A stretch of DNA of 64,000 nucleotides, taken from contig JAXLZS010000001.1 in the NCBI GenBank assembly GCA_046350775.1, positions 351,930 to 415,929 on the forward strand, in the 5' to 3' direction. Positions 1-64,000 of the stretch are shown here, piece after piece; position 1 is the stretch's first letter; each line of letters opens with the position of its first letter. The notes beneath the pieces were generated by a model, which was given only the letters and a program-made list of their open reading frames with translations, searched no databases and was not told the DNA's origin. A program made the translations under genes and the position numbers. Origin of the DNA: Minisyncoccota bacterium (GTDB taxonomy: Bacteria; Patescibacteriota; Minisyncoccia; Phycocordibacterales; UBA5272).

Positions 1-435
1 AGCAAGAGTTGTTGACTTTCCTTGTCTGACTGGACCAACGACGAGAAATAGTCCTTGCTTAGCGTGAGCTATCTCTTCTAAAATTTTTGGTAATTTTAAT
101 TCAGAAAAAGTCTTTGGTTTTGGTACGAGACGAAGTGCCATACCCACCAATCCTTTTTCGAAATAAGCATTACCACGTAATCTGTATTCTCCTAAATGCT
201 CAAAAGAAAAATCTAGTTCTTGTTTTATAACAAAATCATTAAAGTTTCTCTCTGATACCATAGACCTTAAAAATCCAACCGTGTCTTCTGATGTTAAAGG
301 AGATTTATGAACCAGATTAATCAGCTCTCCATTTACTCTTATTATAGGAACTGATCCGACAAGTAAATGAAGATCACTACCCTGCTCTTTTACGAGAGTC
401 AAAATCAATTCATTGAGCTCGCTTTTATAGTCCAT
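1..435 (-). CDS. pilT: twitching-motility ATPase PilT-like. The start codon is at 435; the C-terminus runs off the window edge.
   Basis: Reverse-complement translation from the ATG at 433-435 gives an N-terminus typical of PilT/PilU N-domain (MDYKSELNELILTLVKEQGSDLHL...VGSVPIIRVNGEL), in line with pilB. Confidence 0.65.
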   Translation of the reverse strand, partial: MDYKSELNELILTLVKEQGSDLHLLVGSVPIIRVNGELINLVHKSPLTSEDTVGFLRSMVSERNFNDFVIKQELDFSFEHLGEYRLRGNAYFEKGLVGMALRLVPKPKTFSELKLPKILEEIAHAKQGLFLVVGPVRQGKSTTLA

Positions 436-526
436 AAATTTATTATATTAATTAAAATAGAAAACTCCTTAATAAATTAATTATAGCACCATTTTTAAAA
501 TAAAAAGAAATTAGTTATACACAAAA

Positions 527-2296
527 TTATAAAGCATCAACCTCGATAAAAGGCACCTCACCTTCTATTGATTTAATAATAGCGTCTTCCCTCATATTTA
601 TCATTCCCTTCTTTCTAGCAGCTTTCCAAATCTCATCTTCACTCTTTTTATTGAGAATAAGATTTTCTATTTCGTGATCTATTTCTAAAATCTCAAAAAC
701 TGGCACACGACCTTTTAGCCCAGAAGAATTTGTAGAAGAAGGAGCTGCATTGTAAGGATTTTTATCAAGAGGTAAATCTTTTTTATATTCTGGATCCAGA
801 TCTTTAAATGTCTCATCTATTATTGCCTTTACTCCTGGGTCTTTTATTTCGATTTCACAATTTTTATCTATCTTTCTTACAAGTCTTTGAGCTATAGCCA
901 TGATCAAAGTAGGAGCTATCAGATAAGGATCGACACCCATATCAAGCAAGCGACTAACTACTCCTATAGAATTGTTAGTATGAATTGTAGAAAATACGAG
1001 ATGTCCTGTAAGAGCTGCCTGGATAGCAAGCTGAGCTGTCTCAGCATCACGAATTTCTCCTACCATTATCACATTTGGATCCTGACGAAGAATTGAACGA
1101 AGTCCATTTGCAAATGTATAACCAATCTCTGGAAAGATTTGTGACTGATTCATACCTGGAATATTGTACTCCACAGGATCTTCAAGGGAAACCACATTTT
1201 TTCTTTCTCTGTCTATCTCATTTAACATAGAATACAGAGTGGTAGTCTTTCCTGATCCTGTAGGACCAGATATTAATATGATTCCGTAAGGCTTGTTTAT
1301 GTTTGCTCTTATTTGTGATAAATGTCTTTTAGAAAGACCTATCTCTTCTAGTTTTTTCACTCCTCTATAACTATCCAGAATTCTCAATACAGCCTTTTCT
1401 CCATAATAAGTAGGCAATGTGGACACACGAAAATCTATTTTATGATCTTCATATTGGACTGAAAATCTTCCGTCTTGTGGCTTTCTTTTTTCGTCAACTT
1501 TCATACCACAAAGTATTTTAACTCTGGCTATCATGGCTGAAGCTCGAGAAAGAGGTATGTTGAATCTATTTATAAGTACACCATCGATACGCACACGTAC
1601 CCTCACATGATCACCCATATTTTCTATATGTATATCTGAAGCCAAATCCATAATAGCGTTTTTTAAGATGATATTTATCATCTTCATCATCGGCATAGAA
1701 TCAACAAGAGAGTCTAAAATAGTATTGTCTTCGTTGGTTATATCTACAGCCTCATCTTTTATCCCGAGATTTTCTTCCACTTTTGGATGATTATACTGAG
1801 GTATAGCAAAAACTCCCTCGGTAGCATAGCCAGCGAATCTGCGTTTAAATTCACCGAGAGATATAAGATAAACTTTATAAGAAACTCCAGCTGAAGTTAA
1901 AATAAATTGCAAAGCATCAAGAACATTTTTTCTCTCAGGGTCTACTATACCAATCAAAATTTCATCATTTATATTTTGGTTTTTAATAAATTCAGACCCT
2001 TGTTTAGATTGATCATTTTCATTTGATCTACTACCAAGAGGGACAGCTAAAAATCTTTCAGATTTTTCCCTATCCAAAAGAGTGTATAGATTTTTATCTG
2101 CCAAATCTTTTTCTCCACTAAATATCGGTATGCCATAAATAGCATTTCTGGCGGCCAATACAGCAGCTTCTGGTACATTATGCTCACTTAGTATCTCGTC
2201 TATCGGAGCAGATGAAGTTTTCAGAGTCTCTTCGATAGCTCTAGACTCTAATTCACTTATTATATTTTGAGAGACTAATAGATTTAAGAGTATCAT
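527..2296 (-). CDS. pilB: type IV pilus assembly ATPase (GspE/PilB family)
   Basis: 589 aa with a GspE-N-like N-domain. It has Walker A GPTGSGKTTT, Walker B and a His box, as expected for secretion/T4P ATPases. Confidence 0.85.
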   Translation of the reverse strand: MILLNLLVSQNIISELESRAIEETLKTSSAPIDEILSEHNVPEAAVLAARNAIYGIPIFSGEKDLADKNLYTLLDREKSERFLAVPLGSRSNENDQSKQGSEFIKNQNINDEILIGIVDPERKNVLDALQFILTSAGVSYKVYLISLGEFKRRFAGYATEGVFAIPQYNHPKVEENLGIKDEAVDITNEDNTILDSLVDSMPMMKMINIILKNAIMDLASDIHIENMGDHVRVRVRIDGVLINRFNIPLSRASAMIARVKILCGMKVDEKRKPQDGRFSVQYEDHKIDFRVSTLPTYYGEKAVLRILDSYRGVKKLEEIGLSKRHLSQIRANINKPYGIILISGPTGSGKTTTLYSMLNEIDRERKNVVSLEDPVEYNIPGMNQSQIFPEIGYTFANGLRSILRQDPNVIMVGEIRDAETAQLAIQAALTGHLVFSTIHTNNSIGVVSRLLDMGVDPYLIAPTLIMAIAQRLVRKIDKNCEIEIKDPGVKAIIDETFKDLDPEYKKDLPLDKNPYNAAPSSTNSSGLKGRVPVFEILEIDHEIENLILNKKSEDEIWKAARKKGMINMREDAIIKSIEGEVPFIEVDAL

Positions 2297-2388
2297 AATA
2301 TTAATAGTATTATTATACTATAAGAATAAAAAAGAAAAATATTTTTTAATTTAAAATAGTGGAAAATATTAAAAAATATAATTTCAAC

Positions 2389-2691
2389 CTATGGTAAGAA
2401 TGGATTAGATCTTCCGAGACTTTGACTTGGTGAGATAATTTTTGAAAAATCGCTACCGTTTGTCAAAATACTATTATTAATATTTGTATTAAAAGATATA
2501 TTTTCTTTATTTATAATGTCCATATATTGACCAATCTTAGTCTCCTTCAAATATTTATCACTGATACTATCCAACTCCCCACTTGTACTAGTAAAAAATC
2601 CCTGATAAACAAAATATCCAGCTATAAGGATAGCGACTATTAAAACTGGAAATATTATATTTGAAGTTGAAAATTTTCTTGTATTATCCAT
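2389..2691 (-). CDS. small single-TM protein in the T4P operon (PilP-like position)
   Basis: 100 aa with an N-terminal TM helix, co-directional between the pilO-like gene and pilB. No diagnostic motif. Confidence 0.3.
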   Translation of the reverse strand: MDNTRKFSTSNIIFPVLIVAILIAGYFVYQGFFTSTSGELDSISDKYLKETKIGQYMDIINKENISFNTNINNSILTNGSDFSKIISPSQSLGRSNPFLP

Positions 2692-2695
2692 ATTT

Positions 2696-3295
2696 TTAAT
2701 TTTGTTTTAAATAATAAGTCTCCACAGTCACAGAATATTTTAGAGCTGATGTTGCTCTTGTATCTTGAGCTGAGGAAAAATTGAGAGACGTGACATTATA
2801 AATCCTGTTTGAATTTTCTAAGTTTTTCAAAAAAGATTTCATGTTGTTATATGTCCCCTCCAATGTAAATGATACTGATAGAGTATTATATTTTTTGTTA
2901 GAATTTTTATCCCCCCCATTATCGGTAAATTTTGGAGATAATAAGATCATACTGGATCCTGGCTGTTTTGCTATTTCTGATAATTCGTAAATGACAAGTA
3001 CAGGATCAGCCGAAGTCGGTAAAACTTTATTTAATGTATCTATTGAAAGACTATTTAAAGCGTCCACATATTGCCTATTATTATTGGCTATCTTTTTATT
3101 ATAATCATTTGCTATTGATATAGCCTTATCGTATCCTTGATTTTGATCAAGAAGAGTAGAAATATTTTTCTCTGGACTATAAAAAATTCCCGATCCTGAA
3201 TATTGAGGATATATGACAAAATAAAATATGCCTATGATTATAAGTAATATCAATATATTTGAGTAAACTTTATTTTTTAATTTTCCGTTTGGCAT
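2696..3295 (-). CDS. PilO-like pilus assembly protein
   Basis: 199 aa bitopic protein with an N-terminal TM. It follows the pilM then pilN-like genes in the canonical pilMNO order. Confidence 0.4.
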   Translation of the reverse strand: MPNGKLKNKVYSNILILLIIIGIFYFVIYPQYSGSGIFYSPEKNISTLLDQNQGYDKAISIANDYNKKIANNNRQYVDALNSLSIDTLNKVLPTSADPVLVIYELSEIAKQPGSSMILLSPKFTDNGGDKNSNKKYNTLSVSFTLEGTYNNMKSFLKNLENSNRIYNVTSLNFSSAQDTRATSALKYSVTVETYYLKQN

Positions 3296-3327
3296 ATTAT
3301 TATTTTATCATTTTTAATTTACATATA

Positions 3328-4110
3328 TTAATTAGTTTTTACAGAAGATGTCGTGGCTGTGCTTGTAGGATCTACAGGTACCACATTAGCTGGAATTTGA
3401 GACTTGAATAAAGGTCCTGACTTTAATGTCTGAATATTCGACTCTTTTCTTGCACTATCGATAGAAGACTCTATATAGTTTAGAAAATTCTTGGTAGAAA
3501 TATCTATGTTAAAGCTAATATCAAATAAGACATTGCCACTCTGATCTAAAGATAGAGATAATAATTTAAAATTTGAAAAATTTTTATTAAAAGGACCAGA
3601 CTTAAAATTATCTATCTGTCTATACAAAGAAACATAATCTTTTGCTACACCAGAAATTGATACTCCAGCTAGAGGAGCATTATTATCTTTCTTTAAATTG
3701 AATTTATTAAAATAGACATAGCTGTCAGAATTTGATTCTACAATCGATTCTAGAATTGGAAAAAGCATACCTGAAACATACAATTTATTATCATAGACAC
3801 CATTAAGAAGTTTTAATTTTTGAGAAAGAGATCTCATGTCTGCTAAGTTATTTCCAAAATAAACAACGTCTTTAGATTTATCAAAGCCTAATAGTTCAGC
3901 TTTTTTATTTTCTATTTGAGAACTTAAAACTTTTGTATATAAAAATGCTCCAACAGCTAAAAGTATTGTCACTATTAGCATGACCATCAAAAGTATTCTT
4001 ATTGAATCTTTTTTTTGAGGCTCTTCAGGTGTGATAGATGAAGCAAATTCATTGTGTACACCTTGAGTAGGTAGTGGGATATTTGTATCTTGTGTGAAAT
4101 TTGGAAGCAT
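3328..4110 (-). CDS. PilN-like pilus assembly protein
   Basis: 260 aa with a single TM after a short cytoplasmic N-terminus, immediately downstream of pilM on the minus strand. Confidence 0.45.
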   Translation of the reverse strand: MLPNFTQDTNIPLPTQGVHNEFASSITPEEPQKKDSIRILLMVMLIVTILLAVGAFLYTKVLSSQIENKKAELLGFDKSKDVVYFGNNLADMRSLSQKLKLLNGVYDNKLYVSGMLFPILESIVESNSDSYVYFNKFNLKKDNNAPLAGVSISGVAKDYVSLYRQIDNFKSGPFNKNFSNFKLLSLSLDQSGNVLFDISFNIDISTKNFLNYIESSIDSARKESNIQTLKSGPLFKSQIPANVVPVDPTSTATTSSVKTN

Positions 4111-4115
4111 AGTTT

Positions 4116-5186
4116 TTAACTAAAAAGATTTTTTATAGCAAGACCTGCTGCTACTGTGTATTTTTCATCTTCTTTTTTTAAAATATCTTTTAAATTGCTT
4201 GGCAAAATAAAATCAGAAAATGGGTCTGCTAGCACAATTTCTCTTTCGAGAAATTCAGAAAGAAATTTTTGTATACCTTTTTGAAGTGCTCCTCCCCCAC
4301 TTAAAACAACCTTATTTATATTTACATTATACTTTCTTTCGTGCTGAAATAAAAGATGTTTTATCTCATCAAACAGTGGATAACTCGCAAGCCCCATAAC
4401 CTCTCCTAAATGTGGAGATGAGTCGTCACCAAGATATCCAAATATCCTTTTAGCTTCTTCTGCCACATCTATACCGACACCAAGAACTTTGGATATCTGA
4501 GAAGTATTGTCATAAGAGCCTTTTTGAATAAGATTTGTGGTCTTTACTATTCCATTATGAATAAGAGTTACGAAAGAGCTTTTACCTCCAATATCTATGT
4601 GTAGTATTGGCTCATTTATTTTTATTTGTCTTAATATCATACGGGCCCCAGATAAAGCTTCTATCTCAAAAGAAAAATCTTTTAATCCGAGCTTGCTGGC
4701 GTATCTGTTGTATAAATCAAAAGTCTCATTTTTAACAGCTGCCATAATTATCACATCTTGATTAGGATTTTCTTTTGATGTCTCGCCTTTCCAATAATTA
4801 AGTTTTACCTCAGATACTGGCACGGGAAGATATTTTCTAGCTTCTATAGGGACAAGACTGGCCAACTCTTTGTCAGATACCTTTGGTATAGATATAGAAG
4901 AAATAAAACAGTCCTGCATTGGTATAGAAAATACTATTTTGTTGGCAGTTATTTTACTAGCCAAAAACAAATCTTTTATGGCTTGCACCATCTTTTCTTC
5001 TCCAATATTAGAAATAGATCCTGGTGGTAGAGAATCATAGGCCGCCATCTCCAGCTCTCCATATGTCTCTAAATGTATCTGATCACCATCATGTCGAATC
5101 TGTAATACTTTGATAGCATAAGACCCAATATCAAGTCCGGCAAATGATTCTATCGCTTGATTTTTTTTAGTACTTTGCAAAAACAT
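4116..5186 (-). CDS. pilM: type IV pilus assembly protein PilM (actin-like ATPase fold)
   Basis: 356 aa with an N-terminal GLDIGSYAIKV phosphate-1-like motif of the actin/HSP70 fold. It is the first gene of a pilM-N-O-like run. Confidence 0.75.
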   Translation of the reverse strand: MFLQSTKKNQAIESFAGLDIGSYAIKVLQIRHDGDQIHLETYGELEMAAYDSLPPGSISNIGEEKMVQAIKDLFLASKITANKIVFSIPMQDCFISSISIPKVSDKELASLVPIEARKYLPVPVSEVKLNYWKGETSKENPNQDVIIMAAVKNETFDLYNRYASKLGLKDFSFEIEALSGARMILRQIKINEPILHIDIGGKSSFVTLIHNGIVKTTNLIQKGSYDNTSQISKVLGVGIDVAEEAKRIFGYLGDDSSPHLGEVMGLASYPLFDEIKHLLFQHERKYNVNINKVVLSGGGALQKGIQKFLSEFLEREIVLADPFSDFILPSNLKDILKKEDEKYTVAAGLAIKNLFS

Positions 5187-5214
5187 ATGTATACTATAAT
5201 ATATAAATTATAAC

Positions 5215-5943
5215 ATGAAAATTATGATAGATAATAAAGATAATTTTCTCAAAAAATTATTTAATTTATTTTTAAATATATTTTTCCCAGAAGCGTGTAT
5301 ATCTTGTGGCGAACCTGGAAAAACTATCTGTAAAAAATGTCTAATAGAAATATCAAATAATAGATCAATTGAAAATTATAAGAATATAGATTGGATACTC
5401 TCTTGCCTCTCTTATAAAAATCCGAAATTAAAAACTGCTCTATTTTATTTAAAATATCACTACACAAAATCTGTTGCCAGATATTTAGCAGAAATAACTT
5501 ATCAAGATTTTTATAATTTTTTAGAAAAGACGGATCCAGAATTAAAAAATATCTTAATTCTACCTATTCCTATTTCTAAAAATAGACTCCGAGAAAGAAA
5601 TTATAATCAGAGCGAATTAATAATAAGAGAAATAATTTCTAAAATAAAAGAAAATAAAAATTTAAATATAGAAGACTTTCTGTTCACAGAACTTATTTTA
5701 AAAAATAAAGATACAATAAAATTTGCAAAGACACATTCTCACACAGAAAGAGAAAATTTAATAAGAGATGCTTTCAGTGTTGATAAAAAATATTTAAACA
5801 AATTTACCGATCTAGAAAATAAGAAAATAATATTGATAGATGATATCACTACGACCGGCGCCACTTTTTATGAAGCAAGAAACACTTTAATAAAAGCTGG
5901 ATTTAAAAAAGAAAATATATTTGGATTTGCTTTGGCACATTAA
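5215..5943 (+). CDS. comFC: ComF-family phosphoribosyltransferase (competence protein ComFC-like)
   Basis: N-terminal CxxC...CxxC zinc finger and a C-terminal PRTase motif ILIDDITTTGATF. It is divergent from the pilM operon. Confidence 0.7.
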   Translation: MKIMIDNKDNFLKKLFNLFLNIFFPEACISCGEPGKTICKKCLIEISNNRSIENYKNIDWILSCLSYKNPKLKTALFYLKYHYTKSVARYLAEITYQDFYNFLEKTDPELKNILILPIPISKNRLRERNYNQSELIIREIISKIKENKNLNIEDFLFTELILKNKDTIKFAKTHSHTERENLIRDAFSVDKKYLNKFTDLENKKIILIDDITTTGATFYEARNTLIKAGFKKENIFGFALAH

Positions 5944-6560
5944 TCTTTTTTACAGATAAATTTATAACTAATTATCTTTTGTTTTTTAATTTCAGTCTCT
6001 CCAATTTCTTTTTTTAAATCTATTAATTTAAAATTTGATTTTAATAATTTTTCTTTAACTTCTTCTATAGAATCTACAAAAGAAAAACCTTCTCTAAAAT
6101 TTGAGGAACTATTGTCGAACAAATCTCCAAAAAATACTCCTTCTTGTTTAAGAGATTTTTGTATTTTAGATAAAAGATTTTCTAGTTCACCAGAAGTTGT
6201 AAAGGTTAATGAATTATTTGCAATTATTAAATCATAATAATTTTCTTTAAAATCAAAAGATTCAAAATCTTGGATTATATAATTAAAATTTTTATCTTCT
6301 GGAAATTCGACAGATGTATACTTTCTGACATCATACAAATCAACAGCAACAACATTTTTAAATCCTTTTTCTAATAAAAATTTTGATTCCACTAAAGCTC
6401 CAGCCCCTAAATCCAAAGCATTGTCTTTTTCTTTTACAAAATCGACTACTTCTTTTATTTGATAATCTATTTCTTTATTTTTTGTTAGTTCATAATATAC
6501 ATTATTCCATTTTGCATAAACTCTATCATTATTAAGAATTTTTGTATTTGGATTTTCCAT
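5940..6560 (-). CDS. class I SAM-dependent methyltransferase. The ORF is trimmed to the internal Met because the longer ORF overlaps a tRNA.
   Basis: Motif LDLGAGALVE (SAM-binding motif I). The 5' extension of the annotated ORF (to 6626) overlaps tRNA-Ile on the same strand, so I start at MENPNTK (ATG at 6558-6560). Confidence 0.55.
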   Translation of the reverse strand: MENPNTKILNNDRVYAKWNNVYYELTKNKEIDYQIKEVVDFVKEKDNALDLGAGALVESKFLLEKGFKNVVAVDLYDVRKYTSVEFPEDKNFNYIIQDFESFDFKENYYDLIIANNSLTFTTSGELENLLSKIQKSLKQEGVFFGDLFDNSSSNFREGFSFVDSIEEVKEKLLKSNFKLIDLKKEIGETEIKKQKIISYKFICKKD

Positions 6561-6567
6561 ATTACTG

Positions 6568-6641
6568 TGCTCCCACTTGGACTTGAACCAAGGACCCCAC
6601 GGATATAAGCCGTGTGCTCTAACCAACTGAGCTATGAGAGC
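6568..6641 (-). tRNA. tRNA with anticodon UAU (Ile, AUA-reading)
   Basis: 74-nt cloverleaf folded by hand: acceptor GCUCUCA/UGGGAGC, D-arm GCUC-AGUUGGUUA-GAGC, anticodon stem CACGG/CCGUG with loop CUUAUAU, T-arm CUUGG-UUCAAGU-CCAAG, discriminator A. CCA is not encoded. Confidence 0.75.
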
Positions 6642-6671
6642 TTTTACATTATATATAATAACAAAAATTTT

Positions 6672-6700
6672 TTGATTTTAAAAGTCAAAAATATTATAAT
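6672..6700 (+). promoter_or_regulatory. sigma70-type promoter for tRNA-Ser
   Basis: TTGATT at 6672-6677, a 17-nt spacer, and a perfect TATAAT at 6695-6700, about 17 nt upstream of the tRNA 5' end. Confidence 0.5.
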
Positions 6701-6717
6701 AGGAAAATAGCTTTTTT

Positions 6718-6804
6718 GGAGGATTCGCATAGCGGTTTAGTGCGCCATCTTGGAAAGGTGGTAACTGGGAAACCGGTTCGGGGGTTCGAATCCCCCATCC
6801 TCCG
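6718..6804 (+). tRNA. tRNA-Ser (anticodon GGA), class II with a long variable arm
   Basis: Acceptor GGAGGAU/AUCCUCC with discriminator G. Anticodon stem CCAUC/GGUGG with loop UUGGAAA. Long variable arm ACUGG-GAAA-CCGGU. T-arm GGGGG-UUCGAAU-CCCCC. Confidence 0.85.
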
Positions 6805-6960
6805 CAACATTTCAAAAAGCGGACTCGGTTTTGCGAAGCTACTTTCTTTTTGGGGATATGGATTTGCAAAACCTCCACTGTTTTTGAACGTACCTCTGGG
6901 CTTCCAGGATATGGGCAGAAATGCTGGCGTATTTTGGGCACAAGGACTTGGGATAAAATT
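6805..6960 (+). repeat. partial, diverged copy of the 3' part of repeat family A (see 25919-26215), immediately 3' of tRNA-Ser
   Basis: gcggactcggttttgcgaa...ggggatatggatttgcaaaacctcc...gggcttcc aligns with the A-repeat segment gcggactcggttttacgaa...ggggaaaaggattcgcaaaacctcgg...gggtttgg. The overlapping ORFs 6716-6964 and 6678-6941 are not credible genes. Confidence 0.5.
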
Positions 6961-8373
6961 CTAGACCTCTTTAATCAAATTAGAGATTGGAACTTTGAGA
7001 AAGAAACTTTTTGCCTGTGCTAAAATTTCATCGCCCTTTTTAATAACTGCCGACATCCAAAACTTTCTCATATCAGTTTCTTTCTCGCAAGTAACTTCTA
7101 TTGTCACTTCTTCGTCAGTTGGTACGGGTTTTAAAATCTCAATTTTTGATAATTCTCGAGCAACCATTATAGATTCACTTGGCAATAATTTTGCAAACCC
7201 GATCGGGACACCCATAGAAGCATCTAGCGCAAAAGCGACCGAACCACCATGCATATTACCACCGACTGCTTGGGATTTTTTTGGGAAAGAAGTAGTTAAT
7301 GTTGCCGATATAATATCTCCTTCTTTGTTGTAATTAAGGTTAAAATTTTGCAAATCCAAATCAAAAAAATTATAAAGTTCCTTTGTATCTTTCTCAAAAT
7401 ACTGATTATAGAATCTTTTAGCGTTTTCAGGGAAAGAGTTATATAAATCTTTTAAAGTTTCGGTTTTTATAACTTCAAGATTATTTTCTTTTCTATTCAT
7501 TTTGCAAACTAAAATACAAGGAGTATTTAGAATAGAACTTTTAACTTCCTCTGATATATTTTGATATTTTTCTAAATCTTGTATCTCTAGTCCACGCTCA
7601 AGACTTATGACTTTTACATCAAATCCTATTTTTGAAAAATAATCTTTTGCCTCCCTTAAATCCTTGAACGCCAAAGACTCTTTTTGTACCCCAGAGACTT
7701 CATAAAAATTTTGCAACAAATTTCTTGATTCTTCCGACCATTTTGATCTATCTGCCCCCAACCCTTTTTGTGTAGCAATATCAAAAATTGCCACACCACC
7801 ATTACTTAACATATTTTTTATATTCAAGAATGCATTATCAATTTGATCTTTCTTGAAATAAGTAAATACACCTTCAGCAACAACACAAACAGGCTTTTGT
7901 TCGAGTTCTTTTATAATCTCTATTGTTTGATTTGGATTTATAATATCTAATTCTTGAATTCTGACTTTGCTATTTGAGTCAAGTTTTTTTATTTCTTCTC
8001 TGTTTTTAATATTATCTTCCAAATCAGTATCAAAATATGTAGCAAATTGGTTTTGTAACTCTAAAGACCTACTACTAAGCCCAGCTCCGATTTCGACCAT
8101 TTGGTTAATATCTAGATTTTGCTTTTCCTCAATAATTAAACTATTTATTGTTTTATGTCTCGCCTCAACAAATAACCCAATTTCTTCGGTTTTGTCATAT
8201 TTTTCCTTATCAAGATAGCCCTCTATATTTCTGTTGCTTATGTCTACAATATTAGTGTAAATCGGATTATATAAAAATTGTGCTTTTAATTTCGCGACAA
8301 CATCAGCAGTATTAACTAGAGAGTTTTCTGGGGTTTTCTTTGTGATTTTAGAGTTAGAGTTTGGTTTTTCCAT
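6961..8373 (-). CDS. two-domain protein: N-terminal LCM/TcmP-like SAM-dependent O-methyltransferase fused to a C-terminal hotdog-fold (PaaI-like) thioesterase
   Basis: MTase motifs VEIGAGLSSR and AEGVFTYF. The C-terminus has GGNMHGGSVAFALDASMG, typical of the PaaI/4HBT hotdog thioesterase family. Confidence 0.5.
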   Translation of the reverse strand: MEKPNSNSKITKKTPENSLVNTADVVAKLKAQFLYNPIYTNIVDISNRNIEGYLDKEKYDKTEEIGLFVEARHKTINSLIIEEKQNLDINQMVEIGAGLSSRSLELQNQFATYFDTDLEDNIKNREEIKKLDSNSKVRIQELDIINPNQTIEIIKELEQKPVCVVAEGVFTYFKKDQIDNAFLNIKNMLSNGGVAIFDIATQKGLGADRSKWSEESRNLLQNFYEVSGVQKESLAFKDLREAKDYFSKIGFDVKVISLERGLEIQDLEKYQNISEEVKSSILNTPCILVCKMNRKENNLEVIKTETLKDLYNSFPENAKRFYNQYFEKDTKELYNFFDLDLQNFNLNYNKEGDIISATLTTSFPKKSQAVGGNMHGGSVAFALDASMGVPIGFAKLLPSESIMVARELSKIEILKPVPTDEEVTIEVTCEKETDMRKFWMSAVIKKGDEILAQAKSFFLKVPISNLIKEV

Positions 8374-8559
8374 AACATAATTTTAACATTTTTAGAGTAT
8401 TTTTCCAAGACTTACTCCCTCTGTGCCCAAAATCCTCCTGCATTTTGTTTTAGTATTCATTCATCAGGATTCTAGGCAAAGTATTTTAAAACTTCATCCA
8501 ATACACTCCGCCAAAACACTATAAATATATTAATTTTTAAATATAAAATGATATAATTT

Positions 8560-8997
8560 TTGTATAAAGATATGAATATATTAAATAGTTTTACATCAAA
8601 TTATAATTATGAGACTTATGCTGACCTTATAAAGCCAACATGGGCTCCACCAAATTATCTTTTTGGCCCTGTCTGGAGTGTTTTGTATACAATAATATTA
8701 ATTACTTTTGGCTATGTATTTTATTTATATTATAAAAAGAAAATTAAATTCAACATTGTATTACCTTTTATTTTAAATTTAATTTTTAATTTTTTATTCA
8801 CTCCTATTCAGTTTGGATTAAAAAATAATTTACTAGGATCTATTGATGTGATACTAGTCTGGGTCACTCTTGTTTGGGCTATGTACAAAATATATAAAAA
8901 TAAAAAAAGTATAGTTTTCGCCAATATTCCATATCTCGCCTGGGTATCTTTCGCTACCATACTACAGATAACTATAACTTTTTTAAATATAAAATAA
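8560..8997 (+). CDS. TspO/MBR (tryptophan-rich sensory protein) family membrane protein
   Basis: 145 aa with 5 predicted TM helices and Trp/Pro-rich motifs (PTWAPPNYLFGPVWSVLY) characteristic of TspO. Confidence 0.55.
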   Translation: MYKDMNILNSFTSNYNYETYADLIKPTWAPPNYLFGPVWSVLYTIILITFGYVFYLYYKKKIKFNIVLPFILNLIFNFLFTPIQFGLKNNLLGSIDVILVWVTLVWAMYKIYKNKKSIVFANIPYLAWVSFATILQITITFLNIK

Positions 8998-9015
8998 TGA
9001 TAATATAAAAAATAT

Positions 9016-10356
9016 ATGCAAAAACAAGAAAATGAAGAAAAAGAAATCGTGTCAGAGATAGATGTGTCTGAAAAAATTATTATCACAAAAAAAAGTTTTA
9101 TCTCAAAAAGTAAAGAATACATAGAAAAAATTGGGCCAGGCATAATCACTGGAGCAGCCGACGATGATCCATCTGGTATAGCAACATATTCTCAGACGGG
9201 AGCTCAATATGGTACAAGACTACTTTGGCTTTCAGCCTGGACTTTTCCTCTCATGGCAATAATTCAAGAAATGTGCGCACGCATCGCACTGGTCACAGGC
9301 AGAGGGCTAGCAGCAAATATAAAAAAAGTATTTTCTAAAAAGATACTTTATGTCTGTACTATACTTTTATTTATCGCAAACACTTTTAATATCGGAGCTG
9401 ATATTGGTGCCATGGCAAAAGCTTTTGAACTCATTTATCCAAAAATAGATTTCAATTTTTTAGTTGTATTCATTGGACTACTAGTCTTAGCTTTAGAAAT
9501 AATAATCCCTTATAAAAGATATGTGCAATATTTGAGATGGTTTGTACTTTCACTTCTCGCCTATATCGCCACAGGTCTAATAATAGATATGCATTGGGCA
9601 AGTTTATTAAAAGATACTATCATACCTCATATGTCTTTTGGTAAGGATGAAATATTTTTGATCACTGGTATTCTTGGTACCACAGTATCCCCTTATCTAT
9701 TTTTCTGGCAAACAGCTGAAGAGATTGAAGAAGAGATAGTAGAAGGTAAGACAAGCATAAAAGAAAGAAAGGGTACAAATAAAGAAGAAATAAGTAAGAT
9801 GAGAAAAGATGTCTGGTTTGGTATGTTTATATCAAATCTTGTAATGTTCTTTATCATTGCTGTCTGCGCTAACACTCTTTTTATAAACGGGATAAATAAT
9901 ATCGGTACAGCTGACGAAGCAGCTCAAGCTCTTGCACCTTTAGCAGGAAATTCTTCTATGCTTTTATTTGCTATTGGTATCATAGGTACAGGATTGCTAG
10001 CAATACCAGTACTAGCAGGATCAACAGCCTATGCAATATCAGAAAGCTTTGGATGGAAAGAAGGTCTTTATAGAAAATACAAATCAGCACAATCATTTTA
10101 TTGGGTGATAATAATATCTATCATCATAGGGATCATAATGAATTTCTTAAATATTAATCCTGTAAAAGGACTAATATATGCTGCTGTCTTAAATGGCATA
10201 ATAGCCCCTATTATACTTATATTTATAGTAAGAATTAGTAGTAGTAAAAAAATTATGGGAGAACATAAAAATAATTTATTTACAAAATCACTAGGCTGGA
10301 TAATAACCATCTTTATGGCAACGACAGCTATAGCTACAATCTATTCAATATTTTAA
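9016..10356 (+). CDS. NRAMP-family divalent metal cation transporter (MntH-like)
   Basis: 446 aa polytopic protein with the NRAMP signature GPGIITGAADDDPSGIATYSQTGAQYGTRLLW. Confidence 0.7.
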   Translation: MQKQENEEKEIVSEIDVSEKIIITKKSFISKSKEYIEKIGPGIITGAADDDPSGIATYSQTGAQYGTRLLWLSAWTFPLMAIIQEMCARIALVTGRGLAANIKKVFSKKILYVCTILLFIANTFNIGADIGAMAKAFELIYPKIDFNFLVVFIGLLVLALEIIIPYKRYVQYLRWFVLSLLAYIATGLIIDMHWASLLKDTIIPHMSFGKDEIFLITGILGTTVSPYLFFWQTAEEIEEEIVEGKTSIKERKGTNKEEISKMRKDVWFGMFISNLVMFFIIAVCANTLFINGINNIGTADEAAQALAPLAGNSSMLLFAIGIIGTGLLAIPVLAGSTAYAISESFGWKEGLYRKYKSAQSFYWVIIISIIIGIIMNFLNINPVKGLIYAAVLNGIIAPIILIFIVRISSSKKIMGEHKNNLFTKSLGWIITIFMATTAIATIYSIF

Positions 10357-10364
10357 TTTAAGTT

Positions 10365-11282
10365 TTAATTATTCCCTATCAATGCTTTGATTCTTTCTGC
10401 GACTGGAGGATGGGTCATAAACAATTTCGCAAACCAAGAGACTCTCTCACCATCTTTTTCGTCTTCTATCTCAGAGTTGAGACCCATAGGATTTACTATA
10501 TACATATGAGCGGTCGCACTATTGGCATGAGTGAGTGGCTGATGAAATTGAGAAATCTTTTGAAGAGCTGAAGCCAATCCTTCTGGATACCTAGTCAAAA
10601 GTGCTCCAGAGCTATCCGCTAAAAATTCCCTTTTACGAGAAATGGCAAGCTGAATAATAGTAGCAGCAATAGGCGCCAGGATTATGGCTAAAATAGAAAT
10701 TATGATCATGATTGCGCCACCTTCTTCTTTTTTATCATTGCCTCCAAACATTCTCACTCTGAAAAACATTTGAGAAATAAAAGATATAGCAGATACCATT
10801 ATGACCACTATAGTAGATATCAATATATCTCTGTTTCCAATATGGCTCATCTCGTGGGCTATCACGCCTTCCAATTCTGCCTTATTAAGCATAGAGAGTA
10901 AACCTGTAGTAGCTGCTATAGCTGAATGATTTTTATTTCTACCTGTCGCAAAAGCATTTGGAATAGGATCATCTATCACATACAATTTTGGCATAGGAAG
11001 TCCAGCCGTGATTGCGAGATTTTCAGCAGAATTCCAAAATTCTGGGTACTCATTACGATTTATCTCTCTAGCACCTGCCATATTTAGAGCAACTTTATCA
11101 GAATACCAATATGAAAATATATTCATTATTATCGATATTGCTATCGCCCAATAAAAAATATTTACATCTTGATACACATAGGCCAACAAGAGACCAATCG
11201 CAGCAAATATAGCCACAAAGAGTGACATATATAGCCAAGTCTTATAGACGTTTTTTGACTGCTGTGTATAAAGTGTCGACAT
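10365..11282 (-). CDS. htpX: M48 zinc metalloprotease HtpX
   Basis: HEMSHIGNRD (HExxH) zinc site, TM helices, and the typical pairing with lemA downstream. Confidence 0.85.
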   Translation of the reverse strand: MSTLYTQQSKNVYKTWLYMSLFVAIFAAIGLLLAYVYQDVNIFYWAIAISIIMNIFSYWYSDKVALNMAGAREINRNEYPEFWNSAENLAITAGLPMPKLYVIDDPIPNAFATGRNKNHSAIAATTGLLSMLNKAELEGVIAHEMSHIGNRDILISTIVVIMVSAISFISQMFFRVRMFGGNDKKEEGGAIMIIISILAIILAPIAATIIQLAISRKREFLADSSGALLTRYPEGLASALQKISQFHQPLTHANSATAHMYIVNPMGLNSEIEDEKDGERVSWFAKLFMTHPPVAERIKALIGNN

Positions 11283-11303
11283 ATGAAATTAAAACTATAA
11301 GAT

Positions 11304-11873
11304 TTAGAATTTTACTTCGACAGGATTTTTAGCTGCCTGCTCATCTTCTCCCAATTTAAACATCTCACTGGCTTTAAATCCAAAAATTCCAGCTAAAATA
11401 TTTCTTGGGAAAGTTTGTGTAGCCGTATTAAAATCCATGACTACATTATTATAAAATCTTCTTGCGGCTTGGATTTTATTTTCTGTATCTGATAATTCAT
11501 TTTGTAGATTTACAAAATTACCTGTCGCCTTTAAATCTGGATAATTTTCTGATAAAGCAAAAAGAGATTTCAAAGTACCTGAAAGTACATTTTCTGTTTT
11601 AGAGATCTCTTCTTTATTTCCACTTTCATGAGCGCTCATTGCTGAATTTCTAGCAGCTATCACCTTTTCTAGAGTTGAGCTTTCAAAATTTGCAGCTCCC
11701 TTGACTGTGTTTACAAGATTTGGAACCAGGTCGTATCTTCTCTTAAGTTGTACATCGATATCCGCCCAAGCATTTTTAATATGATTAGATTTAGTGATGA
11801 GACCATTATAAGCTCCTATAAAATAAAGGATTACTACCGCTAAAATTATAATTAAAATTAAAGTTGATGACAT
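11304..11873 (-). CDS. lemA: LemA family protein
   Basis: N-terminal TM then NAWADIDVQLKRRYDLVPNLV, the hallmark of the LemA family, co-transcribed with htpX. Confidence 0.8.
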   Translation of the reverse strand: MSSTLILIIILAVVILYFIGAYNGLITKSNHIKNAWADIDVQLKRRYDLVPNLVNTVKGAANFESSTLEKVIAARNSAMSAHESGNKEEISKTENVLSGTLKSLFALSENYPDLKATGNFVNLQNELSDTENKIQAARRFYNNVVMDFNTATQTFPRNILAGIFGFKASEMFKLGEDEQAAKNPVEVKF

Positions 11874-11951
11874 ATATATTTATTTTTTTATATATTTTAC
11901 CACTTTTAAGACTTGTATGCTAGATTTCTTAACGTTGACAAAAATTAAATT

Positions 11952-12404
11952 TTATTTGAAAATACTTAAGATCTTTTCAATTGGTACAGCGACCAAAATA
12001 CTTCCAGCCACGATAAGACCAACACCAATCCAAGAGCTAATAGAAATCTTTTCAGAAAGTATAGCTAGAGCTAAAATAGCTGTGATGACTAGTGACAATT
12101 TATCTACAACTGTGACTGAGACTACATTGCCGTGAGATAAAGCATAATAAAAGAAAAGCCAAGAAAATGCTCCACCGGCGGCAGACAGTATCACAAATAT
12201 CCAATTTTTAGTAGTGAGAGAATTTAATGAAGAAAAAGAAAATTTAGAAATAAAAAATGCTGAGGCTGTCACAATTATAGCCATGACGACACCTCGGACC
12301 ACAGTCAAAACATTACTATCGACACCTTTCAAGCCAAACTTGGCAAAGATTGTACCAAGCGAAGCTGAGACCGCACCGAGAAACGCAAAAATTAATGGAT
12401 TCAT
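11952..12404 (-). CDS. small EamA/DMT-superfamily-like membrane protein
   Basis: 150 aa with 4 TM helices, resembling a half-size DMT transporter. No specific motif. Confidence 0.4.
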   Translation of the reverse strand: MNPLIFAFLGAVSASLGTIFAKFGLKGVDSNVLTVVRGVVMAIIVTASAFFISKFSFSSLNSLTTKNWIFVILSAAGGAFSWLFFYYALSHGNVVSVTVVDKLSLVITAILALAILSEKISISSWIGVGLIVAGSILVAVPIEKILSIFK

Positions 12405-12503
12405 AATTTTTTAATATTTATATATGATTAGATTATAACATTATTTATTTTTTAGTAATTTTGCTATAATTAAAAAATACTCAAAAAAGAGAATTTTAAA
12501 ACT

Positions 12504-14252
12504 ATGAATCAAGAAAAATTAGACCACAAAAGACATACATTAGCCCATATTTTGGCTAGTTTGCTATTAGAAAAATACCCTGGAACAAAATTGACTCTTG
12601 GACCAGCAATCGATAATGGATTTTATTATGATGTAGATTTTACAGGAGAAAATAAACCAAATGGAGAAAAAGATTTTCAAGATCTGACAAATGAAATGAA
12701 AAAGAAAATTAATGCTGGTGGTAATTTTTCTCACAAAGAAGTAAGCAAAGATGAGGCTCTAGAAATTTTTGCTGACAATGAATATAAAATAGAATTAATA
12801 AATGAGATCGCGGATCGTGGAGAAAAAATCACTCTCTACACAATACAAGATTTCACTGATCTTTGTCGTGGTGGTCACGTAGAAGATATAAAGGAGATTG
12901 ATGTAGATAGTTTTAAAATCACTCATACTGCTGGAGCATATTGGCGAGGAAAAGTTGAAAATAAAATGCTCACTCGTGTCTATGGTCTAGCTTTTGATAC
13001 AAAAGAAGATTTAGAAAATTATGAAAAGCAAATGGAAGAAGCAAAGAAAAGAGATCATCGTGTACTTGGTCGCGAGCTTGGATTATTTATCTTTTCTGAT
13101 CTTGTCGGACCAGGACTACCTCTCTGGACTCCACGCGGAACATTTTTAAGAAATCAAGTTGATAATTTTGTACAAGAACTCCGAAGTGAGTACGGATATG
13201 GAGCTGTCACTATCCCTCATCTTACAAAAAAAGATTTATATGTAAAATCTCAACACTGGGATAAATACGCTGAAGATCTTTTCAAAATAGAAACTCGTGA
13301 TGGACATACACTTTGTATGAAGCCGATGAATTGTCCTCATCATGCTCAGATCTACGCTTCAGAATTGCGAAGTTATAAAGAATTACCAATTCGTTATTCA
13401 GAGACGACTATGGTTTATCGTGATGAGCAGTCTGGAGAATTAAATGGACTCTCTCGCGTCCTCTCTATCACACAAGATGATGCACACATTTTCTGTCGCG
13501 AAATACAACTAGAAGAAGAAATAAATAACATTTGGAATTTGATAGAAAAATTCTACAAAACATTTGGATTTGAAAATCTCACACCAAGATTTAGCAGAAG
13601 AAGCGATGATCCAAAATATAAAGGTAATCCTGAATTTTGGGTAAAGGCAGAAAATGCAATAAAAAATCTTTTAGAAAAGAGAGTCGGTGATAAATTTGTA
13701 GATGGTCCTGGTGAGGCGGCTTTTTATGGACCAAAGGTGGACTTTATGGCAAAAGATGCGATTGGACGTGAGCATCAAGTAGGAACTATTCAAGTGGACT
13801 TCGTACAACCAGCCAACTTTGGCCTAGAATATGTAAATGAGACTGGAGCAAGAGAAATGCCTGTTATGATTCACTGTGCTATCGCTGGATCACTCGAAAG
13901 ATTTATGTCTGTCTATCTAGAGCATACAGCTGGCAACTTCCCTCTTTGGATGAGCCCAACCCAGCTATCAATTATTCCAGTAAATCTAGAAGCACATGGC
14001 GAATATGCGAAAAATATTTTTAATAAATTAAAAGAAAATAATATAAGATGCGAACTTGAAGACAGTAAAGATGGACTTGGTAAAAAAGTCCGCTATGCAA
14101 AAGAAATGAAATATCCATATTGGATAGTGATTGGCGACAAAGAAAAAGACGAAAATAAAATCACATTAGAATCTCGCTCTGGTGAAAAGTTTTCACTTTC
14201 AATCGATGAATTAATTGAGAATTTAGAAAAAGAAATCAAAGAGAAGATTTAA
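12504..14252 (+). CDS. thrS: threonyl-tRNA synthetase (short form lacking the N-terminal TGS domain)
   Basis: Class II aaRS motifs and the ThrRS-specific HRVLGRELGLFIF. The zinc-binding catalytic core and C-terminal anticodon-binding domain are present. Confidence 0.9.
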   Translation: MNQEKLDHKRHTLAHILASLLLEKYPGTKLTLGPAIDNGFYYDVDFTGENKPNGEKDFQDLTNEMKKKINAGGNFSHKEVSKDEALEIFADNEYKIELINEIADRGEKITLYTIQDFTDLCRGGHVEDIKEIDVDSFKITHTAGAYWRGKVENKMLTRVYGLAFDTKEDLENYEKQMEEAKKRDHRVLGRELGLFIFSDLVGPGLPLWTPRGTFLRNQVDNFVQELRSEYGYGAVTIPHLTKKDLYVKSQHWDKYAEDLFKIETRDGHTLCMKPMNCPHHAQIYASELRSYKELPIRYSETTMVYRDEQSGELNGLSRVLSITQDDAHIFCREIQLEEEINNIWNLIEKFYKTFGFENLTPRFSRRSDDPKYKGNPEFWVKAENAIKNLLEKRVGDKFVDGPGEAAFYGPKVDFMAKDAIGREHQVGTIQVDFVQPANFGLEYVNETGAREMPVMIHCAIAGSLERFMSVYLEHTAGNFPLWMSPTQLSIIPVNLEAHGEYAKNIFNKLKENNIRCELEDSKDGLGKKVRYAKEMKYPYWIVIGDKEKDENKITLESRSGEKFSLSIDELIENLEKEIKEKI

Positions 14253-14257
14253 AAACT

Positions 14258-14944
14258 ATGTTCGAAAAATTTTTAAATAGAGAGATTTTTGATAAAAATT
14301 TACTAAAAATAATAGTGACAGCTGGTAGAGAAAATAATGAAAATTATGGTAGTGTAAAAAATGAAATTGAACAAATAAAAAACTATTTTAAAAATTTAAA
14401 ATTAGAAGAAAAAGATTTATTAAACTCTACAATGTTAGATATAGGTAGTGGTACTATAAGATTTGATAAATATGTACAAGCAAAATATAAAACTGAAGTA
14501 TACTCATTAGATTTAGATAGAGAATCACTAGGTAATGAACATCTACACGAGATTATGTGTCGAGTTGGCTCAGAAAAAATAGACCTACCAGACAATATGT
14601 TTGAAATAATAATATCCCATGGAGCATTACCAGAAAATTTAGTAGAAATAAATAAAGAAAATGACACGATAGACGAAATGGTGTCAAAAGAAAAATTAGA
14701 TTTATTTTTCGATGAAATATATAGAACACTTAAGCCTAATGGTAAAATTAAAATCTCAATTGCATCTGCGAAATATATAGACAATCTTATTTATAAAGAA
14801 AAGGAATTTAATTGTAAAAAGGAACATATATTTTATAAATATAAAGATATTTTTATAAGGGAATATTTGAAAAATAAATATAAAGATAATTTTAAAATTA
14901 TAAATATAAATAAAAATGGTGACCTTATAGTTATAGAAAAATAA
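14258..14944 (+). CDS. hypothetical protein, possible class I SAM-methyltransferase fold
   Basis: A LDIGSGT glycine-rich motif is the only recognisable element. Very AT/Lys-rich. Confidence 0.3.
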   Translation: MFEKFLNREIFDKNLLKIIVTAGRENNENYGSVKNEIEQIKNYFKNLKLEEKDLLNSTMLDIGSGTIRFDKYVQAKYKTEVYSLDLDRESLGNEHLHEIMCRVGSEKIDLPDNMFEIIISHGALPENLVEINKENDTIDEMVSKEKLDLFFDEIYRTLKPNGKIKISIASAKYIDNLIYKEKEFNCKKEHIFYKYKDIFIREYLKNKYKDNFKIININKNGDLIVIEK

Positions 14945-14975
14945 AAACTCCTAATTATCAAGAGTTTTAATTTTA

Positions 14976-17165
<2,190 letters not shown>

Positions 17166-17325
17166 TTAAAATGATAAATTATGCTTTAATTATAGCATTT
17201 TTTAAGTCAAAATAAAAGTGAAAAATGTGTAAAATATCTTTATTTTACTTGACAGTTTATTATAAATAGTTTATTATATAATTGGTTTTATAATTAAATC
17301 AAACAATTCATTAAATTCTACAAAA

Positions 17326-17580
17326 ATGGCTAAAGGAATAAAAGAGTTGCACCCAATCTCTTCAGACAAAAAAATTTCTTGCTTATTTTCTCAACAAGAA
17401 ATGATACGAATGGAGAGTGAAGGCATAACAAAAGAAGCTTATTATTTTTTCTTAGAAGAAGGTGTAGACATGAAAAAATGTGGCACCTGTGAATGTTGGC
17501 CACATTTGAGATATTTAAACTTGTATACAAACGGATTAATGACTTCATGTGTACCTTGTATAAAGGATAAAAATATTTAA
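17326..17580 (+). CDS. small Cys-containing hypothetical protein
   Basis: 84 aa with a CGTCECW...CVPC cysteine pattern. A TTGACA at 17 nt from TATTAT precedes the start. No homolog recognised. Confidence 0.25.
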   Translation: MAKGIKELHPISSDKKISCLFSQQEMIRMESEGITKEAYYFFLEEGVDMKKCGTCECWPHLRYLNLYTNGLMTSCVPCIKDKNI

Positions 17581-17599
17581 GAAGCTGCGGCTTCTTTTT

Positions 17600-18748
17600 T
17601 TATTTATAATAAACACCTATTGCTTCAGATATATTTTTATATCCATCTTTATTTAGAAGATCTACTAATTCTTTATTTATAATCCCAATCTGGCTTGGAC
17701 CCTCATATATCATACCTGTTATCATCTGTACAAGACTTGCTCCTCTTTTTATTTTTTCATAAGCATCCTTTCCTTCAAAAACACCACCGCAACCGATAAT
17801 AATAAATCTATTTGTATCTTTATATTTTTTATAGACTTCACTTATCAAATTATTTGCAAGCTCTTCTGTCGGCTTTCCTGAAAAATTACCCCTTTGATCT
17901 TTTAATTTTTCTATTTCTTCCCTATTTAAATTTTTATTATTTCTATCTTTTACAAGATTTGAAAAAATAAATCCAGAAACAAATTTATAATTCTCAGCTA
18001 TCTCACATAAATCTAAAGTATCTTCGACAGATTTCTCGCTATGCATCTTTATAAAGACTGGCTTATCTATTTTTATTTCGCTTATCTTATCTAGTAGACT
18101 CTTAAATCCTTCTTTGCTATCAAATTTTATAAAATGCTCTGGTAGATGAATGAGATTTGGGCAAGATATATTAATCTCGAAATAGTCAAAATACTGTTCA
18201 TTGGTAGCCCTCTCAAAAGCTTGATAAAAATCCTCTCTCATACCATCTTCTGTTTCGTATTTTTTATTAGTAGCACCAATACTAATGCCGAGAGGAAAAT
18301 ATTTTTTTCTTTTATTTATTTTCTTTAAAACAAAATCTATACCATTACTTTTAAATCCTTTATTTACGAGCAGTGATTTGGATTTTGGAAGTCTGCCAAG
18401 CATGGGAAATGCATTCCCTTGATAAAAATTATTTGTCACCGTGCCAACAGTCTCAAATCCAAATCCAACTTGGGGCAAAATATTCATCAAATCAGCATCA
18501 TAGTCAAATCCCGCGGCGAGACCGATTGGATTTTTAAAGTCTATTCCCAATATATCTTGATTTAAAGATTGCGACTGAAAAGAAAATATTTTTTTGGTCA
18601 AAAATCTAGAAAATTTATATCTACCTAAAAAATTGCCCATCTTTAAAAATAAGACGTGGATATCATCCGCTGGAAATAAAAATAAAATTGGCTTAATTAT
18701 TTTTTTATAAATAAATCTTATTATTTTTCTCATACTATCTAATTTCAA
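17600..18748 (-). CDS. pyrD: dihydroorotate dehydrogenase (class 2, PyrD-like)
   Basis: NPIGLAAGFD, GFGFETVGTVT, ISCPN and IIGCGGV motifs match DHODH. The N-terminal extension is typical of membrane-associated class 2 enzymes. Confidence 0.8.
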   Translation of the reverse strand: MKLDSMRKIIRFIYKKIIKPILFLFPADDIHVLFLKMGNFLGRYKFSRFLTKKIFSFQSQSLNQDILGIDFKNPIGLAAGFDYDADLMNILPQVGFGFETVGTVTNNFYQGNAFPMLGRLPKSKSLLVNKGFKSNGIDFVLKKINKRKKYFPLGISIGATNKKYETEDGMREDFYQAFERATNEQYFDYFEINISCPNLIHLPEHFIKFDSKEGFKSLLDKISEIKIDKPVFIKMHSEKSVEDTLDLCEIAENYKFVSGFIFSNLVKDRNNKNLNREEIEKLKDQRGNFSGKPTEELANNLISEVYKKYKDTNRFIIIGCGGVFEGKDAYEKIKRGASLVQMITGMIYEGPSQIGIINKELVDLLNKDGYKNISEAIGVYYK

Positions 18749-21194
18749 ATCCTTTAGATTTTAGAGCTTCATAGACTCTCTCTGCTTCTTGATTCACCTC
18801 CTCGTCAGTGAGAGTTCTCTCTTTGTCTTGATAGATGAGTCTAAATCCAAAAGATTTCTTTTTAACTCCATCAATTTCTTTTTCAAATTTATCAAATAAT
18901 TTTAAAGATATACAAAGTGGAGAAATATTTTCTCTTATAGTATTTTCAATATCCGACTCAGAAATATCTTCCCCTACCCAACATGCGACATCGCGCACAA
19001 TAAATGGAGTCAGAGCAAAAGATTGATATTTTGTATCTTTTTTATCAATATTTTCTAGGGCTATATAATCGCTGCCCTGCTCTAAATCTTTTATGAGATT
19101 ATCAAAATCGATCTCAATACAATTTTCTTTTTGTGATGCGTTTTTTGTCTCTGTATATTTTATTTCTTGAATACTAAATTCTTTTTTAATTTCATTCAAA
19201 ATATTTTCTATTTCTTCTTTATAATTTTTATTTTTCTTTCCGTCATCGATAGCTATAGCTAGACTTCTCCACTCTATTTCTTTGCCATCAGCATCAACTG
19301 AAAAACAATTTCCAAATTCAAATACTCTGATCATATCAGTATCTATGAGGGGCATATTGAAAATATTTTTTTGTATTGCTTCTTCGACTCCTACAGAAAG
19401 ATTATTTCTTAAAAAGTTTTTATCTTGAGCGACAGATTTCAAGATCTCTATATCTCCTTTATTTCTGAGACTATAAGTATATATTTCACTAAATCCTTTT
19501 TTAAATAAAATATTTTTAATTTTATTTTCAAAATAAAGTCTTTTATTTGGAGCTCTTATCTTGTCTAATTTAGGTAAGACACTTTGTATATTATTAAGAC
19601 CAAAAACTCTGGCTACTTCCTCTATCAAATCTTCTTTGATTCTCAAATCCAATCTTTCTTCTGGAATGGTAACCACAAATCTCTCTTCTTCTAAATTTTC
19701 TAAGACTCTACCGTATCCCACAAACTCACCCCTAGCTAAAAATTCTTCAACAGACTCTATCTCTGTACCGTCTTTTAACTCGCTAGAAGAATGAATAACT
19801 TTATCCTCACCTAAAAACATAGCAAGATGATCTACACCATTTTCCACTCTTTCACCTTTTCTATATTCTTTTCCTTCAAAATAAATACCTGTACTTTTTA
19901 CTTTTCCTGTATTTATAAAAATAAGATCTCCAAATTTTAAATCTTCTTTAGACTTTATTCCTTTTGCCAAATCTTTTGTATAAAGATATTTATCAATAGA
20001 AATAGAAGGCATATAAATTCCTTCATATAAATATGAAATTAAAGATGAACAAGAAAATGCATTTGGAGCATCTTCACGCATAGAGCTTGGATTTTTATAA
20101 GCCTTACCAACTACTCCACTTATCTTATTTTCAATATTTTCTTTTGTAGAAATATATTTAAAATAAAAATTAAATCTTTTAAAAATATTTTCAACTTCTT
20201 CTTTGTTTATATTTATTCCAATTAATCTATTTATTTCATTTAAAGAAACAGAAACTTTATATTTCCAGCTATTTATTTTTTCTTTTGGCCAATTATCTAC
20301 TATCTCTCCAATTTCTATCTCAGTATTTTCATCACTCGCATACTCTTTTATAAGTTTCAAAGTTTCTATCATTCCGATTTCTACCAACTCATCAGCTATC
20401 TCATTTTCAAATCTTTTACTTGCGTCAGTTTTTAAATTATATTTTTGTGAAGTTTTACGAATCAGTGTCGGATTAAAATTAGCACTTTCTATAATAATAT
20501 TTTTTGTCTCATTTGAAATTCCAGAATACTTTCCACCTTTTATGCCAGCAAGACCTAAGACATTTTTACTGTCTGCGATGACTAAAGTTTTCCCATCTAA
20601 TTCTAAATCTTTATCATCAAGAGTTGTCATTCTTTCTCCATCTTTTGCAAATCTTGCTTCAAGACAAATATTATCTTTTGCTGATACCAGATTTGCGTCA
20701 TAAGCATGCATTGGTTTATTAAAACTAAATTGTACATAATTTGTAATATCTACAATATTATTTATACTTTTTTGACCAATAGCTTCAAGTCTGTATTTTA
20801 TAAATTCTGGAGAATCTTTTACTACTATGCTATTTACTTTGCAACCCATAAATCTCATACAAGATTTTGGATCAGAGATTTTTATAAAATCAGAATCAGA
20901 CTTTTTAAAAGAAAAAATATTTTTATAATCTACTGATTTTAATTTAAAATTAAATAGAGCAGCGACTTCTTTCGCCATATAGTAGTGTGACAGCGCATCA
21001 TGGGCTCTGTTTGGAAGAACATTTAAGTCATAAATAAAATCTTTTTTCTCAGATTCATTTTTCGCTAATTTATTTTCTATTTCAAAAAATTCTTCAACTT
21101 CAAAAGCGTTTGTAGAAATAACTTTTACAAAATCTTCCCCTTTTGGAATTTTCTCTTCAATATAATCTTGTATCCAGCTGTGTAAATATTTCAT
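18735..21194 (-). CDS. pheT: phenylalanyl-tRNA synthetase beta subunit. It lacks the EMAP-like tRNA-binding domain and carries an inserted NlpC/P60-like papain-fold domain.
   Basis: B1 N-terminus, then B3/4 (VLPNRAHDALSHYYMAKEVAAL), B5 (LIEEVARVFGLNNI) and the C-terminal FDX-ACB domain. An insert of about 150 aa has NlpC/P60 hallmarks (FSCSSLISYLY, GDLIFIN, VDHLAMFLGEDKVIHSS). Confidence 0.85.
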   Translation of the reverse strand: MKYLHSWIQDYIEEKIPKGEDFVKVISTNAFEVEEFFEIENKLAKNESEKKDFIYDLNVLPNRAHDALSHYYMAKEVAALFNFKLKSVDYKNIFSFKKSDSDFIKISDPKSCMRFMGCKVNSIVVKDSPEFIKYRLEAIGQKSINNIVDITNYVQFSFNKPMHAYDANLVSAKDNICLEARFAKDGERMTTLDDKDLELDGKTLVIADSKNVLGLAGIKGGKYSGISNETKNIIIESANFNPTLIRKTSQKYNLKTDASKRFENEIADELVEIGMIETLKLIKEYASDENTEIEIGEIVDNWPKEKINSWKYKVSVSLNEINRLIGININKEEVENIFKRFNFYFKYISTKENIENKISGVVGKAYKNPSSMREDAPNAFSCSSLISYLYEGIYMPSISIDKYLYTKDLAKGIKSKEDLKFGDLIFINTGKVKSTGIYFEGKEYRKGERVENGVDHLAMFLGEDKVIHSSSELKDGTEIESVEEFLARGEFVGYGRVLENLEEERFVVTIPEERLDLRIKEDLIEEVARVFGLNNIQSVLPKLDKIRAPNKRLYFENKIKNILFKKGFSEIYTYSLRNKGDIEILKSVAQDKNFLRNNLSVGVEEAIQKNIFNMPLIDTDMIRVFEFGNCFSVDADGKEIEWRSLAIAIDDGKKNKNYKEEIENILNEIKKEFSIQEIKYTETKNASQKENCIEIDFDNLIKDLEQGSDYIALENIDKKDTKYQSFALTPFIVRDVACWVGEDISESDIENTIRENISPLCISLKLFDKFEKEIDGVKKKSFGFRLIYQDKERTLTDEEVNQEAERVYEALKSKGFEIR

Positions 21195-21198
21195 AAAT

Positions 21199-22104
21199 TT
21201 ATTTTAAACTATTTTTTAAATTATCCAAATAACCTTTCTTCTTCATTTCTTCTAACAAAATCCAATCTGCAGTAAAAGGTAAATATTTTTCTTTATCTTC
21301 TTTTGTTAAATCTCTCCAAGGAACTATACTTCCATAACATTTTTTGCTTTTACAAAAACATTTTCCTTCAGGGTTTTGCCAATCAGAATTACAAAATAAA
21401 CTATATGACATTGTTAGTTCTTCACCTTTTTTAATATCTCTCATTGCTGTAACAAAAAATAAATCTTTTATATAACAATTTGGCTCACAACTATGATTAA
21501 ATTTTACAGATAAAGAATTAAAAGAATTTCTATAAAAATATTTTGAAAAAGGAATAGCGTGATCTTTAACTAAAGAATTAATTTGTGATTCTTTTTTTGC
21601 AAAATAAATTTGTCCATCTACATATGATAATATTTCTCCTTTCTTTATATCTTCTTTTGCAAAAATTCCGGAACCTTTAACTTTTGTAGATTTTAATTCT
21701 ATCTTATCTTCATATTTTCTATAAAGTGAGTCTGGGGTTTCTTTATATGTAAAATCTTTTATATCAAAATATTTTTTTATAAATTCAATTGTCTTTTCTG
21801 TATTAAAATCCTTACAACTATAAATATCAACTGTTAGAAAATTATATTTAGTCCAAACATAAATATCAGCCCCTGATTCTGCCCAGACAACTTGTCCTTC
21901 ATATCCTTCATGGATTGGTTTTGCATTCCCTGTTGCGGAAGAAATGAAAGGACCATTAATAGTTTTCATTTTTAAATTCTTTGCCAGATCTAAAAGAAAA
22001 TTATTGATTAATTTTTCTTCTCCTTTATTTTTTATTTTCAATTTATAAGAAGCTTCTACTATTAAACGCTTTCTAAAAATATCTTTTGCTAAATCGTAAT
22101 ACAT
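21199..22104 (-). CDS. fusion protein: N-terminal AdoMetDC (SpeH)-like domain plus C-terminal SET-domain methyltransferase
   Basis: The N-terminus aligns to bacterial S-adenosylmethionine decarboxylase proenzyme (EGYEGQVVWAESGADIYVWTKYNFLTVDIYSCKDF versus [32 protein letters not shown]). The C-terminus has SET motifs NHSCEPN and a GEELTMSY post-SET tyrosine. Confidence 0.6.
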   Translation of the reverse strand: MYYDLAKDIFRKRLIVEASYKLKIKNKGEEKLINNFLLDLAKNLKMKTINGPFISSATGNAKPIHEGYEGQVVWAESGADIYVWTKYNFLTVDIYSCKDFNTEKTIEFIKKYFDIKDFTYKETPDSLYRKYEDKIELKSTKVKGSGIFAKEDIKKGEILSYVDGQIYFAKKESQINSLVKDHAIPFSKYFYRNSFNSLSVKFNHSCEPNCYIKDLFFVTAMRDIKKGEELTMSYSLFCNSDWQNPEGKCFCKSKKCYGSIVPWRDLTKEDKEKYLPFTADWILLEEMKKKGYLDNLKNSLK

Positions 22105-22108
22105 AAAT

Positions 22109-22420
22109 TTATTTTGATTCCTTTAAAATCCATTCACTATAACTTTTATTTGCTTCGACTTCATTCATTTTTATAATGCAAGGAATTTCATAACTGTGAT
22201 TTTCTTCAATACATTTTTTAACTTTATTCCAATTCTCTTTTCTGGTTTTTAAATAGGTTGCAATTTCTTTTGTTGATAATATTTTATCTTTCCAAAAATA
22301 TTTGGATTCTATATTTATATAATTAGCACAAGCGATCAATTTTTTATCAAGCAAAATCTTGACTATTTTATCAGCTTCTTTTTTATTTTTAAATGTAGAA
22401 TAAATAATAATGAATTTCAT
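22109..22420 (-). CDS. cutA: CutA1 divalent-cation tolerance protein
   Basis: 103 aa with the CutA pattern LIACANYI...YFWKDKI...HSYEIPCII (compare HPYEVPEII). Confidence 0.7.
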   Translation of the reverse strand: MKFIIIYSTFKNKKEADKIVKILLDKKLIACANYINIESKYFWKDKILSTKEIATYLKTRKENWNKVKKCIEENHSYEIPCIIKMNEVEANKSYSEWILKESK

Positions 22421-22424
22421 AAAA

Positions 22425-22856
22425 TTAATTTAAATAATCTTGAATACTTTTAATTATAAAATCAGAAATATTTTCTGGTATTTGTACTGGTGGTACACCT
22501 TTTAATGAAGGAGAAATGTAGTGTCCTCCAAAATTCGGGTCTGAAAAAGTAAGACCTAAGATTTCTACTGGCTTAATATATCTTGGTCTAAAATGAAAAT
22601 GTACATGTGGTTTTTCATTATCTCTGTAAGCATTATTCATTAAACATGAATAGTTAAACATAGTTGCATTTAATTTTTCTTTATAAAAAGATTCTAATTT
22701 CTTTATTAATATAAAAAAATCTTTTTGTTCTTCTTCTGATATTTCTGGCAAAGAAGTTTTATCATCTTTTAAAGAAAGAATTAGTCTACCAAGATACATC
22801 TGATCTGGATTTAAAATTAGATCCCAGTATTTTGTTGAATAAAAATGTTGGTTCAT
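22425..22856 (-). CDS. HIT-family (histidine triad) hydrolase-like protein
   Basis: PHVHFHFRPRY matches the HxHxHxx histidine triad followed by PR, as in HIT nucleotide hydrolases. Confidence 0.5.
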   Translation of the reverse strand: MNQHFYSTKYWDLILNPDQMYLGRLILSLKDDKTSLPEISEEEQKDFFILIKKLESFYKEKLNATMFNYSCLMNNAYRDNEKPHVHFHFRPRYIKPVEILGLTFSDPNFGGHYISPSLKGVPPVQIPENISDFIIKSIQDYLN

Positions 22857-22861
22857 AAATT

Positions 22862-23698
22862 TTAAAATTGATTAACTACCCTTAGATCTCCATTGTATAA
22901 AAATCTAATATCGTCGAGGCCATACTTTAGCATTGCGATTCTATCTATTCCTCCACCAAAAGCAAATCCAGAATATTTTCTTGAGTCGATACCGCAATTT
23001 TCTAGCACCTTTGGATGAACCATGCCAGCCCCCATGATTTCTATATATCCTGTCTTTTTACAAATATTGCAGCCTGCCCCGTCACATTTAAAGCATCTCA
23101 TAGCCACTTCTAGTCCTGGCTCGACAAATGGGAAAAATGAGGAGCGAAATACTACATCGATTTCTTTTTCAAATAATTCTGAAAAGAATTTTTCAAGAGT
23201 AGCTTTTAGATTTGCAAGAGAAATATTTTCTCCGACAAGCAATCCTTCGACTTGATGAAATTGCGCCTCGTGAGTCGCATCAGTCGCCTCATTACGAAAA
23301 ACTTTTCCAGGACAAACTATAGCTATCGGGAAAATTTCTTTCTCAGTTTTTTCTGCATTTTTTAACTCTTGCATTTTTTGTGTCATATATCTGATCTGGA
23401 CACTAGAAGTGTGGGTACGAAGTACAGCTTTTCCATCTCTGTCATCCTCTTTCAATTTTAAGAAAAATGTATCTTGCATATCACGAGATGGATGATCTTT
23501 TGGCACATTGAGCGCGTCGAAATTGTACCACTCCCTCTCCAGCTCTCTACCATCCGCAATATCAAATCCCATACCAGTAAAAATCTTTGATATCTTATCA
23601 ATCAAAATAGTGATCGGATGAGCATGATTAGATTTTGTATTTTCTTCTCCATTCATAGACTTATTATCTGATTTAAATATAAGAGAATTATAGCACAA
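22862..23698 (-). CDS. pheS: phenylalanyl-tRNA synthetase alpha subunit (N-terminally short)
   Basis: Class II catalytic core: HPITILID, FRNEATDATHEAQFHQVEGL, GAGMVHP. It lacks the usual N-terminal coiled-coil. Confidence 0.9.
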   Translation of the reverse strand: MCYNSLIFKSDNKSMNGEENTKSNHAHPITILIDKISKIFTGMGFDIADGRELEREWYNFDALNVPKDHPSRDMQDTFFLKLKEDDRDGKAVLRTHTSSVQIRYMTQKMQELKNAEKTEKEIFPIAIVCPGKVFRNEATDATHEAQFHQVEGLLVGENISLANLKATLEKFFSELFEKEIDVVFRSSFFPFVEPGLEVAMRCFKCDGAGCNICKKTGYIEIMGAGMVHPKVLENCGIDSRKYSGFAFGGGIDRIAMLKYGLDDIRFLYNGDLRVVNQF

Positions 23699-23733
23699 GA
23701 GGCCTATTTTTAATAAATCGAAAATGTGATAGA

Positions 23734-25074
23734 ATGAACCAATCTAATCAAACAACACAATCAACTATTATGCTAAACTTTTTCTCAGACGTGGCCAATT
23801 TCATGAAGTATTTTTTTTATGTATTTTCTTTTATTACCATGTATATAGAAATATATTTTCTAGTGACTTTTTTAGAATTTTTCGATGAATTAAATATAAA
23901 AACTAGAGAAAGTAACACTTATCTAAAAGATGAAGATTGTCCAGGTGTCACTATTACAGTCCCGGCTTATAATGAAGGAGAAAACATAAGAAAGACTGTG
24001 AATTCCCTCTTGGACTCAAATTATCCAAAAGATAAATTATTTTTAATTTTAGTTGATGATGGCAGTAAAGATAATACTTTTGAAATAATGAAAGAATATA
24101 TAGACAATCCACAAGTAAAGATATTTACTAAACCAAATGGAGGAAAATACACAGCTCAAAATTTAGGAATAGAAAATTCTCAAACAGATTTTGTGGGATC
24201 AATAGATGCTGACTGTACTGTAGATAAAGAAGCATTGAGAAGAATGATGAATATTTTTGTGACCAAAAAAAATATCATGGGAGTCTCTCCAGCCACAGCA
24301 GTAGTAGGAGCTAAAAATCCTATCCAAGCTGCTCAGGCAATAGACTATCAACTTCAAATCTATATCAAAAAAATGTTTTCTTTTGTAAAGGCAATGAACG
24401 TGATTTCTGGTACTTTTCCAATATTCAGAAAAGAAGTCTTTGATAAATTGGGACTATACACCGATGGACATAAGACCGAAGATCAAGAAATGACATTAAG
24501 AATGCAAGCTAATAATATGGAAGTCGAGCATGCCTACAATGCCTACGTATTTACAAGTGGCATGAAAAATATTCCAGCGCTATACAAACAAAGAAAAAGA
24601 TGGATATATGGTTTTATAAAAAATACTCTGGATTATAAAAAATTGTTATTTAATTCTAAATATGGAAATATTGGTTTTATAAGTCTGCCTACTGGATTCT
24701 TAGCTATTTTTGCTGGTATATTTTTATTTCTTTACTTGATATTCAATTTTTATGAATATGCATACTTGAAATACTTAACCTATTCAGCTGTAGGATTTTC
24801 ATCTTTGTTGGAATTTAATTTTACAAAAAGTATTTTCTTTATAGACACTTCAGCAATACTATTTTTATCTGTACTTTTCTATATTATTTTCTTGACTTCT
24901 ATTTATATAAGTGGAAAAATGTATACAGGAAAAGGAAAATTTAGTATGGGTATAATATATTACTTTATAGTTTACGCTACCATAGCTCCATTTTGGATGA
25001 TGAGAGCAGTATATAATGCAATAAGAAATACTTCACCAAATTGGACTAAGGAAATTGAAGCTAGAATAAAATAA
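23734..25074 (+). CDS. processive family-2 glycosyltransferase (PgaC/IcaA/cellulose-synthase-like synthase)
   Basis: N-terminal TMs, a GT-A core with VDDGSKDNT and DAD motifs, the QRKRW (QxxRW) processivity motif, and C-terminal TMs. Confidence 0.7.
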   Translation: MNQSNQTTQSTIMLNFFSDVANFMKYFFYVFSFITMYIEIYFLVTFLEFFDELNIKTRESNTYLKDEDCPGVTITVPAYNEGENIRKTVNSLLDSNYPKDKLFLILVDDGSKDNTFEIMKEYIDNPQVKIFTKPNGGKYTAQNLGIENSQTDFVGSIDADCTVDKEALRRMMNIFVTKKNIMGVSPATAVVGAKNPIQAAQAIDYQLQIYIKKMFSFVKAMNVISGTFPIFRKEVFDKLGLYTDGHKTEDQEMTLRMQANNMEVEHAYNAYVFTSGMKNIPALYKQRKRWIYGFIKNTLDYKKLLFNSKYGNIGFISLPTGFLAIFAGIFLFLYLIFNFYEYAYLKYLTYSAVGFSSLLEFNFTKSIFFIDTSAILFLSVLFYIIFLTSIYISGKMYTGKGKFSMGIIYYFIVYATIAPFWMMRAVYNAIRNTSPNWTKEIEARIK

Positions 25075-25151
25075 ATTATCATAAAAATAAAAGTTTATTT
25101 TTATGATAAAAAATGATAAGATTATCAGTAATAATATAATAATATAAAAAT

Positions 25152-25862
25152 ATGAACAAAAAGGACATTTTAAGATATATAATTGCGTTTGTTATAACTT
25201 CGGCTTTATTTGGATCTGTGATTTGGCTATCATCATACATAAATAATATGAAGCTATCAAATATAAAAAATATCTCTAACAAGATCTCAATAGATATCTC
25301 ATCTTCAGAAACCCAATTTCAACTTCTTCAAGGCGTCTCATGTAAAGATGTGTCGGCTTCAACATTATCTTCTGAATTAAATGATTTGTCACAAAAAATA
25401 AGCTATAGCGAACAACAAGGTTCAGGAAAAAGAGACGACATTATAGAATTAAAAAAGTACTACAGTCTTCTTGAAATAAAAGATTATCTATTGATGCAAA
25501 AAATTAAAGACAAATGTAATGTCCCTGTTGTTCCTATATTTTATTTTTATACGACAAATAATAACTGTACAGACTGCGTCAAAGAAGGTGCGGTACTAAA
25601 TCAGCTACGTAATGATTATCCAGAATTAAGAGTTTATTCTTTTGATTATAATCTGGACCTGTCTGCCCTCCAAACCCTTATTAAAATATTCAAAGTAGAT
25701 GGAAATAAACTTCCTTCCATATACATGAACGATCAACTCTATACAGGATTCCAGTCTGTTGATGATATTAAAAAAGTACTGCCAGAGCTAGATAAGTACA
25801 AAAAAGCTCGCCTAGCTCAAGAGGCAAAAAATGCTTCAAGTACAGCAACAAGTACGAAGTAA
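25152..25862 (+). CDS. membrane-anchored hypothetical protein with a CxxC motif (thioredoxin-like?)
   Basis: N-terminal TM anchor and a single CTDC motif. No confident family assignment. Confidence 0.3.
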   Translation: MNKKDILRYIIAFVITSALFGSVIWLSSYINNMKLSNIKNISNKISIDISSSETQFQLLQGVSCKDVSASTLSSELNDLSQKISYSEQQGSGKRDDIIELKKYYSLLEIKDYLLMQKIKDKCNVPVVPIFYFYTTNNNCTDCVKEGAVLNQLRNDYPELRVYSFDYNLDLSALQTLIKIFKVDGNKLPSIYMNDQLYTGFQSVDDIKKVLPELDKYKKARLAQEAKNASSTATSTK

Positions 25863-25885
25863 TAACTAATTGAATTAAAAATAAA

Positions 25886-25918
25886 AAACTCCTAATCATT
25901 AGGAGTTTTTTATTTTTG
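25886..25918 (+). terminator. rho-independent terminator
   Basis: Perfect hairpin AACTCCTAATCATTAGGAGTT followed by TTTTTATTTTT. Confidence 0.6.
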
Positions 25919-26215
25919 GAGTATCTCTATGACACTGCTCGAACTTACTTTATCAAAAATTCGTGAGAATATCCACAAAATCGCACATCCGTGCGCTAAA
26001 GCTCCTCTGTGCGAAGCACAGAGCTTTTCCAAAGGAAAAGAACGTAATGTGCGAATACAAATGCGGACTCGGTTTTACGAAAACATTTTTCTGGGGAAAA
26101 GGATTCGCAAAACCTCGGCTATTTTTTTGAAATTCGGCTGGGTTTGGATTCTCGCGCGCAGGAGGGGTCTGGGGAGGAATGCGCGCGGGCTTCGGCTTGG
26201 TGTGGTGGGAGATAT
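25919..26215. repeat. repeat A, left copy: GC-rich, hairpin-dense element, inverted relative to 29394-29704
   Basis: About 245 bp (25919-26162) appears essentially identical to the reverse complement of 29460-29704 on visual alignment. The similarity continues imperfectly to about 26215, with a 26-bp indel flanked by gcgcgc(a/g)gg direct repeats. It contains perfect hairpins such as CTCTGTGC-GAA-GCACAGAG and GCACATCCGTGC. The ORF 25929-26258 is a repeat artefact. Confidence 0.8.
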
Positions 26216-26248
26216 AGAAAAATTTTTAAAAAATGTTATAATTTCCTC

Positions 26249-26995
26249 ATGTTTTTAGAAGTTAAAAATCTTCGTTTTGCTTTTTGGGATAACAAGAGCA
26301 AACAAATACTCAAGAATATTTCGTTTTCTTTGGAAAAAGGAAAAACGCTTGTTATTGTTGGCTCATCAGGATCAGGAAAATCAACAATTTTACGTCTTAT
26401 CTCTGGCATTTTACCAGAAAAAGATGATTTATTTTCAGGACAGATTTTGATAAATAATGAAAATTCAAATAAGTTTTTAGAAAAAGGGAAATTGAGTTTC
26501 ATGTTTCAACAGCCAGCTTTATTTCCCAACTATTCTGTAAAAGAGAATATAGAGATTCCCATGAAGATTAAAAATGAAAAAGAAGATGTAAAGAATATTA
26601 TAGATACAGTCGGATTAACCAAATATCAAAATTATCTACCCAAACAACTCTCTGGTGGAATGAAAACGAGAGTTGCTTTAGCGAGAAGTTTTGTAACCAA
26701 ACCAGAATTATTACTGTTAGATGAACCTTTTTCCGCGCTTGATATTGCTTGGAAAGACGCCCTATATCACGAATTAAAACAACTCGTGAATAGTTTCAAT
26801 ACAACAGTAGTTCTTGTTACTCATGATATTGAAGAAGCATTGAAATTGGGCGATAAAATTATTTGTTTAGGTATAGATGGCGATATAATCTTTGAGAAAA
26901 ATAATGTGAGTGAGCAAAATTTATCTTCTCTATTGGAAGAAAAGATTATTGAAAATCATAAATTAAGAAAAAAGAAGTATGAAAAAATTTCTTAA
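26249..26995 (+). CDS. ABC transporter ATP-binding protein (NitT/TauT nitrate/sulfonate/bicarbonate family)
   Basis: Walker A GSSGSGKST, signature LSGGMKTRVALAR, Walker B LLLLDEP, H-loop VTHD. The start is placed at MFLEVKNL because the upstream part of the ORF lies inside repeat A. Confidence 0.85.
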   Translation: MFLEVKNLRFAFWDNKSKQILKNISFSLEKGKTLVIVGSSGSGKSTILRLISGILPEKDDLFSGQILINNENSNKFLEKGKLSFMFQQPALFPNYSVKENIEIPMKIKNEKEDVKNIIDTVGLTKYQNYLPKQLSGGMKTRVALARSFVTKPELLLLDEPFSALDIAWKDALYHELKQLVNSFNTTVVLVTHDIEEALKLGDKIICLGIDGDIIFEKNNVSEQNLSSLLEEKIIENHKLRKKKYEKIS

Positions 26996-27716
26996 ATATA
27001 CAATTTTAATATTCGCTGTTATTGCTATTTGGCAATATTTTGGAACTACAAATTCTATAGTAAGATTATACATCTCCTCACCCTCTCTTATTATTGATTA
27101 TTTTAGCGTAAATTATCTCAGACTTTTGGAGGCAACAATGATAACTTTTGCGGAAGCTTTTCTAGGGCTGATTTTTGCAACACTATTGAGTTTTACGATA
27201 ATGGTTATCTGTTTTTATAGACCAAAATTTCTGGAGTTTATATTACCAATAATGGTTACATCGCAAGTAATACCTATAATTGTTCTTGCACCATTTTTTA
27301 TAATTCTTTTTGGAATTGGTTTAACTTCAAAAATAGTTATGGCTATGGTTATAAGTTTCTTCCCGATATTTGTAAATTTTGTTCAAGGATATAAGGCTAT
27401 TCCGAAAAATATTCATGAGATAATGTTTATTTATAAAGCTCCAACAAGTTTTAAAATAAAAAATGTATATTTCCCACTAGCGATGCCCAGTATTATGGCT
27501 GGACTTAAAATCAGTGCGACATTATCTGTGATAGGTGCAATTGTTGCAGAGTTTACAGGGGCAAAACTTGGTATTGGAAAAAATTTATTTGTGAGTTCTA
27601 TACGACTTGATCCTGATTTAATGATGACATCTTTAATACTTGCATCCTTTATTGGGTTGGTTATTTATGGTATAATTAGACTGGTAGAAAAACAATATGG
27701 ATCATGGTACCAATAA
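26979..27716 (+). CDS. ABC transporter permease (TauC/SsuC-like)
   Basis: 245 aa with 6 TM helices and a BPD-type inner-membrane permease architecture. Its start overlaps the ATPase stop. Confidence 0.8.
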   Translation: MKKFLKYTILIFAVIAIWQYFGTTNSIVRLYISSPSLIIDYFSVNYLRLLEATMITFAEAFLGLIFATLLSFTIMVICFYRPKFLEFILPIMVTSQVIPIIVLAPFFIILFGIGLTSKIVMAMVISFFPIFVNFVQGYKAIPKNIHEIMFIYKAPTSFKIKNVYFPLAMPSIMAGLKISATLSVIGAIVAEFTGAKLGIGKNLFVSSIRLDPDLMMTSLILASFIGLVIYGIIRLVEKQYGSWYQ

Positions 27717-27738
27717 TTATTAACATTTAACTTTTTTT

Positions 27739-28734
27739 ATGAAAAAATACATTTTACTAATCATTTTATTAATATTATCAGTTCTAATAATTTTTGTTTT
27801 TGTAAGTAAAAAAGATGCTGCAAAATTAACTACTAATCAACAGGCGTCACTCCAATTCAGTTGGATTCCATCAGGTTCATTTGCTGGAGATGTTGTTGGA
27901 ATAAAAAAATTCGATGAGAAAAATAATATTGATATATCATCCTCATTTGGAGGGCCAGGTATTAATCCAATACAAATGGTAATAAGTGGACAAAAAACAT
28001 TTGGATGGGCGGGGTCTGATGAAGTACTGGCCGCTAATGATAAAGGTGCTGATTTAGTGATAATTGGATTAATTCACTATTATCCTCCGGTTGGATTTGC
28101 GTCATTTAAAGAAAAAAATATTAAGACACCAAAAGATTTAGAAGGTAAGAAAGTCGGCATACTCCCGTTTGGTAACTCAACAATGGTATATGAGACCATG
28201 TTGAAACAAAATGATGTAGATAGAAAAAAAATTTCTGAAATTACCATATCAAACGACTTGAAACCTTTTTTAAATGGTAGTTATGATGTTCACCCTATTT
28301 ATGTTTATGATGAAATAGTTGATCTTGAGAAACAAAATCGTGAGTTTAATATTATAAAACCAGAAGATTTTGGAGTCAGATCCATAAAAGGTTATGTGTA
28401 TTTTACAAAAAAATCTACACTTGATAACAATCCAGAATTAGTGAAATCTTTTATTGATACTATGGCTGATGGATGGAATTTTGCAATAAAGAATCCAAAA
28501 GCTGCAATAGATATTTTAAAAGAATTTGCTCCAGAAATTGATATAGATAGAGAAATTAAGGTGCTTCAAAATGGCATTCCGTATTTTACTAACTATAATA
28601 AACAACCGATAAATTCTGATATTGATAGTTGGAATACTATGATAGAAACATTGAAACAGACAGGCATTATCAAGGACACTCCAGATCTATCAAAAGTTTT
28701 ACAATTTCAGTTTATAAACGAGTATTATAAATAA
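27739..28734 (+). CDS. ABC transporter substrate-binding protein (NMT1/SsuA/TauA-like), membrane-anchored
   Basis: An N-terminal TM anchor followed by a periplasmic-binding-protein type 2 fold. It completes an ATPase-permease-SBP operon. Confidence 0.7.
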   Translation: MKKYILLIILLILSVLIIFVFVSKKDAAKLTTNQQASLQFSWIPSGSFAGDVVGIKKFDEKNNIDISSSFGGPGINPIQMVISGQKTFGWAGSDEVLAANDKGADLVIIGLIHYYPPVGFASFKEKNIKTPKDLEGKKVGILPFGNSTMVYETMLKQNDVDRKKISEITISNDLKPFLNGSYDVHPIYVYDEIVDLEKQNREFNIIKPEDFGVRSIKGYVYFTKKSTLDNNPELVKSFIDTMADGWNFAIKNPKAAIDILKEFAPEIDIDREIKVLQNGIPYFTNYNKQPINSDIDSWNTMIETLKQTGIIKDTPDLSKVLQFQFINEYYK

Positions 28735-28739
28735 AATTT

Positions 28740-29417
28740 ATGGACATTGACTTAAAGCAGTATAACCCTGTTGTTGATTCATACTCAGAGCAAATCAATG
28801 AGATGAATAAAAAATCTAATTCTGAGTTTAGAGATGCTTTTGAATCTATAAAACTAAATGGAGTTAATGTTGTTGAATTTGGTTGCGGGGCGGGAGATTT
28901 AATTTCATATATAAAAGATCACGGATTAAAATATTCTGGTATTGATAGCTCTGAAGAAATGATAAATTCGATCAAACAAAAATTTTCAACTGATGTAAAT
29001 GTGAAGGTTGGGGATTTTACAAAAACCACTTTTACTAAAAAAAGTTTTGATTTAGTTTTTTCAAAATGGGCAATTCAAACTATTGATAATGTAGATTTAG
29101 CTTATAAGGAATCTGTGCGTCTACTTAAAGATGACGGATTTTTACTATTTTTGGTGGTTCATCCAATAAGACATTTTTTAGAAAAGAAAAAGAAAGGCAA
29201 AAATTATTTTACTCAAGAATTAGTAGAATCCGTAATTTTTAGTGGAACAATAACAGTCAGAGAACCGTCTCATACAGTAAGTGAATATTTTAGTGATTAT
29301 TTTTTACAAAATTTTAATTTATTAAAAGTCCATGAATCTTATGAATTTCCAGGAGCAGAACAAATAAATGGAGATATTTATCCAACCCATTTATTATATA
29401 TTGCTCAGAAGAAATAG
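28740..29417 (+). CDS. class I SAM-dependent methyltransferase
   Basis: Motif I VVEFGCGAGDL. It is the last gene of the cargo block and its stop abuts repeat A'. Confidence 0.6.
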   Translation: MDIDLKQYNPVVDSYSEQINEMNKKSNSEFRDAFESIKLNGVNVVEFGCGAGDLISYIKDHGLKYSGIDSSEEMINSIKQKFSTDVNVKVGDFTKTTFTKKSFDLVFSKWAIQTIDNVDLAYKESVRLLKDDGFLLFLVVHPIRHFLEKKKKGKNYFTQELVESVIFSGTITVREPSHTVSEYFSDYFLQNFNLLKVHESYEFPGAEQINGDIYPTHLLYIAQKK

Positions 29418-29704
29418 GAATTTTACCTCCCACCTTCGCCAAAAAACAAAAAGCCGAAGCCTGCGCGCGAGAATCCAAACCCAGCCGAATTTCAAAAAAA
29501 TAGCCGAGGTTTTGCGAATCCTTTTCCCCAGAAAAATGTTTTCGTAAAACCGAGTCCGCATTTGTATTCGCACATTACGTTCTTTTCCTTTGGAAAAGCT
29601 CTGTGCTTCGCACAGAGGAGCTTTAGCGCACGGATGTGCGATTTTGTGGATATTCTCACGAATTTTTGATAAAGTAAGTTCGAGCAGTGTCATAGAGATA
29701 CTCC
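29394..29704. repeat. repeat A, right copy (inverted orientation)
   Basis: Reverse complement of 25919-26215, as described there. The ORF 29394-29834 on the minus strand is a repeat artefact encoding the same 78 aa as ORF 25929-26258. Confidence 0.8.
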
Positions 29705-29860
29705 ATAAACGAACAAAATGGTTCGGAAGATGCCAAATGGTGGGACGCACGAAGTGCGTCCCACTGTGTTTGCCCTGATTCTGCGGGGGAATTCGGAAAT
29801 GTGGGCGCGCTTGCGCGCACCTGTTTTTCGCCAAGGGCGAGGTTCAAAATCCAATACAAT
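29705..29860. repeat. repeat C, left copy: GC-rich hairpin-dense element, inverted relative to 31408-31554
   Basis: About 150 bp matching the reverse complement of 31408-31554 with a few substitutions. It directly abuts repeat A' at 29704/29705. Confidence 0.8.
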
Positions 29861-29909
29861 TTTTGCAATTTAAGAAAAAGAATTTTTGTTTGAAAATATT
29901 TTTGATATA

Positions 29910-30006
29910 CTAACTATGTTGAATCCATTATTAGATAGTTGGCAGAAAGGGCTATTTCAGCTTTCTAACTATCGTTAGGATTCAACACTGAAGTAGCCCT
30001 TTCTGC
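29910..30006 (+). promoter_or_regulatory. interleaved inverted repeats in the recombinase 5' leader
   Basis: tgttgaatcc (29918-29927) pairs with ggattcaaca (29978-29987), and gcagaaagggcta (29942-29954) pairs with tagccctttctgc (29994-30006). The arrangement is X Y X' Y', ending 16 nt before the ATG. Confidence 0.4.
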
Positions 30007-30021
30007 TTTAAGAAAAAATAT

Positions 30022-31614
30022 ATGCAAAAATTCTTTTTATACGCTCGCAAGTCTACCGATGTGGAGGACAAGCAAGTGTTGAGTATTGAAGCGCAGTTGC
30101 AAGAGCTTCGTGATTTTGCCAAGCGAGAAAATATCGAAATAGTTTGCGAATTTATAGAAAAACAATCTGCGAAAATTCCGGGTCGTCCAATTTTTAATCA
30201 AATGATCTCGCAGATTGAAAAAGGATTCGCAAACGGCATTCTTGCTTGGCACCCTGATAGACTTGCTCGCAATAGTGTCGATGGAGGACGCATAATTTAC
30301 CTTGTGGACGAGAAAAAATTAGAATTTCTGAAATTTATTCAGTTTTGGTTTGAACCTACACCACAAGGCAAATTTATGCTCTCCATCGCCTTTGGTCAAA
30401 GTAAGTACTATGTGGATTCTCTTTCTGAAAATACCAAACGCGGTTTGCGACAAAAGATTCGGCGCGGAGAATATCCAGGACTTTCACCTGTGGGATATAT
30501 CAATGATTCTAGAACTAAAACTGTCGTGGTAAACAAAAAGACCGCGCCGATCATTCGCCAAGCGTTTGAGATGTATGCAAAGGGAAATATATCAATGGAT
30601 AACATCGGTGTATTTTTTGAAGCAAATCGCTTGTTTGGAAAAAATGGAAAGAGAATCCACAGAACGCGAGCATACTATATTCTTGCGAATCCATTTTACT
30701 ATGGACATTTTCGGTATATGGGAGAAATTTACGAAGGTAAATACGAGCCAATCGTGTCAAAGCAACTTTTTGACAAAGTACAAGAAGTGATGAAGCAGAA
30801 AAGTCGTCCAAGACATAAAGAAATATCTGAACCACAAGCGTATTGTGGACTGTTGTCATGTGCCACTTGCGGAATGATGATAACTGGCGAATACAGGGTG
30901 AAAACACAGAAAAATGGCACACAACATTTCTATACTTATTATCACTGCACCAAGAAACGCAGAGATATGAAATGTCCTGAATCCTGTATTCGCCAGGAAG
31001 TCTTGGACGAACAAATTTCATCACTTCTTCAAAAAGTTTCTATGCCACGAGACTGGGCGGATTATTTACACGAAAGATTACAAAAAGATAAAATGGAATC
31101 CGCCCAGTCTGTTTTTGCTTTTGTTGAGAAAAACGAAAAAAAGATAAAAGACATTGAGGTGAAGTTCCAGCGACTTTTGGAGGGATATTTAGACCAAGAT
31201 ATTGAGAAAGAAATTTATCGTGAAGAAAAAGCAAGATTGTTATCTGTAAAAAAGTCGCTTGAGGAGGAAATATCCAAGAACCAACAAAAACAAAAACATT
31301 GGCTCGAACCGATGGAAAAGTGGATAAAGGACGCACAGAATATAGAAAAAATTGCATTGGATTCCGACCTTTTTGCGAAAAAGGTCTGCGCCAAAGAAAT
31401 CTTTGGCTCGAACCTCTCCCTTGGCGAAAAACAGGTGCGCGCAAGCGCGCCCGCATTTCCGAATTCCCCCGCAGAATCAGGGCAAACACAGTGGGACGCG
31501 CTTCGCGCGTCCCACCATTTGGCATCTTCCGAACCATTTTGTTCGTTTATGGAGCCACTTGTCAGATTCGAACTGACGACCTACGGTTTACAAAACCGTT
31601 GCTCTACCAACTGA
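30022..31614 (+). CDS. large serine recombinase (serine integrase family)
   Basis: Resolvase catalytic domain (YARKSTDVEDKQVLSIEAQ, HPDRLARN), recombinase domain, zinc beta-ribbon (CGLLSCATCGMM...YHCTKK...CPESC) and a long coiled-coil. It is visibly GC-richer than its surroundings. The last roughly 65 codons run through repeat C' and overlap tRNA-Thr, so the true stop is uncertain. Confidence 0.85.
   Translation: MQKFFLYARKSTDVEDKQVLSIEAQLQELRDFAKRENIEIVCEFIEKQSAKIPGRPIFNQMISQIEKGFANGILAWHPDRLARNSVDGGRIIYLVDEKKLEFLKFIQFWFEPTPQGKFMLSIAFGQSKYYVDSLSENTKRGLRQKIRRGEYPGLSPVGYINDSRTKTVVVNKKTAPIIRQAFEMYAKGNISMDNIGVFFEANRLFGKNGKRIHRTRAYYILANPFYYGHFRYMGEIYEGKYEPIVSKQLFDKVQEVMKQKSRPRHKEISEPQAYCGLLSCATCGMMITGEYRVKTQKNGTQHFYTYYHCTKKRRDMKCPESCIRQEVLDEQISSLLQKVSMPRDWADYLHERLQKDKMESAQSVFAFVEKNEKKIKDIEVKFQRLLEGYLDQDIEKEIYREEKARLLSVKKSLEEEISKNQQKQKHWLEPMEKWIKDAQNIEKIALDSDLFAKKVCAKEIFGSNLSLGEKQVRASAPAFPNSPAESGQTQWDALRASHHLASSEPFCSFMEPLVRFELTTYGLQNRCSTN
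31408..31554. repeat. repeat C, right copy
   Basis: Inverted copy of 29705-29860. It ends in ...gtttatggag, overlapping the CUCCA 3' terminus of tRNA-Thr. Confidence 0.8.
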
Positions 31615-31625
31615 GCTAAAGTGGC
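31550..31625 (-). tRNA. tRNA-Thr (anticodon UGU), CCA encoded
   Basis: GCCACUU-UA-GCUC-AGUUGGUA-GAGC-A-ACGGU-UUUGUAA-ACCGU-AGGUC-GUCAG-UUCGAAU-CUGAC-AAGUGGC-U-CCA, folded by hand. Confidence 0.85.
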
Positions 31626-31700
31626 AATATTTAATTTTTAAGCATCACTTCCCATGTTTTTATTTCTAAAATATACCATAAAAACAAGATATTTCAAAAC

Positions 31701-32120
31701 CTATTTTACAATAGTATTTATCGAATTATCATCTATCCTATTTTCCTCATCTTTCTCTCTCTTGTACTTTTTAAGATGATTCCAAAAGTGTGGCACAGCC
31801 TTTTTATCTTTGACCACCTCTTTTACAAATTGATCTCTACTCTTCATGTAGAGCTTTTCTGAATACTCATTTACTTTAGCCACTATTTTAACCCAAATAT
31901 GCAAAATATATCTATAAGATAATTTTACATAGACATATATTCTTCTGACATAGTAACGAATAACAGCAAAAAATCTATCCAAGAAAAGATTGTGTCCATC
32001 ATAATTGGCATCATACTTTTCAGGATGATTGGTAAGATAATTCATCCTTGTAAAGACAATAAGAAAAGCTGAAAGGAAAAATATTATAGCCAAACTTAAA
32101 TATATTATAAGGACTGACAT
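31701..32120 (-). CDS. hypothetical membrane protein
   Basis: 139 aa with an N-terminal TM. No motif recognised. Confidence 0.3.
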   Translation of the reverse strand: MSVLIIYLSLAIIFFLSAFLIVFTRMNYLTNHPEKYDANYDGHNLFLDRFFAVIRYYVRRIYVYVKLSYRYILHIWVKIVAKVNEYSEKLYMKSRDQFVKEVVKDKKAVPHFWNHLKKYKREKDEENRIDDNSINTIVK

Positions 32121-32173
32121 ACTTTTGTATTATATTAAAAATAAAAAGTCTTGCAAGGACTTTTATATATTTA

Positions 32174-32647
32174 TTAGATTGAATAACGCACAAATCTTTT
32201 GATTTGAGTATTTTCGCCAAATTTTTGTATGGCGGCTTGGATTTTTTGCTCAATAGTGACAGAAGGATCTTTTATAAAAGCTTGCTTTAATAGAGCTGTC
32301 TCCTCACCTGCTCCATCCTCATTATTGATCGATGTAGGATCCATAGCTACAACATGAAAAGCGATCTCATTAGCCAATGTCTTAAATTCTTCATTTTTAG
32401 AAACAAAGTCTGTCTCACAAGATAGCTCTACCATAGCAGCAGAACTTCCTCCACCATAAACATAAAAGCCAATAACACCAGCACCCAACTCACGATCTGA
32501 TTTTTTCTCGGCCACTTCTTTAGCTTTTTCAGCTAATATGGCCATAGCTTTATCTTTATCACCATTTGAGGTGTCTAAAGCTTTTTTAATTTCGCCTAAT
32601 GAAAGACCTGTCGCCTCACGGAGCTCTTTTATGATTTCTGTACTCAT
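32174..32647 (-). CDS. tsf: elongation factor Ts (short form)
   Basis: N-terminal UBA-like domain (LREATGLSLGEIKKALDTSNGDKDKAMAIL) and an EF-Ts core. It sits downstream of rpsB as usual. Confidence 0.85.
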   Translation of the reverse strand: MSTEIIKELREATGLSLGEIKKALDTSNGDKDKAMAILAEKAKEVAEKKSDRELGAGVIGFYVYGGGSSAAMVELSCETDFVSKNEEFKTLANEIAFHVVAMDPTSINNEDGAGEETALLKQAFIKDPSVTIEQKIQAAIQKFGENTQIKRFVRYSI

Positions 32648-32668
32648 ATAAATTTTAAAAAATAATTA

Positions 32669-33364
32669 TTATTTAAGACTAGCTTTTATAATGTTTAACA
32701 ACATCTCAACAGAAGAACGAGATGAATCATTTGAAATGATTGGATATTCAATAGTAGAAATATCACAGTCAGTATTTGATATAGATACTACAGGAATATG
32801 AGCTATAGCGGCCTCAGCTACAGGAATCTTTTCGAAAGATGAATCTACTACGACTACAGCACCTGGTAAATTTGTGACACCAGAAAGACCTCCAAAATTT
32901 TTATCAAGTTTTTCCATTTCTCTTTGCATTAAAAGTTGCTCTTTCTTTGTAAACTTTGACCACTCCCCTTTATTTTTAGCTTCTATCATAGAAGCAAGCT
33001 TTTCGATTCTTTTTTTAATTTGAGGAAAATTAGTAATAGATCCACCTATAAATCTGTTTGTGATATAAGGCTCACCAAGAGAAAGTGCTACTTCTTTAAC
33101 AATTTGTACCACTTCTGGCTTCTCACCAATAAATAAAATCTTCTTATTTTGTTCTTTTACTGACTTTAAAAAGTCTATAGCCTCTTTTAGGGAAGCTTTG
33201 GTCTTTGTTAGATCGATAAGATCGATACCATTTTGAGTACTATAGATAAAGCTCTTTGTTGAAGGATGTCTGCGAGTCTTTGAATAGCCATAAGCCACTC
33301 CAGCCTTTGCCAGATCTTCTACTTTTACGCTATCTATATCAGTCTTGATTTGTGTATTTGTCAT
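32669..33364 (-). CDS. rpsB: 30S ribosomal protein S2
   Basis: GVAYGYSKTRRHPSTKSFIY...IDLTKT and ...VVVDSSFEKIPVAEA are typical of S2. The rpsB-tsf gene order is conserved. Confidence 0.9.
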   Translation of the reverse strand: MTNTQIKTDIDSVKVEDLAKAGVAYGYSKTRRHPSTKSFIYSTQNGIDLIDLTKTKASLKEAIDFLKSVKEQNKKILFIGEKPEVVQIVKEVALSLGEPYITNRFIGGSITNFPQIKKRIEKLASMIEAKNKGEWSKFTKKEQLLMQREMEKLDKNFGGLSGVTNLPGAVVVVDSSFEKIPVAEAAIAHIPVVSISNTDCDISTIEYPIISNDSSRSSVEMLLNIIKASLK

Positions 33365-33437
33365 AATAAATTATTTAAAGTTTCTATATCTTATCAAATT
33401 TTTGCAATTTTAGCAAGATATAAAACAATATTGTATT

Positions 33438-34805
33438 TTATTGTCCGTATTGATTTATATAGTCAATATTAGACTGAATACCTGACATTTTTGACATAAC
33501 AGAGTTTCCATAAGAGCAATTACTGCCTCCAGTACCATAATATTTGCAGGCAGCCTTGATCTGTGACAAATAAGTATTATTTGCCCCCAAATCAGACAAG
33601 TAAATTGATGATGCCATGATAGAGTCGCGAGCGCTCCACGGATTTGATGAGCCAGTATTTGCTTTTACTCTTCCTGCTACGGATTGCCAAGTCGAAGGGA
33701 TAAATTGCGCTGGACCCATAGCCCCTCCCCATCCTCCAGCAGAAGGTATAGGACAAGAAACTACCGTCTTTTTGTAATCCATACCTAAAGCAGAAGTGAT
33801 CGCTATAAAAGGCCCCACATCTCTACTTGGCTTCATGACATTCGGATATTGAACATTTGTCTTCAAATTGTATCCAGCACCTGTAGATGTATCCGTCAGA
33901 TAACATTTACCAACATTTGCTCCAAGAGCTGATTCTTGAGTTAAAATAGCAAGCACAAAAGCAGCTGGGGTACCAGTCACGGATTCTGCTTGTTTAGCAT
34001 AATTTAGAGCATCACCAAAAGGAATAGCCGCTGTACTACCTCCAGCGAAATTAAAGAGTGCTGCACGTATCTGTGCGGCCTTGGCCTGTTTTTCGGCTAA
34101 TTGTTTTTTATAAAGTGCCTCTTGGCCTTTTGTTTGTTTCAATAAATCATTTTTTTGACTTTGGGTGCTGGCTATCTGCTTTTGTTCGGCGGCTTGTTGA
34201 TTTTTAAGGGCTATCTGAGATTCTTTACTGTCTTGTAAAGAACTCTTTACCTGAGTCAATTCTTCTGTGGTATTTTGGATCTTGCTAACATTCTGATTTA
34301 TAGCATCTTGTAAAGTCATAATCTTGTCAGCTTCAGAAAAATAATCAGACAAGGTCTTGTCATTTAAAATTAAATTCAAAAAAGTATTCATACCATCAAA
34401 ATCATTTAAATCACGAAGAGCGTCAGCTAAGGCTGACTTTTGTCTGTCCAAAGTATTGTTGAGGGAATTGATTTGAATATTTTTATCTGTGATCTGATTG
34501 TTTAAAGAAGAAATATTATTATCAATTTTTTTTATTTGTAATTTTTTAGCATTTATTTTTGATTGTAAAAGAGAGATATCTCTAGATAAAGAAGCGCTCT
34601 GCTCTTGTGTGCTAGCTATAATTTTTTGTTGCTCAAGTATTTGCTGTTCTAGATCGTTTAGTTCGGCTTGGAGCTTGGCTCTGGCTGCCTGATCTGATGA
34701 TTGAGCAAAAGAAATACTGGCCTTGTCCATAAAAACAAAACCTAAAAAAAATAAAATAAAAAAAGAGAGAAAGAAAAATCTCTGATATAAATTAACTTTT
34801 TTCAT
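33438..34805 (-). CDS. secreted coiled-coil protein with a C-terminal lytic transglycosylase (SLT) domain
   Basis: Signal/TM N-terminus and about 250 aa of Q/K-rich coiled-coil. The C-terminus has ...ILTQESALG... and GPAQFIPSTW, resembling the family-1 lytic transglycosylase ES...GLMQ motifs. Confidence 0.5.
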   Translation of the reverse strand: MKKVNLYQRFFFLSFFILFFLGFVFMDKASISFAQSSDQAARAKLQAELNDLEQQILEQQKIIASTQEQSASLSRDISLLQSKINAKKLQIKKIDNNISSLNNQITDKNIQINSLNNTLDRQKSALADALRDLNDFDGMNTFLNLILNDKTLSDYFSEADKIMTLQDAINQNVSKIQNTTEELTQVKSSLQDSKESQIALKNQQAAEQKQIASTQSQKNDLLKQTKGQEALYKKQLAEKQAKAAQIRAALFNFAGGSTAAIPFGDALNYAKQAESVTGTPAAFVLAILTQESALGANVGKCYLTDTSTGAGYNLKTNVQYPNVMKPSRDVGPFIAITSALGMDYKKTVVSCPIPSAGGWGGAMGPAQFIPSTWQSVAGRVKANTGSSNPWSARDSIMASSIYLSDLGANNTYLSQIKAACKYYGTGGSNCSYGNSVMSKMSGIQSNIDYINQYGQ

Positions 34806-34925
34806 AATTTAATTTTACCATATAAAATCTCTTGTTAGAAAATTTCTTAACAAAAAAATAATAAAATAAAATCCCCCTTCTTCTGCAAACTTAGGGGAAT
34901 TTATTTTTATATTTTCAAATAAATA

Positions 34926-35552
34926 TTACTCTGAGGATTCAGTGTCTTCATCTTTCTTTCCTTTTTCTTCTACTTCAATATTTGAGATATCAGCCTCTAC
35001 TGGAGCTGAAAGATCTTCTTCTTTTGCTACAGCAATAGATGCCACAATCTCATCTTCATCCACATGATAAAGTGCTACACCTGATGGGAGAGTAAGATCT
35101 TTTACACGAATAACTGAATCAAGATCTTTTAATAAAGAGATATCTACATTGATAGAGTGAGGAAGATGTGCAGCGTCTGCTTCTACATTTAACTCATACA
35201 TAACTTTGACGAGTGTTCCGCCAAAAGTCTTTACAGCTTCTGATTCACCGACAAACTCTAGAGGTACATGAGTATCAATCTTTGCTCCTTTTTCAATAAT
35301 ATAGAAATCTACATGAATAGGAGTGTTTTTTATAGAATCATAAGATACATCTTGTACTATAGCTTGCAATTTCTTTCCTTCGCCAGTAAGCTCGATAACT
35401 GAAGACTCTCCAGCTTCACGATAAACCTTTTTGAATTCTATTGTGTTTAAAAATATAGGTGTAGACTTTTCTTTTGCTCCATAAAATACAGCCTTGAGCA
35501 TTCCTTCTTTATCTTCTCCTTTATTTCTGTTTGAAAAATTAAGTGATAACAT
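34926..35552 (-). CDS. rplY: 50S ribosomal protein L25 (general stress protein Ctc form)
   Basis: L25 N-domain plus a Ctc-like C-domain with an acidic tail. Confidence 0.85.
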   Translation of the reverse strand: MLSLNFSNRNKGEDKEGMLKAVFYGAKEKSTPIFLNTIEFKKVYREAGESSVIELTGEGKKLQAIVQDVSYDSIKNTPIHVDFYIIEKGAKIDTHVPLEFVGESEAVKTFGGTLVKVMYELNVEADAAHLPHSINVDISLLKDLDSVIRVKDLTLPSGVALYHVDEDEIVASIAVAKEEDLSAPVEADISNIEVEEKGKKDEDTESSE

Positions 35553-35556
35553 ATTT

Positions 35557-35713
35557 TTTACTTCTTAGCTTCTTTAAATACTACATGCTTTCTAAGTTTT
35601 TTATCAAACTTTTTAAGCTCGATTTTGCGAGTTACTTGTTTTTTATTTTTCTTTGTAAAATATGTAGTACCTGTCGCTTTATTTGTGATTTTGATTAATC
35701 TATCTTGAGACAT
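35557..35713 (-). CDS. rpmG: 50S ribosomal protein L33, with an apparent +1 frameshift in an A7 homopolymer
   Basis: Two frames give MSQDRLIKITNKATGTTYFTKKNKK and QVTRKIELKKFDKKLRKHVVFKEAKK*, which together align with L33 (...[38 protein letters not shown]). The frames join at the run of 7 T on the plus strand at 35638-35644; one base fewer would restore a 51-aa ORF. Confidence 0.6.
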
Positions 35714-35784
35714 AAATTTCTTTTAAATGATTGACAAAATATACTATATTTTGAGATTTTTTGCAAATATTATATAAATATTAA

Positions 35785-37038
35785 CTATTCTCCTTCTTTT
35801 TTAGATTCCTTAAAATCTTTTGGTTTTGGTAAATGGTCAGCATGTTTAAACTTGAAAAAGTTAAATCCCTTTTCATTGAAATAATGAGCATATTTTGCGT
35901 GACCCCAGGAAAGTTGAGGTATTTCAGGATGCCCAATAAAAATTGGTAAGTACGAATGTTTATGAGAAAATTGTCTACTACCAGCACCTAGTTCATAAAA
36001 TCTTTCAGCTCTTTTTATAAATAAACTCTGCTGCATTTCATTTCCATATACACCTCTATTTTTTTTGCCAGATATTAAATCATCCAAGATTAATGATGCC
36101 CCAATCTCTTCTATAGAGCTCTTTTCGATTAAATTAATATCTAGAGATTGTTTGTTAAATACACAAAGACTTTCTTCAAAGTATTCTCTCATAAAACTAT
36201 CTAGTTTATAAGAAAAGCCAAAACCAATATTTTTTATTTCTAATCCATCAAAAAAATTACTAGGACAAAGATTTAATCCGGAAAATGTTGTACACGCATA
36301 AGCTTCACCACTTTTTATTTTACCTTCAAATTCAATGACGTTCGCTATTGGTACACAATTACCGGTTGAAATTATTTTATCAGGTTGTTTTGAATCATAG
36401 ATAGTAATATTTGAATGTGTAGAAGAATAATCTCCACTGGTTTTTTTTGCATTTGAGAAAGGGTATAGACTATACTCTTTCTCCTTTTTTACTTTTTCTA
36501 GATCGTATATCTTACTAACAAAAAAATCTTTTTTTAAATTTTTTATATATCTCTCTGACGTCTTTCTGTCTGACCAATAGGCAAATTTATGATTATGACA
36601 AAATTGCGGGTATTCGTTATCAGATAAACAATCTAATAATTTATAACAAAAACTTTCTTCAAATAAACCAATTTTATCTATTATTTCAAGTTCTTTTTCA
36701 TTTAAATACTCGTATTTCTTTTCTAAAATTTTGTCCAGTTGTGAAAAATTTTCAATACCAATTTCATTTAAAGAAAATCCTTTTTCTTTTTCAAATAAAA
36801 ATTTGGAAAAGTTATCTAAATTCTCTATAGATATTTTTACCCTCTCATACCCCAAAATCCCCGTCTCTTCTTGGACATGTTTAGGATATTCAAAATAATA
36901 TTTCTCTCCTTCTATTTTTTGTCCATTAATTTCTAAAAAAAATTTTTCTTTTTTAGTTTCTTTATCTTCCAATTTTTCTTTTTCAGAATTTTCAGTATTT
37001 GGACTTCTTTTTATTTTATTTGGATTAAAGCCAAACAT
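35785..37038 (-). CDS. hypothetical protein
   Basis: 417 aa, Lys/Glu-rich with a His-rich C-terminus. No family recognised. Confidence 0.3.
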   Translation of the reverse strand: MFGFNPNKIKRSPNTENSEKEKLEDKETKKEKFFLEINGQKIEGEKYYFEYPKHVQEETGILGYERVKISIENLDNFSKFLFEKEKGFSLNEIGIENFSQLDKILEKKYEYLNEKELEIIDKIGLFEESFCYKLLDCLSDNEYPQFCHNHKFAYWSDRKTSERYIKNLKKDFFVSKIYDLEKVKKEKEYSLYPFSNAKKTSGDYSSTHSNITIYDSKQPDKIISTGNCVPIANVIEFEGKIKSGEAYACTTFSGLNLCPSNFFDGLEIKNIGFGFSYKLDSFMREYFEESLCVFNKQSLDINLIEKSSIEEIGASLILDDLISGKKNRGVYGNEMQQSLFIKRAERFYELGAGSRQFSHKHSYLPIFIGHPEIPQLSWGHAKYAHYFNEKGFNFFKFKHADHLPKPKDFKESKKEGE

Positions 37039-37059
37039 ATTTTTGTTTTATTTAAATTA

Positions 37060-38505
37060 TTAGAATCCTAGCTTTTCTTCTAAATATTTTTTAAGATCTA
37101 CTATCTTCACTCTTTCTTGATTCATTGTATCTCTGTCGCGCACAGTCACAGATTCGTCAGTGAGACTATCGTAGTCGAAAGTCAGACAATATGGAGTACC
37201 TATCTCATCTTGTCTTCTGTATCTTTTTCCAATAGATCCAGACATATCAAATTCACAAAAATATCTTTTTGATAAATCTTGCCAGATTTTTCTCGCTGGT
37301 ACTGACAATTCTTCTTTTTTCATGAGTGGAAGAATTGCAATTTTGACTGGAGAAAGTCTTTTATCAAGTTTTAAAACAATCCTCTCTTCGCTCTTTCCCT
37401 CATTTGCTTTTATCTCTTCTTTTGTATAAGCATTATCGATAAAAGTCAGCATCATACGAGCAACTCCGGCTGAAGTCTCGACAATATGAGGTATAAATCT
37501 CTCACGAGTAGCTTCATCAAAATAAGAAAGATCTTTTCCAGAAAATTTAGAATGCTGAGAAAGATCCCAATCCCCTCTCTGATGAATACCTTCTATCTCT
37601 TTAAAATCATCACCTAACATTTTATATCGATATTCAATATCGTATGCATCACTAGCATAGTGAGCAAGTTTCTCATGTTTATACCATTTTAAATTTTGCT
37701 CTTTTATTCCATATTCTAAATAAAATTTCCAGCGATAATTTTTCCAATCTTCAAAATAGACATCTTTCGCTTTACCATCTTCTGCTTTTGGATTAAAAAA
37801 ATATTGCATCTCCATCTGTTCAAATTCACGAGTACGAAATACGAATTGCTTTGTCACAATCTCATTACGAAAAGCTTTGCCGATTTGGGCGATACCAAAT
37901 GGAAGCTTTGGATGAAGTGAGTCTAATGTATTTTTGTATTCCAAATAAATACCTCCGCATGTCTCCGGTCTCAAATAAACTACATTTTCTTCTGATAATG
38001 CATCTGTCGGTGAGCCGAGATTACTCTTGACCATGAGGGAAAATACTTTAGCCTCTGTCAGATCGCTAGATCCACAACTCTCGCAGACAAGCTTTTTCTC
38101 TTCTCTCAATTTATTCAAATTTTCATTTAAAAATTCAAGACTGGCTTTATCGGCGTTGATTCCAAATTTTTCCAATACATGATCAGCCCTCATCCTGGTC
38201 TTACATTTTCGGCAATCAATCTGTGGATCGTTAAATCCATCAACATGTCCAGAGGCTTTCCAGGTTGTCGGATGCATAAAAATACCAGAGTCTAGTGATA
38301 CTACGTCATCTCTCTCTTGAATCATGCTCTTCATCCAAGCTGATTTGATATTTTGTAAAAGTAAATATCCATAATGACCATAATCATATACACCGCTCAT
38401 CCCGCCATATATTTCACTAGAAGGAAAAACAAATCCTCTACTTTTCAAAAAAGCAATTATTTCCTGCATAAGACCATCATCTTTTTTAGTATTTTTCTCA
38501 GTCAT
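37060..38505 (-). CDS. glyQS: glycyl-tRNA synthetase (alpha2 dimeric type)
   Basis: N-terminus LMQEIIAFLKSRGFVFPSSEIYGG...SGVYDYGHYG and class II motifs with a C-terminal anticodon-binding domain. Typical of the archaeal/eukaryotic-like GlyRS found in many bacteria. Confidence 0.9.
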   Translation of the reverse strand: MTEKNTKKDDGLMQEIIAFLKSRGFVFPSSEIYGGMSGVYDYGHYGYLLLQNIKSAWMKSMIQERDDVVSLDSGIFMHPTTWKASGHVDGFNDPQIDCRKCKTRMRADHVLEKFGINADKASLEFLNENLNKLREEKKLVCESCGSSDLTEAKVFSLMVKSNLGSPTDALSEENVVYLRPETCGGIYLEYKNTLDSLHPKLPFGIAQIGKAFRNEIVTKQFVFRTREFEQMEMQYFFNPKAEDGKAKDVYFEDWKNYRWKFYLEYGIKEQNLKWYKHEKLAHYASDAYDIEYRYKMLGDDFKEIEGIHQRGDWDLSQHSKFSGKDLSYFDEATRERFIPHIVETSAGVARMMLTFIDNAYTKEEIKANEGKSEERIVLKLDKRLSPVKIAILPLMKKEELSVPARKIWQDLSKRYFCEFDMSGSIGKRYRRQDEIGTPYCLTFDYDSLTDESVTVRDRDTMNQERVKIVDLKKYLEEKLGF

Positions 38506-38514
38506 TTATTTAAA

Positions 38515-38790
38515 TTAATTAAAAAATCCTGTAATAAAATCATAAATCGCTCCAGCTGAAAAGACAATGATTAGACCTATGAGGCCCCATAGCATATGCT
38601 TTTTTCCTTTATTTATATCCATAAAACCTGAGGTACTTTTGCCAGCATCGTCTTTTCCTACATATTTCGCATACATAAACATGACCACACCATATAAAAA
38701 CCACACAAAACAAAGTCCTGAAAATAGATAAATAAAAGGATTAACTATATTATCAACGACAGCGAGTGAAAATTTGTCCAAAGCTTGCAT
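38515..38790 (-). CDS. small membrane protein P1 of the two-helix hairpin paralog family (91 aa)
   Basis: FxxYGxVxFxY...K...MLWGLIGL...G two-TM hairpin shared with the ORFs at 38896, 40033, 40403, 41217 and 42292. Confidence 0.5.
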   Translation of the reverse strand: MQALDKFSLAVVDNIVNPFIYLFSGLCFVWFLYGVVMFMYAKYVGKDDAGKSTSGFMDINKGKKHMLWGLIGLIIVFSAGAIYDFITGFFN

Positions 38791-38827
38791 ATATTTTATT
38801 TATATAAAAAATTATAGCATGAGAATA

Positions 38828-38870
38828 ATAAAAACAAAACACTCTCCATATAATACATGGAGAGTGTTTT
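38828..38870 (-). terminator. rho-independent terminator after P2
   Basis: 12-bp perfect stem AACACUCUCCAU/AUGGAGAGUGUU with a 7-nt loop, followed on the minus strand by a T-rich tract. Confidence 0.6.
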
Positions 38871-38895
38871 AAAATATAATCTTTACAAATTAATC

Positions 38896-39450
38896 TTATT
38901 GAGGAAGCTGAACAGAGCGAACTGTGGTGTTTGGATTAATACCAATAGCATCACCAAAGAAAGCTAGTATTCCCCATAGAGCGACCATGACAAAGATGGC
39001 TAAAAGAGAATACATCATGCCCGAAAGATCTTTTGTCTTTTTTTCAGCATTGTCCTTATTAACAATAACATATCTAATCAAGTACCAGAAAAATACAACT
39101 ACTGCTATACCTGTCAAAATTGGAGGAAGCATCCTGACTAGACCACCGACTTGCGCAATTAAGTTTGCTACAAAAGATAGATCTGCTGTGTTACTTGTCC
39201 TTTGATAATTTCCCTGCTGAAAGCCACCATTCACAGCACCTCCATTTACTACTGTACCGTTTGCTGGTCTAGGAGTACTAGCTCCAGATCCAGTTGTCAC
39301 TCCGACACCTACAGATGTCTGAGCACAGGATCCATCTTGATTATATCTGACACAGACAACATTTACTGATCCGCCAGTAATCTGAGCAAAAGATGAATTA
39401 AAAGATAATACTAAAGCCAAACCCATTAAAACTCCGATAAATTTTTTCAT
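38896..39450 (-). CDS. secreted protein P2: signal peptide, Gly/Cys-containing extracellular region, and a C-terminal two-helix hairpin domain
   Basis: MKKFIGVLMGLALVLSFNSSFA signal, then the VVFFWYLIRYVIVNK...MMYSLLAIFVMVALWGIL hairpin of the paralog family. Confidence 0.5.
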   Translation of the reverse strand: MKKFIGVLMGLALVLSFNSSFAQITGGSVNVVCVRYNQDGSCAQTSVGVGVTTGSGASTPRPANGTVVNGGAVNGGFQQGNYQRTSNTADLSFVANLIAQVGGLVRMLPPILTGIAVVVFFWYLIRYVIVNKDNAEKKTKDLSGMMYSLLAIFVMVALWGILAFFGDAIGINPNTTVRSVQLPQ

Positions 39451-39595
39451 AATATCTGTATATTTTATTTAAAATAAATAATGTGTAAAGATTATCTGAC
39501 TAAAATAATCATAAAATTATTATATCATTAAAAAATAAAAGGCAATCTTTTTATTCACAATAAAAAACACTGTCAATTAAGCAGTGTTCAATTTT

Positions 39596-39814
39596 TCAGT
39601 TTTCTGTTTTTCTTTTTCGAAAAAACATATATAGAAATAATTCCCATACTCCATAAAGCACAGACCCTACCAGATATACGACTGAACATCTTTGTACAAG
39701 AGTAGCTTCTTTTGAGTCTACATATGAATTATTCCAAATAACAAATATCGAGACCGCAAGAAGTATCCAAAACATTTTTTTAGAAAAAACAAAACTTAAA
39801 ATCTTTGTTGTCAT
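39596..39814 (-). CDS. small 2-TM membrane protein
   Basis: 72 aa with two hydrophobic helices. A sigma70-like promoter lies just upstream. Confidence 0.3.
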   Translation of the reverse strand: MTTKILSFVFSKKMFWILLAVSIFVIWNNSYVDSKEATLVQRCSVVYLVGSVLYGVWELFLYMFFRKRKTEN

Positions 39815-39859
39815 TTCAGCGAATTTTAAGACGGTGATTAAATAATATTAAGAATCAAC

Positions 39860-39900
39860 TATATATATCATATCACTATATATATTATTTGTCAAGTATA
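39860..39900 (-). promoter_or_regulatory. sigma70-like promoter (minus strand)
   Basis: Minus-strand reading: tacTTGACAaat, a 17-nt spacer, then TATGAT. Confidence 0.45.
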
Positions 39901-40032
39901 TATATAAAATAAAAAATAGCCGTTAATTAGCCACATATTATATCAATAGAGATATCGTCTGTGGTTAATCACGACAATATATATATTGAAAAATGTGTAT
40001 AATTAAAGGCTATTGAAAGAAGATTGGAAATA

Positions 40033-40287
40033 CTATTTCTTTTCTTCTTTCTTAGGCTCGGATTTTTTAAAGGCTCCAAAAAGGTAACCCAAAAATCCCA
40101 TCAGCATAATGAATCCGAAAAGAGTTTTACCTTTTTCGTTCGGGCGGAAAAGTGTGTCCACTAATCCAGCGATTGCTCCAGAAAGAGCATTTCCGGCAGT
40201 GGTCATTGCGGCTCCACTACTCATAATGAGAAGCACTATTACTACAGCTATAAACCATTTCATGACTAATGATTTAATTGTTAACAA
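40033..40287 (-). CDS. small membrane protein P3 of the hairpin paralog family (84 aa)
   Basis: Signal-like N-terminus and ...RPNEKGKTLFGFIMLMGFLGYLFG resembling the loop-helix-2 part of the family. Confidence 0.4.
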   Translation of the reverse strand: MLTIKSLVMKWFIAVVIVLLIMSSGAAMTTAGNALSGAIAGLVDTLFRPNEKGKTLFGFIMLMGFLGYLFGAFKKSEPKKEEKK

Positions 40288-40334
40288 TTAATGCTCCTTG
40301 AACCCACTTCGTGGCGATACAAAGAACATTTGAT

Positions 40335-40380
40335 ATATCTATACATAGTATACACCAATGAAAATATTTGTCAAGTACTT
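40335..40380 (-). promoter_or_regulatory. sigma70-like promoter (minus strand), with the same TACTTGACAAAT -35 context as at 39860-39900
   Basis: Minus-strand reading: tacTTGACAaat, a spacer of about 16 nt, then TATACT. Confidence 0.45.
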
Positions 40381-40402
40381 AGAATACCCTTATTTTTAAA
40401 GG

Positions 40403-41212
40403 CTATTGGACTGGAGCTGTACAATCTTTTACCAAAATCTTTGAATTTACAGTGGTTTTACCTGTATCAGTAGAAAGTGCTTCCCATGTCACCTTTCCTA
40501 CAATTCCATCCACAGGAGAGATTTTGTTTATTGTCTGAAAAGCTTTTGTAAATCTTGTGTCATCAATATCGTAGGTAGTACCAAATCCAGAAAGATTATT
40601 TGATATACAATTTTTATTTTGTAAAAGTTTAAACAGTAAATCTATTATTGGCTGATCACCTCCAGCGCCACCTTTTAGAGTATTGTTAGCGCCGACTCTT
40701 ATGACTGGAAAATTTGCTGTGTCAGCAAAAGGATTTTCTATAGTTAGAGAACCGGAGGTCTTTCCAGATACTCCATTTGTACTATTATTTGTATTACTTA
40801 TATTTGATTTGTCAGAATATCCTGAATAAGAAAAAGATACTGGCTTAATATCTATACTTGATCCATTTATATCGAGGGATGTCTGAAATAGTTTTATAAT
40901 TCCCGATACAGAGACCATCACAAAAAGAGCAAGTAGTCCCCACATCATAAACTCTTTACCTTTTACAAGTTCTTTCATGTCGCCTTTGCCTGTCACTCTT
41001 CCATATATAAATACCACCACTCCATAAAAGAAAACTAAAAAGGCTGCTGTCATGATAAGAGTTATAGCAGTAGAGACGATATTATTTGTAATATTATCTC
41101 CAAGCTTTTTTATATTTGCTGTACCATCTGATTGGGCTAAAGAAATTTTTGAAAAAATGACAAAAATTATAGGTGCTATAAATAATACTTTTTTTGTAAA
41201 TTTATTTATCAT
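40403..41212 (-). CDS. secreted protein P4: two-helix hairpin domain plus a C-terminal peptidoglycan-binding (PG_binding_1-like) domain
   Basis: Start placed at MINKFTKKVLFIAPIIF (signal peptide). Hairpin LVFFYGVVVFIYGRVTGKGDMKELVKGKEFMMWGLLALFVMVSVSGIIKLF. The C-terminus has ...AFQTINKISPVDGIVGKVTWEAL, typical of PG-binding repeats. Confidence 0.5.
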   Translation of the reverse strand: MINKFTKKVLFIAPIIFVIFSKISLAQSDGTANIKKLGDNITNNIVSTAITLIMTAAFLVFFYGVVVFIYGRVTGKGDMKELVKGKEFMMWGLLALFVMVSVSGIIKLFQTSLDINGSSIDIKPVSFSYSGYSDKSNISNTNNSTNGVSGKTSGSLTIENPFADTANFPVIRVGANNTLKGGAGGDQPIIDLLFKLLQNKNCISNNLSGFGTTYDIDDTRFTKAFQTINKISPVDGIVGKVTWEALSTDTGKTTVNSKILVKDCTAPVQ

Positions 41213-41216
41213 ATTA

Positions 41217-42245
41217 TTATTTACATGAGTATGTACCAGGAGAAAGAAATACAGCTCTAGTTGATGGACCGACAATACCATCTTGTACTAGATAGTTTTT
41301 TTGCTGGAATAGTTTGACTCCATCTTCTGTAGCTTTATCAAAAGTCCCACTAGCACTACCGTAGTAGCAACCTAAATCAATGAGTAACTTTTGTAAATTT
41401 GTGATATCTGATGCGGATCCGTTTCCTATAGATATATCTGACCAATTTTTAGTACCATATACATCGCCAGTCACAGGAGCATTCAAATATCTATAAAGAA
41501 TGACGGCTTTTGTAGACTCTCCCACTATACCATCATCTACTAATTTATTTTTTCTTTGAAAATCTTTTAAAGCTTCTGTTGTCTTTGTGCCAAAATCACC
41601 ATCTACTCCATCCTTGTTTGGACCTGTGACACCTAAATTATAACCTTGTACTGTTAAGAATTTTTGAAGCTGTGCTACCCAAGTCTTGTTGTTTTTAAAA
41701 TTATTATCAATTTTCCAAAGAGCAACTTTACTAGCATCATAATCGCCTGTTATTAGTTTATTTTGATCAAAAGGTTTATCACCACTAAGCGCGGCTAGTT
41801 CGCTGACACCAGGATTTCCTGATCCAGCACCACAACTACCATTCACACATACTCGTGGCAAATTAATATCTGTACCCTCAACACTTAAAAATCCTTGAAA
41901 TAATTTTATTATTCCCCAGACAGATACAAAAACAAATAATCCTACTAAGCCCCAAAGCATCATCTCTTTGTCTTTTTGATCAATAGTGGCTTTTTGTCTG
42001 TGATAAATAAATAACACCATGCCCCACAAAAATACAACCAAAGCCACTCCGCCAAGTAGTACAACTAAATTTTGTACTACATTTTTATTTAGATTTGTTA
42101 TTAAAGTACCAATTTCTGAAAAATTTGTTATTTCCACATTTGTACTAGTCTGAGCAAAAGAAAAAGAAATAAATGACAAAGAAAACAGAGAAAGAAAAAC
42201 AAAAAACTTTATAAAATTACTTTTGATAAAAATATTTTTTGACAT
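41217..42245 (-). CDS. secreted protein P5: two-helix hairpin domain plus two peptidoglycan-binding domains
   Basis: Signal peptide and hairpin VVFLWGMVLFIYHRQKATIDQKDKEMMLWGLVGLFVFVSVWGIIKLF. Two PG_binding_1-like repeats (LQKFLTVQGYNLG...DGDFGTKTTEALKDFQ and LQKLLIDLGCYYG...DGVKLFQQKNYLVQDGIVGPSTRAVFL). Confidence 0.55.
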   Translation of the reverse strand: MSKNIFIKSNFIKFFVFLSLFSLSFISFSFAQTSTNVEITNFSEIGTLITNLNKNVVQNLVVLLGGVALVVFLWGMVLFIYHRQKATIDQKDKEMMLWGLVGLFVFVSVWGIIKLFQGFLSVEGTDINLPRVCVNGSCGAGSGNPGVSELAALSGDKPFDQNKLITGDYDASKVALWKIDNNFKNNKTWVAQLQKFLTVQGYNLGVTGPNKDGVDGDFGTKTTEALKDFQRKNKLVDDGIVGESTKAVILYRYLNAPVTGDVYGTKNWSDISIGNGSASDITNLQKLLIDLGCYYGSASGTFDKATEDGVKLFQQKNYLVQDGIVGPSTRAVFLSPGTYSCK

Positions 42246-42291
42246 AAATTAAAGTATTTATTAATACTAAAATTATATCACAGAAAAATCT

Positions 42292-43179
42292 TTAATCACT
42301 TGTTGTAGATGCTGTATTTGAATTATTGACCACACCATCAGCCTGAGAAGACACATCTTTTATTGTGTTTAGTAAAATCATGACCAACATCTGTGCGGCA
42401 GCTGTTATTGCTATGGCTAAGACTACACGCATTCCAAACTTTTTAGCCTTATCTAATTCTGTAGAATTACCCTGAGCCCTTACAAACATAAAACCAGTAA
42501 AAATAACAGATACAACAAGTATCGGTCCTGCAATATAATTTATTAAAAATTTAATTGTTAAAAGAATTAAAGACCCTATGGTTTGTTGTGGGAAAAAATT
42601 AACATATCCACTATTGCCAGAGCTGATGGCTGGTATCTCTTGAGCTACAGCATGTGTAAAAAAGCTAAAATCATTAAATGCGAAAATTTGCCTAAAGAAA
42701 TCTAATAAATCTGAATTTAAACCAAGAGTTGATAGAAAACCTAGAAGTAAAGGGAACATCAGCATTAAAATAAGTAGAGATAATATTGTAGAATTTAGAC
42801 CTTTTTTCCATTTTTTTAGATATTCTGGATTTTCGCCACGATAAATATAGCCAATAGCAAAGATTAGCAATCTTAATACCAAGGCTATGATTAATAAGTA
42901 CACCACCACTCTAGCAATATCGACTATTAACTTTACGGCATCTTTTGGGCTACATTGTGTGTCTGTTATCACACCAGGCAATGTCCTACCACAATCTGGT
43001 ATCAGACCTTTTCCATTATTTCCTATATTTTCTATACTTTTTACAGCTTCATCGGTAGCCACACCAGATACTACAGCAAATGTATTTTGACTATAAGATA
43101 AAAATCCAAATGCAAATAATAAAATCAGAAACGTCACCAGATTTTTTTTGAAAAGATTTTTTAGATTTATTTTTTTCAT
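42292..43179 (-). CDS. secreted polytopic membrane protein P6 with two internal copies of the hairpin domain
   Basis: Signal peptide and a Cys-containing extracellular segment. The hairpins are IGYIYRGENPEYLKKWKKGLNSTILSLLILML and FTGFMFVRAQGNSTELDKAKKFGMRVVLAIAI. Confidence 0.45.
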   Translation of the reverse strand: MKKINLKNLFKKNLVTFLILLFAFGFLSYSQNTFAVVSGVATDEAVKSIENIGNNGKGLIPDCGRTLPGVITDTQCSPKDAVKLIVDIARVVVYLLIIALVLRLLIFAIGYIYRGENPEYLKKWKKGLNSTILSLLILMLMFPLLLGFLSTLGLNSDLLDFFRQIFAFNDFSFFTHAVAQEIPAISSGNSGYVNFFPQQTIGSLILLTIKFLINYIAGPILVVSVIFTGFMFVRAQGNSTELDKAKKFGMRVVLAIAITAAAQMLVMILLNTIKDVSSQADGVVNNSNTASTTSD

Positions 43180-43190
43180 ATTTTTAAAAA

Positions 43191-44564
43191 TTAATTTTCT
43201 CCATTGTAGACATTTTGTAAATTCTGAGAGAAGGCAGTGCTTGCTTCTACTGTACTCGCCTCTCCATTATATACTTTACGTATAGCTTCACGCATAAGAG
43301 TCTCAAGATCTCTTCTATGCAAATCGTAAAATCCTTTACTCATAAGGGCACTATTTCCAAATATTTCAGCCCCTTGCGATCCAGATGCCATATCATTAGC
43401 AATATTTGCTTTGAGGGCGGATATACCCCCTGTCAGAGCCACCAGACTCTGATTTATTGAGCCTGTACCAGAGGCAAGTGAGATCATTACTTGATAGGCT
43501 AGACTTGTAGGACTAGCTCCAGGACTTGTACGAAGCATAAATATAGTATTTAATCTTCCATAAGTAGATCTCACAATACTGCTGTCGGCTTGTGGTAAAT
43601 ATGTATAATCAAAATAAAGTTTTTGATTGGCTGATTTTATATATTCAGCCTCACTGGCATATCCAATATAAAAAGCTAGATTCCCAGATATGAATTCTTG
43701 AAGAGCATTTCCTGATTTAGCATTCCAATTATAAGAAGTCTTTTGTGTATCAGAAAAATCTTTTGAAAATGCTAAAGCAGAATTTAGTGGTGAAATTCCT
43801 CCTTGTGATGCACTCTCATCTACTAATACAGAGTAGGAGGATACAGAATTACCATTTGCATCTCTCGTAGATCCAAGAGAAACTGGGGTTTGGCCTTGTT
43901 GTATAACCATAGCCAACAAAATATCACTTATGTGAGGAATATTATCATATGTACCAAAAGCAATAGTAGACAAATAAAGATTACCGTTATCATCTTTTTT
44001 AGTTATCTTGTCATTATAACCATAAAATTGTCCCCAAGTAGTAGGAGGAGCGGCAAAACCATTGCTAGACAAAATATCCCTATTATAATAAAGAACGAGA
44101 GGATCTACAGACAAAGGTAGACCAAGATATCCGTAAGGCATCATTATTAAAAGTGAGGCTTCGTCTATAAATTGATTACGAAAATTTGATTCTGATATTG
44201 TGGCTGTATTCACAGGATAAATACGAGAAATATTTGAAAATAATATATCGGATGGAGCTATTATAAGATCTGGTGCCACACCATCAGCTATGGCTGTGAT
44301 TAGTTTAGAATTAATCTTGTCATAAGGCACTTCGGTATAATTCATAGAGTATGATTTGGCTGTCTTATCAAAAAGATCCACAAAGCGAGACATGGCATCA
44401 TTTGGAATTGTGCCCCACACATTGACAGTGCCAGTCAATTTTTGAGTCGATGAAGAATTAAAAATTGGAAGCTTGCCAGAAAATCCTAGCATGGCTATGA
44501 TTACAGCAAATATTCCTAGACCAAATAAAATGCTTTTAAAATTTAAAATTTTTCCAAAATTCAT
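43191..44564 (-). CDS. membrane-anchored extracellular solute-binding protein (ABC transporter SBP, family 1-like)
   Basis: N-terminal TM anchor and a 457-aa periplasmic-binding-protein fold (VNVWGT...). No cognate permease or ATPase is adjacent. Confidence 0.5.
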   Translation of the reverse strand: MNFGKILNFKSILFGLGIFAVIIAMLGFSGKLPIFNSSSTQKLTGTVNVWGTIPNDAMSRFVDLFDKTAKSYSMNYTEVPYDKINSKLITAIADGVAPDLIIAPSDILFSNISRIYPVNTATISESNFRNQFIDEASLLIMMPYGYLGLPLSVDPLVLYYNRDILSSNGFAAPPTTWGQFYGYNDKITKKDDNGNLYLSTIAFGTYDNIPHISDILLAMVIQQGQTPVSLGSTRDANGNSVSSYSVLVDESASQGGISPLNSALAFSKDFSDTQKTSYNWNAKSGNALQEFISGNLAFYIGYASEAEYIKSANQKLYFDYTYLPQADSSIVRSTYGRLNTIFMLRTSPGASPTSLAYQVMISLASGTGSINQSLVALTGGISALKANIANDMASGSQGAEIFGNSALMSKGFYDLHRRDLETLMREAIRKVYNGEASTVEASTAFSQNLQNVYNGEN

Positions 44565-44612
44565 ATATTTATTTATGTAAAAATTATATCACGAATCACT
44601 ATTTAAAAAATT

Positions 44613-45134
44613 TTAATTCTGCATAGCGATAAAAGCATAATGATATTCACCTGCTGGGAGATGTTTTTTTATGAAAAAATCACTTTTAGCCAAGACCGCT
44701 ATTATTTTTTCTTCAGGCACAATATTTTCTCTTTTATTTAAAATCGGATGATCCATTTTTTTCCAATCAACCACTAAAAGTATGCCTCCCGGTTTTAAAA
44801 TTCTTTTTATTTCACTTAAAAGATTATTAAAATCTTTTATTTGTCCTAAGACATTTGATAGTAAGATAGCGTCACAAGAAAGACTTTCTATTTGTACATT
44901 TTTCTCAATATCAGCCAATAAGGTATCTATGTTTATCAGATTCATTTTTTCTGCTTCACGGTTTATTTTATCCAAAATCTCTTTATGAATATCCACAGCG
45001 TAGATCTTTCCTCTATCTCCGACAATTTTAGAAACAGCAAAAACATAAGCTCCAGATCCACATCCAAAATCTGCTACCGTATCACCCCTTCTTAAATTTA
45101 AATTTTCTACAATTTGTACTGGCGATAAAAACAT
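44613..45134 (-). CDS. class I SAM-dependent methyltransferase
   Basis: Motif I VADFGCGSGAY and motif II/post-I acidic residues. Confidence 0.6.
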   Translation of the reverse strand: MFLSPVQIVENLNLRRGDTVADFGCGSGAYVFAVSKIVGDRGKIYAVDIHKEILDKINREAEKMNLINIDTLLADIEKNVQIESLSCDAILLSNVLGQIKDFNNLLSEIKRILKPGGILLVVDWKKMDHPILNKRENIVPEEKIIAVLAKSDFFIKKHLPAGEYHYAFIAMQN

Positions 45135-45145
45135 ATACTGTTTAT

Positions 45146-45679
45146 TTATTTTTTAGTAGTGCTAGCTGTAGGTAAAACATTTACACAAATAGACTGACCA
45201 GAGATAGGAGTTAGTTTTTTAGAAGTTGTACTGTAAGCTTGAGATTTTGTAAAATCAACTGGACATTCACAGTTTGGATATGATTCATCTTTAAATATCT
45301 GATTGGATGGACAAGATGTATTATTTTCATAATTCCAATAATCTTTTGCTATTTTGTATACTTTTAAACCTACAGAATAATAATCTGTGGTTTTTTTGTT
45401 TGGTTTTGATTTATAATCATAAATATTTATACCTTCCCAAATAATCCAAAGAATTACTAAAACTAAAAATAGAGATTTTGTGATCATCCAAAAAACACTT
45501 CCACTCTCTCTTTTTAAAAGATGCGTAGGTACTGGCACATTAGAATTTGCCTCCCAAAGAGCCTCGTTGATTTCTTTTTCTCTCCATCCAACAGAAAGCA
45601 AATAATCTATAATTTGCTCTTGAGGTATTCCAAGTGATGATTGCTTTTTTATGTAGTCTACGAGTTGACCATTTACCAT
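45146..45679 (-). CDS. hypothetical bitopic protein with a Cys-rich extracellular C-terminus
   Basis: A cytoplasmic helical N-domain, one TM, then a CPSNQ...CECP...C pattern. Confidence 0.3.
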   Translation of the reverse strand: MVNGQLVDYIKKQSSLGIPQEQIIDYLLSVGWREKEINEALWEANSNVPVPTHLLKRESGSVFWMITKSLFLVLVILWIIWEGINIYDYKSKPNKKTTDYYSVGLKVYKIAKDYWNYENNTSCPSNQIFKDESYPNCECPVDFTKSQAYSTTSKKLTPISGQSICVNVLPTASTTKK

Positions 45680-45734
45680 AAATTTTTATTATTATTTCCC
45701 AAATATATTTTATCACGAAAAAATAGAAATTTAT

Positions 45735-45770
45735 TAATAAAAAGAAAAAGCTGACAAATGTCAGCTTTAA
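45735..45770 (-). terminator. rho-independent terminator
   Basis: Hairpin AAGCTGACA..TGTCAGCTT with a T-tract on the minus strand, downstream of the 45775-46542 gene. Confidence 0.5.
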
Positions 45771-45774
45771 AAAA

Positions 45775-46542
45775 TTAAATTTTAGGAAAATCACCAATCT
45801 GGAAACCAAAGGAATAAATAGTTCTTAAGATAGACAAGATATCTTTTAAGTCTAAAATTGCATCGATTGATGACTCGTCTCTTTTGTGGCCATTTTGATA
45901 TTTGTCACCAATTGACCAAAAAGTAATTTTAGAGGATGTGTCCAGCTTTAACTTTTGTAGTTCGATTTTTAATCTATCAAAGTAAACTTCATAAAAAATT
46001 TGATAAGACCTGAGATTTTGCTCTTTAAAAGAATCAAATTGACATAAATCCATTTCCACTTTTCCATTAAAATCAATAGAAATGTTTATACGAACGAAAT
46101 CTCTTTCTACTTTAAAAGTTCTTGTGACAGCTTTTTCTCTTTCGGTTTGAATCTCTTCTTTTGAAAAGAAAAAATGCATAGTTGCAAGCTCTTTACCAAC
46201 TTCTCCAAAACGACCTATTTCTTTTTTATACTCTAAAGAGCTAAACATTTCTTTAGGTATTTTAAGAGTAAAAGAAATATCTAAAAGTTTTTCTCCTTCA
46301 ATAAAGCATTCCGGGTCAGTGTTTAATTCTTCTTTTATTTCATATTTATCAAGCAAGGTCTGAATAAAAGAAAAAGAAAAGATACTCCAAAGTGAAATAA
46401 AATCATTTTTTGGAAATAATCCTAAAAGTTTATCAGTAAAAGAATAAAAATTTTCCAGAGATTCTTTTACATTATTACACGTCTTGGGAGCAAGATTATC
46501 TTTAATAAGAGTAACTTCTTGCTCAGAAATTTTTGGAAACAT
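45775..46542 (-). CDS. hypothetical protein
   Basis: 255 aa soluble protein. No motif recognised. Confidence 0.3.
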   Translation of the reverse strand: MFPKISEQEVTLIKDNLAPKTCNNVKESLENFYSFTDKLLGLFPKNDFISLWSIFSFSFIQTLLDKYEIKEELNTDPECFIEGEKLLDISFTLKIPKEMFSSLEYKKEIGRFGEVGKELATMHFFFSKEEIQTEREKAVTRTFKVERDFVRINISIDFNGKVEMDLCQFDSFKEQNLRSYQIFYEVYFDRLKIELQKLKLDTSSKITFWSIGDKYQNGHKRDESSIDAILDLKDILSILRTIYSFGFQIGDFPKI

Positions 46543-46642
46543 AATTTAAATTTTTAATTTTTAAAGAATTTTTTACTATTGTCATATTATTAAAAATAGT
46601 TTATAATATCAATATGTCGTACGACTTTCGACAACAGTATTT

Positions 46643-47434
46643 ATGAATAAAGAAAGCAATCAAAAAACAAAAGAGTTTTTAAACAAACTTGGTCTGTCAG
46701 ACAAAGAAATTTTAGTATATTTACATATCTTATACTCTGGTCCACAACACGTAGCAAAAATAGGACAATCATGTAAATTAACAAGGACAAATACTTATGA
46801 CGTTATTAAAAAACTAGAAGAAAAAGGACTTTGTCATAATTTAGGATCTGAATATGGTAAAAAAATAAAAGCAAACTCCCCTAACCAACTAAAAGATTTA
46901 ATAGAAATAAAAGAAAAAGAGATAAAATCTTACAAGTTAGAATTTGAAAATATAGTATCAGATTTAGAAAAAAATAATTTTAAAGATGATAATAAGGTCT
47001 ATAATGTTTCTTATTTTAAAGGAAAGGAAAATCTAAAAAAAATATTAAATCTTACACTTTTAAATAAAGAAAAAGAAATATTAATAGCTGGTTCTGAGCT
47101 TGATATGATAAATATTTTAGGAGAAGAATTTATGGTAAGTTATAACGAAAAAAGAATTAGTAAAAAAATAAAATTATTCTCTTTAAGACCAGGAAATGTA
47201 CGAGGTAATAATATTATATTTAAAAATGATATTGAAAATTTAAGAGAGGTGAGGATAAGACCAGAAAATAAAATAAGATTAAAATCTATAACTATATTAT
47301 GGGATAATTTTATTTGCTTCTCTTCCTTCAACGAAGAAGATATGTTTGCTACTCTTATAGAAAATGAGCTCATATCAAAGACTCAAAAAAGTTGGTTTGA
47401 TTTTATTTGGGAAAAATCTAAAAAGATAAAATAA
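46643..47434 (+). CDS. TrmB-family transcriptional regulator (winged HTH)
   Basis: N-terminal HTH (LGLSDKEILVYLHILYSGPQHVAKIGQSCKLTRTNTYDVIKKLEEKGL), as in TrmB sugar regulators. Confidence 0.5.
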   Translation: MNKESNQKTKEFLNKLGLSDKEILVYLHILYSGPQHVAKIGQSCKLTRTNTYDVIKKLEEKGLCHNLGSEYGKKIKANSPNQLKDLIEIKEKEIKSYKLEFENIVSDLEKNNFKDDNKVYNVSYFKGKENLKKILNLTLLNKEKEILIAGSELDMINILGEEFMVSYNEKRISKKIKLFSLRPGNVRGNNIIFKNDIENLREVRIRPENKIRLKSITILWDNFICFSSFNEEDMFATLIENELISKTQKSWFDFIWEKSKKIK

Positions 47435-47474
47435 AAAAGCTCTCATGAGCTCTTTTGTTATTTATTTTCTATAA

Positions 47475-49967
47475 TTATAATATTGCTAAACTTGCTACCG
47501 AATCCCCGTCTCTCAATTTCATTATCCTCACACCCTGAGTCGCTCTACCTAGAGTGGGAATAGTTTTTAATTCTGTCTTTATGACTTGAGAATTTTTTGA
47601 AATAGCGAGCATCTCAGCTTCTTCGTCGATTATCACTTTAGCGACCATTAATCTTCCAGTCTTTTCTGTGATATTTACAGTCTTGATACCAGATCCCCCT
47701 CTACCTTGTGTCTTATACTCTTCTAAACTCGTCATTTTTCCGTATCCGTTTTCTGTAGCTACAAGTAGTTTTGATTTTTTTGCTGTCTCTTTTTTAATAA
47801 CATCGCAAGCTGCTATATGATCACCTTTATCCAGCTTCATACCACGGACTCCTGCTGCTGTTCTACCCATTTCTCTGACATCATCTTCTGCAAAACGAAT
47901 CGACTGACCTTGTACACTAGTCAAAATAATATCATCTCCCTTTTCTACAAATAAAGCTGATAGTAAGACATCTCCAGCGTCTAGCTTTATAGCAATAAGT
48001 CCTGATCGGCGTACATCTTTAAAGCTTTCGGCACTAGATTTTTTAATAGTGCCATCACGAGTAATCATAGCAAGTGAGAGGGTGGAATTTTTTAATTCTT
48101 TTGGCATTGGTAATATACTTGTCACCTTTTCATCACTACTTATCTGTAAATAATTCATAATACTCTTTCCTCTAGTTGCTCTCTTTCCTTCTGGAATATC
48201 ATACATTTTGATCTGATAGGCTTTTCCTTTATCTGTAAAGAAAAGTAAATCAGAATGAGTAGATGTAGTGAGAGATATAGTGATAAAGTCTTCTTCTTTT
48301 GTATTCATATCAACTACACCGACCCCACCTCTCTTTTGAGTACGAAATTCATCTGGATCGGTACGCTTTACGTATCCACCGGCCGTATAAATTAGCACAG
48401 CCTCTTTTTCAGCAATTAGATCTTCTTGATTAAATTCTTTTGCTTTATGTTTGACTACTTTTGTCCTCCTCTCATCTCCATATTTATCTTTTATTTCTAA
48501 GAGTTCATCTTTTATGATCTTTAGCATCTTTTTTTCACTTGCTAAAATTTCTTTTAACTCAGCAATCAATTCTTGTACAGCTTTCAATTCGTCTTCTATT
48601 TTTTTTCTTTCAAGGCCAGCAAGTCTTTGAAGCTTCATATCGAGGATAGCTTGAGCTTGAGCTGGAGAAAATTTAAATTGCTTTTGTAGCTCTACATGAG
48701 CTTCTTCTACGGATTTAGATTTTCTGATCAATTTTATAATCTCGTCAATATGATCCAGAGCCTTTTTTAGACCTAGTAAAATATGCTCTCTGTCAGACGC
48801 TTTCTTAAGATCAAATTCTGTTCTTCTTTTGACGACTATTCTTCTGTGAAGAATAAATTCCGCTAAGGCTGATTTTAAATTTAAAGTCTGAGGTACACCG
48901 TCTACAAGTGATACAAGATTTACATGGAAAGTCTCTTCTAGTTGAGTGTGTTTATATAAATAATTTAAAACTTTTTGTGGCTCTATTCCAGATTTTAGAT
49001 CAATAGCAATACGAATATCTTTTGTAGATTCATCTCGAAGACCTTTGATACCTTCTATTTTCTTTTCTCGGACCAGATCTGCGATCTTTTCTATTAAAGA
49101 GGACTTTACTACTCTATAAGGAATTGAAGTGATTATGATTTGATAATTTCCATTTTTTAGCTCTACAATATCAGCTTCACCTCTTGTGACAATACCTCCA
49201 CGACCAGTCGCATAAGCATGAGCAATATCACTCTTTCCGTATATCACTCCACCTGTTGGAAAATCTGGACCGGTCACAAATTCGCAAAGATCTTCTGTGG
49301 TCGCGTCTTTGTTTTCAATAAGATGTACAGTGGCATCAATTAATTCATTTAAATTATGTGGCGGAATATTTGTAGCCATTCCTACCGCGATACCGAGAGT
49401 ACCATTTAGAAGAAGATTTGGCACAGCTGTTGGAAGAACTTCCGGCTCTTTTTTAGTACCATCAAAGTTTGGCTTCATATTGATAGTATCTTTTTCTATA
49501 TCACGAAGCATTTCTCCAGAAATCTTTGCCATTTTAGCTTCTGTATAACGATAGGCAGCTGCCCCGTCACCATCTATCGATCCAAAGTTACCCTGACCCC
49601 AGACAAGTGGATATCTATAAGAAAAGTCTTGCGCCATTTTTACCATAGCATCATAAACAGAAGCGTCACCATGTGGATGAAAATTTCCAAGTACGTCTCC
49701 CACCACTGTTGCTGACTTTCTAAATCTAGCAGATGAGGTGAGACCATTTTGATGCATTGAGTAAAGTATTCTTCTGTGTACAGGTTTTAATCCGTCACGA
49801 GCATCAGGCAAAGCACGATCAGTGATGACACTCATCGCATAGTTGATATAGCTTTTTTTCATCTCAGTTGAGATGTCTATATCTACCATCTTGTCATGAT
49901 CTGGATTTGAAACTAATTCTTTTCCAGAATTCAAATCACTGTCCCCTTTTAGGTCTTTTTTTACCAT
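47475..49967 (-). CDS. gyrA: DNA gyrase subunit A
   Basis: Catalytic Tyr region ([11 protein letters not shown]) and a QRDR-like segment. The C-terminal beta-pinwheel repeats end ...SVASLAIL. Confidence 0.9.
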
Positions 49968-50065
49968 AATTGTCTATATAGATTAATCTTTAATAATATT
50001 TAAAACGCTTTATTTATAAAGAAATTATATCATTTTTTTATATCTATTTCAATGAAATTTTTTAA

Positions 50066-50104
50066 ATAAAAAATAAAAAAGCGCCAAAAATGACGCTTTT
50101 TTCC
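50066..50104 (-). terminator. rho-independent terminator
   Basis: AAAGCG...CGCTTT hairpin followed by a T-tract on the minus strand, downstream of the 50114-50491 gene. Confidence 0.4.
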
Positions 50105-50113
50105 AAAATAAAT

Positions 50114-50491
50114 TTAAGCTCCAGTAGCAACTCTGAAGGCTAGCTCTGCTGAGAGTGTCTTGTATTCCTTATCAAAAGGAACTACTGGCACTTCAGCCAA
50201 CACAGGCTCCAGAATTACACTCTCCCGATTCACAACCACATCTTCTTCGCCTAAAGAAGCAAGAATTTTGTAGTCAGGATCTGAAGCATAATGCTTGAAA
50301 TTTATCCTCATAGAGGATTTTTGTTTTGGAGGCAACACTTCAAACGCTGCCTTGATCTCCTTAAAGATAATCTCGGTGAAAGGATTTTCTTCACCTTCTT
50401 TTTGTTTTCCATACCGAAAAAACAAATTTTCTAAGGCTCCAATATTTCCGTGGCACCTCTTGATAGCTTCTAGCACTTTCTGGTCAAGCAT
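50114..50491 (-). CDS. hypothetical protein
   Basis: 125 aa, somewhat GC-richer than neighbours. No motif recognised. Confidence 0.3.
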   Translation of the reverse strand: MLDQKVLEAIKRCHGNIGALENLFFRYGKQKEGEENPFTEIIFKEIKAAFEVLPPKQKSSMRINFKHYASDPDYKILASLGEEDVVVNRESVILEPVLAEVPVVPFDKEYKTLSAELAFRVATGA

Positions 50492-50589
50492 AAATAAACA
50501 GAATTTATTTGGTTAAAATTAAAAAAGAACGGGAGAACAGTATACACGAAATAATATAAAATGTCAACTAACTTATTTTTAAAAAATGA

Positions 50590-51009
50590 TTAATTGGTCA
50601 TTGAAGACGTACCGGAAACAATGTTTGTAGTAGAAGAATTTTGTTTATCCCCTTCTAAATCTGGAGATTTTGTAGCAGAATCTTTTTTGTTCTTTATATC
50701 AGAAGATATTGAGACTATTTCTTTTATATTGTTTTTAATATCTGAAAATTGAACAGCTGTGTCTTTAAAAAATCTGGAAAAAGATGTGGTCGGTGACACC
50801 ACATTGTTAGCATTGTTTGCAGAAGTGGTAGCATCAATCTGATTTTTATTGTCATAAGAAAAATTAAAAACAGTATCTTTTAGTAAAAAAAATGCTATTG
50901 ATAAAATTATGACCGAAGCAATTATAGAAATAGTCAAAGCAGATCTATGTCTAGTAGCCTCATCACTAGCTCTCATGCGAGTCAAATAATCTTTTATAAA
51001 GTTAGACAT
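50590..51009 (-). CDS. membrane-anchored Ser/Thr/Asn-rich hypothetical protein
   Basis: N-terminal TM and a low-complexity extracellular tail. Confidence 0.3.
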   Translation of the reverse strand: MSNFIKDYLTRMRASDEATRHRSALTISIIASVIILSIAFFLLKDTVFNFSYDNKNQIDATTSANNANNVVSPTTSFSRFFKDTAVQFSDIKNNIKEIVSISSDIKNKKDSATKSPDLEGDKQNSSTTNIVSGTSSMTN

Positions 51010-51054
51010 ATATATATGAGTAAATCTTGATAAATTAATTATACTACAAAATTT

Positions 51055-51702
51055 TTATACCTTAAAAAGTACAACTTCTCCTTGCTTACTCTCAATATCT
51101 TTTCTTTTTATAGTCAGCTTTTCAACTTTTTCAATTTTAGAAATGTCTGTGCCAGATTCTTTTAAAAATAATTTTAAAGAAGCCTCATCATAATCCATAG
51201 GTATGACAAGCTTTGGCTCAAGCTTGGTAGCGAGCTTACTGGCATCATAAGCATTGAGCATATCTTCACTACTTGAGACTGGGACAAATAAAATATCTAT
51301 CTCATCAATTATTTCTTTTTGCTCAGGAGTCAGATCTTCGTGAAGACAACCCAAAAAACAAATTCTCATATTATCGACTGTCATCACATAGCTGGTATTT
51401 TGTAATTTTGTCTTGGTTTTTGATTTCGCATCTAGAGGCAATTCCACAAAAGATCCAAATCCTTTTATAAAAATATCTTGGACCTCATATTCACCTGGTG
51501 AAGAAATTACAAAAGGTTTTCTGTCGCCAAAACTCATCAAATCTCCACCATTGTAATCAGGAGTATTTGTGGTAATAAAGACTACGTCTGCACCGTATTT
51601 ATTTGTGTCAAATTTTGAATCTTTTGAGACAGGATTAAAAGACAAAGTGAGATCTCCTAATTGAATTTTGAAATGCTGTTTATTGAAATGAGTGATAATC
51701 AT
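51055..51702 (-). CDS. metallo-beta-lactamase-fold hydrolase-like protein (UPF0173/UlaG-like)
   Basis: N-terminus MIITHFNKQHFKIQLGDLTLSFNPV resembles MKITWLGHAAFL..ILIDPW of MBL-fold metal hydrolases. The classic HxHxDH motif is not evident. Confidence 0.4.
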   Translation of the reverse strand: MIITHFNKQHFKIQLGDLTLSFNPVSKDSKFDTNKYGADVVFITTNTPDYNGGDLMSFGDRKPFVISSPGEYEVQDIFIKGFGSFVELPLDAKSKTKTKLQNTSYVMTVDNMRICFLGCLHEDLTPEQKEIIDEIDILFVPVSSSEDMLNAYDASKLATKLEPKLVIPMDYDEASLKLFLKESGTDISKIEKVEKLTIKRKDIESKQGEVVLFKV

Positions 51703-51739
51703 ATATTTAATATTGAAAGTATTTTAACATTTTTAAACT

Positions 51740-51776
51740 TTTTTTAAAAGAAAAACTTCCGCCACGGCGGAAGTTA
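51740..51776 (-). terminator. rho-independent terminator
   Basis: CTTCCGCC..GGCGGAAG GC-rich hairpin followed by a T-tract on the minus strand, downstream of the 51797-52366 gene. Confidence 0.55.
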
Positions 51777-51796
51777 AGATGTTAACACTTTTTAAT

Positions 51797-52366
51797 CTAC
51801 CTTCTCTTGTAATTTTCAAAGATTTTAGGAGCCAGGTGCTTATCTACACCGACATACCACTCTTTACCAGACATATCACACGATGGAGCGCAATCACGGA
51901 AATCAAAATTACGGCCTTCGATAGTCTTAGTCTCTGAAAAATGAATAATGGAGTGAAAGAATCCTTTTTCATTTCCCCAAAAAGCAGTCGTGGGAAAATC
52001 TTTAGCAAAATCAACATCTGTATGATTAACAGACAATTGCAAAGAAGGATGACCAACAATCTCATTTGAGATATGTAAATCTATCACATCATTTCTGCTC
52101 AGCTTTCTCGGTCCATCGACTCGGAAGAACCAAAGATCTACAAAATCAGATTTTAGCGGTTTTGGTAACGCCTCAATAAAAGATAGAGAGCCTGAAGGCT
52201 TTTTATTGTAAAAAGCGTGATCAAACTTGTTTAGTCTGATTAAATCTTCGAAAGATAAATCAGGAAAATTTTTCAATCTCACTTTAAATAAATTTTTTTT
52301 ATAAAATAACAAAGTGAGACCAGACTTGCGTGTAATTTCTTCTATAACAGGCAAATTGTTTTTCAT
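51797..52366 (-). CDS. hypothetical protein
   Basis: 189 aa. No motif recognised. Confidence 0.3.
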   Translation of the reverse strand: MKNNLPVIEEITRKSGLTLLFYKKNLFKVRLKNFPDLSFEDLIRLNKFDHAFYNKKPSGSLSFIEALPKPLKSDFVDLWFFRVDGPRKLSRNDVIDLHISNEIVGHPSLQLSVNHTDVDFAKDFPTTAFWGNEKGFFHSIIHFSETKTIEGRNFDFRDCAPSCDMSGKEWYVGVDKHLAPKIFENYKRR

Positions 52367-52538
52367 GACTGTAATGGGTTTTTGGTTAATTAAATTATTT
52401 AAAAAGAACTATTTTTATCCTATCACCACGATAATTAGTTGTCAAATAAAATCCCATCACCCCTATTTACTTTTATTAAATAAATGATAGAATACATATC
52501 TAAAGTTCTTTATTTTTAACCCATAAATCTAATGGTCT

Positions 52539-52751
52539 ATGTCTATGCTAGAATCGAATTTAAAAAAATTTGATTGCAACGATTGTCTTAATTCAAAACA
52601 TGGATGCATAAACAAAATTAAGGCAGACAATTGTCCTGGAGGTATAAAACTCCATCAATTGACAGATGACAAAATTCCAGAATCGCTTTACTTCTTATGC
52701 AAGGGCAGGCCACGAATACCTTGCCACAAAATGGAAAAGAAAGTTGCATAA
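52539..52751 (+). CDS. small Cys-rich protein (possible zinc ribbon)
   Basis: 70 aa with CNDC...C...C...C...C spacing. Confidence 0.3.
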   Translation: MSMLESNLKKFDCNDCLNSKHGCINKIKADNCPGGIKLHQLTDDKIPESLYFLCKGRPRIPCHKMEKKVA

Positions 52752-52767
52752 AGAAGTTCGAGCAAAA

Positions 52768-52799
52768 AAGCGAATATATTTCTATATTCGCTTTTTTTA
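52768..52799. terminator. bidirectional rho-independent terminator
   Basis: GCGAATATA-TTTC-TATATTCGC hairpin flanked by an A-tract and a T-tract, between convergent genes (small Cys-rich ORF and ftsH). Confidence 0.65.
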
Positions 52800-52812
52800 T
52801 TTGTAGCAGATT

Positions 52813-54756
52813 TTATTTTTTCACCTCAATTCCGTGAAGAGTTAGAATCTTTTCAAAGTCTTCTCTTTCAATATTTTCTTTTTCAATCAATTCTTTTGTG
52901 ATGTAATCTAATACACCTCTTTTTTCTTTTACAATTCTTTTTGCTGTCTCAAGACCTTCTTCACAAATCTTTTTTATTTCCTCATCAACTTTATCAGCCA
53001 ATTGGAAACCAATAATATTTTTTGAATCTTGCAGATTTCCATAAATCACTTTTTTCTCATCACTTTCAATAGCAAAAGGTCCGACGGAGCTACTCATACC
53101 ATATTTCATCACCATATCACGAGCCATAGATGTGATCTGTTGTAGATCGCCGGATGGACCAGTAGACACATCACCATAGACTTCCAGCTCAGCCGCATAT
53201 CCTCCAAAAGCCATCGCGATATCAGCTATAAAATCATTTTTAGTTAAAAGTCTTTTATCGTCTAGTGGCAACTTCCAAGTAAAACCTCCACCATTTCCTC
53301 TTGAAATGATAGAAATTTTATGCACCGGATCAGCATTTGGTAGAAGTGAAGCGACGAGAGCATGTCCTGCTTCGTGATAAGCTGTCTTCTCTTTTTCTTT
53401 ATCTGATAGAAGATGTGTCTTTCTTTCTGGGCCAAGCATGACTTTTTCAATACTTCTTATAAGATCATATTGGGAAATATTTTTTCTCCCTTCACGAGCT
53501 GCAAGTATTGCCCCCTCATTCATAATTGATGCCAGATCTGCCCCAGAGAGACCAGGAGTCCTTTCTGCAATCACTTTCAAATTCACGTCTTCTGCTAGAG
53601 GCTTATTCTTTTTGTGAACATTTAAAATTTCTTCACGACTTTCTCTATCTGGTAAATCTATCATCACTCTTCTATCAAATCTTCCTGGACGAAGAAGGGC
53701 TCTATCTAGCACATCTGGACGATTTGTCGCAGCGATGACAATTAGTTTTTCATTTGGCTCAAAACCATCCATTTCTACCAATATCTGATTAAGTGTCTGC
53801 TCTCTTTCGTCATTTCCTCCTCCGAGACCGACTCCTCTTGCACGCCCCACAGCATCTATCTCATCAATGAAAATAATTGCTGGGGAATTTAGTTTAGCCT
53901 CCTTAAATAGATCGCGCACACGACTTGCTCCAACTCCTACAAACATCTCTACAAATTCTGATCCTGATAAATGATAAAATGGTACACCCGCCTCGCCTGC
54001 CACAGCTCTAGCAAGAAGAGTCTTTCCTGTGCCTGGCGCCCCCATAAGTAAAAGTCCTTTTGGAATTTTTGCTCCAATATCAAGAAACTTCTTAGGATTT
54101 TTTAAAAAATCTACAACTTCTTCCAGCTCTTGTTTTGCTTCTTTTGCGCCAGCCACATCTTTAAAAGTAATTTTTTGTTTTGCGTCATTTGGATCAATTA
54201 ATTTTGCTCTAGTTTGTCCAAAAGAGAGAGCTTGCATATTTGCTCCTTTTACTCCGCGAAGTAGCATCCAGACCATTCCTACCAATACGACTATCGGCAA
54301 AAGAAATGGTAAAAGATCTGTCCAAAAATTAAAACCAGAGTTATCTTCTATTTTTATATTTAAAGTATTAATAGTAGAAGTAGATACTCCATAATTTTTT
54401 AAAACATTTAAAAAGCTTTCATTAGTTTCCTTTTGAGTGACAAGCAACGTATTTGTACCGTCTTCAATAGAAACTTTGTCACCTGAGACAAAAATATTTT
54501 TCATAGTAGTTGAAGAAGTTGAAGCGTTATTCTCGACTAGATTTATCTTTTTTACAATCTCATTCATTGAGACAGGTATCTCTTTTCTCTTGCTATCTTC
54601 TCCGGAATACTTTGTTAATAAAGAGTAAGCTGATACAAGTATTAAAAAGAAAATCACTAAATTAAATAGCTGCCAAAAGATACTTTTAGGCTTTTTATTT
54701 TTATTATTTTCCCTATTTTGAGGAACTTTGATCTTTTTAATTTTAATTTTTATCAT
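52813..54756 (-). CDS. ftsH: ATP-dependent zinc metalloprotease FtsH
   Basis: Two N-terminal TMs, an AAA+ module (GPPGTGKT-like [11 protein letters not shown], Walker [13 protein letters not shown]), and an M41 HEAGH zinc motif. Confidence 0.95.
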
Positions 54757-54806
54757 ATTTATATATGGAGAAATATTACCACAAATATGCTAAAATGTGA
54801 AAAACT

Positions 54807-55250
54807 ATGTCTCTTGTAGAAAACAAAAAAATACATTTAAATTACGAAATCAAAGACAAACTTGAGGCTGGCCTCGAGCTAATTGGCAATGAAGTCAAAG
54901 CAATAAGAAATAATAAAGCACAAATCGACGGAGCCAAAGTCATAATTCGTGGTGGTGAGGCTTTTCTTGTCGGCATGAATGTCTCTCCCTATCAAAATTC
55001 TAAAGGTGAAAGTGAAAATCAAAAAAATGTAAAAAATGACAGAACAAGAAGATTGCTTTTAAAAAAATCAGAGATCCTAAAACTAGCCACCGAATCTGAA
55101 AAAGGTCTCTCCCTACTCCCTATCAAGATCTACGATCATCACGGTCTCTTAAAATTAGAAATTGGAATTGGTAAAAGAAAAAATAAATCTGACAAAAGAG
55201 AAACTATAAAATTAAAAGAGTTTAAAAAAGAAAAGAAAGATGTTATATAA
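54807..55250 (+). CDS. smpB: SsrA-binding protein SmpB
   Basis: A 147-aa SmpB fold (…NEVKAIRNNKAQIDGAKVIIRGGEAFLVGMNVSPY…) with a basic C-terminal tail. tmRNA is encoded about 700 nt downstream. Confidence 0.85.
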   Translation: MSLVENKKIHLNYEIKDKLEAGLELIGNEVKAIRNNKAQIDGAKVIIRGGEAFLVGMNVSPYQNSKGESENQKNVKNDRTRRLLLKKSEILKLATESEKGLSLLPIKIYDHHGLLKLEIGIGKRKNKSDKRETIKLKEFKKEKKDVI

Positions 55251-55261
55251 AAGATTGATAA

Positions 55262-55840
55262 TTATTTCTTTTTTCTAAATAAAATAATACCTGCACATAC
55301 ACCATTAGATAAAAACAGACTAATTAAATAGACTGATGTAGTAAGACTAAAATACGATAAAGCTCCTAAAGCAAATAAACTAGATAAGGAACTAAAAAAA
55401 TATGTAGAAAAAGTTTCTGTTTCTGGCTCTTCAAAAGATTTTCTTATTGTTGGTAAAAATCCAACAAGATCTGTAATTGTCACAACAATAACAGACCAAA
55501 ATGGATTATTTAGAAAAAAATAAATAATCACTGCTATCAATGCTCCCATTAAACAAATCTTATCAAAAAGTTTTATGTTTTTTGTACCATAAAAAAAGGA
55601 AAGTATAAAGATAAAAAAACATAATATAGCGCCAAAAGCCAGAGATAAGACACCTAACTTTGCTCCTGCATTTAACATTGCCAAGACTCCAACAGTCTGA
55701 AGAATTGTCCATATAAACCATGTATATAGGTGAGGCTTTGTTTTTCCTTTAAAGATATCTGATATATACGGTATAAAGCAATAAATTCCTACTATAGTAG
55801 ATAGTATAGTAAATAGTATTTGATATTGCTGATTAAACAT
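55262..55840 (-). CDS. polytopic membrane protein, hypothetical
   Basis: 192 aa with about 6 TM helices. No motif recognised. Confidence 0.3.
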   Translation of the reverse strand: MFNQQYQILFTILSTIVGIYCFIPYISDIFKGKTKPHLYTWFIWTILQTVGVLAMLNAGAKLGVLSLAFGAILCFFIFILSFFYGTKNIKLFDKICLMGALIAVIIYFFLNNPFWSVIVVTITDLVGFLPTIRKSFEEPETETFSTYFFSSLSSLFALGALSYFSLTTSVYLISLFLSNGVCAGIILFRKKK

Positions 55841-55916
55841 ATATTACAATAATAACACACCTATAAATATGAATTTAAAAACTCTACTATTGTTTGATAA
55901 TGTTTTTAAATTTAAC

Positions 55917-55945
55917 TTGCTAAAAATAAAAAAGTATTATATAAT
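55917..55945 (+). promoter_or_regulatory. sigma70-type promoter of ssrA
   Basis: TTGCTA, a 17-nt spacer, and TATAAT, with the tmRNA 5' G 9 nt downstream. Confidence 0.55.
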
Positions 55946-55954
55946 ATATGTATT

Positions 55955-56343
55955 GGGAGTGTCAGGATTCGACACTTAATTCTTTGTAAATGTGGTCTTC
56001 GATAATGAAAGTGAATCGCTAAAAAACTTTCACCTACGCTGCAAACAATACAGCAAAAGCAATCCGCTCACCATTTATGGCGTACGGATTCGCTCCAGTA
56101 GCCGCTTAATTTTAAGCCGCTCCGGTGTCACCTCTCACTACATGACGTGGGAGATCTGACAATATAAAGATCATGTGTAGAAAATTTTCTTTTCGTATTT
56201 ATGAAAATTTTTGAAATGTAAAAATACTAAGCTAGATAATTTTTCTTATTTTATATATCTAGTCGAAAAATAAAAAATAAGATATGAGACTAGAGTCATT
56301 TATAAAAATTAATTGCACGGGGGTTCAACTCCCCCCACTTCCA
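55955..56343 (+). ncRNA. ssrA: tmRNA (SsrA)
   Basis: The 5' end GGGAGUGUCAGGAUUCGACAC carries the conserved GGAUUCGAC box. The 3' tRNA-like end is CGGGGGUUCAACUCCCCC + CACUUCC + A, and the acceptor pairs GGGAGUG/CACUUCC. The internal tag frame ends ...MAYGFAPVAA followed by UAA-UUU-UAA. Confidence 0.85.
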
Positions 56344-56551
56344 CAAAATCAGTTAATTAAACTTAATAATAAACCACATCAAAAGTCTCACGAAGAGATA
56401 AAGTAAAAATACAATACACCAAATAAATTTTTCAAAAAGTGAGACCAGAAATGAATCCATATAAAAATAAAATATCAAAATAATAAAAGTTTTACAAAAA
56501 TGACTTTTTTATGGATTGTGTTATAATTAACATTATAAAAACATAAAAACT

Positions 56552-56881
56552 ATGGAAAACTTAAATCAAATAGAACAAGCAAACAAAGTATTAAACAACC
56601 CAGCAATGATGGTAAGTGAAGAGCACATAGCGCCATTTGTACTATTAATAGTCTCTGTGTTAGTAGTACTCATGATCTGGAGTCTCGTCTGGAAGGCTCT
56701 TGCAATGTGGAAAGCAGCTAGAAAAGGAGACAAGGTATGGTTTGTAGTGTTTTTAATTATCAATACTCTGGGTATACTAGATATACTTTATATATATGTA
56801 TTTAGTAAAGACAGTAAAAAATCTGTCACTAATAAGAATACAGACTCATCTACTCCGACAATAAACGAAACAAAAAACTAA
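56552..56881 (+). CDS. small membrane protein, hypothetical
   Basis: 109 aa with 2 TM helices. Its stop overlaps the infC start. Confidence 0.3.
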   Translation: MENLNQIEQANKVLNNPAMMVSEEHIAPFVLLIVSVLVVLMIWSLVWKALAMWKAARKGDKVWFVVFLIINTLGILDILYIYVFSKDSKKSVTNKNTDSSTPTINETKN

Positions 56882-57466
56882 ATGACAACCAATAATAACC
56901 CTCAATCCCAGACAAATACTGGTGGAGACAATCCATTTTTCCAGAAAAGAAATTTAAATAAAGTAAGTATCAATAATCAGATACGTGCTTTTGAAATGCG
57001 TGTCATAGATCAAAATGGTAAAAATCTTGGTGTAATTAGTAAAGATGAAGCATTGAGACTGGCCAAAGAATCTGGACTTGATCTCATAGAAGTCTCTTCT
57101 ACTGTCAATCCGCCTATTTGTAAAATAGCCGACTATGGAAAGCATGCTTATGAAATGAGTAAAAAGAAAAAAGAAGTCAAAGCTAAACAAGTAAACAGCG
57201 AGACGAAAAACATTCAACTAAGTGTAGAGATTGGAGAGAATGACCTCAATATTAAAGCTAAAAGAGCTGCGGAATGGATAAAAGAAGGTCACAGAGTCAA
57301 AATAGAACTCCAACTAAAAGGCCGTACAAAATTCATGGAGGAGAGCTTTTTACGCGAAAGACTCAATAGAATACTAGCCATAATCCCTGCTGAGTATAAA
57401 ATAGCCGAACCAATCAAAAAGGTCGGAAACAAATCCTTTATCGTGGTACTTGAAAAAGTCAAATAA
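56882..57466 (+). CDS. infC: translation initiation factor IF-3
   Basis: IRAFEMRVIDQNGKNLGVISKDEALRLAKESGLDLIEVS is the classic IF-3 N-domain, and the C-domain is present. It is followed by rpmI-rplT. Confidence 0.85.
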   Translation: MTTNNNPQSQTNTGGDNPFFQKRNLNKVSINNQIRAFEMRVIDQNGKNLGVISKDEALRLAKESGLDLIEVSSTVNPPICKIADYGKHAYEMSKKKKEVKAKQVNSETKNIQLSVEIGENDLNIKAKRAAEWIKEGHRVKIELQLKGRTKFMEESFLRERLNRILAIIPAEYKIAEPIKKVGNKSFIVVLEKVK

Positions 57467-57530
57467 ATGTGCTAAGATTTACTAACTAATTAAGGATTCC
57501 GACACCCTTTGTGTCTCGAATTTTATTTTT

Positions 57531-57728
57531 ATGAAAACAAATAAATCATTATTAAAAAGACTAAAAATCACAAAGACTGGTAAGATTCTTGGAAGAAAGC
57601 CTGGTTTTAACCACTTCAACTCAAGACAAAGCAGAGTTAAGCAGCTTGCTGGTAAAAAGATGAAAGAGTTCAAAATGACAGGAGCAGCAAAAAGAAGATT
57701 TTTGCCTGGATTATTAAAGAGTAGATAA
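57531..57728 (+). CDS. rpmI: 50S ribosomal protein L35
   Basis: 65-aa basic protein matching L35 (KTGKILGRKPGFNHFN), in the conserved infC-rpmI-rplT context. Confidence 0.7.
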   Translation: MKTNKSLLKRLKITKTGKILGRKPGFNHFNSRQSRVKQLAGKKMKEFKMTGAAKRRFLPGLLKSR

Positions 57729-57748
57729 TTATTATATAAATTAAATTT

Positions 57749-58093
57749 ATGTCTAGAGTAAAAAGAAGCGCAGTCGCAATGAAGCATCGTCGCAATGTCC
57801 TAGCAAGAGCAAAAGGATACAGATTTGGACGTAGCAAAAAAGAAGTAGAAGCAAAAGTAGCTCTCAGAAAAGCTGGATCACATGCATTTGCACACAGAAA
57901 AGATAAAAAGAATGATATGAGAAAGCTCTGGAATGTAAAAATGAATGCAGCTTTAAGAGAATTGGGTACAACTTACAGCAAATTCATAAATGCATTAAAA
58001 GTAAAAAACATTCTTCTTGATCGTAAAGTCCTAGCAGACCTAGCAGAAAACAATCCTGAAGTATTCAAAAAAATTGTAGAAGCTACAAAGTAA
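57749..58093 (+). CDS. rplT: 50S ribosomal protein L20
   Basis: MSRVKRSAVAMKHRRNVLARAKGYRFGRSK... is a canonical L20 N-terminus. Confidence 0.9.
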   Translation: MSRVKRSAVAMKHRRNVLARAKGYRFGRSKKEVEAKVALRKAGSHAFAHRKDKKNDMRKLWNVKMNAALRELGTTYSKFINALKVKNILLDRKVLADLAENNPEVFKKIVEATK

Positions 58094-58107
58094 TACAATA
58101 AATAAAA

Positions 58108-58136
58108 AAACCTCGTAACTTTACGAGGTTTTTTAT
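58108..58136 (+). terminator. rho-independent terminator of the infC-rpmI-rplT operon
   Basis: CCTCGTA-ACTT-TACGAGG hairpin followed by TTTTTTATTT. Confidence 0.65.
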
Positions 58137-58186
58137 TTATTTAAGCTCCTGTCTCAATGTCAAATAATTTCATATATTTAAATATA

Positions 58187-58795
58187 CTATACTTTCGCTT
58201 TTAATTCTTCTACCATATTTGCATCCCCCATTTCCATTCTCTCTTTCCCTTCTTTTACTAGAGCTATAAGTCTCTCTATCATTCTTTGCGGATTTGAATC
58301 GAAAATCACGTTTGGATTGGTGCGATTACTATTCCTAATTACGTCTCTTATGACCGCATCTGTGGCCCACGGACCCTCTAAAATACCCACTGGCATATTT
58401 GATTCAAAAGCGACAGTAAACTCATGTATAGTACCAATTCTGCCACAACCAATAATCATCGCATCCGAACTCTTGGTCAAGAGTATATCTCTCACAGGAA
58501 AACCAAATCCTGTAAATATGATCACATCACAAGAATCTAAAGGTAAAAGATATAATTCTGTATGCTCTTTTTCATTTGCAGCAGGAGAAAGTCCTAAAGA
58601 GAATTTACCTTTGGCTTCTTTATAACCTTGTGCAGCAGCATGAGGCCAACCGCTCGTAGCACCAGTAGAAAGTATACAGCCTTGTTTTGCGATTTCTCTA
58701 CCAACCTCTTTTGATATGTTTAAAGATTCTGGCCCACAATGCGCTACTTCAGCAGCACCAGAGACAGCAATAACTATTTTCTTTTCGTAATCCAT
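58187..58795 (-). CDS. LOG/TIGR00725-family Rossmann-fold nucleotide-binding protein
   Basis: KKIVIAVSGAAE...GCILSTGATSGWPHAAAQG...IIFTGFGFP...MIIGCGRIGTIHE matches the LOG (lysine-decarboxylase-like/SLOG) fold pattern. Confidence 0.5.
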   Translation of the reverse strand: MDYEKKIVIAVSGAAEVAHCGPESLNISKEVGREIAKQGCILSTGATSGWPHAAAQGYKEAKGKFSLGLSPAANEKEHTELYLLPLDSCDVIIFTGFGFPVRDILLTKSSDAMIIGCGRIGTIHEFTVAFESNMPVGILEGPWATDAVIRDVIRNSNRTNPNVIFDSNPQRMIERLIALVKEGKERMEMGDANMVEELKAKV

Positions 58796-58834
58796 ATAAA
58801 TTTTATATTACAAAAATTATATCACAATTTAAAA

Positions 58835-60211
58835 TTATATTTCTATATAAGATCCTAATTCTGGTACTTCGGCTGGTAAATGATAAAATTCTATCAATCT
58901 TTGCGCTAAATAATTTTGAGATTTTGGCTCGCCAAGTACTACAAAAATTTTTTTAATAGTATCTTTCATCTCATTCGCAAATTCCTGTAAATCTTCAGAG
59001 TCTTTATGAGCAGAAAATCCTGAAATTTGTACAATTTTAGCATTAACTTTTACTTTTTCTCTGTTTATTGTCACTTCTTTTGATCCATCCTGGATTTTTC
59101 TTCCAAGAGTGCCTGCAGCCTGATATCCTACCAACAATAATGTATTTTTTGAATCAGGTAAATATCTTGACTCATGGTGAACAATTCTTCCACCATTACT
59201 CATACCAGAGCCAGCTAAAATAATCTTAGGATTTGAAGAAAAATTTATAGCTTTTGAGTCTTCGACAGAATTGCACATAGTAAGACCAGCAAAAGAAAAT
59301 ATATCATCTCCCTTTTTTATTATATTTTCTACGTTTTCATTAAAGTCTTTTTCGTATTTTTTATATACTTTAGTAATATTAATACCTAGTGGAGAGTCTA
59401 AATATACAGGTATGAGCGGGATCTCCTTATGTTCTACCATCTGATTAAACAAAAATATTAATTCTTGAGTTCTTTCTACAGAAAAAGCTGGTATCATGAG
59501 AACTCCTTTTTTATTAATAGTATTTTTAATTGTCTCTTTTAAAATTTGAATCCTATCATCAAGATGCTCATGATTTCTATCTCCATACACACTTTCCATA
59601 ATCAAATATGTGACACCTGGAACCTTTTCTGTATTCTTTAAAAGAGGAGATGGAGAATTTCCTAGATCTCCAGTGAACATTATTCTCTCTCCTTTTATAT
59701 CAAAAACTACCAGACTACTACCCAAAATGTGGCCAGAATCAAAAAGGGTTACCTTTATCTCTCCTATACTTGCATCTTCTGAATCAATAATAACTTCTTG
59801 ATGATACTTTATGCCTTTCCACAAAGACATAGAATGATCTACATCGCTCTCAACAAAAATAGGAAGAAGCCCCTCCCTTTCTGCTTCTTTAGCTAAAATA
59901 CCTACAGAATTACGCAAGACTAGCTCCCCAATATCCTTGGTAGCTTCTGTTGATATTATTTGTCCAACAAACCCTTCTTTTGTGAGCTTTGGTATTCTTC
60001 CTACATGATCAAGATGTCCGTGAGTAACAAAAAGGAAATCTATATCTTTTGGATTAAATAAAAAATTTTCACGATTCTCGTTTTCAGCCACTTTTTCTCC
60101 TTGAAAAAGTCCGCAGTCTATTAATATTTTTATTTTTCCAGCCTCAAGAAGAAAATTTGATCCTGTCGCAGTACCAGCTCCTCCCGCAAATGTTATTTTT
60201 ATTTTAGACAT
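58835..60211 (-). CDS. MBL-fold beta-CASP family ribonuclease-like hydrolase (RNase J / CPSF-like)
   Basis: Start set at MSKIKITF. The HxHxDH motif THGHLDH is present, and downstream beta-CASP-like motifs with a C-terminal His. Confidence 0.65.
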   Translation of the reverse strand: MSKIKITFAGGAGTATGSNFLLEAGKIKILIDCGLFQGEKVAENENRENFLFNPKDIDFLFVTHGHLDHVGRIPKLTKEGFVGQIISTEATKDIGELVLRNSVGILAKEAEREGLLPIFVESDVDHSMSLWKGIKYHQEVIIDSEDASIGEIKVTLFDSGHILGSSLVVFDIKGERIMFTGDLGNSPSPLLKNTEKVPGVTYLIMESVYGDRNHEHLDDRIQILKETIKNTINKKGVLMIPAFSVERTQELIFLFNQMVEHKEIPLIPVYLDSPLGINITKVYKKYEKDFNENVENIIKKGDDIFSFAGLTMCNSVEDSKAINFSSNPKIILAGSGMSNGGRIVHHESRYLPDSKNTLLLVGYQAAGTLGRKIQDGSKEVTINREKVKVNAKIVQISGFSAHKDSEDLQEFANEMKDTIKKIFVVLGEPKSQNYLAQRLIEFYHLPAEVPELGSYIEI

Positions 60212-60522
60212 AAATTTTATATAAAAAATTATATCATGTAAAAATCCCACAAAATATTTTGTAGGATTTTTACGAGGACACTTAATGTGTATCTACCTTT
60301 AATAAAAAATTAAAGTGGGTAGGTAACGGCCAAGCCCACGAGCCTGACTACAATGCACCATGACCCGAAAGATACTTACAAAGATAAATTTTAATTAAGT
60401 ATCCTAATATTAGGATAGCTTTTATTCTAAAATATGCAAATATTGACATTATGATTTTTTAGATATAAAAACAAAAATCCCTTTAATTATAGGGATTATT
60501 TTGTTTTTTTAATATGTGAATA

Positions 60523-61137
60523 TTATTCTAAATGGCCATCCAAATTTATATCGTAAAGCATCTTTTCATTAATAGATTTCCATTTTATTATTTCTTCTGG
60601 CTTGAACCATACATTTATTTCTCTTTCAGCAGCACCTTCACCATCAGCTGGATCAGTACAGTGAATAAGATTTCTAACTGCTCTTCCTCCATCTGTATCA
60701 CAAAGCATATAAGTCTCTAAACTTAAATCTCCTCTTATTGTGCCAGTATCAGATGTTGCTGGTTCTGTTGTGCCGACCAATCTTTTCACAACAGCTTGCG
60801 CACTATTTCCTTCTAAAACCATAGCAACTACAGGTGAACAAATCATGTATTCTACTAACCCCCTAAAAATATCTCTACCATATTCTAATGCAGTTTTCTC
60901 TATTGGCAAACCTAGTTCTTTTCTATTTTTAATAACATTAGTTTCACCCTTTTTGATCATCCAAGCATCATCTTTATTATAATGCTTGATAGCTAATTCT
61001 TCTGTAGGTAAAACCATCTTCATAGCAACAATCTTTAAGCCTATTCTTTCAAATCTATTTATAATATCACCGATGAGTCCTCTTTGAACTGCATCAGGCT
61101 TTAAAATCACAAATGTTTTTTCTTTTTTTGGATGCAT
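60523..61137 (-). CDS. ndk: nucleoside diphosphate kinase (long form with insertions)
   Basis: ERTFVILKPD-like N-terminus (EKTFVILKPDAVQRGLIGDIINRFE) and the active-site region NLIHCTD (compare NxxHGSD). Confidence 0.75.
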   Translation of the reverse strand: MHPKKEKTFVILKPDAVQRGLIGDIINRFERIGLKIVAMKMVLPTEELAIKHYNKDDAWMIKKGETNVIKNRKELGLPIEKTALEYGRDIFRGLVEYMICSPVVAMVLEGNSAQAVVKRLVGTTEPATSDTGTIRGDLSLETYMLCDTDGGRAVRNLIHCTDPADGEGAAEREINVWFKPEEIIKWKSINEKMLYDINLDGHLE

Positions 61138-61207
61138 AATTAAATATTCTTATATTATTTTATAACCAGAGAATTATAGCAATAAATAGAATTAATTACA
61201 AAAAATA

Positions 61208-61876
61208 TTATTTGACAAATATTGAAGGAGGAGTGTTTGTGTTATTTACTTTATTTGAATATATTGTAGAAGACCCAGAAGCGGTAAAACCTGACCAGAA
61301 ATAAGTACTTTGTGGTGTGTATGTGCCATCTTTATTAAAACCTCCACCGGCTATAAAAGATAAAGAAAATGGAGAAGTGGTAACCTTATATGTCTGAGTT
61401 ATATTTGAATTTACATATACAGTTAGATCGCTGTTAGTCCTATCCCAATAAACACTTCCACCATAGCCTAAATGAGAAGTTTTTGGTCTATCTCCACTAG
61501 TACTGCCTACTGTACCATCAGCACCCAGAAGACTAAATCCTCCTACAGTATTTACAACCATATCAACATAGCCATTATATGTATACTCTCCCGGAGAGTA
61601 ACAATGATACCAATAATCAAAATCGGCTGAGCATAATTGATAATGTACAAACATAATAGCACTCATTTTATTAATAGCATAATCATAAGAAGGATAAAAA
61701 TCTACCGTCGTAGGAAGATCAACTTTTGCACAACGAGGATTACCATAAGCATCTTTTATGGTCTTATTACAATCTGTATAATTTAATAAATAGGTCTCAG
61801 CTTTTACAAAATTAAAATCCATTAACACGAGAAAAAGAAAAGTAAAATATATTATTGTTTTTGTAAAAATCTTCAT
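61208..61876 (-). CDS. secreted hypothetical protein
   Basis: Signal peptide, and Tyr/Gly/Thr-rich. No motif recognised. Confidence 0.3.
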   Translation of the reverse strand: MKIFTKTIIYFTFLFLVLMDFNFVKAETYLLNYTDCNKTIKDAYGNPRCAKVDLPTTVDFYPSYDYAINKMSAIMFVHYQLCSADFDYWYHCYSPGEYTYNGYVDMVVNTVGGFSLLGADGTVGSTSGDRPKTSHLGYGGSVYWDRTNSDLTVYVNSNITQTYKVTTSPFSLSFIAGGGFNKDGTYTPQSTYFWSGFTASGSSTIYSNKVNNTNTPPSIFVK

Positions 61877-61905
61877 ATTTTTATTTTTTTATTATAACAC
61901 AAAAC

Positions 61906-61940
61906 AAAAACCACACTTTTTGTGTGGTTTTTGTTTTTTA
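61906..61940 (-). terminator. rho-independent terminator downstream of rpsR
   Basis: ACCACAC-TTTTT-GTGTGGT hairpin flanked by T-tracts on both strands. Confidence 0.6.
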
Positions 61941-61943
61941 AAA

Positions 61944-62150
61944 TTATCTTGCTACATAAGGCATCAGACCCATAAATCTAGCTCTCTTGATAGCGTTTGC
62001 TAGAGCGCGTTGATTTTTAGCTGAAAGAGAAGTCTTTCTTCTATTTAAAATCCTACCATGAGGATTTATAAACTTTGCTAAGACGTCAATGCTTTTATAG
62101 TCTATCTTTACATTATTTTCTTTAAAATAATCTTGTTTTTTGTTTTTCAT
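61944..62150 (-). CDS. rpsR: 30S ribosomal protein S18
   Basis: ...YKSIDVLAKFINPHGRILNRRKTSLSAKNQRALANAIKRARFMGLMPY is canonical S18. Confidence 0.9.
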   Translation of the reverse strand: MKNKKQDYFKENNVKIDYKSIDVLAKFINPHGRILNRRKTSLSAKNQRALANAIKRARFMGLMPYVAR

Positions 62151-62179
62151 GATTTTTTCTTTTTTAAAACAGAATTGAT

Positions 62180-62635
62180 CTAGAATGGGATATCATCTGG
62201 ATTTACTTCGCTATCTCCATAATCTATAGTATCTAGCTCCTCAATCTCTTTTGAAGAAGAGGTGTCGACAGAAGTTGAAGAAGATGTAGAACCTGTACCA
62301 GACTTACTGTCTGCTCCGAATTGGAAATTGTCAGCTACGATCTCGGTGCGATATTTTTTACCGCCACCATTTTGATCGTCCCAGCTTCTAGTCTGAATTC
62401 TACCTTCTAGGTAGACCGGTTTTCCTTTTTTGAGCCATTGAGCAAAAACTTCTGCCAATTTTCCAAAAGCCACAATATTGTGGAATTCAGCTACATCTTT
62501 TCTAGCGCCACTCGCATCTTTATAAGAGCGGTTGGTGGCTAGACCAAAGCTGACGACTTTATTTCCATTTGGCATCGATTTCAAGTCTGGATCACTTGTA
62601 AGATTCCCATATAACATTACTTTATTTAAATACAT
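62180..62635 (-). CDS. ssb: single-stranded DNA-binding protein
   Basis: OB-fold N-terminus (MYLNKVMLYGNLTSDPDL...), a Gly/Ser-rich linker and the acidic tail ...DDIPF. It sits between rpsF and rpsR. Confidence 0.9.
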   Translation of the reverse strand: MYLNKVMLYGNLTSDPDLKSMPNGNKVVSFGLATNRSYKDASGARKDVAEFHNIVAFGKLAEVFAQWLKKGKPVYLEGRIQTRSWDDQNGGGKKYRTEIVADNFQFGADSKSGTGSTSSSTSVDTSSSKEIEELDTIDYGDSEVNPDDIPF

Positions 62636-62736
62636 ATATTTACGCTTAATTAATTTTATTACTATTCCAAACCTTAATATAAAGCAATTATATCACGATT
62701 CTGTTTTTTATAATCTTATAATTTTCAAACAACTTT

Positions 62737-63297
62737 TTAAATATTTTCTACTTCAGCATCCAATTCTTCTTTTGTTTCTGGAGAAATAGCTTCTTCAGAT
62801 ATATCTTCCACTGTAGTATCTATATTTGCATCAACATCATCTACTGATTCTTCTTTTACAAAAGGTGCAGCGATTGTAGGATCAGATTTCATGACAGCTA
62901 AATCTTTTGTAAATACATCATTTCCTTTTTCTGTCTTTACAATTAAAAATCTGACCACTTCTTCATCGAGCTTTAATTTTTTATTTAGCTCTAAAATTTT
63001 TGCGGGAGTAAGTTCGAATTTTACCCATCCGAAATATCCTTCTTTAAATCTTATGTTCACATTATTCACAACTCTTGTCATCTCATAAGACAACTCACGC
63101 ATGTATGGAGTCTCTTCTGAAATGAAGCTTCCCTCTAGAGAAGCGATGTTTTTCTTGAGAGCTTCAGCTTTTTCAGCTGCCTTACCCTCATCAAGACGAT
63201 TATCGAAAATATATGAGATTTCATATACTTCTTTGCCGTCCATCACGGATTCAATTTCATTCATATTTTTATTTTTTAAATAACTAATAAGACTCAT
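62737..63297 (-). CDS. rpsF: 30S ribosomal protein S6 with an acidic C-terminal extension. The true start may be the internal Met at 63243.
   Basis: ...YEISYIF...GYFGWVKFE...VVRFLIV pattern of S6, in the rpsF-ssb-rpsR operon context. Confidence 0.7.
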   Translation of the reverse strand: MSLISYLKNKNMNEIESVMDGKEVYEISYIFDNRLDEGKAAEKAEALKKNIASLEGSFISEETPYMRELSYEMTRVVNNVNIRFKEGYFGWVKFELTPAKILELNKKLKLDEEVVRFLIVKTEKGNDVFTKDLAVMKSDPTIAAPFVKEESVDDVDANIDTTVEDISEEAISPETKEELDAEVENI

Positions 63298-63378
63298 ATA
63301 TTAACACAAATGTCTAGATATTTCAAGCATTAAAAAACCACCAAAATGGCAGTTTTTTATAGATTTTTTACTTAAAAA

Positions 63379-63765
63379 TTAAACGTCTCTAAGAAATTCT
63401 TTTATGCTAAGAATCTTTTTAGAGATGTATTTTTCTATATCATCAGAATATAAAGGGTAACTTGAACTTGAATGGATAATTTCTGATTCCAGGTCTTCAT
63501 TGTCTTCGACACCATTCAGAAGACTAATGTTAAGATTCAAATTTGTACAAACTAAAACCCTTGCTCGTTTCGAATATTTCTCTTTGGAATCTTTTCTTTT
63601 TATTATTATTCCAGTATCATTTAGGCTGTAAGTACCAAAAGCTTCCCAGGTATAAATTTCATCCTGGAATTCCCTTTTAAGTAAACTAATAATATCTTTT
63701 GAGTGTTTTTCAAATGTATATTTATACTTTAAAAAATCACTAATCATTTCAGGAAAATTTATCAT
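63379..63765 (-). CDS. hypothetical protein
   Basis: 128 aa. No motif recognised. Confidence 0.3.
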   Translation of the reverse strand: MINFPEMISDFLKYKYTFEKHSKDIISLLKREFQDEIYTWEAFGTYSLNDTGIIIKRKDSKEKYSKRARVLVCTNLNLNISLLNGVEDNEDLESEIIHSSSSYPLYSDDIEKYISKKILSIKEFLRDV

Positions 63766-63846
63766 GTTTAAAAATTAAAATGTTAGAAAATAACGATATC
63801 TATGTTTATACTAATATAAATAAATGTAAAAATCAAACTATTACTT

Positions 63847-64000
63847 TTAATTTAAAAACATTTTCTTGAAGTTTTCTTTCAAAACCTCTTTAAATTCTTC
63901 CCTGTTTTCTATACCTTTTATCTCACAAATTTTTTCAAAGACACTCACTACAAAATTTGGCTCATTTCTTTTCGCTCCTTTTCTATTATTTTTTGGTATG
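63847..64000 (-). CDS. hypothetical protein, 3' fragment (the gene continues beyond the window)
   Basis: An open frame on the minus strand ending ...ENFKKMFLN* with its stop at 63847-63849. The 5' part lies outside the window. Confidence 0.25.
   Translation of the reverse strand, partial: IPKNNRKGAKRNEPNFVVSVFEKICEIKGIENREEFKEVLKENFKKMFLN

Follow-up and report, generated by a model that had tools for sequence, protein, structure and literature searches.

Introduction

Among described mobile elements, the tycheposons of Prochlorococcus come closest in concept to the DNA that we analyse here. Some of them reportedly use large serine recombinases (LSRs), their cargo is said to be metabolic or nutrient-related, and their far end reportedly carries a duplicate of part of the tRNA; to our knowledge, neither a double inverted-repeat layout nor hairpin modules have been described for them. 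In layout, the closest system is the yeast 2-micron plasmid, whose FLP is a tyrosine recombinase that recombines FRT with FRT and amplifies a replicating plasmid. Integron attC sites, whose loops are poorly conserved, lie in direct orientation and are the substrate of a tyrosine integrase. Patescibacteria have tiny genomes and no conjugation that we know of, and natural transformation is the uptake route that they are thought to depend on.

In serine integrases, the motif for the zinc-ribbon domain lies at positions 16–24 in attP and at positions 11–19 in attB, a shift of about 5 bp, as described for the LI/A118 integrase (PMC3783163).

We analysed a stretch of 64,000 nucleotides (the window). 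The earlier note on this DNA had reported a third, decayed copy of an A-type element immediately 3' of tRNA-Ser(GGA). We found this copy to be real, and, judged by their sequences, it and a complete element at tRNA-Thr are members of a family of mobile cassettes that are driven by an LSR, insert at tRNA 3' ends and are widespread in Patescibacteria (CPR). A full-text literature search, with incomplete coverage, found no description of this family. As far as literature searches reach the family is undescribed, and by its sequence features its mechanism is that of an LSR integrative element. The layout of an integrated element is tRNA, core, c–LSR–c', core', A–cargo–A', core; Table 1 gives the features of the window.

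Table 1. Features of the relic copy and of the complete element in the 64-kb window
Feature	Position	Strand	Evidence
tRNA-Ser(GGA), putative former integration target (attB side)	6718..6805	+	ARAGORN; Rfam tRNA 52.2 bits
AACATTTCAAAAA, 13 nt that may remain from the outer end of c (attL side)	6806..6818	+	by eye
Relic hairpin 1 of A module	6819..6875	+	exact motifs, nhmmer, covariance model (CM), RNA fold
Decayed hairpin 2 of A module	6889..6935	+	CM alignment; weak above-shuffle similarity
Core TGGAG at attR, distal end of complete element	25917..25921	.	junction analysis; empty site ...ttattttTGGAGccacttg... in L127, L129, L131
A1, complete A module (att P-arm, optional multi-hairpin insert, hairpin 1 at 26071-26114, hairpin 2 at 26151-26189, G-rich end)	25922..26212	+	inverted repeat with A2; nhmmer E=8e-88; CM 112.8 bits
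Cargo: ABC ATPase, permease, NMT1-type binding protein, SAM methyltransferase	26215..29417	+	Pfam, ORFs; binding protein typed via homologue
Promoter-like site at cargo start	26215-26242	+	promoter scan
A2, inverted copy of A	29420..29700	-	nhmmer; CM 61.3 bits
Internal core CTCCA	29701..29705	.	A1 outer end + core + C' outer end, reverse-complemented, equals the internal junction
C module: att P'-arm, GC hairpin with GAAG loop, inward-facing terminator-like GCGCGCTTGCGCGC + T-run	29706..29845	+	inverted repeat; terminator scan
Large serine recombinase (LSR)	30022..31614	+	Pfam Resolvase + Recombinase + Zn_ribbon_recom
C', inverted copy of C, abuts tRNA-Thr (attL)	31410..31549	-	inverted repeat; junction analysis
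tRNA-Thr(UGU)	31550..31625	-	ARAGORN; Rfam

A relic copy of the A module behind tRNA-Ser(GGA)

The motif GCGGACTCGGTTTTRCGAA occurs in three places in the 64-kb window, at 6819–6837(+), 26063–26081(+) and 29541–29559(-). In 100 shuffles the mean was 0.01 matches, and no shuffle had three (0/100). A second motif, GGGGANANGGATTYGCAAAACCTC, is found at 6852–6875, 26093–26116 and 29506–29529, with 0 occurrences in the window expected by chance. We built an nhmmer profile of A from 86 family copies in other genomes, excluding the window copies, and it matched 6814–6884 (envelope 6794–6952) with 52.8 bits (E=2.8e-16). Covariance model R1, which describes the two family hairpins and was built with the relic copy left out, aligned 6823–6935 end to end with 49.6 bits (E=4.2e-10). 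Neither nhmmer (--max, E<=10) nor the covariance model found a fourth copy of A in the window. The relic is on the plus strand, as is tRNA-Ser, begins 14 nt past the tRNA and lies 19.1 kb from A1, in agreement with the strand and the distance of 19 kb that had been reported for it.

Almost all of the signal comes from the first ~75 nt, which is hairpin 1. An alignment of about 150 nt with the distal half of A had been claimed, and it stands firmly for hairpin 1 and more weakly for the remainder. Positions 6876–6965 did not match a profile made from the distal part of A alone. In place of this profile we used pairwise Smith-Waterman alignment with family members, where 6876–6965 scored 35.65 compared with 24.4 ± 2.4 for shuffled sequence and none of the 200 shuffles reached that score. 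With A1 alone as the partner the result was marginal (10 of 200 shuffles were equally good). The relic motifs, and the distal part when compared with the family, thus exceed shuffled sequence. We conclude that the ~150-nt copy of A behind tRNA-Ser is real but decayed, with a distal half that is barely recognisable. The open reading frames at 6716–6964(+) and 6678–6941(-) had been dismissed as artefacts and we agree: they overlap tRNA-Ser, have no NCBIfam matches, and their frame is not kept across copies.

Hairpin 1 of the relic has a stem of 6827–6837 with 6863–6873 in which 11 of 11 positions pair, one of them as G-T. Its 25-nt loop (6838–6862) is still recognisable, with a 4-nt insertion that divides the conserved TCTGGGG motif. 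In the covariance model alignment of hairpin 2, five of the nine stem pairs are broken and the loop is 4 nt shorter and substituted. We label the relic a decayed member because its hairpin 2 falls outside the family pattern and has weak residual similarity only. The intact hairpin 1 stem beside a decayed remainder may mean that it has been retained for a function.

The outer att arm (core' and then ..TATACAAAGCTCGAACCTATTTT..) is absent from the relic, and the nhmmer match begins at profile position 273 of 509. Only 13 nt separate tRNA-Ser from the hairpin-1 flank. By eye, these 13 nt are similar to the start of c at Ser-type loci (AAATTTTCGAAAAGGG in L045, AGATTTTCGAAAAGGG in L081), which is suggestive and too short for statistics. 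At the tRNA-Ser locus we could identify no inverted A partner around cargo, no recombinase and no duplicated core. Because no att arm and no partner copy of A are left, the relic is immobile.

The hairpin-1 loop of the relic, GGGGATATGGATTT, is of another subfamily than the loop of A1 and A2 (GGGGAAAAGGA), so we consider the relic to be a separate insertion from A1/A2. Its loop and 3' stem variants (GGGGATATGGATTTGCAAAACC) match a subfamily in other genomes (L024, L047, L066, L082), and in a BLAST search with the relic, copies of other genomes (L097, L046, L035) rank above A1 and A2. On these sequence grounds, we take the tRNA-Ser relic to record a separate and older integration than the complete tRNA-Thr element. 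In other genomes, tRNA-Ser(GGA) carries full elements (L045, L021), and truncated copies fused to intact tRNAs, with different breakpoints, occur at other loci (L125, L063, L023, L071).

The genes after the relic (LCM-like methyltransferase, TspO and Nramp; 6961–10356) have unremarkable GC content and are not cargo in the other loci examined.

A complete element at tRNA-Thr

The element at tRNA-Thr has two pairs of inverted repeats. A1 and A2, on either side of the four-gene cargo, are 98% identical over 257 nt, and C and C', on either side of the LSR, are 97% identical over 145 nt. A2 has a 27-nt deletion that takes out the loop and 3' strand of hairpin 2. The LSR has the Pfam domains Resolvase (E=1e-22), Recombinase (4e-14) and zinc-ribbon (4e-7). 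Its open reading frame is conserved to near 31400 and then runs through C' into the antisense of tRNA-Thr. CcrB is the closest named family, at 127.7 bits where the cut-off is 900, and phage integrases are at most 28% identical to it. A look-up of the protein in the gene-position index gave no entry.

All three junctions of the element have 5 bp in common, and the last 5 nt of tRNA-Thr (CTCCA, 31550–31554) are this shared core. With a slash at the junction, attL reads tRNA...GGCTCCA/TAAACG, the internal junction reads GAGATACTCCA/TAAACG on the other strand, and attR reads GAGATACTCCA/AAAATAAAA. From these junctions we predicted an empty site in which tRNA-Thr-CTCCA is followed by the bidirectional terminator of the upstream gene. 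We reached contigs with an empty site via the upstream 236-aa protein; they come from the same sample series and the same population (L127–L134). The exact empty site (flank-TGGAG-tRNA-Thr) is present in near-identical metagenome contigs (L127, L129 and L131). In the empty-site contigs the 236-aa gene is followed directly by ...aggagttttttattttTGGAGccacttgtcagattcgaac... (the predicted attB, also given as ...aggagttttttattttTGGAGccacttgtcag...), a 139-aa gene, EF-Ts and S2. The filled and empty tRNA-Thr sites differ only by the element and one copy of the short core, which is a precise insertion.

Positions 25922–31554 (5,633 bp including one core copy) are a single insertion that has moved recently and is polymorphic in the population. 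It had been supposed that A lay downstream of tRNA-Thr before a C-recombinase-C' unit was inserted. That order has to be abandoned because the empty site has neither A nor C, so A–cargo–A–C–recombinase–C' arrived as one 5,633-bp unit.

One of the empty-site contigs, 48 kb long, also includes the tRNA-Ser region.

A family of elements across Patescibacteria

A scan of GTDB species genomes found the A core in at least 119 Patescibacteria stretches, often as +/- pairs 1.7–7 kb apart, with hosts that include Nomurabacteria, Paceibacterota, Saccharibacteria, Moraniibacteriota, Uhrbacteria and Yanofskybacteria. A scan anchored on a different part of A added at least 120 metagenome contigs, and viral contigs scanned for the A core gave 0 matches. 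The motif is thus present in other tRNA flanks and other genomes. A stands at the 3' ends of tRNA genes for Ser (GGA, UGA, GCU), Thr, Arg, Leu, Glu and Phe, which bears out the tRNA-3'-flank-associated family that the earlier note had proposed.

In at least 23 of the GTDB loci, a copy of A adjoins an LSR that is 43–80% identical to that of the window. The LSR is antisense to the tRNA, and the order of parts is constant wherever the tRNA is visible. The cargo varies from element to element and includes reverse transcriptases, MazF toxin, an NMT1-type ABC transporter, ADP-ribosyltransferase, enolase, methyltransferases, ribonucleotide reductase and a PEP-utilising enzyme. Minimal elements consist of the LSR and cargo alone, and by gene content no phage, conjugation or directionality-factor gene is evident in the elements.

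There are also derivatives. The locus L124, from a distant genome, shares with the window the gene order GT2, 236-aa gene, tRNA-Thr, EF-Ts, S2, and its host proteins are only 40–47% identical to those of the window. Its tRNA-Thr site has a full A and a full C' with 130 nt between them, about 570 bp without recombinase or cargo; both att arms are kept, and A and C' are, by eye, close in sequence to those of the window. We take this derivative to indicate horizontal spread and a MITE-like minimal form. Two other loci (L094, L121) have kept A–cargo–A, with c collapsed to a short palindrome and no LSR. At L010 the recombinase segment has the opposite orientation, so both isomers exist.

att sites and proposed integration

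The P arm (outer A) and the P' arm (outer c) have GTTCGAR/TTCCGAA 19–20 nt from the core edge, and the B arm, in the tRNA, has the T-loop GTTCGAAT/GTTCAAGT 14–16 nt from the same core edge. We saw this T-loop mimic and its offset of 4–5 bp in 9 loci; the B' arm has no such motif. The offset of the attP arms matches the attP/attB rule of serine integrases (PMC3783163). The core of 3–5 bp spans tRNA positions 72–74 (C72, the discriminator and C74). Its sequence is CTC(CA) at tRNA-Thr and C(C)GC at tRNA-Ser, and elements at Arg, Leu and Phe tRNAs have CAC(C).

In the mechanism that we propose, the LSR would join attP to a tRNA gene at its extreme 3' end, with attP made up of the outer ~45 nt of A and of c around the 3–5 bp core. 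Recognition would depend on the T-loop-like motif in both attP arms, placed 4–5 bp farther out than the real T-loop. Because the T-loop is universal, any tRNA with a discriminator that matches the core could be a target. The discriminator is probably part of the crossover dinucleotide and would decide which class of tRNA an element can enter. The internal junction c'–core'–A would be a second, full attP in inverted orientation; in the window it is made of the outer arms of C and A2 around CTCCA. We therefore expect an excised circle to have a pair of inverted repeats of ~440 bp with an attP in each, and these repeats would separate the recombinase segment from the cargo segment. We infer the LSR recombination, the circular form and the two-attP arrangement from the junctions and repeats.

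Hairpins of the A and c modules

From the outside in, the A module consists of the att arm, an optional multi-hairpin insert with GCGAAGC-type mini-hairpins, hairpin 1, a spacer, hairpin 2, and a T-run with a G-rich end. In the family, hairpin 1 has a stem of 11–16 bp and a loop of ~20 nt (..TTTTCTGGGGnAAnGGA..), and hairpin 2 has a stem of 9 bp or more and a conserved loop of 17–19 nt (GGAGGGGTCTGGGGAGGAA or GGAGGGTGCGGGAGGAA). The loops are conserved and purine-rich (..TTTCTGGGGAAAGGA.. and GGAGGGGTCTGGGGAGGAA), and the stems are free, with at least 55 different complementary stems for hairpin 2. Hairpin 1 looked invariant in copies that had been found by its own sequence, a bias that a sample anchored on hairpin 2 removes. 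In that sample its stems are equally free (GGCGGGGCAA/TTGCCCCGCC, GGCAGGGCGAA/TTCGCCCTGCC, GGCAAAACGAAAA/TTTTCGTTTTGCC and others), and the loop is conserved despite this variation.

We counted pairing in 119 distinct metagenomic copies, a total of 1979 cells. Cells were paired in 97.8% of cases, compared with 73.9% when shuffled and 33–55% in slid registers. Compensatory changes were present in 18 of the 20 pairs (371 cells), 44 of the 1979 cells were unpaired and only 7 were G-U. With G-U nearly absent, a DNA hairpin or cruciform, or a hairpin that is needed on both transcripts, appears to fit better than an RNA of one strand. In a search of Rfam 15, only tRNAs and tmRNA reached threshold, and nothing credible covered A, C or the relic at E<=5.

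Both copies of the c module have an inward-facing terminator-like hairpin with a T-run. An A-run and a T-run lie on the two sides of hairpin 1, and hairpin 2 also has a T-run beside it. Insulating the att junctions from transcription, next to strongly transcribed tRNA genes, would be a reasonable partial function, which leaves the conserved 17–25 nt loops unexplained. The A body is placed, facing inward, beside every att site. Our best guess is that it may act as a cis signal that is read as an extruded DNA hairpin, or as a transcriptional insulator that folds on both transcripts.

A bolder reading draws on the conserved-loop hairpins, the GCGAAGC-type mini-hairpins and the G-rich runs. The A and c modules would be strand-specific signals in single-stranded or cruciform DNA, and the inverted layout would give each strand one forward copy of each signal along with a duplicated att. 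This would let the LSR and cargo establish after single-stranded entry by natural transformation, or flip-flop like the 2-micron circle. It would make the family a new kind of gene shuttle, which carries metabolic and defence genes from one CPR phylum to another via the tRNA T-loop and 3' end, with the target class set by the discriminator base of the core. We offer it as speculation, and think it unlikely as a whole.

Several other readings of A were tried and rejected. It is not protein-coding, as the frame of the ORFs that cross A differs from copy to copy (window, L014, L017). A MAFFT alignment suggested that the proximal half of A is a decayed tRNA-Ser; it is instead an attP arm that mimics the T-loop with the 4–5 bp offset, and it has no cloverleaf. 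The palindrome of hairpin 1 is not a double-stranded protein site with conserved arms, since in the hairpin-2-anchored sample the arms vary freely and it is the loop that is conserved. Nor is A a fixed 5' leader of the cargo, as the genes that it encloses can point either way. We also considered that a folded single strand could rebuild attP for the LSR, and set this aside on topological grounds: by our reasoning, if a fold-back substrate took part in double-strand exchange, the chromosome would end in hairpin caps.

Origin of the relic

Positions 6806–6935 are probably the immobilised scar of an element that was once integrated at the 3' end of tRNA-Ser(GGA), a past event that we read from the anatomy of the family. 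An internal deletion would have taken the recombinase and c' along with the greater part of c and, in A, the outer ~150 nt with the att arm, and would have left hairpin 1 and the decaying hairpin 2 directly behind tRNA-Ser. The remnant of an earlier integration was one of two candidates in the earlier note, and it fits the family evidence. The other was a structured tRNA trailer or small RNA gene, a host feature that is co-transcribed with tRNAs and was merely captured by mobile elements. The relic is indeed on the same strand and directly 3' of tRNA-Ser, A cores lie 59–176 nt downstream of a tRNA on the same strand in several other genomes, and the two hairpins covary strongly. We nevertheless consider a trailer quite improbable. 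The majority of copies form inverted pairs that enclose cargo next to an LSR, which makes one copy of each pair antisense to the tRNA, and in the loci without LSR (L094, L121) a terminator-like perfect palindrome separates the tRNA from A. G-U pairs are 0.35% of the cells, rarer than outright mismatches and atypical of RNA helices, the empty tRNA-Thr site has no such trailer, and no Rfam family matches. A recent copy of A1 or A2, made within the genome by ectopic recombination or gene conversion, is very improbable. It would account for a copy 19 kb away in the same genome with identities of 18/19 and 21/24 in the two motifs; however, the loop and 3' stem variants fit the subfamily of other genomes, BLAST puts copies of other genomes before A1 and A2, and the position of the relic (at a tRNA 3' end, in the orientation of the proximal A) is precisely that of family insertions. 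As for chance or low complexity, the distal 80 nt were missed by the distal-only profile, but models without the window copy gave E-values of 1e-10 to 1e-16, and this explanation is already refuted by the statistics, with a probability close to nil.

A further possibility is compatible with the scar of a past integration. Hairpin 1 could have been co-opted as a bidirectional terminator between tRNA-Ser and the convergent gene for the LCM-like methyltransferase (6961–8373, minus strand). This would agree with hairpin 1 being whole and hairpin 2 decayed, with the A-run before and the T-run after hairpin 1 (TTCAAAAAG...CTGTTTTTGAA; TCCGCTTTTTG comes after the stem on the minus strand), and with a consensus scan that found no other terminator-like site on either strand of 6400–7200. 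The RNA fold of 6806–6895(+) has -26.3 kcal/mol, and the fold is better than that of shuffles on both strands (z=-3.99 on the plus strand and -2.61 on the minus strand). The strict Watson-Crick stems of the family are also what would be expected if the hairpin were needed on both transcripts. However, intrinsic terminators have a GC-rich stem, a loop of 3–8 nt and a U-run within 0–2 nt. In the relic the T-runs start 5–9 nt past the stem (9 nt on the plus strand), the 25-nt loop is far above that of canonical terminators, and the scan does not call hairpin 1. The whole stem may also simply mean that the relic is young. We regard reuse as a terminator as conceivable, with real doubt.

Significance

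The relic is ordinary in itself, and it matters as the thread that exposed a large family of minimal integrative cassettes in Patescibacteria. The family bears on how these bacteria exchange genes such as those for enolase, ribonucleotide reductase and PEP-utilising enzymes, for ABC transporters, and for reverse transcriptases and toxins. The element would be a concrete vehicle, with one enzyme, an attP of ~60 bp, the 3' end of essentially any tRNA gene as attB, and a core that is apparently programmable; a single sampled population has both the filled and the empty allele. A serine integrase that would read the tRNA T-loop could interest genome engineering. The two strictly Watson-Crick stem-loops with conserved loops (G-U in 7 of 1979 cells) are a highly conserved nucleic-acid motif.

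Comparison with known systems

The family shares with LSR integrative elements and genomic islands (those with phage-type integrases, and SCC with Ccr) a three-domain LSR, precise insertion, a very short core and a recoverable empty site. It also shares a pseudo-symmetric attP and the motif offset of ~5 bp between attP and attB (LI/A118; PMC3783163), and CcrB is the nearest named family. It differs in its LSR, which is at most 28% identical to phage integrases and far below NCBIfam cut-offs, and in its target, which is the universal 3' end and T-loop of many tRNAs rather than one gene. Gene content is minimal, with no evident phage, conjugation or directionality-factor gene. The nested long inverted repeats (145 and ~290 nt), which lead to a second, inverted attP, and the conserved stem-loops beside the att arms are further differences.

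Tycheposons are likewise small cargo-carrying elements that target tRNAs in streamlined genomes with no known conjugation. They belong to a different phylum, and the family described here repeats only 3–5 bp at its far end, compared with the partial tRNA copy reported for tycheposons. The likeness to the yeast 2-micron plasmid is an analogy of layout only: in the predicted circle, as in the plasmid, two long inverted repeats, each with a recombination site, would separate two unique segments, one of which encodes the recombinase, and both orientations of the recombinase segment occur in our family (canonical loci and L010). In contrast to FLP/FRT, the enzyme is a serine integrase, there is no replication gene, and attP x attP recombination is not expected.

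Solo relics and MITE-like derivatives of other elements are comparable to the tRNA-Ser copy, which is truncated and has no enzyme, to the gene-free L124 with both att arms, and to L094 and L121 with their collapsed c. Here the derivatives come from a site-specific integrative element and not from a DDE transposon, and the relic in the window differs from a MITE in that its att arms are lost, so it cannot be mobilised in trans. Finally, the hairpins recall integron attC sites, since structure is conserved with a free stem sequence, pairing is Watson-Crick as for a DNA hairpin, and hairpins flank the cassettes. Unlike attC sites, they have conserved loops, lie off the crossover point and accompany a serine recombinase.

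Derivatives and damaged copies

A gene-less element of about 570 bp, running from A to C' with both att arms intact, sits at the orthologous tRNA-Thr site of a distant genome (locus L124), and it is a candidate for a non-autonomous (MITE-like) form of the family. The outer part of its A module matches the subfamily of the window, while its hairpin loops are those of the other (GCGGGAGG) subfamily. This suggests mosaic recombination between A variants.

Two recombinase-less loci from other genomes or contigs, L094 and L121, have a short perfect palindrome in place of the c-recombinase-c' unit. It joins a forward and an inverted copy of the initial ~20 nt of c, takes in the final 5 nt of the tRNA, and resembles a bidirectional terminator. 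Template switching is one possible route to such a symmetric collapse.

The A module can also be damaged. The window element is apparently young, but only one of its two A copies is complete: a 27-nt deletion in A2 leaves hairpin 2 with neither its loop nor its 3' strand (29456-29480, compared with 26160-26190 in A1). At other loci, several A copies break off partway along the 3' strand of hairpin 2, where a different conserved sequence (...AAAATTGTCTCAGTCAT or ...TTGTCTCGGGCAT) takes over; this may represent another type of junction, or a second element with A as its target.

Features of the element family in the window and at related loci (L-numbers)
Feature	Locus	Positions	Strand	Remark
Extended end of recombinase ORF	Window	31400-31614	+	
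Extended end of recombinase ORF	L045	1183-1549	-	
Pseudoknot-like potential fold	Window	29917-30005	+	Upstream of recombinase start at 30022
Homologue of this fold	L010	188-283		
Gene-less A...C' element	L124	4770-5350		
Palindrome replacing c-recombinase-c'	L094	2065-2125		
Palindrome replacing c-recombinase-c'	L121	1918-1970		
A copies cut in hairpin 2	L028 (minus-strand copy), L067, L074, L087, L114, L042, L012 (distal A copies)			
GCGAAGC-type hairpins (examples)	Window	26020-26040 and 29742-29766		
Reverse transcriptase	L013	2351-3376		Pfam RVT_1 confirmed
Similar to reverse transcriptase by eye	L013	5955-7064		
Similar to reverse transcriptase by eye	L042	3100-4179		

Recombinase gene and cargo

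In two distant elements the recombinase ORF does not close where the conserved protein ends; it runs on across all of c' and into the tRNA antisense, so the predicted C-terminal tail would not be the same in the integrated element as in the excised one. The 5' UTR of the gene could form a pseudoknot-like fold, which has three pairings in the window: GTTGAATCC with GGATTCAAC, TTAGATAGTT with AACTATC, and GCAGAAAGGGCTA with TAGCCCTTTCTGC, the last having its 3' strand outside the first hairpin. All three are kept in the L010 homologue through compensatory changes (GTTGAAACC/GGTTTCAAC; GCAGAAATGGCTA/TAGCCATTTCTGC). The fold matches nothing in Rfam; it may regulate translation of the integrase.

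Among the cargos, some include one or two reverse transcriptase genes, another a MazF-like toxin and yet another an ART-PolyVal domain, so a share of the cargo seems to serve defence.

Other RNA genes

A tRNA-Ile with anticodon UAU (6567-6641, minus strand) adjoins tRNA-Ser in the window, and also occurs at L097. In most bacteria AUA codons are decoded by a lysidine-modified tRNA with anticodon CAU, which makes a genome-encoded tRNA-Ile(UAU) unusual. The tmRNA (55955-56346, plus strand; Rfam, 85.8 bits) is a standard one-piece molecule, and is unrelated to the A-type relic after tRNA-Ser.

Mini-hairpins

Hairpins closed on GCGAAGC, GCAAAGC or CACGAAGTG recur in both A and c modules at many loci. 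The two C copies of the window differ by a compensatory change at the mini-hairpin (GCACGAAGTGC versus GCGCGAAGCGC). The DNA mini-hairpin formed by d(GCGAAGC) is exceptionally stable and is known from the origins of single-stranded phages.

What the first reader, a model, noticed from the sequence alone, without database searches (positions are those of the whole stretch)
18735..21194. PheT with an NlpC/P60-like papain-fold insertion and no tRNA-binding (EMAP) domain
Between the B3/4 editing-type domain and the B5 domain there is an in-frame insert of about 150 aa carrying the three NlpC/P60 hallmarks in order: Cys in FSCSSLISYLY, the GDLIFIN strand, and His in VDHLAMFLGEDKVIHSS. NlpC/P60 domains are normally extracytoplasmic peptidoglycan amidases. 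Inside a cytoplasmic aaRS subunit such a domain would more plausibly act as a thiol hydrolase, a possible trans-editing or deacylase module. The canonical N-terminal OB-fold tRNA-binding domain is missing.
Basis: partly seen in the sequence, partly recalled or inferred. Interest (0 to 1): 0.55.

Follow-up and report, generated by a model that had tools for sequence, protein, structure and literature searches.

The report
Peptidase domain embedded in PheRS beta subunit
The beta subunit of this ultra-small (Patescibacteria) bacterium's phenylalanyl-tRNA synthetase carries an apparently active cell-wall-type cysteine peptidase domain spliced into one of its own domains, and related bacteria that have lost this subunit keep just that spliced piece as a separate gene, so it probably has a function of its own that nobody has described.

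Summary
ORF 18735-21194 (-) is an 819-aa PheT. A ~157-aa NlpC/P60 domain (residues 344-500) is inserted, but inside the B5 domain, not between B3/4 and B5. The B2/EMAP OB domain is deleted. Pfam, Foldseek and AlphaFold2 confirm a canonical NlpC/P60 fold.

The Cys382-His456-His468 triad is almost invariant across about 260 relatives. The architecture is restricted to Patescibacteria (148 clusters at 50% identity).

New findings:
- The B3/4 editing site is intact.
- Lineages with a single-chain, mitochondrial-like PheRS have lost PheT but keep B5N-NlpC/P60-B5C as a stand-alone ~210-aa gene, with the PheS-interface residues relaxed.
- The module is repeatedly linked to a cytoplasmic C39-like cysteine peptidase. 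That gene lies downstream of PheT in 26 loci, adjacent to stand-alone modules, or fused to the module inside cell-wall gene clusters.
- About 38% of the family keeps the canonical gamma-D-Glu-site residues. The window carries a co-varying Ser/Ser variant.

Best reading: an autonomous cytoplasmic thiol amidase riding on PheT, probably acting on peptidoglycan-type peptides. An editing or deacylase role is not supported but is not excluded. I found no description of this in the literature.

The parts
18735..21194 (-). pheT ORF, 819 aa: bacterial PheRS beta subunit with a B2 deletion and an NlpC/P60 insertion
   Evidence: The full-length AF2 model's best PDB matches are bacterial PheRS beta chains (E 2e-48). 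TIGR00472 scores 375 bits, below its 402.65 cutoff.
21045..21194 (-). B1 domain (residues 1-50). The junction where B2 (the EMAP/OB tRNA_bind domain) would be nested lies at residues ~40-51 (nt 21042-21077).
   Evidence: query 5-39 aligns to reference 5-38, and query 52 aligns to reference 161. There is no PF01588 hit. In all full-length relatives the module starts at residue 282-319, against ~400 in canonical PheT.
20337..20861 (-). B3/4 editing domain (residues 112-286) with intact editing-site residues N152, H163, E236, T256 and A258
   Evidence: Pfam 180 bits. Residue mapping onto E. coli 3pco_B is. These residues are invariant or nearly invariant in 70 relatives.
20166..20282 (-). N-terminal half of B5 (residues 305-343)
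   Evidence: It is retained in the stand-alone modules.
19695..20165 (-). Inserted NlpC/P60 (C40) cysteine peptidase domain (residues 344-500)
   Evidence: Pfam PF00877 above its gathering score. PDB sequence hits 7cfl and 4fdy. Foldseek results. AF2 pLDDT is mostly above 90.
20049..20051 (-). Codon of the catalytic Cys382 (motif FSCSS)
   Evidence: Cys is present in 261 of 263 family members.
19827..19829 (-). Codon of the catalytic His456 (motif VDHLA)
   Evidence: His is present in 261 of 263.
19791..19793 (-). Codon of the third triad residue, His468 (motif VIHSS)
   Evidence: His is present in 256 of 263.
19590..19694 (-). C-terminal half of B5 (residues 501-535), including R514, D516, D522, E525, E526 and R529
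   Evidence: R514, D516, E525, E526 and R529 are invariant and D522 is nearly invariant (113 of 120) in fused PheT, but all are relaxed in the stand-alone modules.
19137..19589 (-). B6/B7 catalytic-like module (residues 536-686)
18738..19010 (-). B8 FDX-ACB anticodon-binding domain (residues 729-819)
22862..23698 (-). pheS (at most 278 aa), the catalytic alpha subunit, at the head of the same tightly packed operon. It lacks the N-terminal coiled-coil.
   Evidence: the TIGR00468 match begins at model position 64. Intergenic gaps are 4-5 nt.

Best explanation
This is the genuine, functional PheRS beta subunit of a Paceibacteria-class (Patescibacteria/CPR) bacterium. Its B5 domain hosts a nested, catalytically competent, cytoplasmic NlpC/P60 cysteine amidase with a Cys382-His456-His468 triad.

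B5 and NlpC/P60 together form a compact, self-sufficient module. Aminoacylation and B3/4 editing proceed as usual, and PheT mainly serves as a constitutively expressed carrier.

The module most likely hydrolyses an amide bond in a small soluble substrate of the gamma-D-glutamyl (peptidoglycan stem-peptide) type. This resembles YkfC-type recycling peptidases, with the B5 halves playing the accessory-domain role that SH3b plays in YkfC. In most related lineages it works together with a small cytoplasmic C39-like cysteine peptidase.

Shown here: the anatomy, the fold, triad conservation, the intact editing site, survival of the module without PheT, and the C39 linkage.

Inferred: catalytic activity, autonomy from PheRS, and the substrate class.
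For: (1) Fold and triad.

(2) Intact editing site.

(3) Autonomy. Stand-alone B5N-NlpC/P60-B5C proteins of ~204-233 aa retain the triad. They have relaxed R514, D516, E525, E526 and R529, which are invariant in fused PheT. From my own knowledge (not tested here), D516, D522, E525 and E526 correspond to the B5 Mg2+ site that is shared with the alpha subunit. In 12 loci the stand-alone gene sits next to a single-chain PheRS (class II core plus FDX-ACB) and no PheT pieces are present. No GTDB assembly appears twice among the 51 loci, which fits one module copy per genome. In the NJ tree the stand-alone and C39-fused forms nest among the fused ones.

(4) C39 partner. The gene lies downstream of PheT in 26 of 43 fused GTDB loci, often within 50 nt or overlapping. 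In 22 cases a C39-like hit and a fused PheT list the same longest-contig length, which suggests a shared contig. It is adjacent to stand-alone modules and fused to the module in P0167, P0168 and L051. It has its own invariant Gln-Cys-His set and no signal peptide.

(5) Peptidoglycan link. The module+C39 fusion lies in the string S11 DD-carboxypeptidase - GT4 - CAP - module, next to FtsW/MurG or an M23 peptidase, in two divergent genomes. 98 of 263 family members keep the canonical residue set: YkfC Tyr226, Asp237, Cys238, Ser239, Arg255, Ser257, His291 and His303. In the window, Y366, S383 and S399 are kept (PMC2954226).

(6) Precedent. Cytosolic Cys-His-His NlpC/P60 enzymes recycle free stem peptides in Bacillus and Chlamydia (PMC2954226, PMC9928106).

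(7) The module is net acidic, which is unlike an RNA-binding appendage.
Against: - There are no biochemical data, and the substrate is inferred only from residue conservation and gene context.
- The window's own subclade has the derived Ser381/Ser397 pair instead of the canonical Asp/Arg pair, and Asn368 in place of the Trp/Leu position. Its S1 pocket may therefore bind something else.
- The YkfC-specific Asp256 is Ile398 here, and there is no SH3b domain, so this is not a YkfC-subfamily member.
- The window and its closest relatives (L006-L015, L048, L061) have no C39-like gene nearby.
- The cell-wall context is seen only for the rare module+C39 fusion (two informative loci) and could simply be inherited synteny.
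- The persistent placement in or beside PheRS genes across a very large clade is what a translation-linked function would also predict.
Confidence: 0.45

Rival explanations
1. Translation-coupled thiol enzyme. The NlpC/P60 Cys attacks an aminoacyl ester (mis-acylated or cognate aa-tRNAPhe, or Phe-AMP). It then acts either as an extra cis/trans-editing deacylase or as an aminoacyl-transferase that passes Phe through a thioester to an acceptor.
For: - The domain is embedded in an aaRS subunit across 148 clusters at 50% identity.
- Once excised, it stays divergently adjacent (0-38 nt) to the single-chain PheRS, which lacks any editing domain.
- B5's C-terminal half borders the alpha subunit (my own knowledge of PheRS structure, not tested here).
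- In two genomes a cyclodipeptide synthase, which is an aa-tRNA-using enzyme, lies between PheT and the C39-like gene.
- NlpC/P60-superfamily LRAT enzymes do work through acyl-thioester intermediates (established knowledge; PMC3142127 covers the permuted families).
Against: - The B3/4 editing site is fully conserved, so there is no lost function to replace.
- Stand-alone modules lose the residues that face the alpha subunit.
- Module+C39 fusions sit in cell-wall clusters with no PheRS within 6-7 kb.
- L059 has GT2, not PheRS, upstream.
- The module is acidic.
- The insert shows no similarity to any known editing fold.
- Adjacency to the single-chain PheRS is confined to one clade and may be inherited synteny.
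Confidence: 0.15
2. Protein- or peptide-processing protease pair. NlpC/P60 and the C39-like enzyme together cleave a ribosomal peptide or protein substrate, for example by removing a leader peptide or a conjugate, and this has nothing to do with peptidoglycan.
For: The partner belongs to the C39-like, C70 and BtrH-like papain families, whose characterised members cut leader peptides or proteins, or transfer acyl groups. Both partners are cytoplasmic and both have intact catalytic residues. The genes that sit between PheT and the C39-like gene vary and include a CDPS.
Against: There is no ABC-transporter or precursor-peptide gene in the conserved neighbourhood. NlpC/P60 domains with the Tyr/Asp/Ser/Arg/Ser set are characteristically gamma-D-Glu amidases (PMC2954226), and 38% of the family keeps that set. 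The window's clade lacks the C39 partner nearby.
Confidence: 0.12
3. Non-catalytic structural or tRNA-binding appendage that compensates for the loss of B2 and of the PheS coiled-coil.
For: B2 is absent and PheS lacks its N-terminal coiled-coil, so some compensation for lost tRNA-binding surface is conceivable.
Against: The Cys/His/His triad and many surrounding polar residues are nearly invariant in 263 sequences. The module has a net negative charge. It is retained as a separate gene where PheT no longer exists.
Confidence: 0.03
4. Artefact: a chimeric ORF produced by misassembly or frameshift that joins a peptidase gene to pheT.
For: None.
Against: The same in-frame architecture, with the same junctions inside B5, appears in more than 200 independent assemblies from many samples and sources. 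AF2 folds the whole chain confidently.
Confidence: 0

Closest known systems
Bacterial PheRS beta subunit (PheT; e.g. S. haemolyticus 2RHS, E. coli 3PCO, T. thermophilus 1PYS/2IY5)
   Same: The B1, B3/4 (with editing residues), B5, B6/7 CLM and B8 FDX-ACB domains are in the canonical order. It is co-operonic with pheS. The best sequence and fold matches are PheT chains.
   Different: There is no B2/EMAP OB domain. A 157-aa catalytic NlpC/P60 domain is nested in a B5 loop that is 3 residues long in canonical PheT. The protein scores below the NCBIfam pheT_bact cutoff (375 against 402.65). The partner PheS lacks its coiled-coil.
YkfC / dipeptidyl-peptidase VI: cytosolic gamma-D-Glu-L-diamino-acid endopeptidases of peptidoglycan recycling (B. 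cereus 3H41; C. trachomatis CT127)
   Same: Both are cytoplasmic, have no signal peptide, have a canonical (non-permuted) NlpC/P60 fold with a Cys-His-His triad, and have an accessory domain packed against the catalytic domain. The Tyr226, Ser239 and Ser257 equivalents are conserved (Y366, S383, S399). Both occur in reduced-genome bacteria (PMC2954226, PMC9928106).
   Different: There is no SH3b domain; B5 halves flank the catalytic domain instead. YkfC-defining Asp256 is Ile398. In the window, Asp237 and Arg255 are Ser381 and Ser397. Sequence identity is only ~17-23%. A ~16-20-residue conserved hairpin (437-452) precedes the His strand. The domain is embedded in an aaRS.
Secreted NlpC/P60 DL-endopeptidases (C. 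difficile Acd24020 7CFL, E. coli MepS, B. subtilis CwlO/LytE)
   Same: These are the best structural matches (TM 0.7-0.85 normalised to the target, rmsd 2.4-3.2 A). Motif order is the same: xDCSG-like, GDLxF, xHVxxY, xxH.
   Different: Those enzymes are exported and act on the sacculus. This domain is inside a cytoplasmic protein, so it cannot reach the wall.
aaRS editing and trans-editing modules (PheRS B3/4, CtdA, AlaX, YbaK/ProX, DTD)
   Same: Like these, it would be a hydrolytic domain attached to, or encoded next to, an aaRS.
   Different: The fold is unrelated: papain-like against the B3/4, YbaK or DTD folds. The insert gives no profile or fold match to any of them. The resident B3/4 site is intact.
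Mitochondrial-type single-chain PheRS (human FARS2 3CMQ; NCBIfam pheS_mito / SrmL-like)
   Same: The relatives that carry the stand-alone module encode a 380-395-aa protein with a class II Phe core plus FDX-ACB in one chain. It scores 240 bits to pheS_mito and 248 bits to SrmL, against 163 bits to bacterial pheS.
   Different: It is found in free Patescibacteria genomes and scores below both curated cutoffs. The window itself has the two-subunit enzyme.

Membership tests
Bacterial PheT (PheRS beta subunit) | B3/4 domain with editing-site residues (E. coli N254, H265, E334, T354, A356) | tested here: met
   Pfam B3_4 180 bits. The equivalents N152, H163, E236, T256 and A258 are present and conserved.
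Bacterial PheT (PheRS beta subunit) | B5 domain, B6/7 catalytic-like module and C-terminal FDX-ACB (B8) | tested here: met
   PF03484 51.9 bits (split in two), PF17759 36.6 bits, PF03147 73.6 bits. The fold matches PheT chains.
Bacterial PheT (PheRS beta subunit) | B2 EMAP-like OB-fold (tRNA_bind, PF01588) | tested here: not met
   No Pfam hit. About 110 residues are missing between query 39 and 52 relative to reference 38 and 161.
Bacterial PheT (PheRS beta subunit) | NCBIfam equivalog TIGR00472 score above its cutoff | tested here: not met
   375.1 bits against a cutoff of 402.65. The shortfall is explained by the B2 deletion and the B5 interruption. NCBI consequently names some orthologs 'C40 family peptidase' or 'beta subunit-related protein'.
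Bacterial PheT (PheRS beta subunit) | Encoded with a two-subunit-type pheS | tested here: met
   PheS at 22862-23698 lies in the same tightly spaced operon. A two-subunit-type PheS is found upstream in most fused relatives; the exceptions are mostly loci cut at a contig end, plus L016, L031 and L037.
NlpC/P60 (Pfam PF00877, MEROPS C40) | Profile match above the gathering score | tested here: met
   33.8 bits against 23. The match is precomputed in nearly all of the 120 closest relatives.
NlpC/P60 (Pfam PF00877, MEROPS C40) | Papain-like alpha+beta fold with canonical (non-permuted) topology, the Cys helix coming before the His strands | tested here: met
   Foldseek: the top 39 PDB hits are all NlpC/P60. 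TM 0.85 and 2.4 A to 7cfl_B. The order is Cys382, then His456, then His468.
NlpC/P60 (Pfam PF00877, MEROPS C40) | Catalytic Cys-His-polar triad conserved | tested here: met
   Cys 261/263, His 261/263 and His 256/263. All three are invariant in the 161-sequence alignment apart from one gapped stand-alone row at the two His positions.
NlpC/P60 (Pfam PF00877, MEROPS C40) | Highly conserved Asp (before the Cys) and Arg hydrogen-bond pair (YkfC Asp237/Arg255) | tested here: not met
   The window has Ser381/Ser397. Across the family S/S occurs 157 times, D/R 98 times and mixed states 8 times, so the two positions co-vary tightly (feature taken from PMC2954226).
NlpC/P60 (Pfam PF00877, MEROPS C40) | Hydrolytic activity on a gamma-D-Glu-diamino-acid (or other) amide bond | not testable with these tools
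   This needs an enzyme assay.
YkfC subfamily (recycling peptidases that require a free N-terminal L-Ala) | Asp256 equivalent that neutralises the L-Ala amine, plus an SH3b1 domain with Tyr118 | tested here: not met
   The Asp256 position is Ile398 (I/L/V/M family-wide). There is no SH3b domain.
aaRS editing / trans-editing domains | Homology of the insert to the B3/4, AlaX, YbaK/ProX or DTD folds | tested here: not met
   The insert gives no such hit in Pfam, NCBIfam, PDB sequence or Foldseek searches.
LRAT / YaeF permuted NlpC/P60 acyltransferases | Circularly permuted topology, with the catalytic Cys C-terminal to the His | tested here: not met
   Cys382 precedes His456. There is only a marginal NF008552 hit (E 0.075).

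The most novel reading that the evidence does not exclude
The embedded NlpC/P60 Cys captures phenylalanine, or a mis-activated amino acid, from the aminoacyl-tRNA or aminoacyl-adenylate made by the same enzyme, forming a thioester. It then either hydrolyses it (a new, papain-fold editing activity) or transfers it to an acceptor such as a peptidoglycan stem peptide. That would make this a self-contained aaRS/aminoacyl-transferase. The stand-alone module would be its trans-acting form beside single-chain PheRS, and the C39-like protein would be a downstream processing partner.
Probability: 0.12. Interest if true: 0.9.

Novelty: new variant of a known kind. Interest (0 to 1): 0.62.

Why it matters
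(1) An essential translation enzyme that carries a second, apparently active catalytic centre of a cell-wall peptidase type is unusual among aminoacyl-tRNA synthetases. I found no description of it in four targeted full-text searches.

(2) The natural 'deletion experiment' argues that the insert is under selection for its own function. Lineages that swapped to a single-chain PheRS discarded all of PheT except this module. This gives a clean handle for finding that function: a stand-alone 210-aa protein that should be easy to express.

(3) The recurrent NlpC/P60-C39 pairing defines a candidate two-enzyme cytoplasmic pathway. It is specific to Patescibacteria, organisms whose dependence on scavenged building blocks is a central open problem.

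(4) There is a practical consequence. These PheT proteins fall below the NCBIfam pheT cutoff and are sometimes named 'C40 family peptidase'. Automated reconstructions can therefore wrongly score pheT as missing and mis-count cell-wall hydrolases in CPR genomes.

Tried and rejected
- Decayed editing site compensated by the insert: rejected, because all mapped editing residues are conserved.
- RNA-binding substitute for B2: rejected, because the triad is invariant and the module is acidic.
- Stand-alone modules as split-gene or contig-end artefacts: rejected for the main group, which lies on long contigs with complete flanking genes and no PheT fragments. Several 480-540-aa and 286-aa family members are probably truncated gene calls, and I did not interpret them.
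- P0170 and P0299 (high scores) are unrelated proteins with multiple NlpC/P60 repeats.
- PDB sequence search with the C39-like partner gave nothing significant. NCBIfam gave only a weak PA2778-family hit.
- The AFDB fold library was unavailable.
- Model coordinates are not exposed, so I could not measure distances from Cys382 to the editing site, the synthetic site or the tRNA.
- The Mtb PheRS-tRNA paper has no B5-specific text.
- The Pfam count on the full 70-sequence alignment exceeded the size limit. I inferred B2 absence family-wide from module start positions instead.
- Subtype (D/R or S/S) against C39 presence could not be assessed in the GTDB loci, because the scan patterns were themselves S/S-specific.
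- Literature searches found no report of a PheT-NlpC/P60 fusion or of CDPS in CPR.

Full report
**Observation**

The ORF at 18735-21194 (minus strand) encodes 819 aa. Pfam finds B3_4 (112-286; 180 bits), B5 in two stretches, NLPC_P60 (377-470; 33.8 bits against a gathering score of 23), the catalytic-like module (536-686) and FDX-ACB (729-819). It finds no tRNA_bind domain. NCBIfam's pheT_bact model matches at 375 bits, just under its 402.65 cutoff.

Alignment to solved PheT chains fixes the anatomy:
- Query residues 5-39 align to B1 residues 5-38 of S. haemolyticus PheT, and query 52 resumes at reference 161. The roughly 110-residue B2/EMAP OB domain is therefore deleted.
- Query 343 aligns to reference 442 and query 501 to reference 446. 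So 157 residues (344-500) replace a 3-residue loop.
- Both flanks belong to B5.

**Is it really NlpC/P60?**

- The insert alone hits two solved NlpC/P60 proteins by sequence. The motifs are in register: FDCSG against FSCSS, PRVS against PSIS, SHVGIY against DHLAMF, and MIHAS against VIHSS.
- An AlphaFold2 model of residues 300-536 is confident (pLDDT 85.9, pTM 0.83). Its 39 best Foldseek matches in the PDB are all NlpC/P60 DL-endopeptidases: Acd24020, MepS, the cyanobacterial YkfC-like enzymes, CwlO and LytE.
- The full-length model (pLDDT 88.3) matches bacterial PheRS beta chains globally (E 2e-48). Separately, it matches Acd24020 at TM 0.85 and 2.4 A.
- Topology is canonical: Cys382, then His456, then His468.

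**Conservation and distribution**

- The 120 closest PheT relatives (45-97% identity) are Patescibacteria MAG proteins labelled Pacebacteria, Paceibacterota, Nomurabacteria and similar. They have the same length and almost all carry PF00877.
- In an alignment of 120 fused and 41 stand-alone sequences, Cys382, His456 and His468 are invariant, apart from one stand-alone row that has a gap at the two His positions. About 20 further residues around them are also invariant or nearly so.
- An exhaustive profile search of 1.84 billion representative proteins finds 148 clusters at E <= 1e-30. Most are 770-830-aa PheT with the module starting at residue 282-319, so B2 is absent family-wide.
- A scan of one genome per GTDB species returned 51 loci, all Patescibacteria, and no assembly appears twice.
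- Canonical PheT from E. coli, Thermus, Staphylococcus, Pseudomonas and Mycobacterium has no insert here.
- The feature is therefore lineage-specific and old.

**The editing hypothesis**

Mapping onto E. coli PheT gives window N152, H163, E236, T256 and A258 for Ec N254, H265, E334, T354 and A356. That these are the editing-site residues is my own knowledge of the PheRS literature. All five are invariant or nearly invariant in 70 relatives. The resident editing site is intact, so the insert is not replacing a decayed one. The insert shows no similarity to any known editing fold.

**A natural deletion experiment**

- Searching with the insert alone retrieved proteins of ~200-230 aa that consist of exactly B5 N-half, NlpC/P60 and B5 C-half.
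- In 12 loci this gene lies divergently adjacent, 0-38 nt away, to a 380-395-aa protein with the class II Phe core and FDX-ACB in one chain.
- That protein scores better to pheS_mito (240 bits) and the SrmL model (248 bits) than to bacterial pheS (163 bits). It is only ~30% identical to the window's PheS.
- The same GT2 and GyrB neighbours occur there as in the window.
- No B1, B3/4 or CLM fragments are nearby.
- In the stand-alone proteins the catalytic residues stay invariant. R514, D516, E525, E526 and R529 are invariant in fused PheT but become variable. From my own knowledge, D516, D522, E525 and E526 correspond to the B5 Mg2+ site shared with the alpha subunit.
- A rough midpoint-rooted NJ tree places the main stand-alone group as one clade, sister to a C39-fused group, nested among the fused modules.
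- The parsimonious reading is that lineages which switched to a single-chain PheRS lost all of PheT except this module. The module therefore has a selected function that does not need the rest of PheT.

**A second thiol enzyme as partner**

- Family members of ~395 aa carry the module followed by a Peptidase_C39_2 domain (P0167, P0168, L051).
- A homologous, separate ~165-190-aa gene follows stand-alone modules in L059 and next to P0173.
- It also lies downstream of the NlpC/P60-bearing PheT in 26 of 43 fused GTDB loci. The gap is 50 nt or less, or the genes overlap, in about half of these. In the others a variable intervening gene is present.
- In 22 cases a C39-like hit and a fused PheT list the same longest-contig length, which suggests they share a contig.
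- The partner has no signal peptide and has invariant Gln10, Cys24 and His114.
- Its family is small (222 hits) and confined to the same lineages.
- The window, its close relatives (L006-L015, L048) and L061 lack it nearby. There PheT is followed by DHODH and GyrB.

**Hints about the substrate**

- The module+C39 fusion sits in the string S11 DD-carboxypeptidase - GT4 - CAP - module. In L058 this string follows FtsW-MurG. In L051 it lies near DUF218 and an M23 peptidase. The two genomes are divergent.
- The YkfC structure paper defines gamma-D-Glu recognition by Tyr226, Trp228, Asp237, Ser239 and Ser257. It also describes the conserved Asp237/Arg255 network and the YkfC-specific Asp256 (PMC2954226).
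- Across 263 module sequences, 98 have Asp381/Arg397 with a canonical Y-H-L-G motif, 157 have Ser381/Ser397 with YKNPSSMR, and only 8 are mixed.
- So a large minority keeps the full peptidoglycan-amidase residue set. The window carries a co-varying derived pocket that still retains Y366, S383 and S399.
- The Asp256 equivalent is Ile, and there is no SH3b domain, so this is not a YkfC-subfamily member.
- Cytosolic Cys-His-His NlpC/P60 enzymes that recycle free stem peptides are established in Bacillus and in the reduced-genome Chlamydia (PMC2954226, PMC9928106).
- The module is net acidic: -3 for the window insert and a mean of -5 for fused modules. This argues against an RNA-binding role.

**Mechanism proposed**

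PheRS works normally, as a minimalist alpha2-beta2 enzyme without B2 and without the PheS coiled-coil. Nested in B5 is an autonomous cytoplasmic cysteine amidase. It most likely acts on a small gamma-glutamyl-type peptide derived from, or destined for, peptidoglycan. In most lineages it acts together with the C39-like enzyme. The B5 halves serve as scaffold or specificity element, as SH3b does in YkfC.

- Confidence is about 0.95 for the anatomy, about 0.7 for autonomy and about 0.4 for the substrate class, or 0.45 overall.
- The main rival (0.15) is a PheRS-coupled aminoacyl-ester hydrolase or transferase. The persistent genomic association with PheRS keeps it alive. So does a cyclodipeptide synthase gene lying between PheT and the C39-like gene in L017 (with a near-identical copy in L019), which may be incidental.

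**Novelty**

Both domains are known. What differs is their nesting inside an aaRS, the survival of the B5-NlpC/P60 module as a free gene, and its C39 partner. Four targeted full-text searches found no description of these. Databases do hold the sequences, sometimes misnamed 'C40 family peptidase'. I rate this a new variant of a known kind, with moderately high interest.

Noticed in passing
L001:4821-5963 (-), L004:4813-6000 (-), and the equivalent genes in L046, L049, L050, L052-L055: Some Patescibacteria (labelled Zambryskibacteria, among others) encode a single-chain PheRS of 380-395 aa with the class II Phe core plus FDX-ACB. It scores best to pheS_mito (240 bits) and to 'PheS-related mystery ligase SrmL' (248 bits), below both cutoffs, and is only ~30% identical to the window's PheS. 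I know of no description of a bacterial mitochondrial-like monomeric PheRS.
   Followed up: partly
L051:5977-7179; L058:7001-8194; L057:370-1548: A third architecture: B5N-NlpC/P60-B5C fused to a C-terminal Peptidase_C39_2 domain (~395 aa, no signal peptide). In L051 and L058 it follows S11 DD-carboxypeptidase, GT4 and a CAP-domain gene, beside FtsW/MurG or an M23 peptidase, with no PheRS nearby.
   Followed up: partly
L017:7504-8193 and L019:7480-8169: In L017 the 229-aa gene between the NlpC/P60-bearing PheT and the C39-like gene matches cyclodipeptide synthase (PF16715, 33.6 bits against a cutoff of 27) and has a GISLGN catalytic-Ser-like motif. L019 carries a near-identical copy that was not scanned itself. 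CDPSs use aminoacyl-tRNAs. No literature on CDPS in CPR turned up.
   Followed up: partly
window 22862-23698 (-): PheS is at most 278 aa and begins essentially at the class II core (the TIGR00468 match starts at model position 64). It therefore lacks the N-terminal coiled-coil that contacts tRNA in canonical bacterial PheRS. With the B2 loss, this is a strongly minimised PheRS.
   Followed up: partly
window 21199-22104 (-): A 301-aa protein combines an S-adenosylmethionine decarboxylase-like domain (PF02675) with a SET domain (PF00856), encoded between pheS and pheT. A stand-alone protein with SET-like motifs, judged by eye and not scanned, sits between PheT and the C39-like gene in L039 (6458-6955).
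   Followed up: no
window 17600-23698 (-): A very tight operon: pheS, a HIT/GalT-like gene (22425-22856), cutA (22109-22420), the AdoMetDC-SET gene, pheT and DHODH. The spacers are 4-5 nt and pheT and DHODH overlap by 14 nt. The HIT-like protein next to an aaRS is notable because, from my own knowledge, Hint-type HIT enzymes hydrolyse aminoacyl-adenylates.
   Followed up: no
Module positions 381 and 397 (window nt 20052-20054 and 20004-20006): Two active-site subtypes co-vary almost perfectly across 263 sequences: Asp/Arg (canonical, 98) against Ser/Ser (157), with 8 mixed. Each subtype has its own upstream motif (YHLGxSVRYDAP or YKNPSSMRxDAP). In the module tree some D/R sequences group together even though their PheT proteins are distantly related, which hints at convergence or module exchange.
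   Followed up: partly
P0010, P0085, P0102, P0019, P0034, P0043: NCBI annotation names several of these essential PheT orthologs 'C40 family peptidase' or 'phenylalanine--tRNA ligase beta subunit-related protein'. This is consistent with the TIGR00472 score falling below its cutoff, and it risks pheT being scored as absent in CPR genome reconstructions.
   Followed up: partly
P0190, P0248, P0264, P0210, P0175 (480-540 aa): These family members start at the module and continue through CLM and FDX-ACB, with no B1 or B3/4. They may be truncated gene calls, or real PheT variants that lack the editing domain. I did not resolve which.
   Followed up: no

Follow-up and report, generated by a model that had tools for sequence, protein, structure and literature searches.

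Results

A single open reading frame joins a SpeD-like domain to a SET domain

The window, the whole 64,000-nucleotide stretch of DNA that was analysed, carries on its minus strand at 21199..22104 a single open reading frame of 301 aa with an ATG start, as given by the ORF list and its translation; the stop codon (21199-21201) is counted within these coordinates. The earlier note had named no strand. The gene encodes a fusion of a SpeD-like domain and a SET domain: residues 1-125 (21730..22104, minus strand) are assigned to an N-terminal class-1b AdoMet decarboxylase (AdoMetDC, SpeD) fold, residues 135-247 (21364..21702, minus strand) to the SET core, and residues 126-134 (21703..21729, minus strand) to a short linker that AlphaFold (AF2) models as a helix at lower pLDDT. 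The full-length AlphaFold model reached a pLDDT of 85, and the protein has a 94%-identical orthologue (P0001).

The N-terminal domain belongs to a separate SpeD-like clade

Residues 29-122 matched Pfam AdoMet_dc (PF02675) with an E-value of 3e-13 and 50.5 bits (gathering cut-off 25), and the domain modelled alone reached a pLDDT of 90 and a pTM of 0.85. Foldseek returned AdoMetDC of T. maritima and A. aeolicus as the top PDB matches (1tlu, TM 0.70/0.77, E 8e-8; 2iii was also matched), and the trypanosomatid prozyme (5tvm_B) as a further structural match. Profile search and modelled structure thus agree with the earlier note, which had proposed an AdoMetDC-like N-terminal half from the sequence alone and which a lack of profile support for that homology would have refuted.

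Against the NCBIfam AdoMetDC equivalog TIGR03330 (SAM_DCase_Bsu), the domain scored 36-39 bits, below the cut-off of 75.65. Its nearest non-fusion relatives are stand-alone proteins with 43-50% identity (P0119, 43%; P0271, 50%) and an S/Y/C active site, and these likewise scored just 33-40 bits. They belong, with the N-domain, to what we term clade A, which carries the motif RxR...ESG...Y...DIYxC and is spread over CPR, DPANN, Bathyarchaeia, Planctomycetota and other lineages. The N-domain of the window protein does not group with SpeDA/SpeDC-type domains; only two other SET fusions, P0054 and P0206, group with the SpeDC type. These results show that the N-domain has a SpeD fold and is a member of a large, separate and uncharacterised SpeD-like clade, not a canonical AdoMetDC.

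We judged active-site residues by the alignment in PMC10407285 Fig. S5 and by an empirical census of the family. Clade A departs from canonical enzymes at three points, with R-x-R for G-x-H in the first strand, E-S-G for E-S-H, and Tyr for His. R11-K12-R13 (22066..22074, minus strand) lie in the first beta-strand, are 100% conserved across the fusion family, and stand where the canonical clade B has G(K)H. E76-S77 (21874..21879, minus strand), part of AESGAD at residues 75-80, fall on T. maritima E62-S63 in a gapless alignment and so correspond to the Glu-Ser self-cleavage (pyruvoyl) site, an assignment on which the family alignment and census agree. The loss of the His directly after Glu-Ser, reported in the earlier note, was confirmed (ESH to ESG), but the more telling change, which the note missed, lies five residues past the Ser, where Tyr82 (21859..21861, minus strand) replaces T. 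maritima H68. This residue is Tyr in 100% of clade-A SET fusions, whereas every functional SpeD homologue has His at the equivalent position (PMC10407285 Fig. S5). The strand D93-I-Y-S-C97 (21814..21828, minus strand) retains the conserved Cys equivalent to T. maritima C83, and D93, Y95 and C97 are each 100% conserved. With the conserved-glycine set of Fig. S5 inferred from the printed alignment, G70 is retained and the N-terminal G-x-H is absent. Of the stand-alone clade-A proteins in the census, about 97% have the Ser and almost every one has the Cys. Clade A probably descended from active enzymes, because His is still found in a minority of its members.

The C-terminal half carries the motifs of a complete SET/post-SET methyltransferase

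Residues 144-234 matched Pfam SET (PF00856) with an E-value of 3e-16 and 60.1 bits (cut-off 22.4), which, as with the AdoMet_dc match, chance would not explain, and the SET core was further supported by sequence matches to KMT2A and NSD entries of the PDB, by Foldseek and by invariant alignment columns. Foldseek matched the C-terminal half to the SET domains of MLL (MLL1/4), ASH1L, NSD and SETD2 with E-values of about 1e-8, and to the BurB structure 9l4v with an E-value of 1.8e-7. The motifs comprise GSG (144-146), NHSCEPN (203-209), ELTMSY (229-234, with the catalytic Tyr234) and an invariant D241-W242, which upholds the SET domain recognised in the earlier note from NHSCEPN and ELTMSY.

GxG, NHSCxPN and ELxxxY are invariant or nearly so across the fusion family and stand-alone prokaryotic SET proteins, and C206, C249, C251 and C256 are invariant in both. 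The post-SET motif C249-x-C251-x4-C256 (21337..21360, minus strand) aligns to that of MLL1 and forms a zinc site with the C206 equivalent in known SET enzymes. Three helices are predicted in the C-terminal tail, residues 257-301 (PWRDL...KYLPFTADWIL...; 21202..21336, minus strand), and the tail consensus CRGxITGxDW..KY.GYFA.YL is common to stand-alone prokaryotic SET proteins of about 170 aa. These proteins, which include BurB, share 33-41% identity with the SET half as well as GxG, NHSCxPN, ELTxxY, CxCx4C and the helical tail; unlike the window protein, they have no N-terminal SpeD-like domain. Judged by its AdoMet-binding and catalytic motifs, the C-terminal half is shown to be a complete prokaryotic-type SET/post-SET methyltransferase.

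The fusion recurs in Patescibacteria and is constrained beyond the pyruvoyl-precursor Ser

Both Pfam domains occur together in at least 55 protein clusters, every named one of which is from Patescibacteria, where the earlier note had proposed to look for the same fusion. The uninterrupted ORF is also present in the complete genomes CP064958.1 and CP064975.1. Databases automatically name these proteins either 'SET domain-containing protein-lysine N-methyltransferase' or 'S-adenosylmethionine decarboxylase', the latter from JGI annotation. Full-text literature searches found no paper describing a SpeD-like domain joined to SET, so that the note's claim of an undescribed architecture stands for the literature searched; it does not stand for the databases, in which these clusters already carry both labels, and a close conceptual precedent exists in AdoMetDC-aminopropyltransferase fusions and the degenerate N-domain of spermine synthase (PMC12803844).

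Compared with the L004 orthologue, dN/dS was 0.10 for the whole gene, 0.09 for the N-domain and 0.10 for SET; because the value for the N-domain is close to that for SET, we take the N-domain to be functional and not decaying. Ser77, Cys97, Glu17 and Glu76 are kept in the window protein and in 44 of the 57 fusion clusters. About 12 of the 57 (about 20%), which make up a whole subclade, have Asn, His (or Ala) in place of the Ser from which a pyruvoyl group would form. Retention of Glu-Ser, as claimed in the earlier note, therefore describes the window protein and not the family, about 20% of which have EN or EH. Within the Ser-less subclade, identity is 67.7% in the N-domain and 68.0% in SET. 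Twelve pocket residues (R11, K12, R13, E17, W74, E76, Y82, W84, D93, Y95, C97 and F100) are 100% conserved in Ser-plus and Ser-less clades alike, although these clades are only 40% identical in the N-domain. Since the Ser-less subclade is equally constrained and its pocket intact, the function under selection probably requires no pyruvoyl group.

Two further kinds of fusion lie outside this pattern. The P0049 lineage retains none of the pocket's Ser, Tyr and Cys, yet its SET domain is 61% identical to that of the window protein. In P0054 and P0206, which are divergent and rare, the SpeD domain is of the ornithine-decarboxylase type and keeps Ser, His and Cys (IETS...H...C); it shares 50-58% identity with stand-alone S/H/C proteins and comes closest to the domains of SpeDC, a pyruvoyl ornithine decarboxylase. 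SpeD-family modules from two clades have thus been joined to SET. One other fusion, P0116, appears truncated.

Gene neighbourhoods differ between fusion loci

We compared seven fusion loci (the window, L001-L004, L006 and L007) and found that their neighbours differ; only the fusion genes of the window and of its 94% relative lie between pheS and pheT. No conserved operon was present among the seven, and context therefore permits no pathway inference. At the fusion loci examined, no polyamine or amine-metabolism genes lay consistently near the fusion gene, and a spermidine synthase gene adjoined it at none of the seven.

Discussion

A SET methyltransferase with a putative accessory module

Our best reading, to which we give a probability of about 0.5, is that the gene encodes a cytoplasmic two-domain enzyme, in which an active SET methyltransferase is joined to a SpeD-fold accessory module that does not decarboxylate and serves in dimerisation, ligand binding or both. 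The N-domain would not decarboxylate AdoMet and most likely would not mature to a pyruvoyl enzyme; by analogy, the interface at which class-1b enzymes usually dimerise would bring two copies of the protein together. The former active-site pocket, aromatic, charged and strictly conserved, may bind a ligand, for which a small cationic metabolite (an AdoMet-related compound or an amine) or part of the methylation substrate is a candidate. The SET domain would then be controlled or targeted through the N-domain, and candidate methyl acceptors include a protein lysine, a small amine and a thioether. The suggestion in the earlier note that the N-domain acts as a binding or regulatory module agrees with this reading. 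Its description of the domain as AdoMet-binding is not established: clade A is distinct, and some characterised SpeD relatives use arginine or ornithine (PMC10407285).

The conservation of Ser77 and Cys97 in the window protein, and of Ser and Cys in stand-alone clade A, is hard to square with a purely non-catalytic domain. These residues could reflect a variant self-processing chemistry acting through Tyr or Glu69, and we considered a bifunctional enzyme, in which a His-less, self-processing pyruvoyl decarboxylase of an amino acid or sulfonium compound would be joined to a SET domain that methylates that compound on N or S, either before its decarboxylation or afterwards. Such a route might run from an amino acid to an amine and on to a methylated amine or betaine, or from Met through S-methylmethionine to dimethylsulfoniopropylamine. 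The recruitment of two SpeD-family clades to SET would fit it, as would the intact, SpeDC-like motif of P0054 and P0206, which hints at metabolic coupling of decarboxylation and SET activity. Bacterial AdoMetDC-aminopropyltransferase fusions are truly bifunctional (PMC12803844), a LysA-like decarboxylase gene lies directly upstream of one stand-alone clade-A gene, and BurB, a stand-alone prokaryotic SET protein and a structural match to the SET half, methylates a free amino acid (PMC12542666), evidence that a SET protein of this size class (about 170 aa) can use a small-molecule substrate. BurB contacts methionine by main-chain atoms (PMC12542666), and so offers no diagnostic residues to compare. 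Against bifunctionality, domain and pocket remain under undiminished constraint in a whole subclade that has lost the Ser, the SET half has the canonical signature of lysine methyltransferases and matches MLL and NSD with better scores than BurB, and amine-metabolism genes are not consistently nearby. We regard a bifunctional enzyme as the main rival reading, but an unlikely one.

A SpeD-fold domain that has no ligand pocket and serves solely to hold a dimer together, the role proposed for its counterpart in human spermine synthase, would be in keeping with the obligate dimers of class-1b AdoMetDCs, with the requirement of the spermine synthase N-domain for dimer formation (PMC12803844), and with the P0049 lineage, which kept the domain after losing pocket residues. 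Yet a scaffold has no need for complete conservation of twelve former active-site residues between clades of 40% identity, and while the spermine synthase domain has no detectable AdoMetDC similarity, the Pfam match here centres on the active-site strands; we consider a pure scaffold rather improbable. It is very improbable that the N-domain is a bona fide SpeD, making decarboxylated AdoMet and fused for co-regulation of AdoMet use. The AdoMet_dc match above threshold, the JGI name on family members, and the Glu-Ser site and Cys of the window protein would speak for this; but the equivalog score of under half the cut-off, the missing His and N-terminal G-x-H, nearest relatives that are not canonical SpeD, the lack of an adjoining spermidine synthase gene at all seven loci, and the loss of Ser in part of the family all argue against it. 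A merger of adjacent genes through an assembly or gene-calling error has a negligible chance of explaining the locus: although singleton or seemingly truncated fusions do exist (P0228, which is unique and marked partial, and P0116), the same unbroken ORF is found in the window, in the 55 or more clusters, which come from many samples, and in complete genomes, its linker is short, and purifying selection acts along its whole length.

Comparison with known systems and significance

The closest parallel to an accessory SpeD-fold module is animal spermine synthase (human SMS, PDB 3C6K), which also couples an N-terminal AdoMetDC fold to a transferase using an AdoMet-derived cofactor. Its N-domain is AdoMetDC-derived, has lost catalysis and is essential for dimer formation (PMC12803844), and catalytic residues have likewise been lost here, the His family-wide and the Ser in part. 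The differences are that its partner is a Rossmann-fold aminopropyltransferase and not SET, that its N-domain has lost AdoMetDC similarity whereas in the SET fusions conservation is highest on the former active-site strands, and that it originated from a canonical AdoMetDC whereas the present domain comes from a different SpeD-like clade. Bacterial AdoMetDC-aminopropyltransferase and SpeD-SpeDC fusions also unite a SpeD-family domain with a second enzyme (PMC10407285, PMC12803844), and in V. vadensis a SpeD-type (SpeDC) domain is degraded and non-cleaving (PMC10407285). Those fusions catalyse consecutive polyamine steps, with Ser, His and Cys all retained in the active members; the window protein, by contrast, lacks the His and has as its partner domain a methyltransferase that is not known to take part in polyamine metabolism. 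The T. brucei prozyme is an AdoMetDC-fold pseudoenzyme with key residues missing, which is unprocessed and dimerises with and regulates its catalytic partner (PMC5201418); unlike the present domain, it shows the class-2 architecture of eukaryotes, forms a polypeptide chain of its own and has AdoMetDC, not a methyltransferase, as the enzyme under its control. SpeDA and SpeDC are neofunctionalised homologues of SpeD, pyruvoyl enzymes that decarboxylate arginine and ornithine and do not use AdoMet (PMC10407285); they resemble the N-domain in having a small class-1b fold, in being common in CPR and DPANN, and in being mis-annotated as AdoMetDC, but their characterised members all keep Ser, His and Cys, where the window protein has Tyr and R-x-R.

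The fusion of SET with a SpeD fold is recurrent and selected in ultra-small symbiotic bacteria; a gene that survives so far-reaching a reduction of the genome is likely to be important, and the SET proteins of these bacteria are essentially unstudied. Annotation pipelines label clade A 'S-adenosylmethionine decarboxylase' although it is without the residue found in every enzyme shown to be active. Since clade A lacks this His, polyamine-pathway reconstructions for these organisms may be wrong. If the N-domain is an accessory module, it would represent a bacterial counterpart of spermine synthase, where a domain descended from AdoMetDC was turned to structural or regulatory use; with a partner of another fold and a pocket that is still conserved, it would also be a tractable case in which to learn what these pockets bind after the loss of catalysis. 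Should the enzyme instead be bifunctional, it would represent a new catalytic variant of pyruvoyl enzymes and a second small-molecule SET enzyme after BurB, with a methylated diamine, a betaine or, via S-methylmethionine, dimethylsulfoniopropylamine as possible products, and would assign a role to the more than 100 clusters that now carry a mistaken 'AdoMetDC' label in CPR, DPANN and other lineages.

Other partners, phage matches and composition

A general coupling of the SpeD-like module to SAM-dependent methyltransferases of varied folds was considered and rejected, since P0228, in which the partner is a class-I methyltransferase, is a singleton flagged as partial, and the best 119 homologues of its methyltransferase half are all stand-alone. 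A third partner, a C-domain of roughly 260 aa, is present in P0157, P0174 and P0233; no PDB match was found for this domain, and in one of the three it gave sub-threshold matches to GNAT/Acetyltransf_5 (E 2.5e-4) and autoinducer synthase (E 0.028). The stand-alone clade-A gene P0119 has endolysin and Gam-like genes as neighbours. We rejected a phage origin of clade A, which these neighbours had suggested, as tblastn of P0119 against 50,697 phage records returned no match; matches in BFVD are ordinary phage SpeD homologues. A slight AT-richness at the locus is too weak a sign to support recent acquisition: GC content is 0.23-0.25 for the fusion, CutA and HIT-like genes, as against 0.27-0.39 for pheT and pheS.

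A SpeD-like domain is fused to a SET domain across Patescibacteria

The gene at 21199-22104 (-) is a single ORF of 301 aa with an ATG start, as seen in the ORF list and its translation, and begins four bases downstream of the stop of the preceding gene. An earlier note had read it as an AdoMet decarboxylase (AdoMetDC)-like domain joined to a SET domain, which is borne out by both profiles and structure matches: Pfam assigns AdoMet_dc (PF02675) to residues 29-122 (E 3e-13, 50.5 bits, cut-off 25), supporting AdoMetDC homology of the N-terminal half, and SET (PF00856) to residues 144-234 (E 3e-16, 60.1 bits, cut-off 22.4). The motifs AESGAD, NHSCEPN and ELTMSY, named in that reading, are all found in the translation. 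The AlphaFold model of the full-length fusion is confident (pLDDT 85), and that of the N-domain alone reaches pLDDT 90 and pTM 0.85. In the PDB, the N-domain is structurally closest to two class-1b AdoMetDCs, from T. maritima and A. aeolicus (TM 0.67-0.77); eukaryotic AdoMetDCs and the T. brucei prozyme rank next. The C-terminal half matches the SET domains of MLL, ASH1L, NSD and SETD2, and also BurB.

A homologue search over 5.8 billion proteins, clustered at 90% identity, recovered 54 clusters with both Pfam domains, which are 33-94% identical to the query, and a profile search added further fusion representatives at the 50%-identity level. The same fusion therefore occurs in other Patescibacteria, to which all named sources belong (Parcubacteria, Nomurabacteria, Moraniibacteria and 'Patescibacteria group'). 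Both halves are under strong and equal purifying selection, since against a 94%-identical orthologue dN/dS comes to 0.09 (N-domain) and 0.10 (SET half). This selection, the sharing of the fusion by 54 clusters and its presence in the complete genomes CP064958.1 and CP064975.1 leave an assembly artefact with a negligible probability. Two members, P0002 (467 aa) and P0005 (465 aa), carry a second, divergent SET/post-SET domain after the C-terminal tail. The claim that the architecture is undescribed agrees with a full-text search of the literature, which found no description of an AdoMetDC/SpeD-SET fusion or of the His-less clade considered below; it does not hold for public databases, where the proteins already carry both Pfam labels.

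The N-domain belongs to a divergent clade of SpeD-like proteins

In a gapless phmmer alignment with T. maritima AdoMetDC (1tlu), E76-S77 of the query corresponds to the Glu62-Ser63 cleavage site, Tyr82 to His68 and Cys97 to Cys83. A profile of fusion-family N-domains, run against 1.84 billion representatives, gave 2852 matches, and 384 retrieved proteins were classed at key columns into two groups. The canonical group has the pattern G-(K)-H...E-S-H...H...D-F-C-K-F, with Ser, His and Cys together in 149 of 153 proteins, and takes in SpeD-deoxyhypusine-synthase and SpeD-SpeDC fusions. The query's group, clade A, shows R-x-R...(E/T/D)-S-G...Y...D-Y-C-K-F and consists mostly of stand-alone proteins of 112-135 aa from Nanoarchaeota, Woesearchaeota, Bathyarchaeia, Planctomycetota (Sedimentisphaerales), Gracilibacteria and others. 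Among these are the closest non-fusion relatives of the query (P0119, 43% identity; P0271, 50%).

According to Li et al. 2023 (PMC10407285), every functional SpeD homologue has His at the Tyr82 column; clade A lacks it, together with the N-terminal Gly. Against the NCBIfam AdoMetDC equivalog the N-domain reaches no more than 36-39 bits, where the cut-off is 75.65; judged by sequence, it is not a canonical AdoMetDC. With this score, and with His and Gly missing, a true AdoMetDC activity is highly improbable. Stand-alone clade-A proteins, all auto-named 'S-adenosylmethionine decarboxylase', are probably mis-annotated; our literature search found no paper assaying a clade-A protein.

A conserved pocket points to a possible accessory module of the methyltransferase

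The SET half is intact and ordinary in its sequence, with no feature pointing to inactivity. G144-x-G146, NHSCxPN, ELTxxY with Tyr234, C206 and the post-SET C249xC251x4C256 are invariant across the fusion family, and equally so in the stand-alone prokaryotic SET proteins of ~170 aa that are its nearest relatives (33-41% identity) and share its C-terminal helical tail. BurB, a member of this size class, is a methionine S-methyltransferase (PMC12542666), so the fusion may likewise have a small-molecule methyl acceptor; by sequence, however, its SET half scores better against the MLL and NSD lysine methyltransferases than against BurB.

Within the fusion family, 44-45 clusters have Ser/Tyr/Cys, about 12, forming a Moraniibacteria-like subclade, carry Asn or His instead of Ser, and a single cluster (P0049) has lost all three residues. 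R11, K12, R13, E17, W74, E76, Y82, W84, D93, Y95, C97 and F100 are 100% conserved in both the Ser-plus and Ser-less subclades, which are only 40% identical to each other over the N-domain. Because of the 1tlu alignment, these twelve residues are predicted to sit on the strands forming the AdoMetDC active site. In human AdoMetDC the wall of the ligand site includes residues of the N-terminal strand, for example Phe7, as is also mentioned in PMC5201418. The simplest reading is that the common function of the family rests on a preserved pocket, through binding or as a structural element, rather than on pyruvoyl catalysis. We therefore give a probability of about 0.5 to the N-domain being an accessory module of the SET methyltransferase.

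Precedents for such a module are known. The N-domain of animal spermine synthase originated in a bacterial AdoMetDC-aminopropyltransferase fusion and has lost decarboxylase function, yet is still essential through dimer formation (PMC12803844); the T. brucei prozyme, a paralogue of AdoMetDC that is not processed, dimerises with its partner and thereby activates it (PMC5201418); and V. vadensis carries a SpeDC domain that is degraded (PMC10407285). Spermine synthase and the bacterial fusions resemble the query in having a SpeD-fold domain joined to a transferase that it serves; what is new here is the SET partner, the origin from clade A and the preservation of the pocket.

A bifunctional enzyme, combining a SpeD-like decarboxylase with the methyltransferase, has several points in its favour. 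The query keeps Ser77 and Cys97, Ser persists in ~97% of the clade-A proteins that stand alone, contrary to what one would expect of a fold without catalytic function, and some of these still have the His (Ser/His/Cys, n=13; Ser/Tyr/Cys, n=91). Moreover, a rare second kind of SpeD-SET fusion, P0054 (280 aa) and P0206 (278 aa), bears a different module with 'IETS...H...C' intact, 50-58% identical to stand-alone Ser/His/Cys CPR proteins and closest to domains of the SpeDC type, among which the characterised ones are ornithine decarboxylases. These two may be truly bifunctional, as known AdoMetDC-aminopropyltransferase fusions are (PMC12803844). Through them, SET is joined to SpeD-family modules from two clades, one looking catalytically competent, as would be expected of a decarboxylase-plus-methyltransferase pathway fusion. 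If Ser were essential to the conserved function, however, Ser-less domains should decay, and they do not: in the Ser-less subclade mean identity is 67.7% for the N-domain and 68.0% for SET. On balance we regard bifunctionality of the query as unlikely, if credible, against the accessory-module reading. That the N-domain is purely a scaffold is doubtful too, given twelve pocket residues fully conserved between such divergent subclades.

Genomic context and other clade-A architectures

The fusion lies in a co-directional run of pheS (22862-23698, -), a HIT-like gene (22425-22856, -; HVHFHF motif, no Pfam match at 1e-5), CutA1 (22109-22420, -), the fusion and, directly after it, pheT (18735-21194, -). 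The three genes between pheS and pheT are slightly AT-richer (GC 0.23-0.25) than these two; in the 94%-identical relative (L004 550-4677) the fusion alone separates them. More distant members have unrelated neighbours, arguing against a conserved operon, and neither such an operon nor a nearby polyamine gene was seen at the fusion loci read. In two lineages unrelated to each other, a stand-alone clade-A gene directly adjoins an aminoacyl-tRNA synthetase gene, coding for a class I enzyme in a Nanoarchaeota MAG (L019 5001-7975) and for ArgRS in another (L020 3150-5360). Counting the window, such a placement is seen at 3 of 13 independent loci (binomial P about 0.03, rough and post hoc), only a hint of association because reduced genomes are dense in translation genes.

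Clade-A modules also occur in other settings. P0114/P0267 (Gracilibacteria, 319 aa), P0196 and P0225 are tandem duplications in which one of the copies has degenerated at the Ser or Cys positions, an arrangement recalling the pseudo-dimeric eukaryotic class-2 AdoMetDC. P0157 (381 aa), P0174 (409 aa) and P0233 (418 aa) join the module ('HWETSGAHFYAWD') to a ~260-aa C-domain with no more than sub-threshold GNAT/Acetyltransf_5 and autoinducer-synthase similarity and no match in a PDB sequence search. P0154 (255 aa) has a recombination endonuclease VII domain upstream of a His-retaining module. In the singleton P0228 (Woesearchaeota, UCD03767.1, partial) the partner is a SAM-dependent methyltransferase of class I, whose 119 best homologues are all stand-alone (~226 aa); P0228 may represent two neighbouring genes read through as one. 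Among stand-alone proteins, P0121 (Bathyarchaeia, L008-L010, 1215-5372) lies divergently oriented beside a methanofuran-biosynthesis-like cluster (4HFCP_synth, ATP-grasp_3, Hydantoinase_A, AA_kinase). P0266 (Sedimentisphaerales, L011-L012, 1-10366) lies within a co-directional run of a GGDEF protein, two unknown proteins and a 3534-aa SNF2-like/helicase/RadC protein, possibly a defence or mobile-element setting. P0124 (L013-L014, 1584-4393), which shares 55% identity with the N-domain of the fusion P0122, comes immediately after two genes, one for a LysA-like PLP decarboxylase (TIGR01048; 233 bits, short of the cut-off) and one for an unknown protein of 383 aa.

Elsewhere in the window are tRNA-Ser(GGA) (6718-6805), tRNA-Thr(UGU) (31550-31625), a full-length tmRNA gene (55955-56346, +; Rfam RF00023, 85.8 bits) and a tRNA-Ile with anticodon UAU (6567-6641, -), an uncommon bacterial way of reading AUA. 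PheT itself has an NlpC/P60 match (PF00877, E 3.4e-8, 33.8 bits, cut-off 23) at residues ~377-470, an unusual insert between its B3_4 and B5 domains that is faint in the L004 orthologue (2230-4677).
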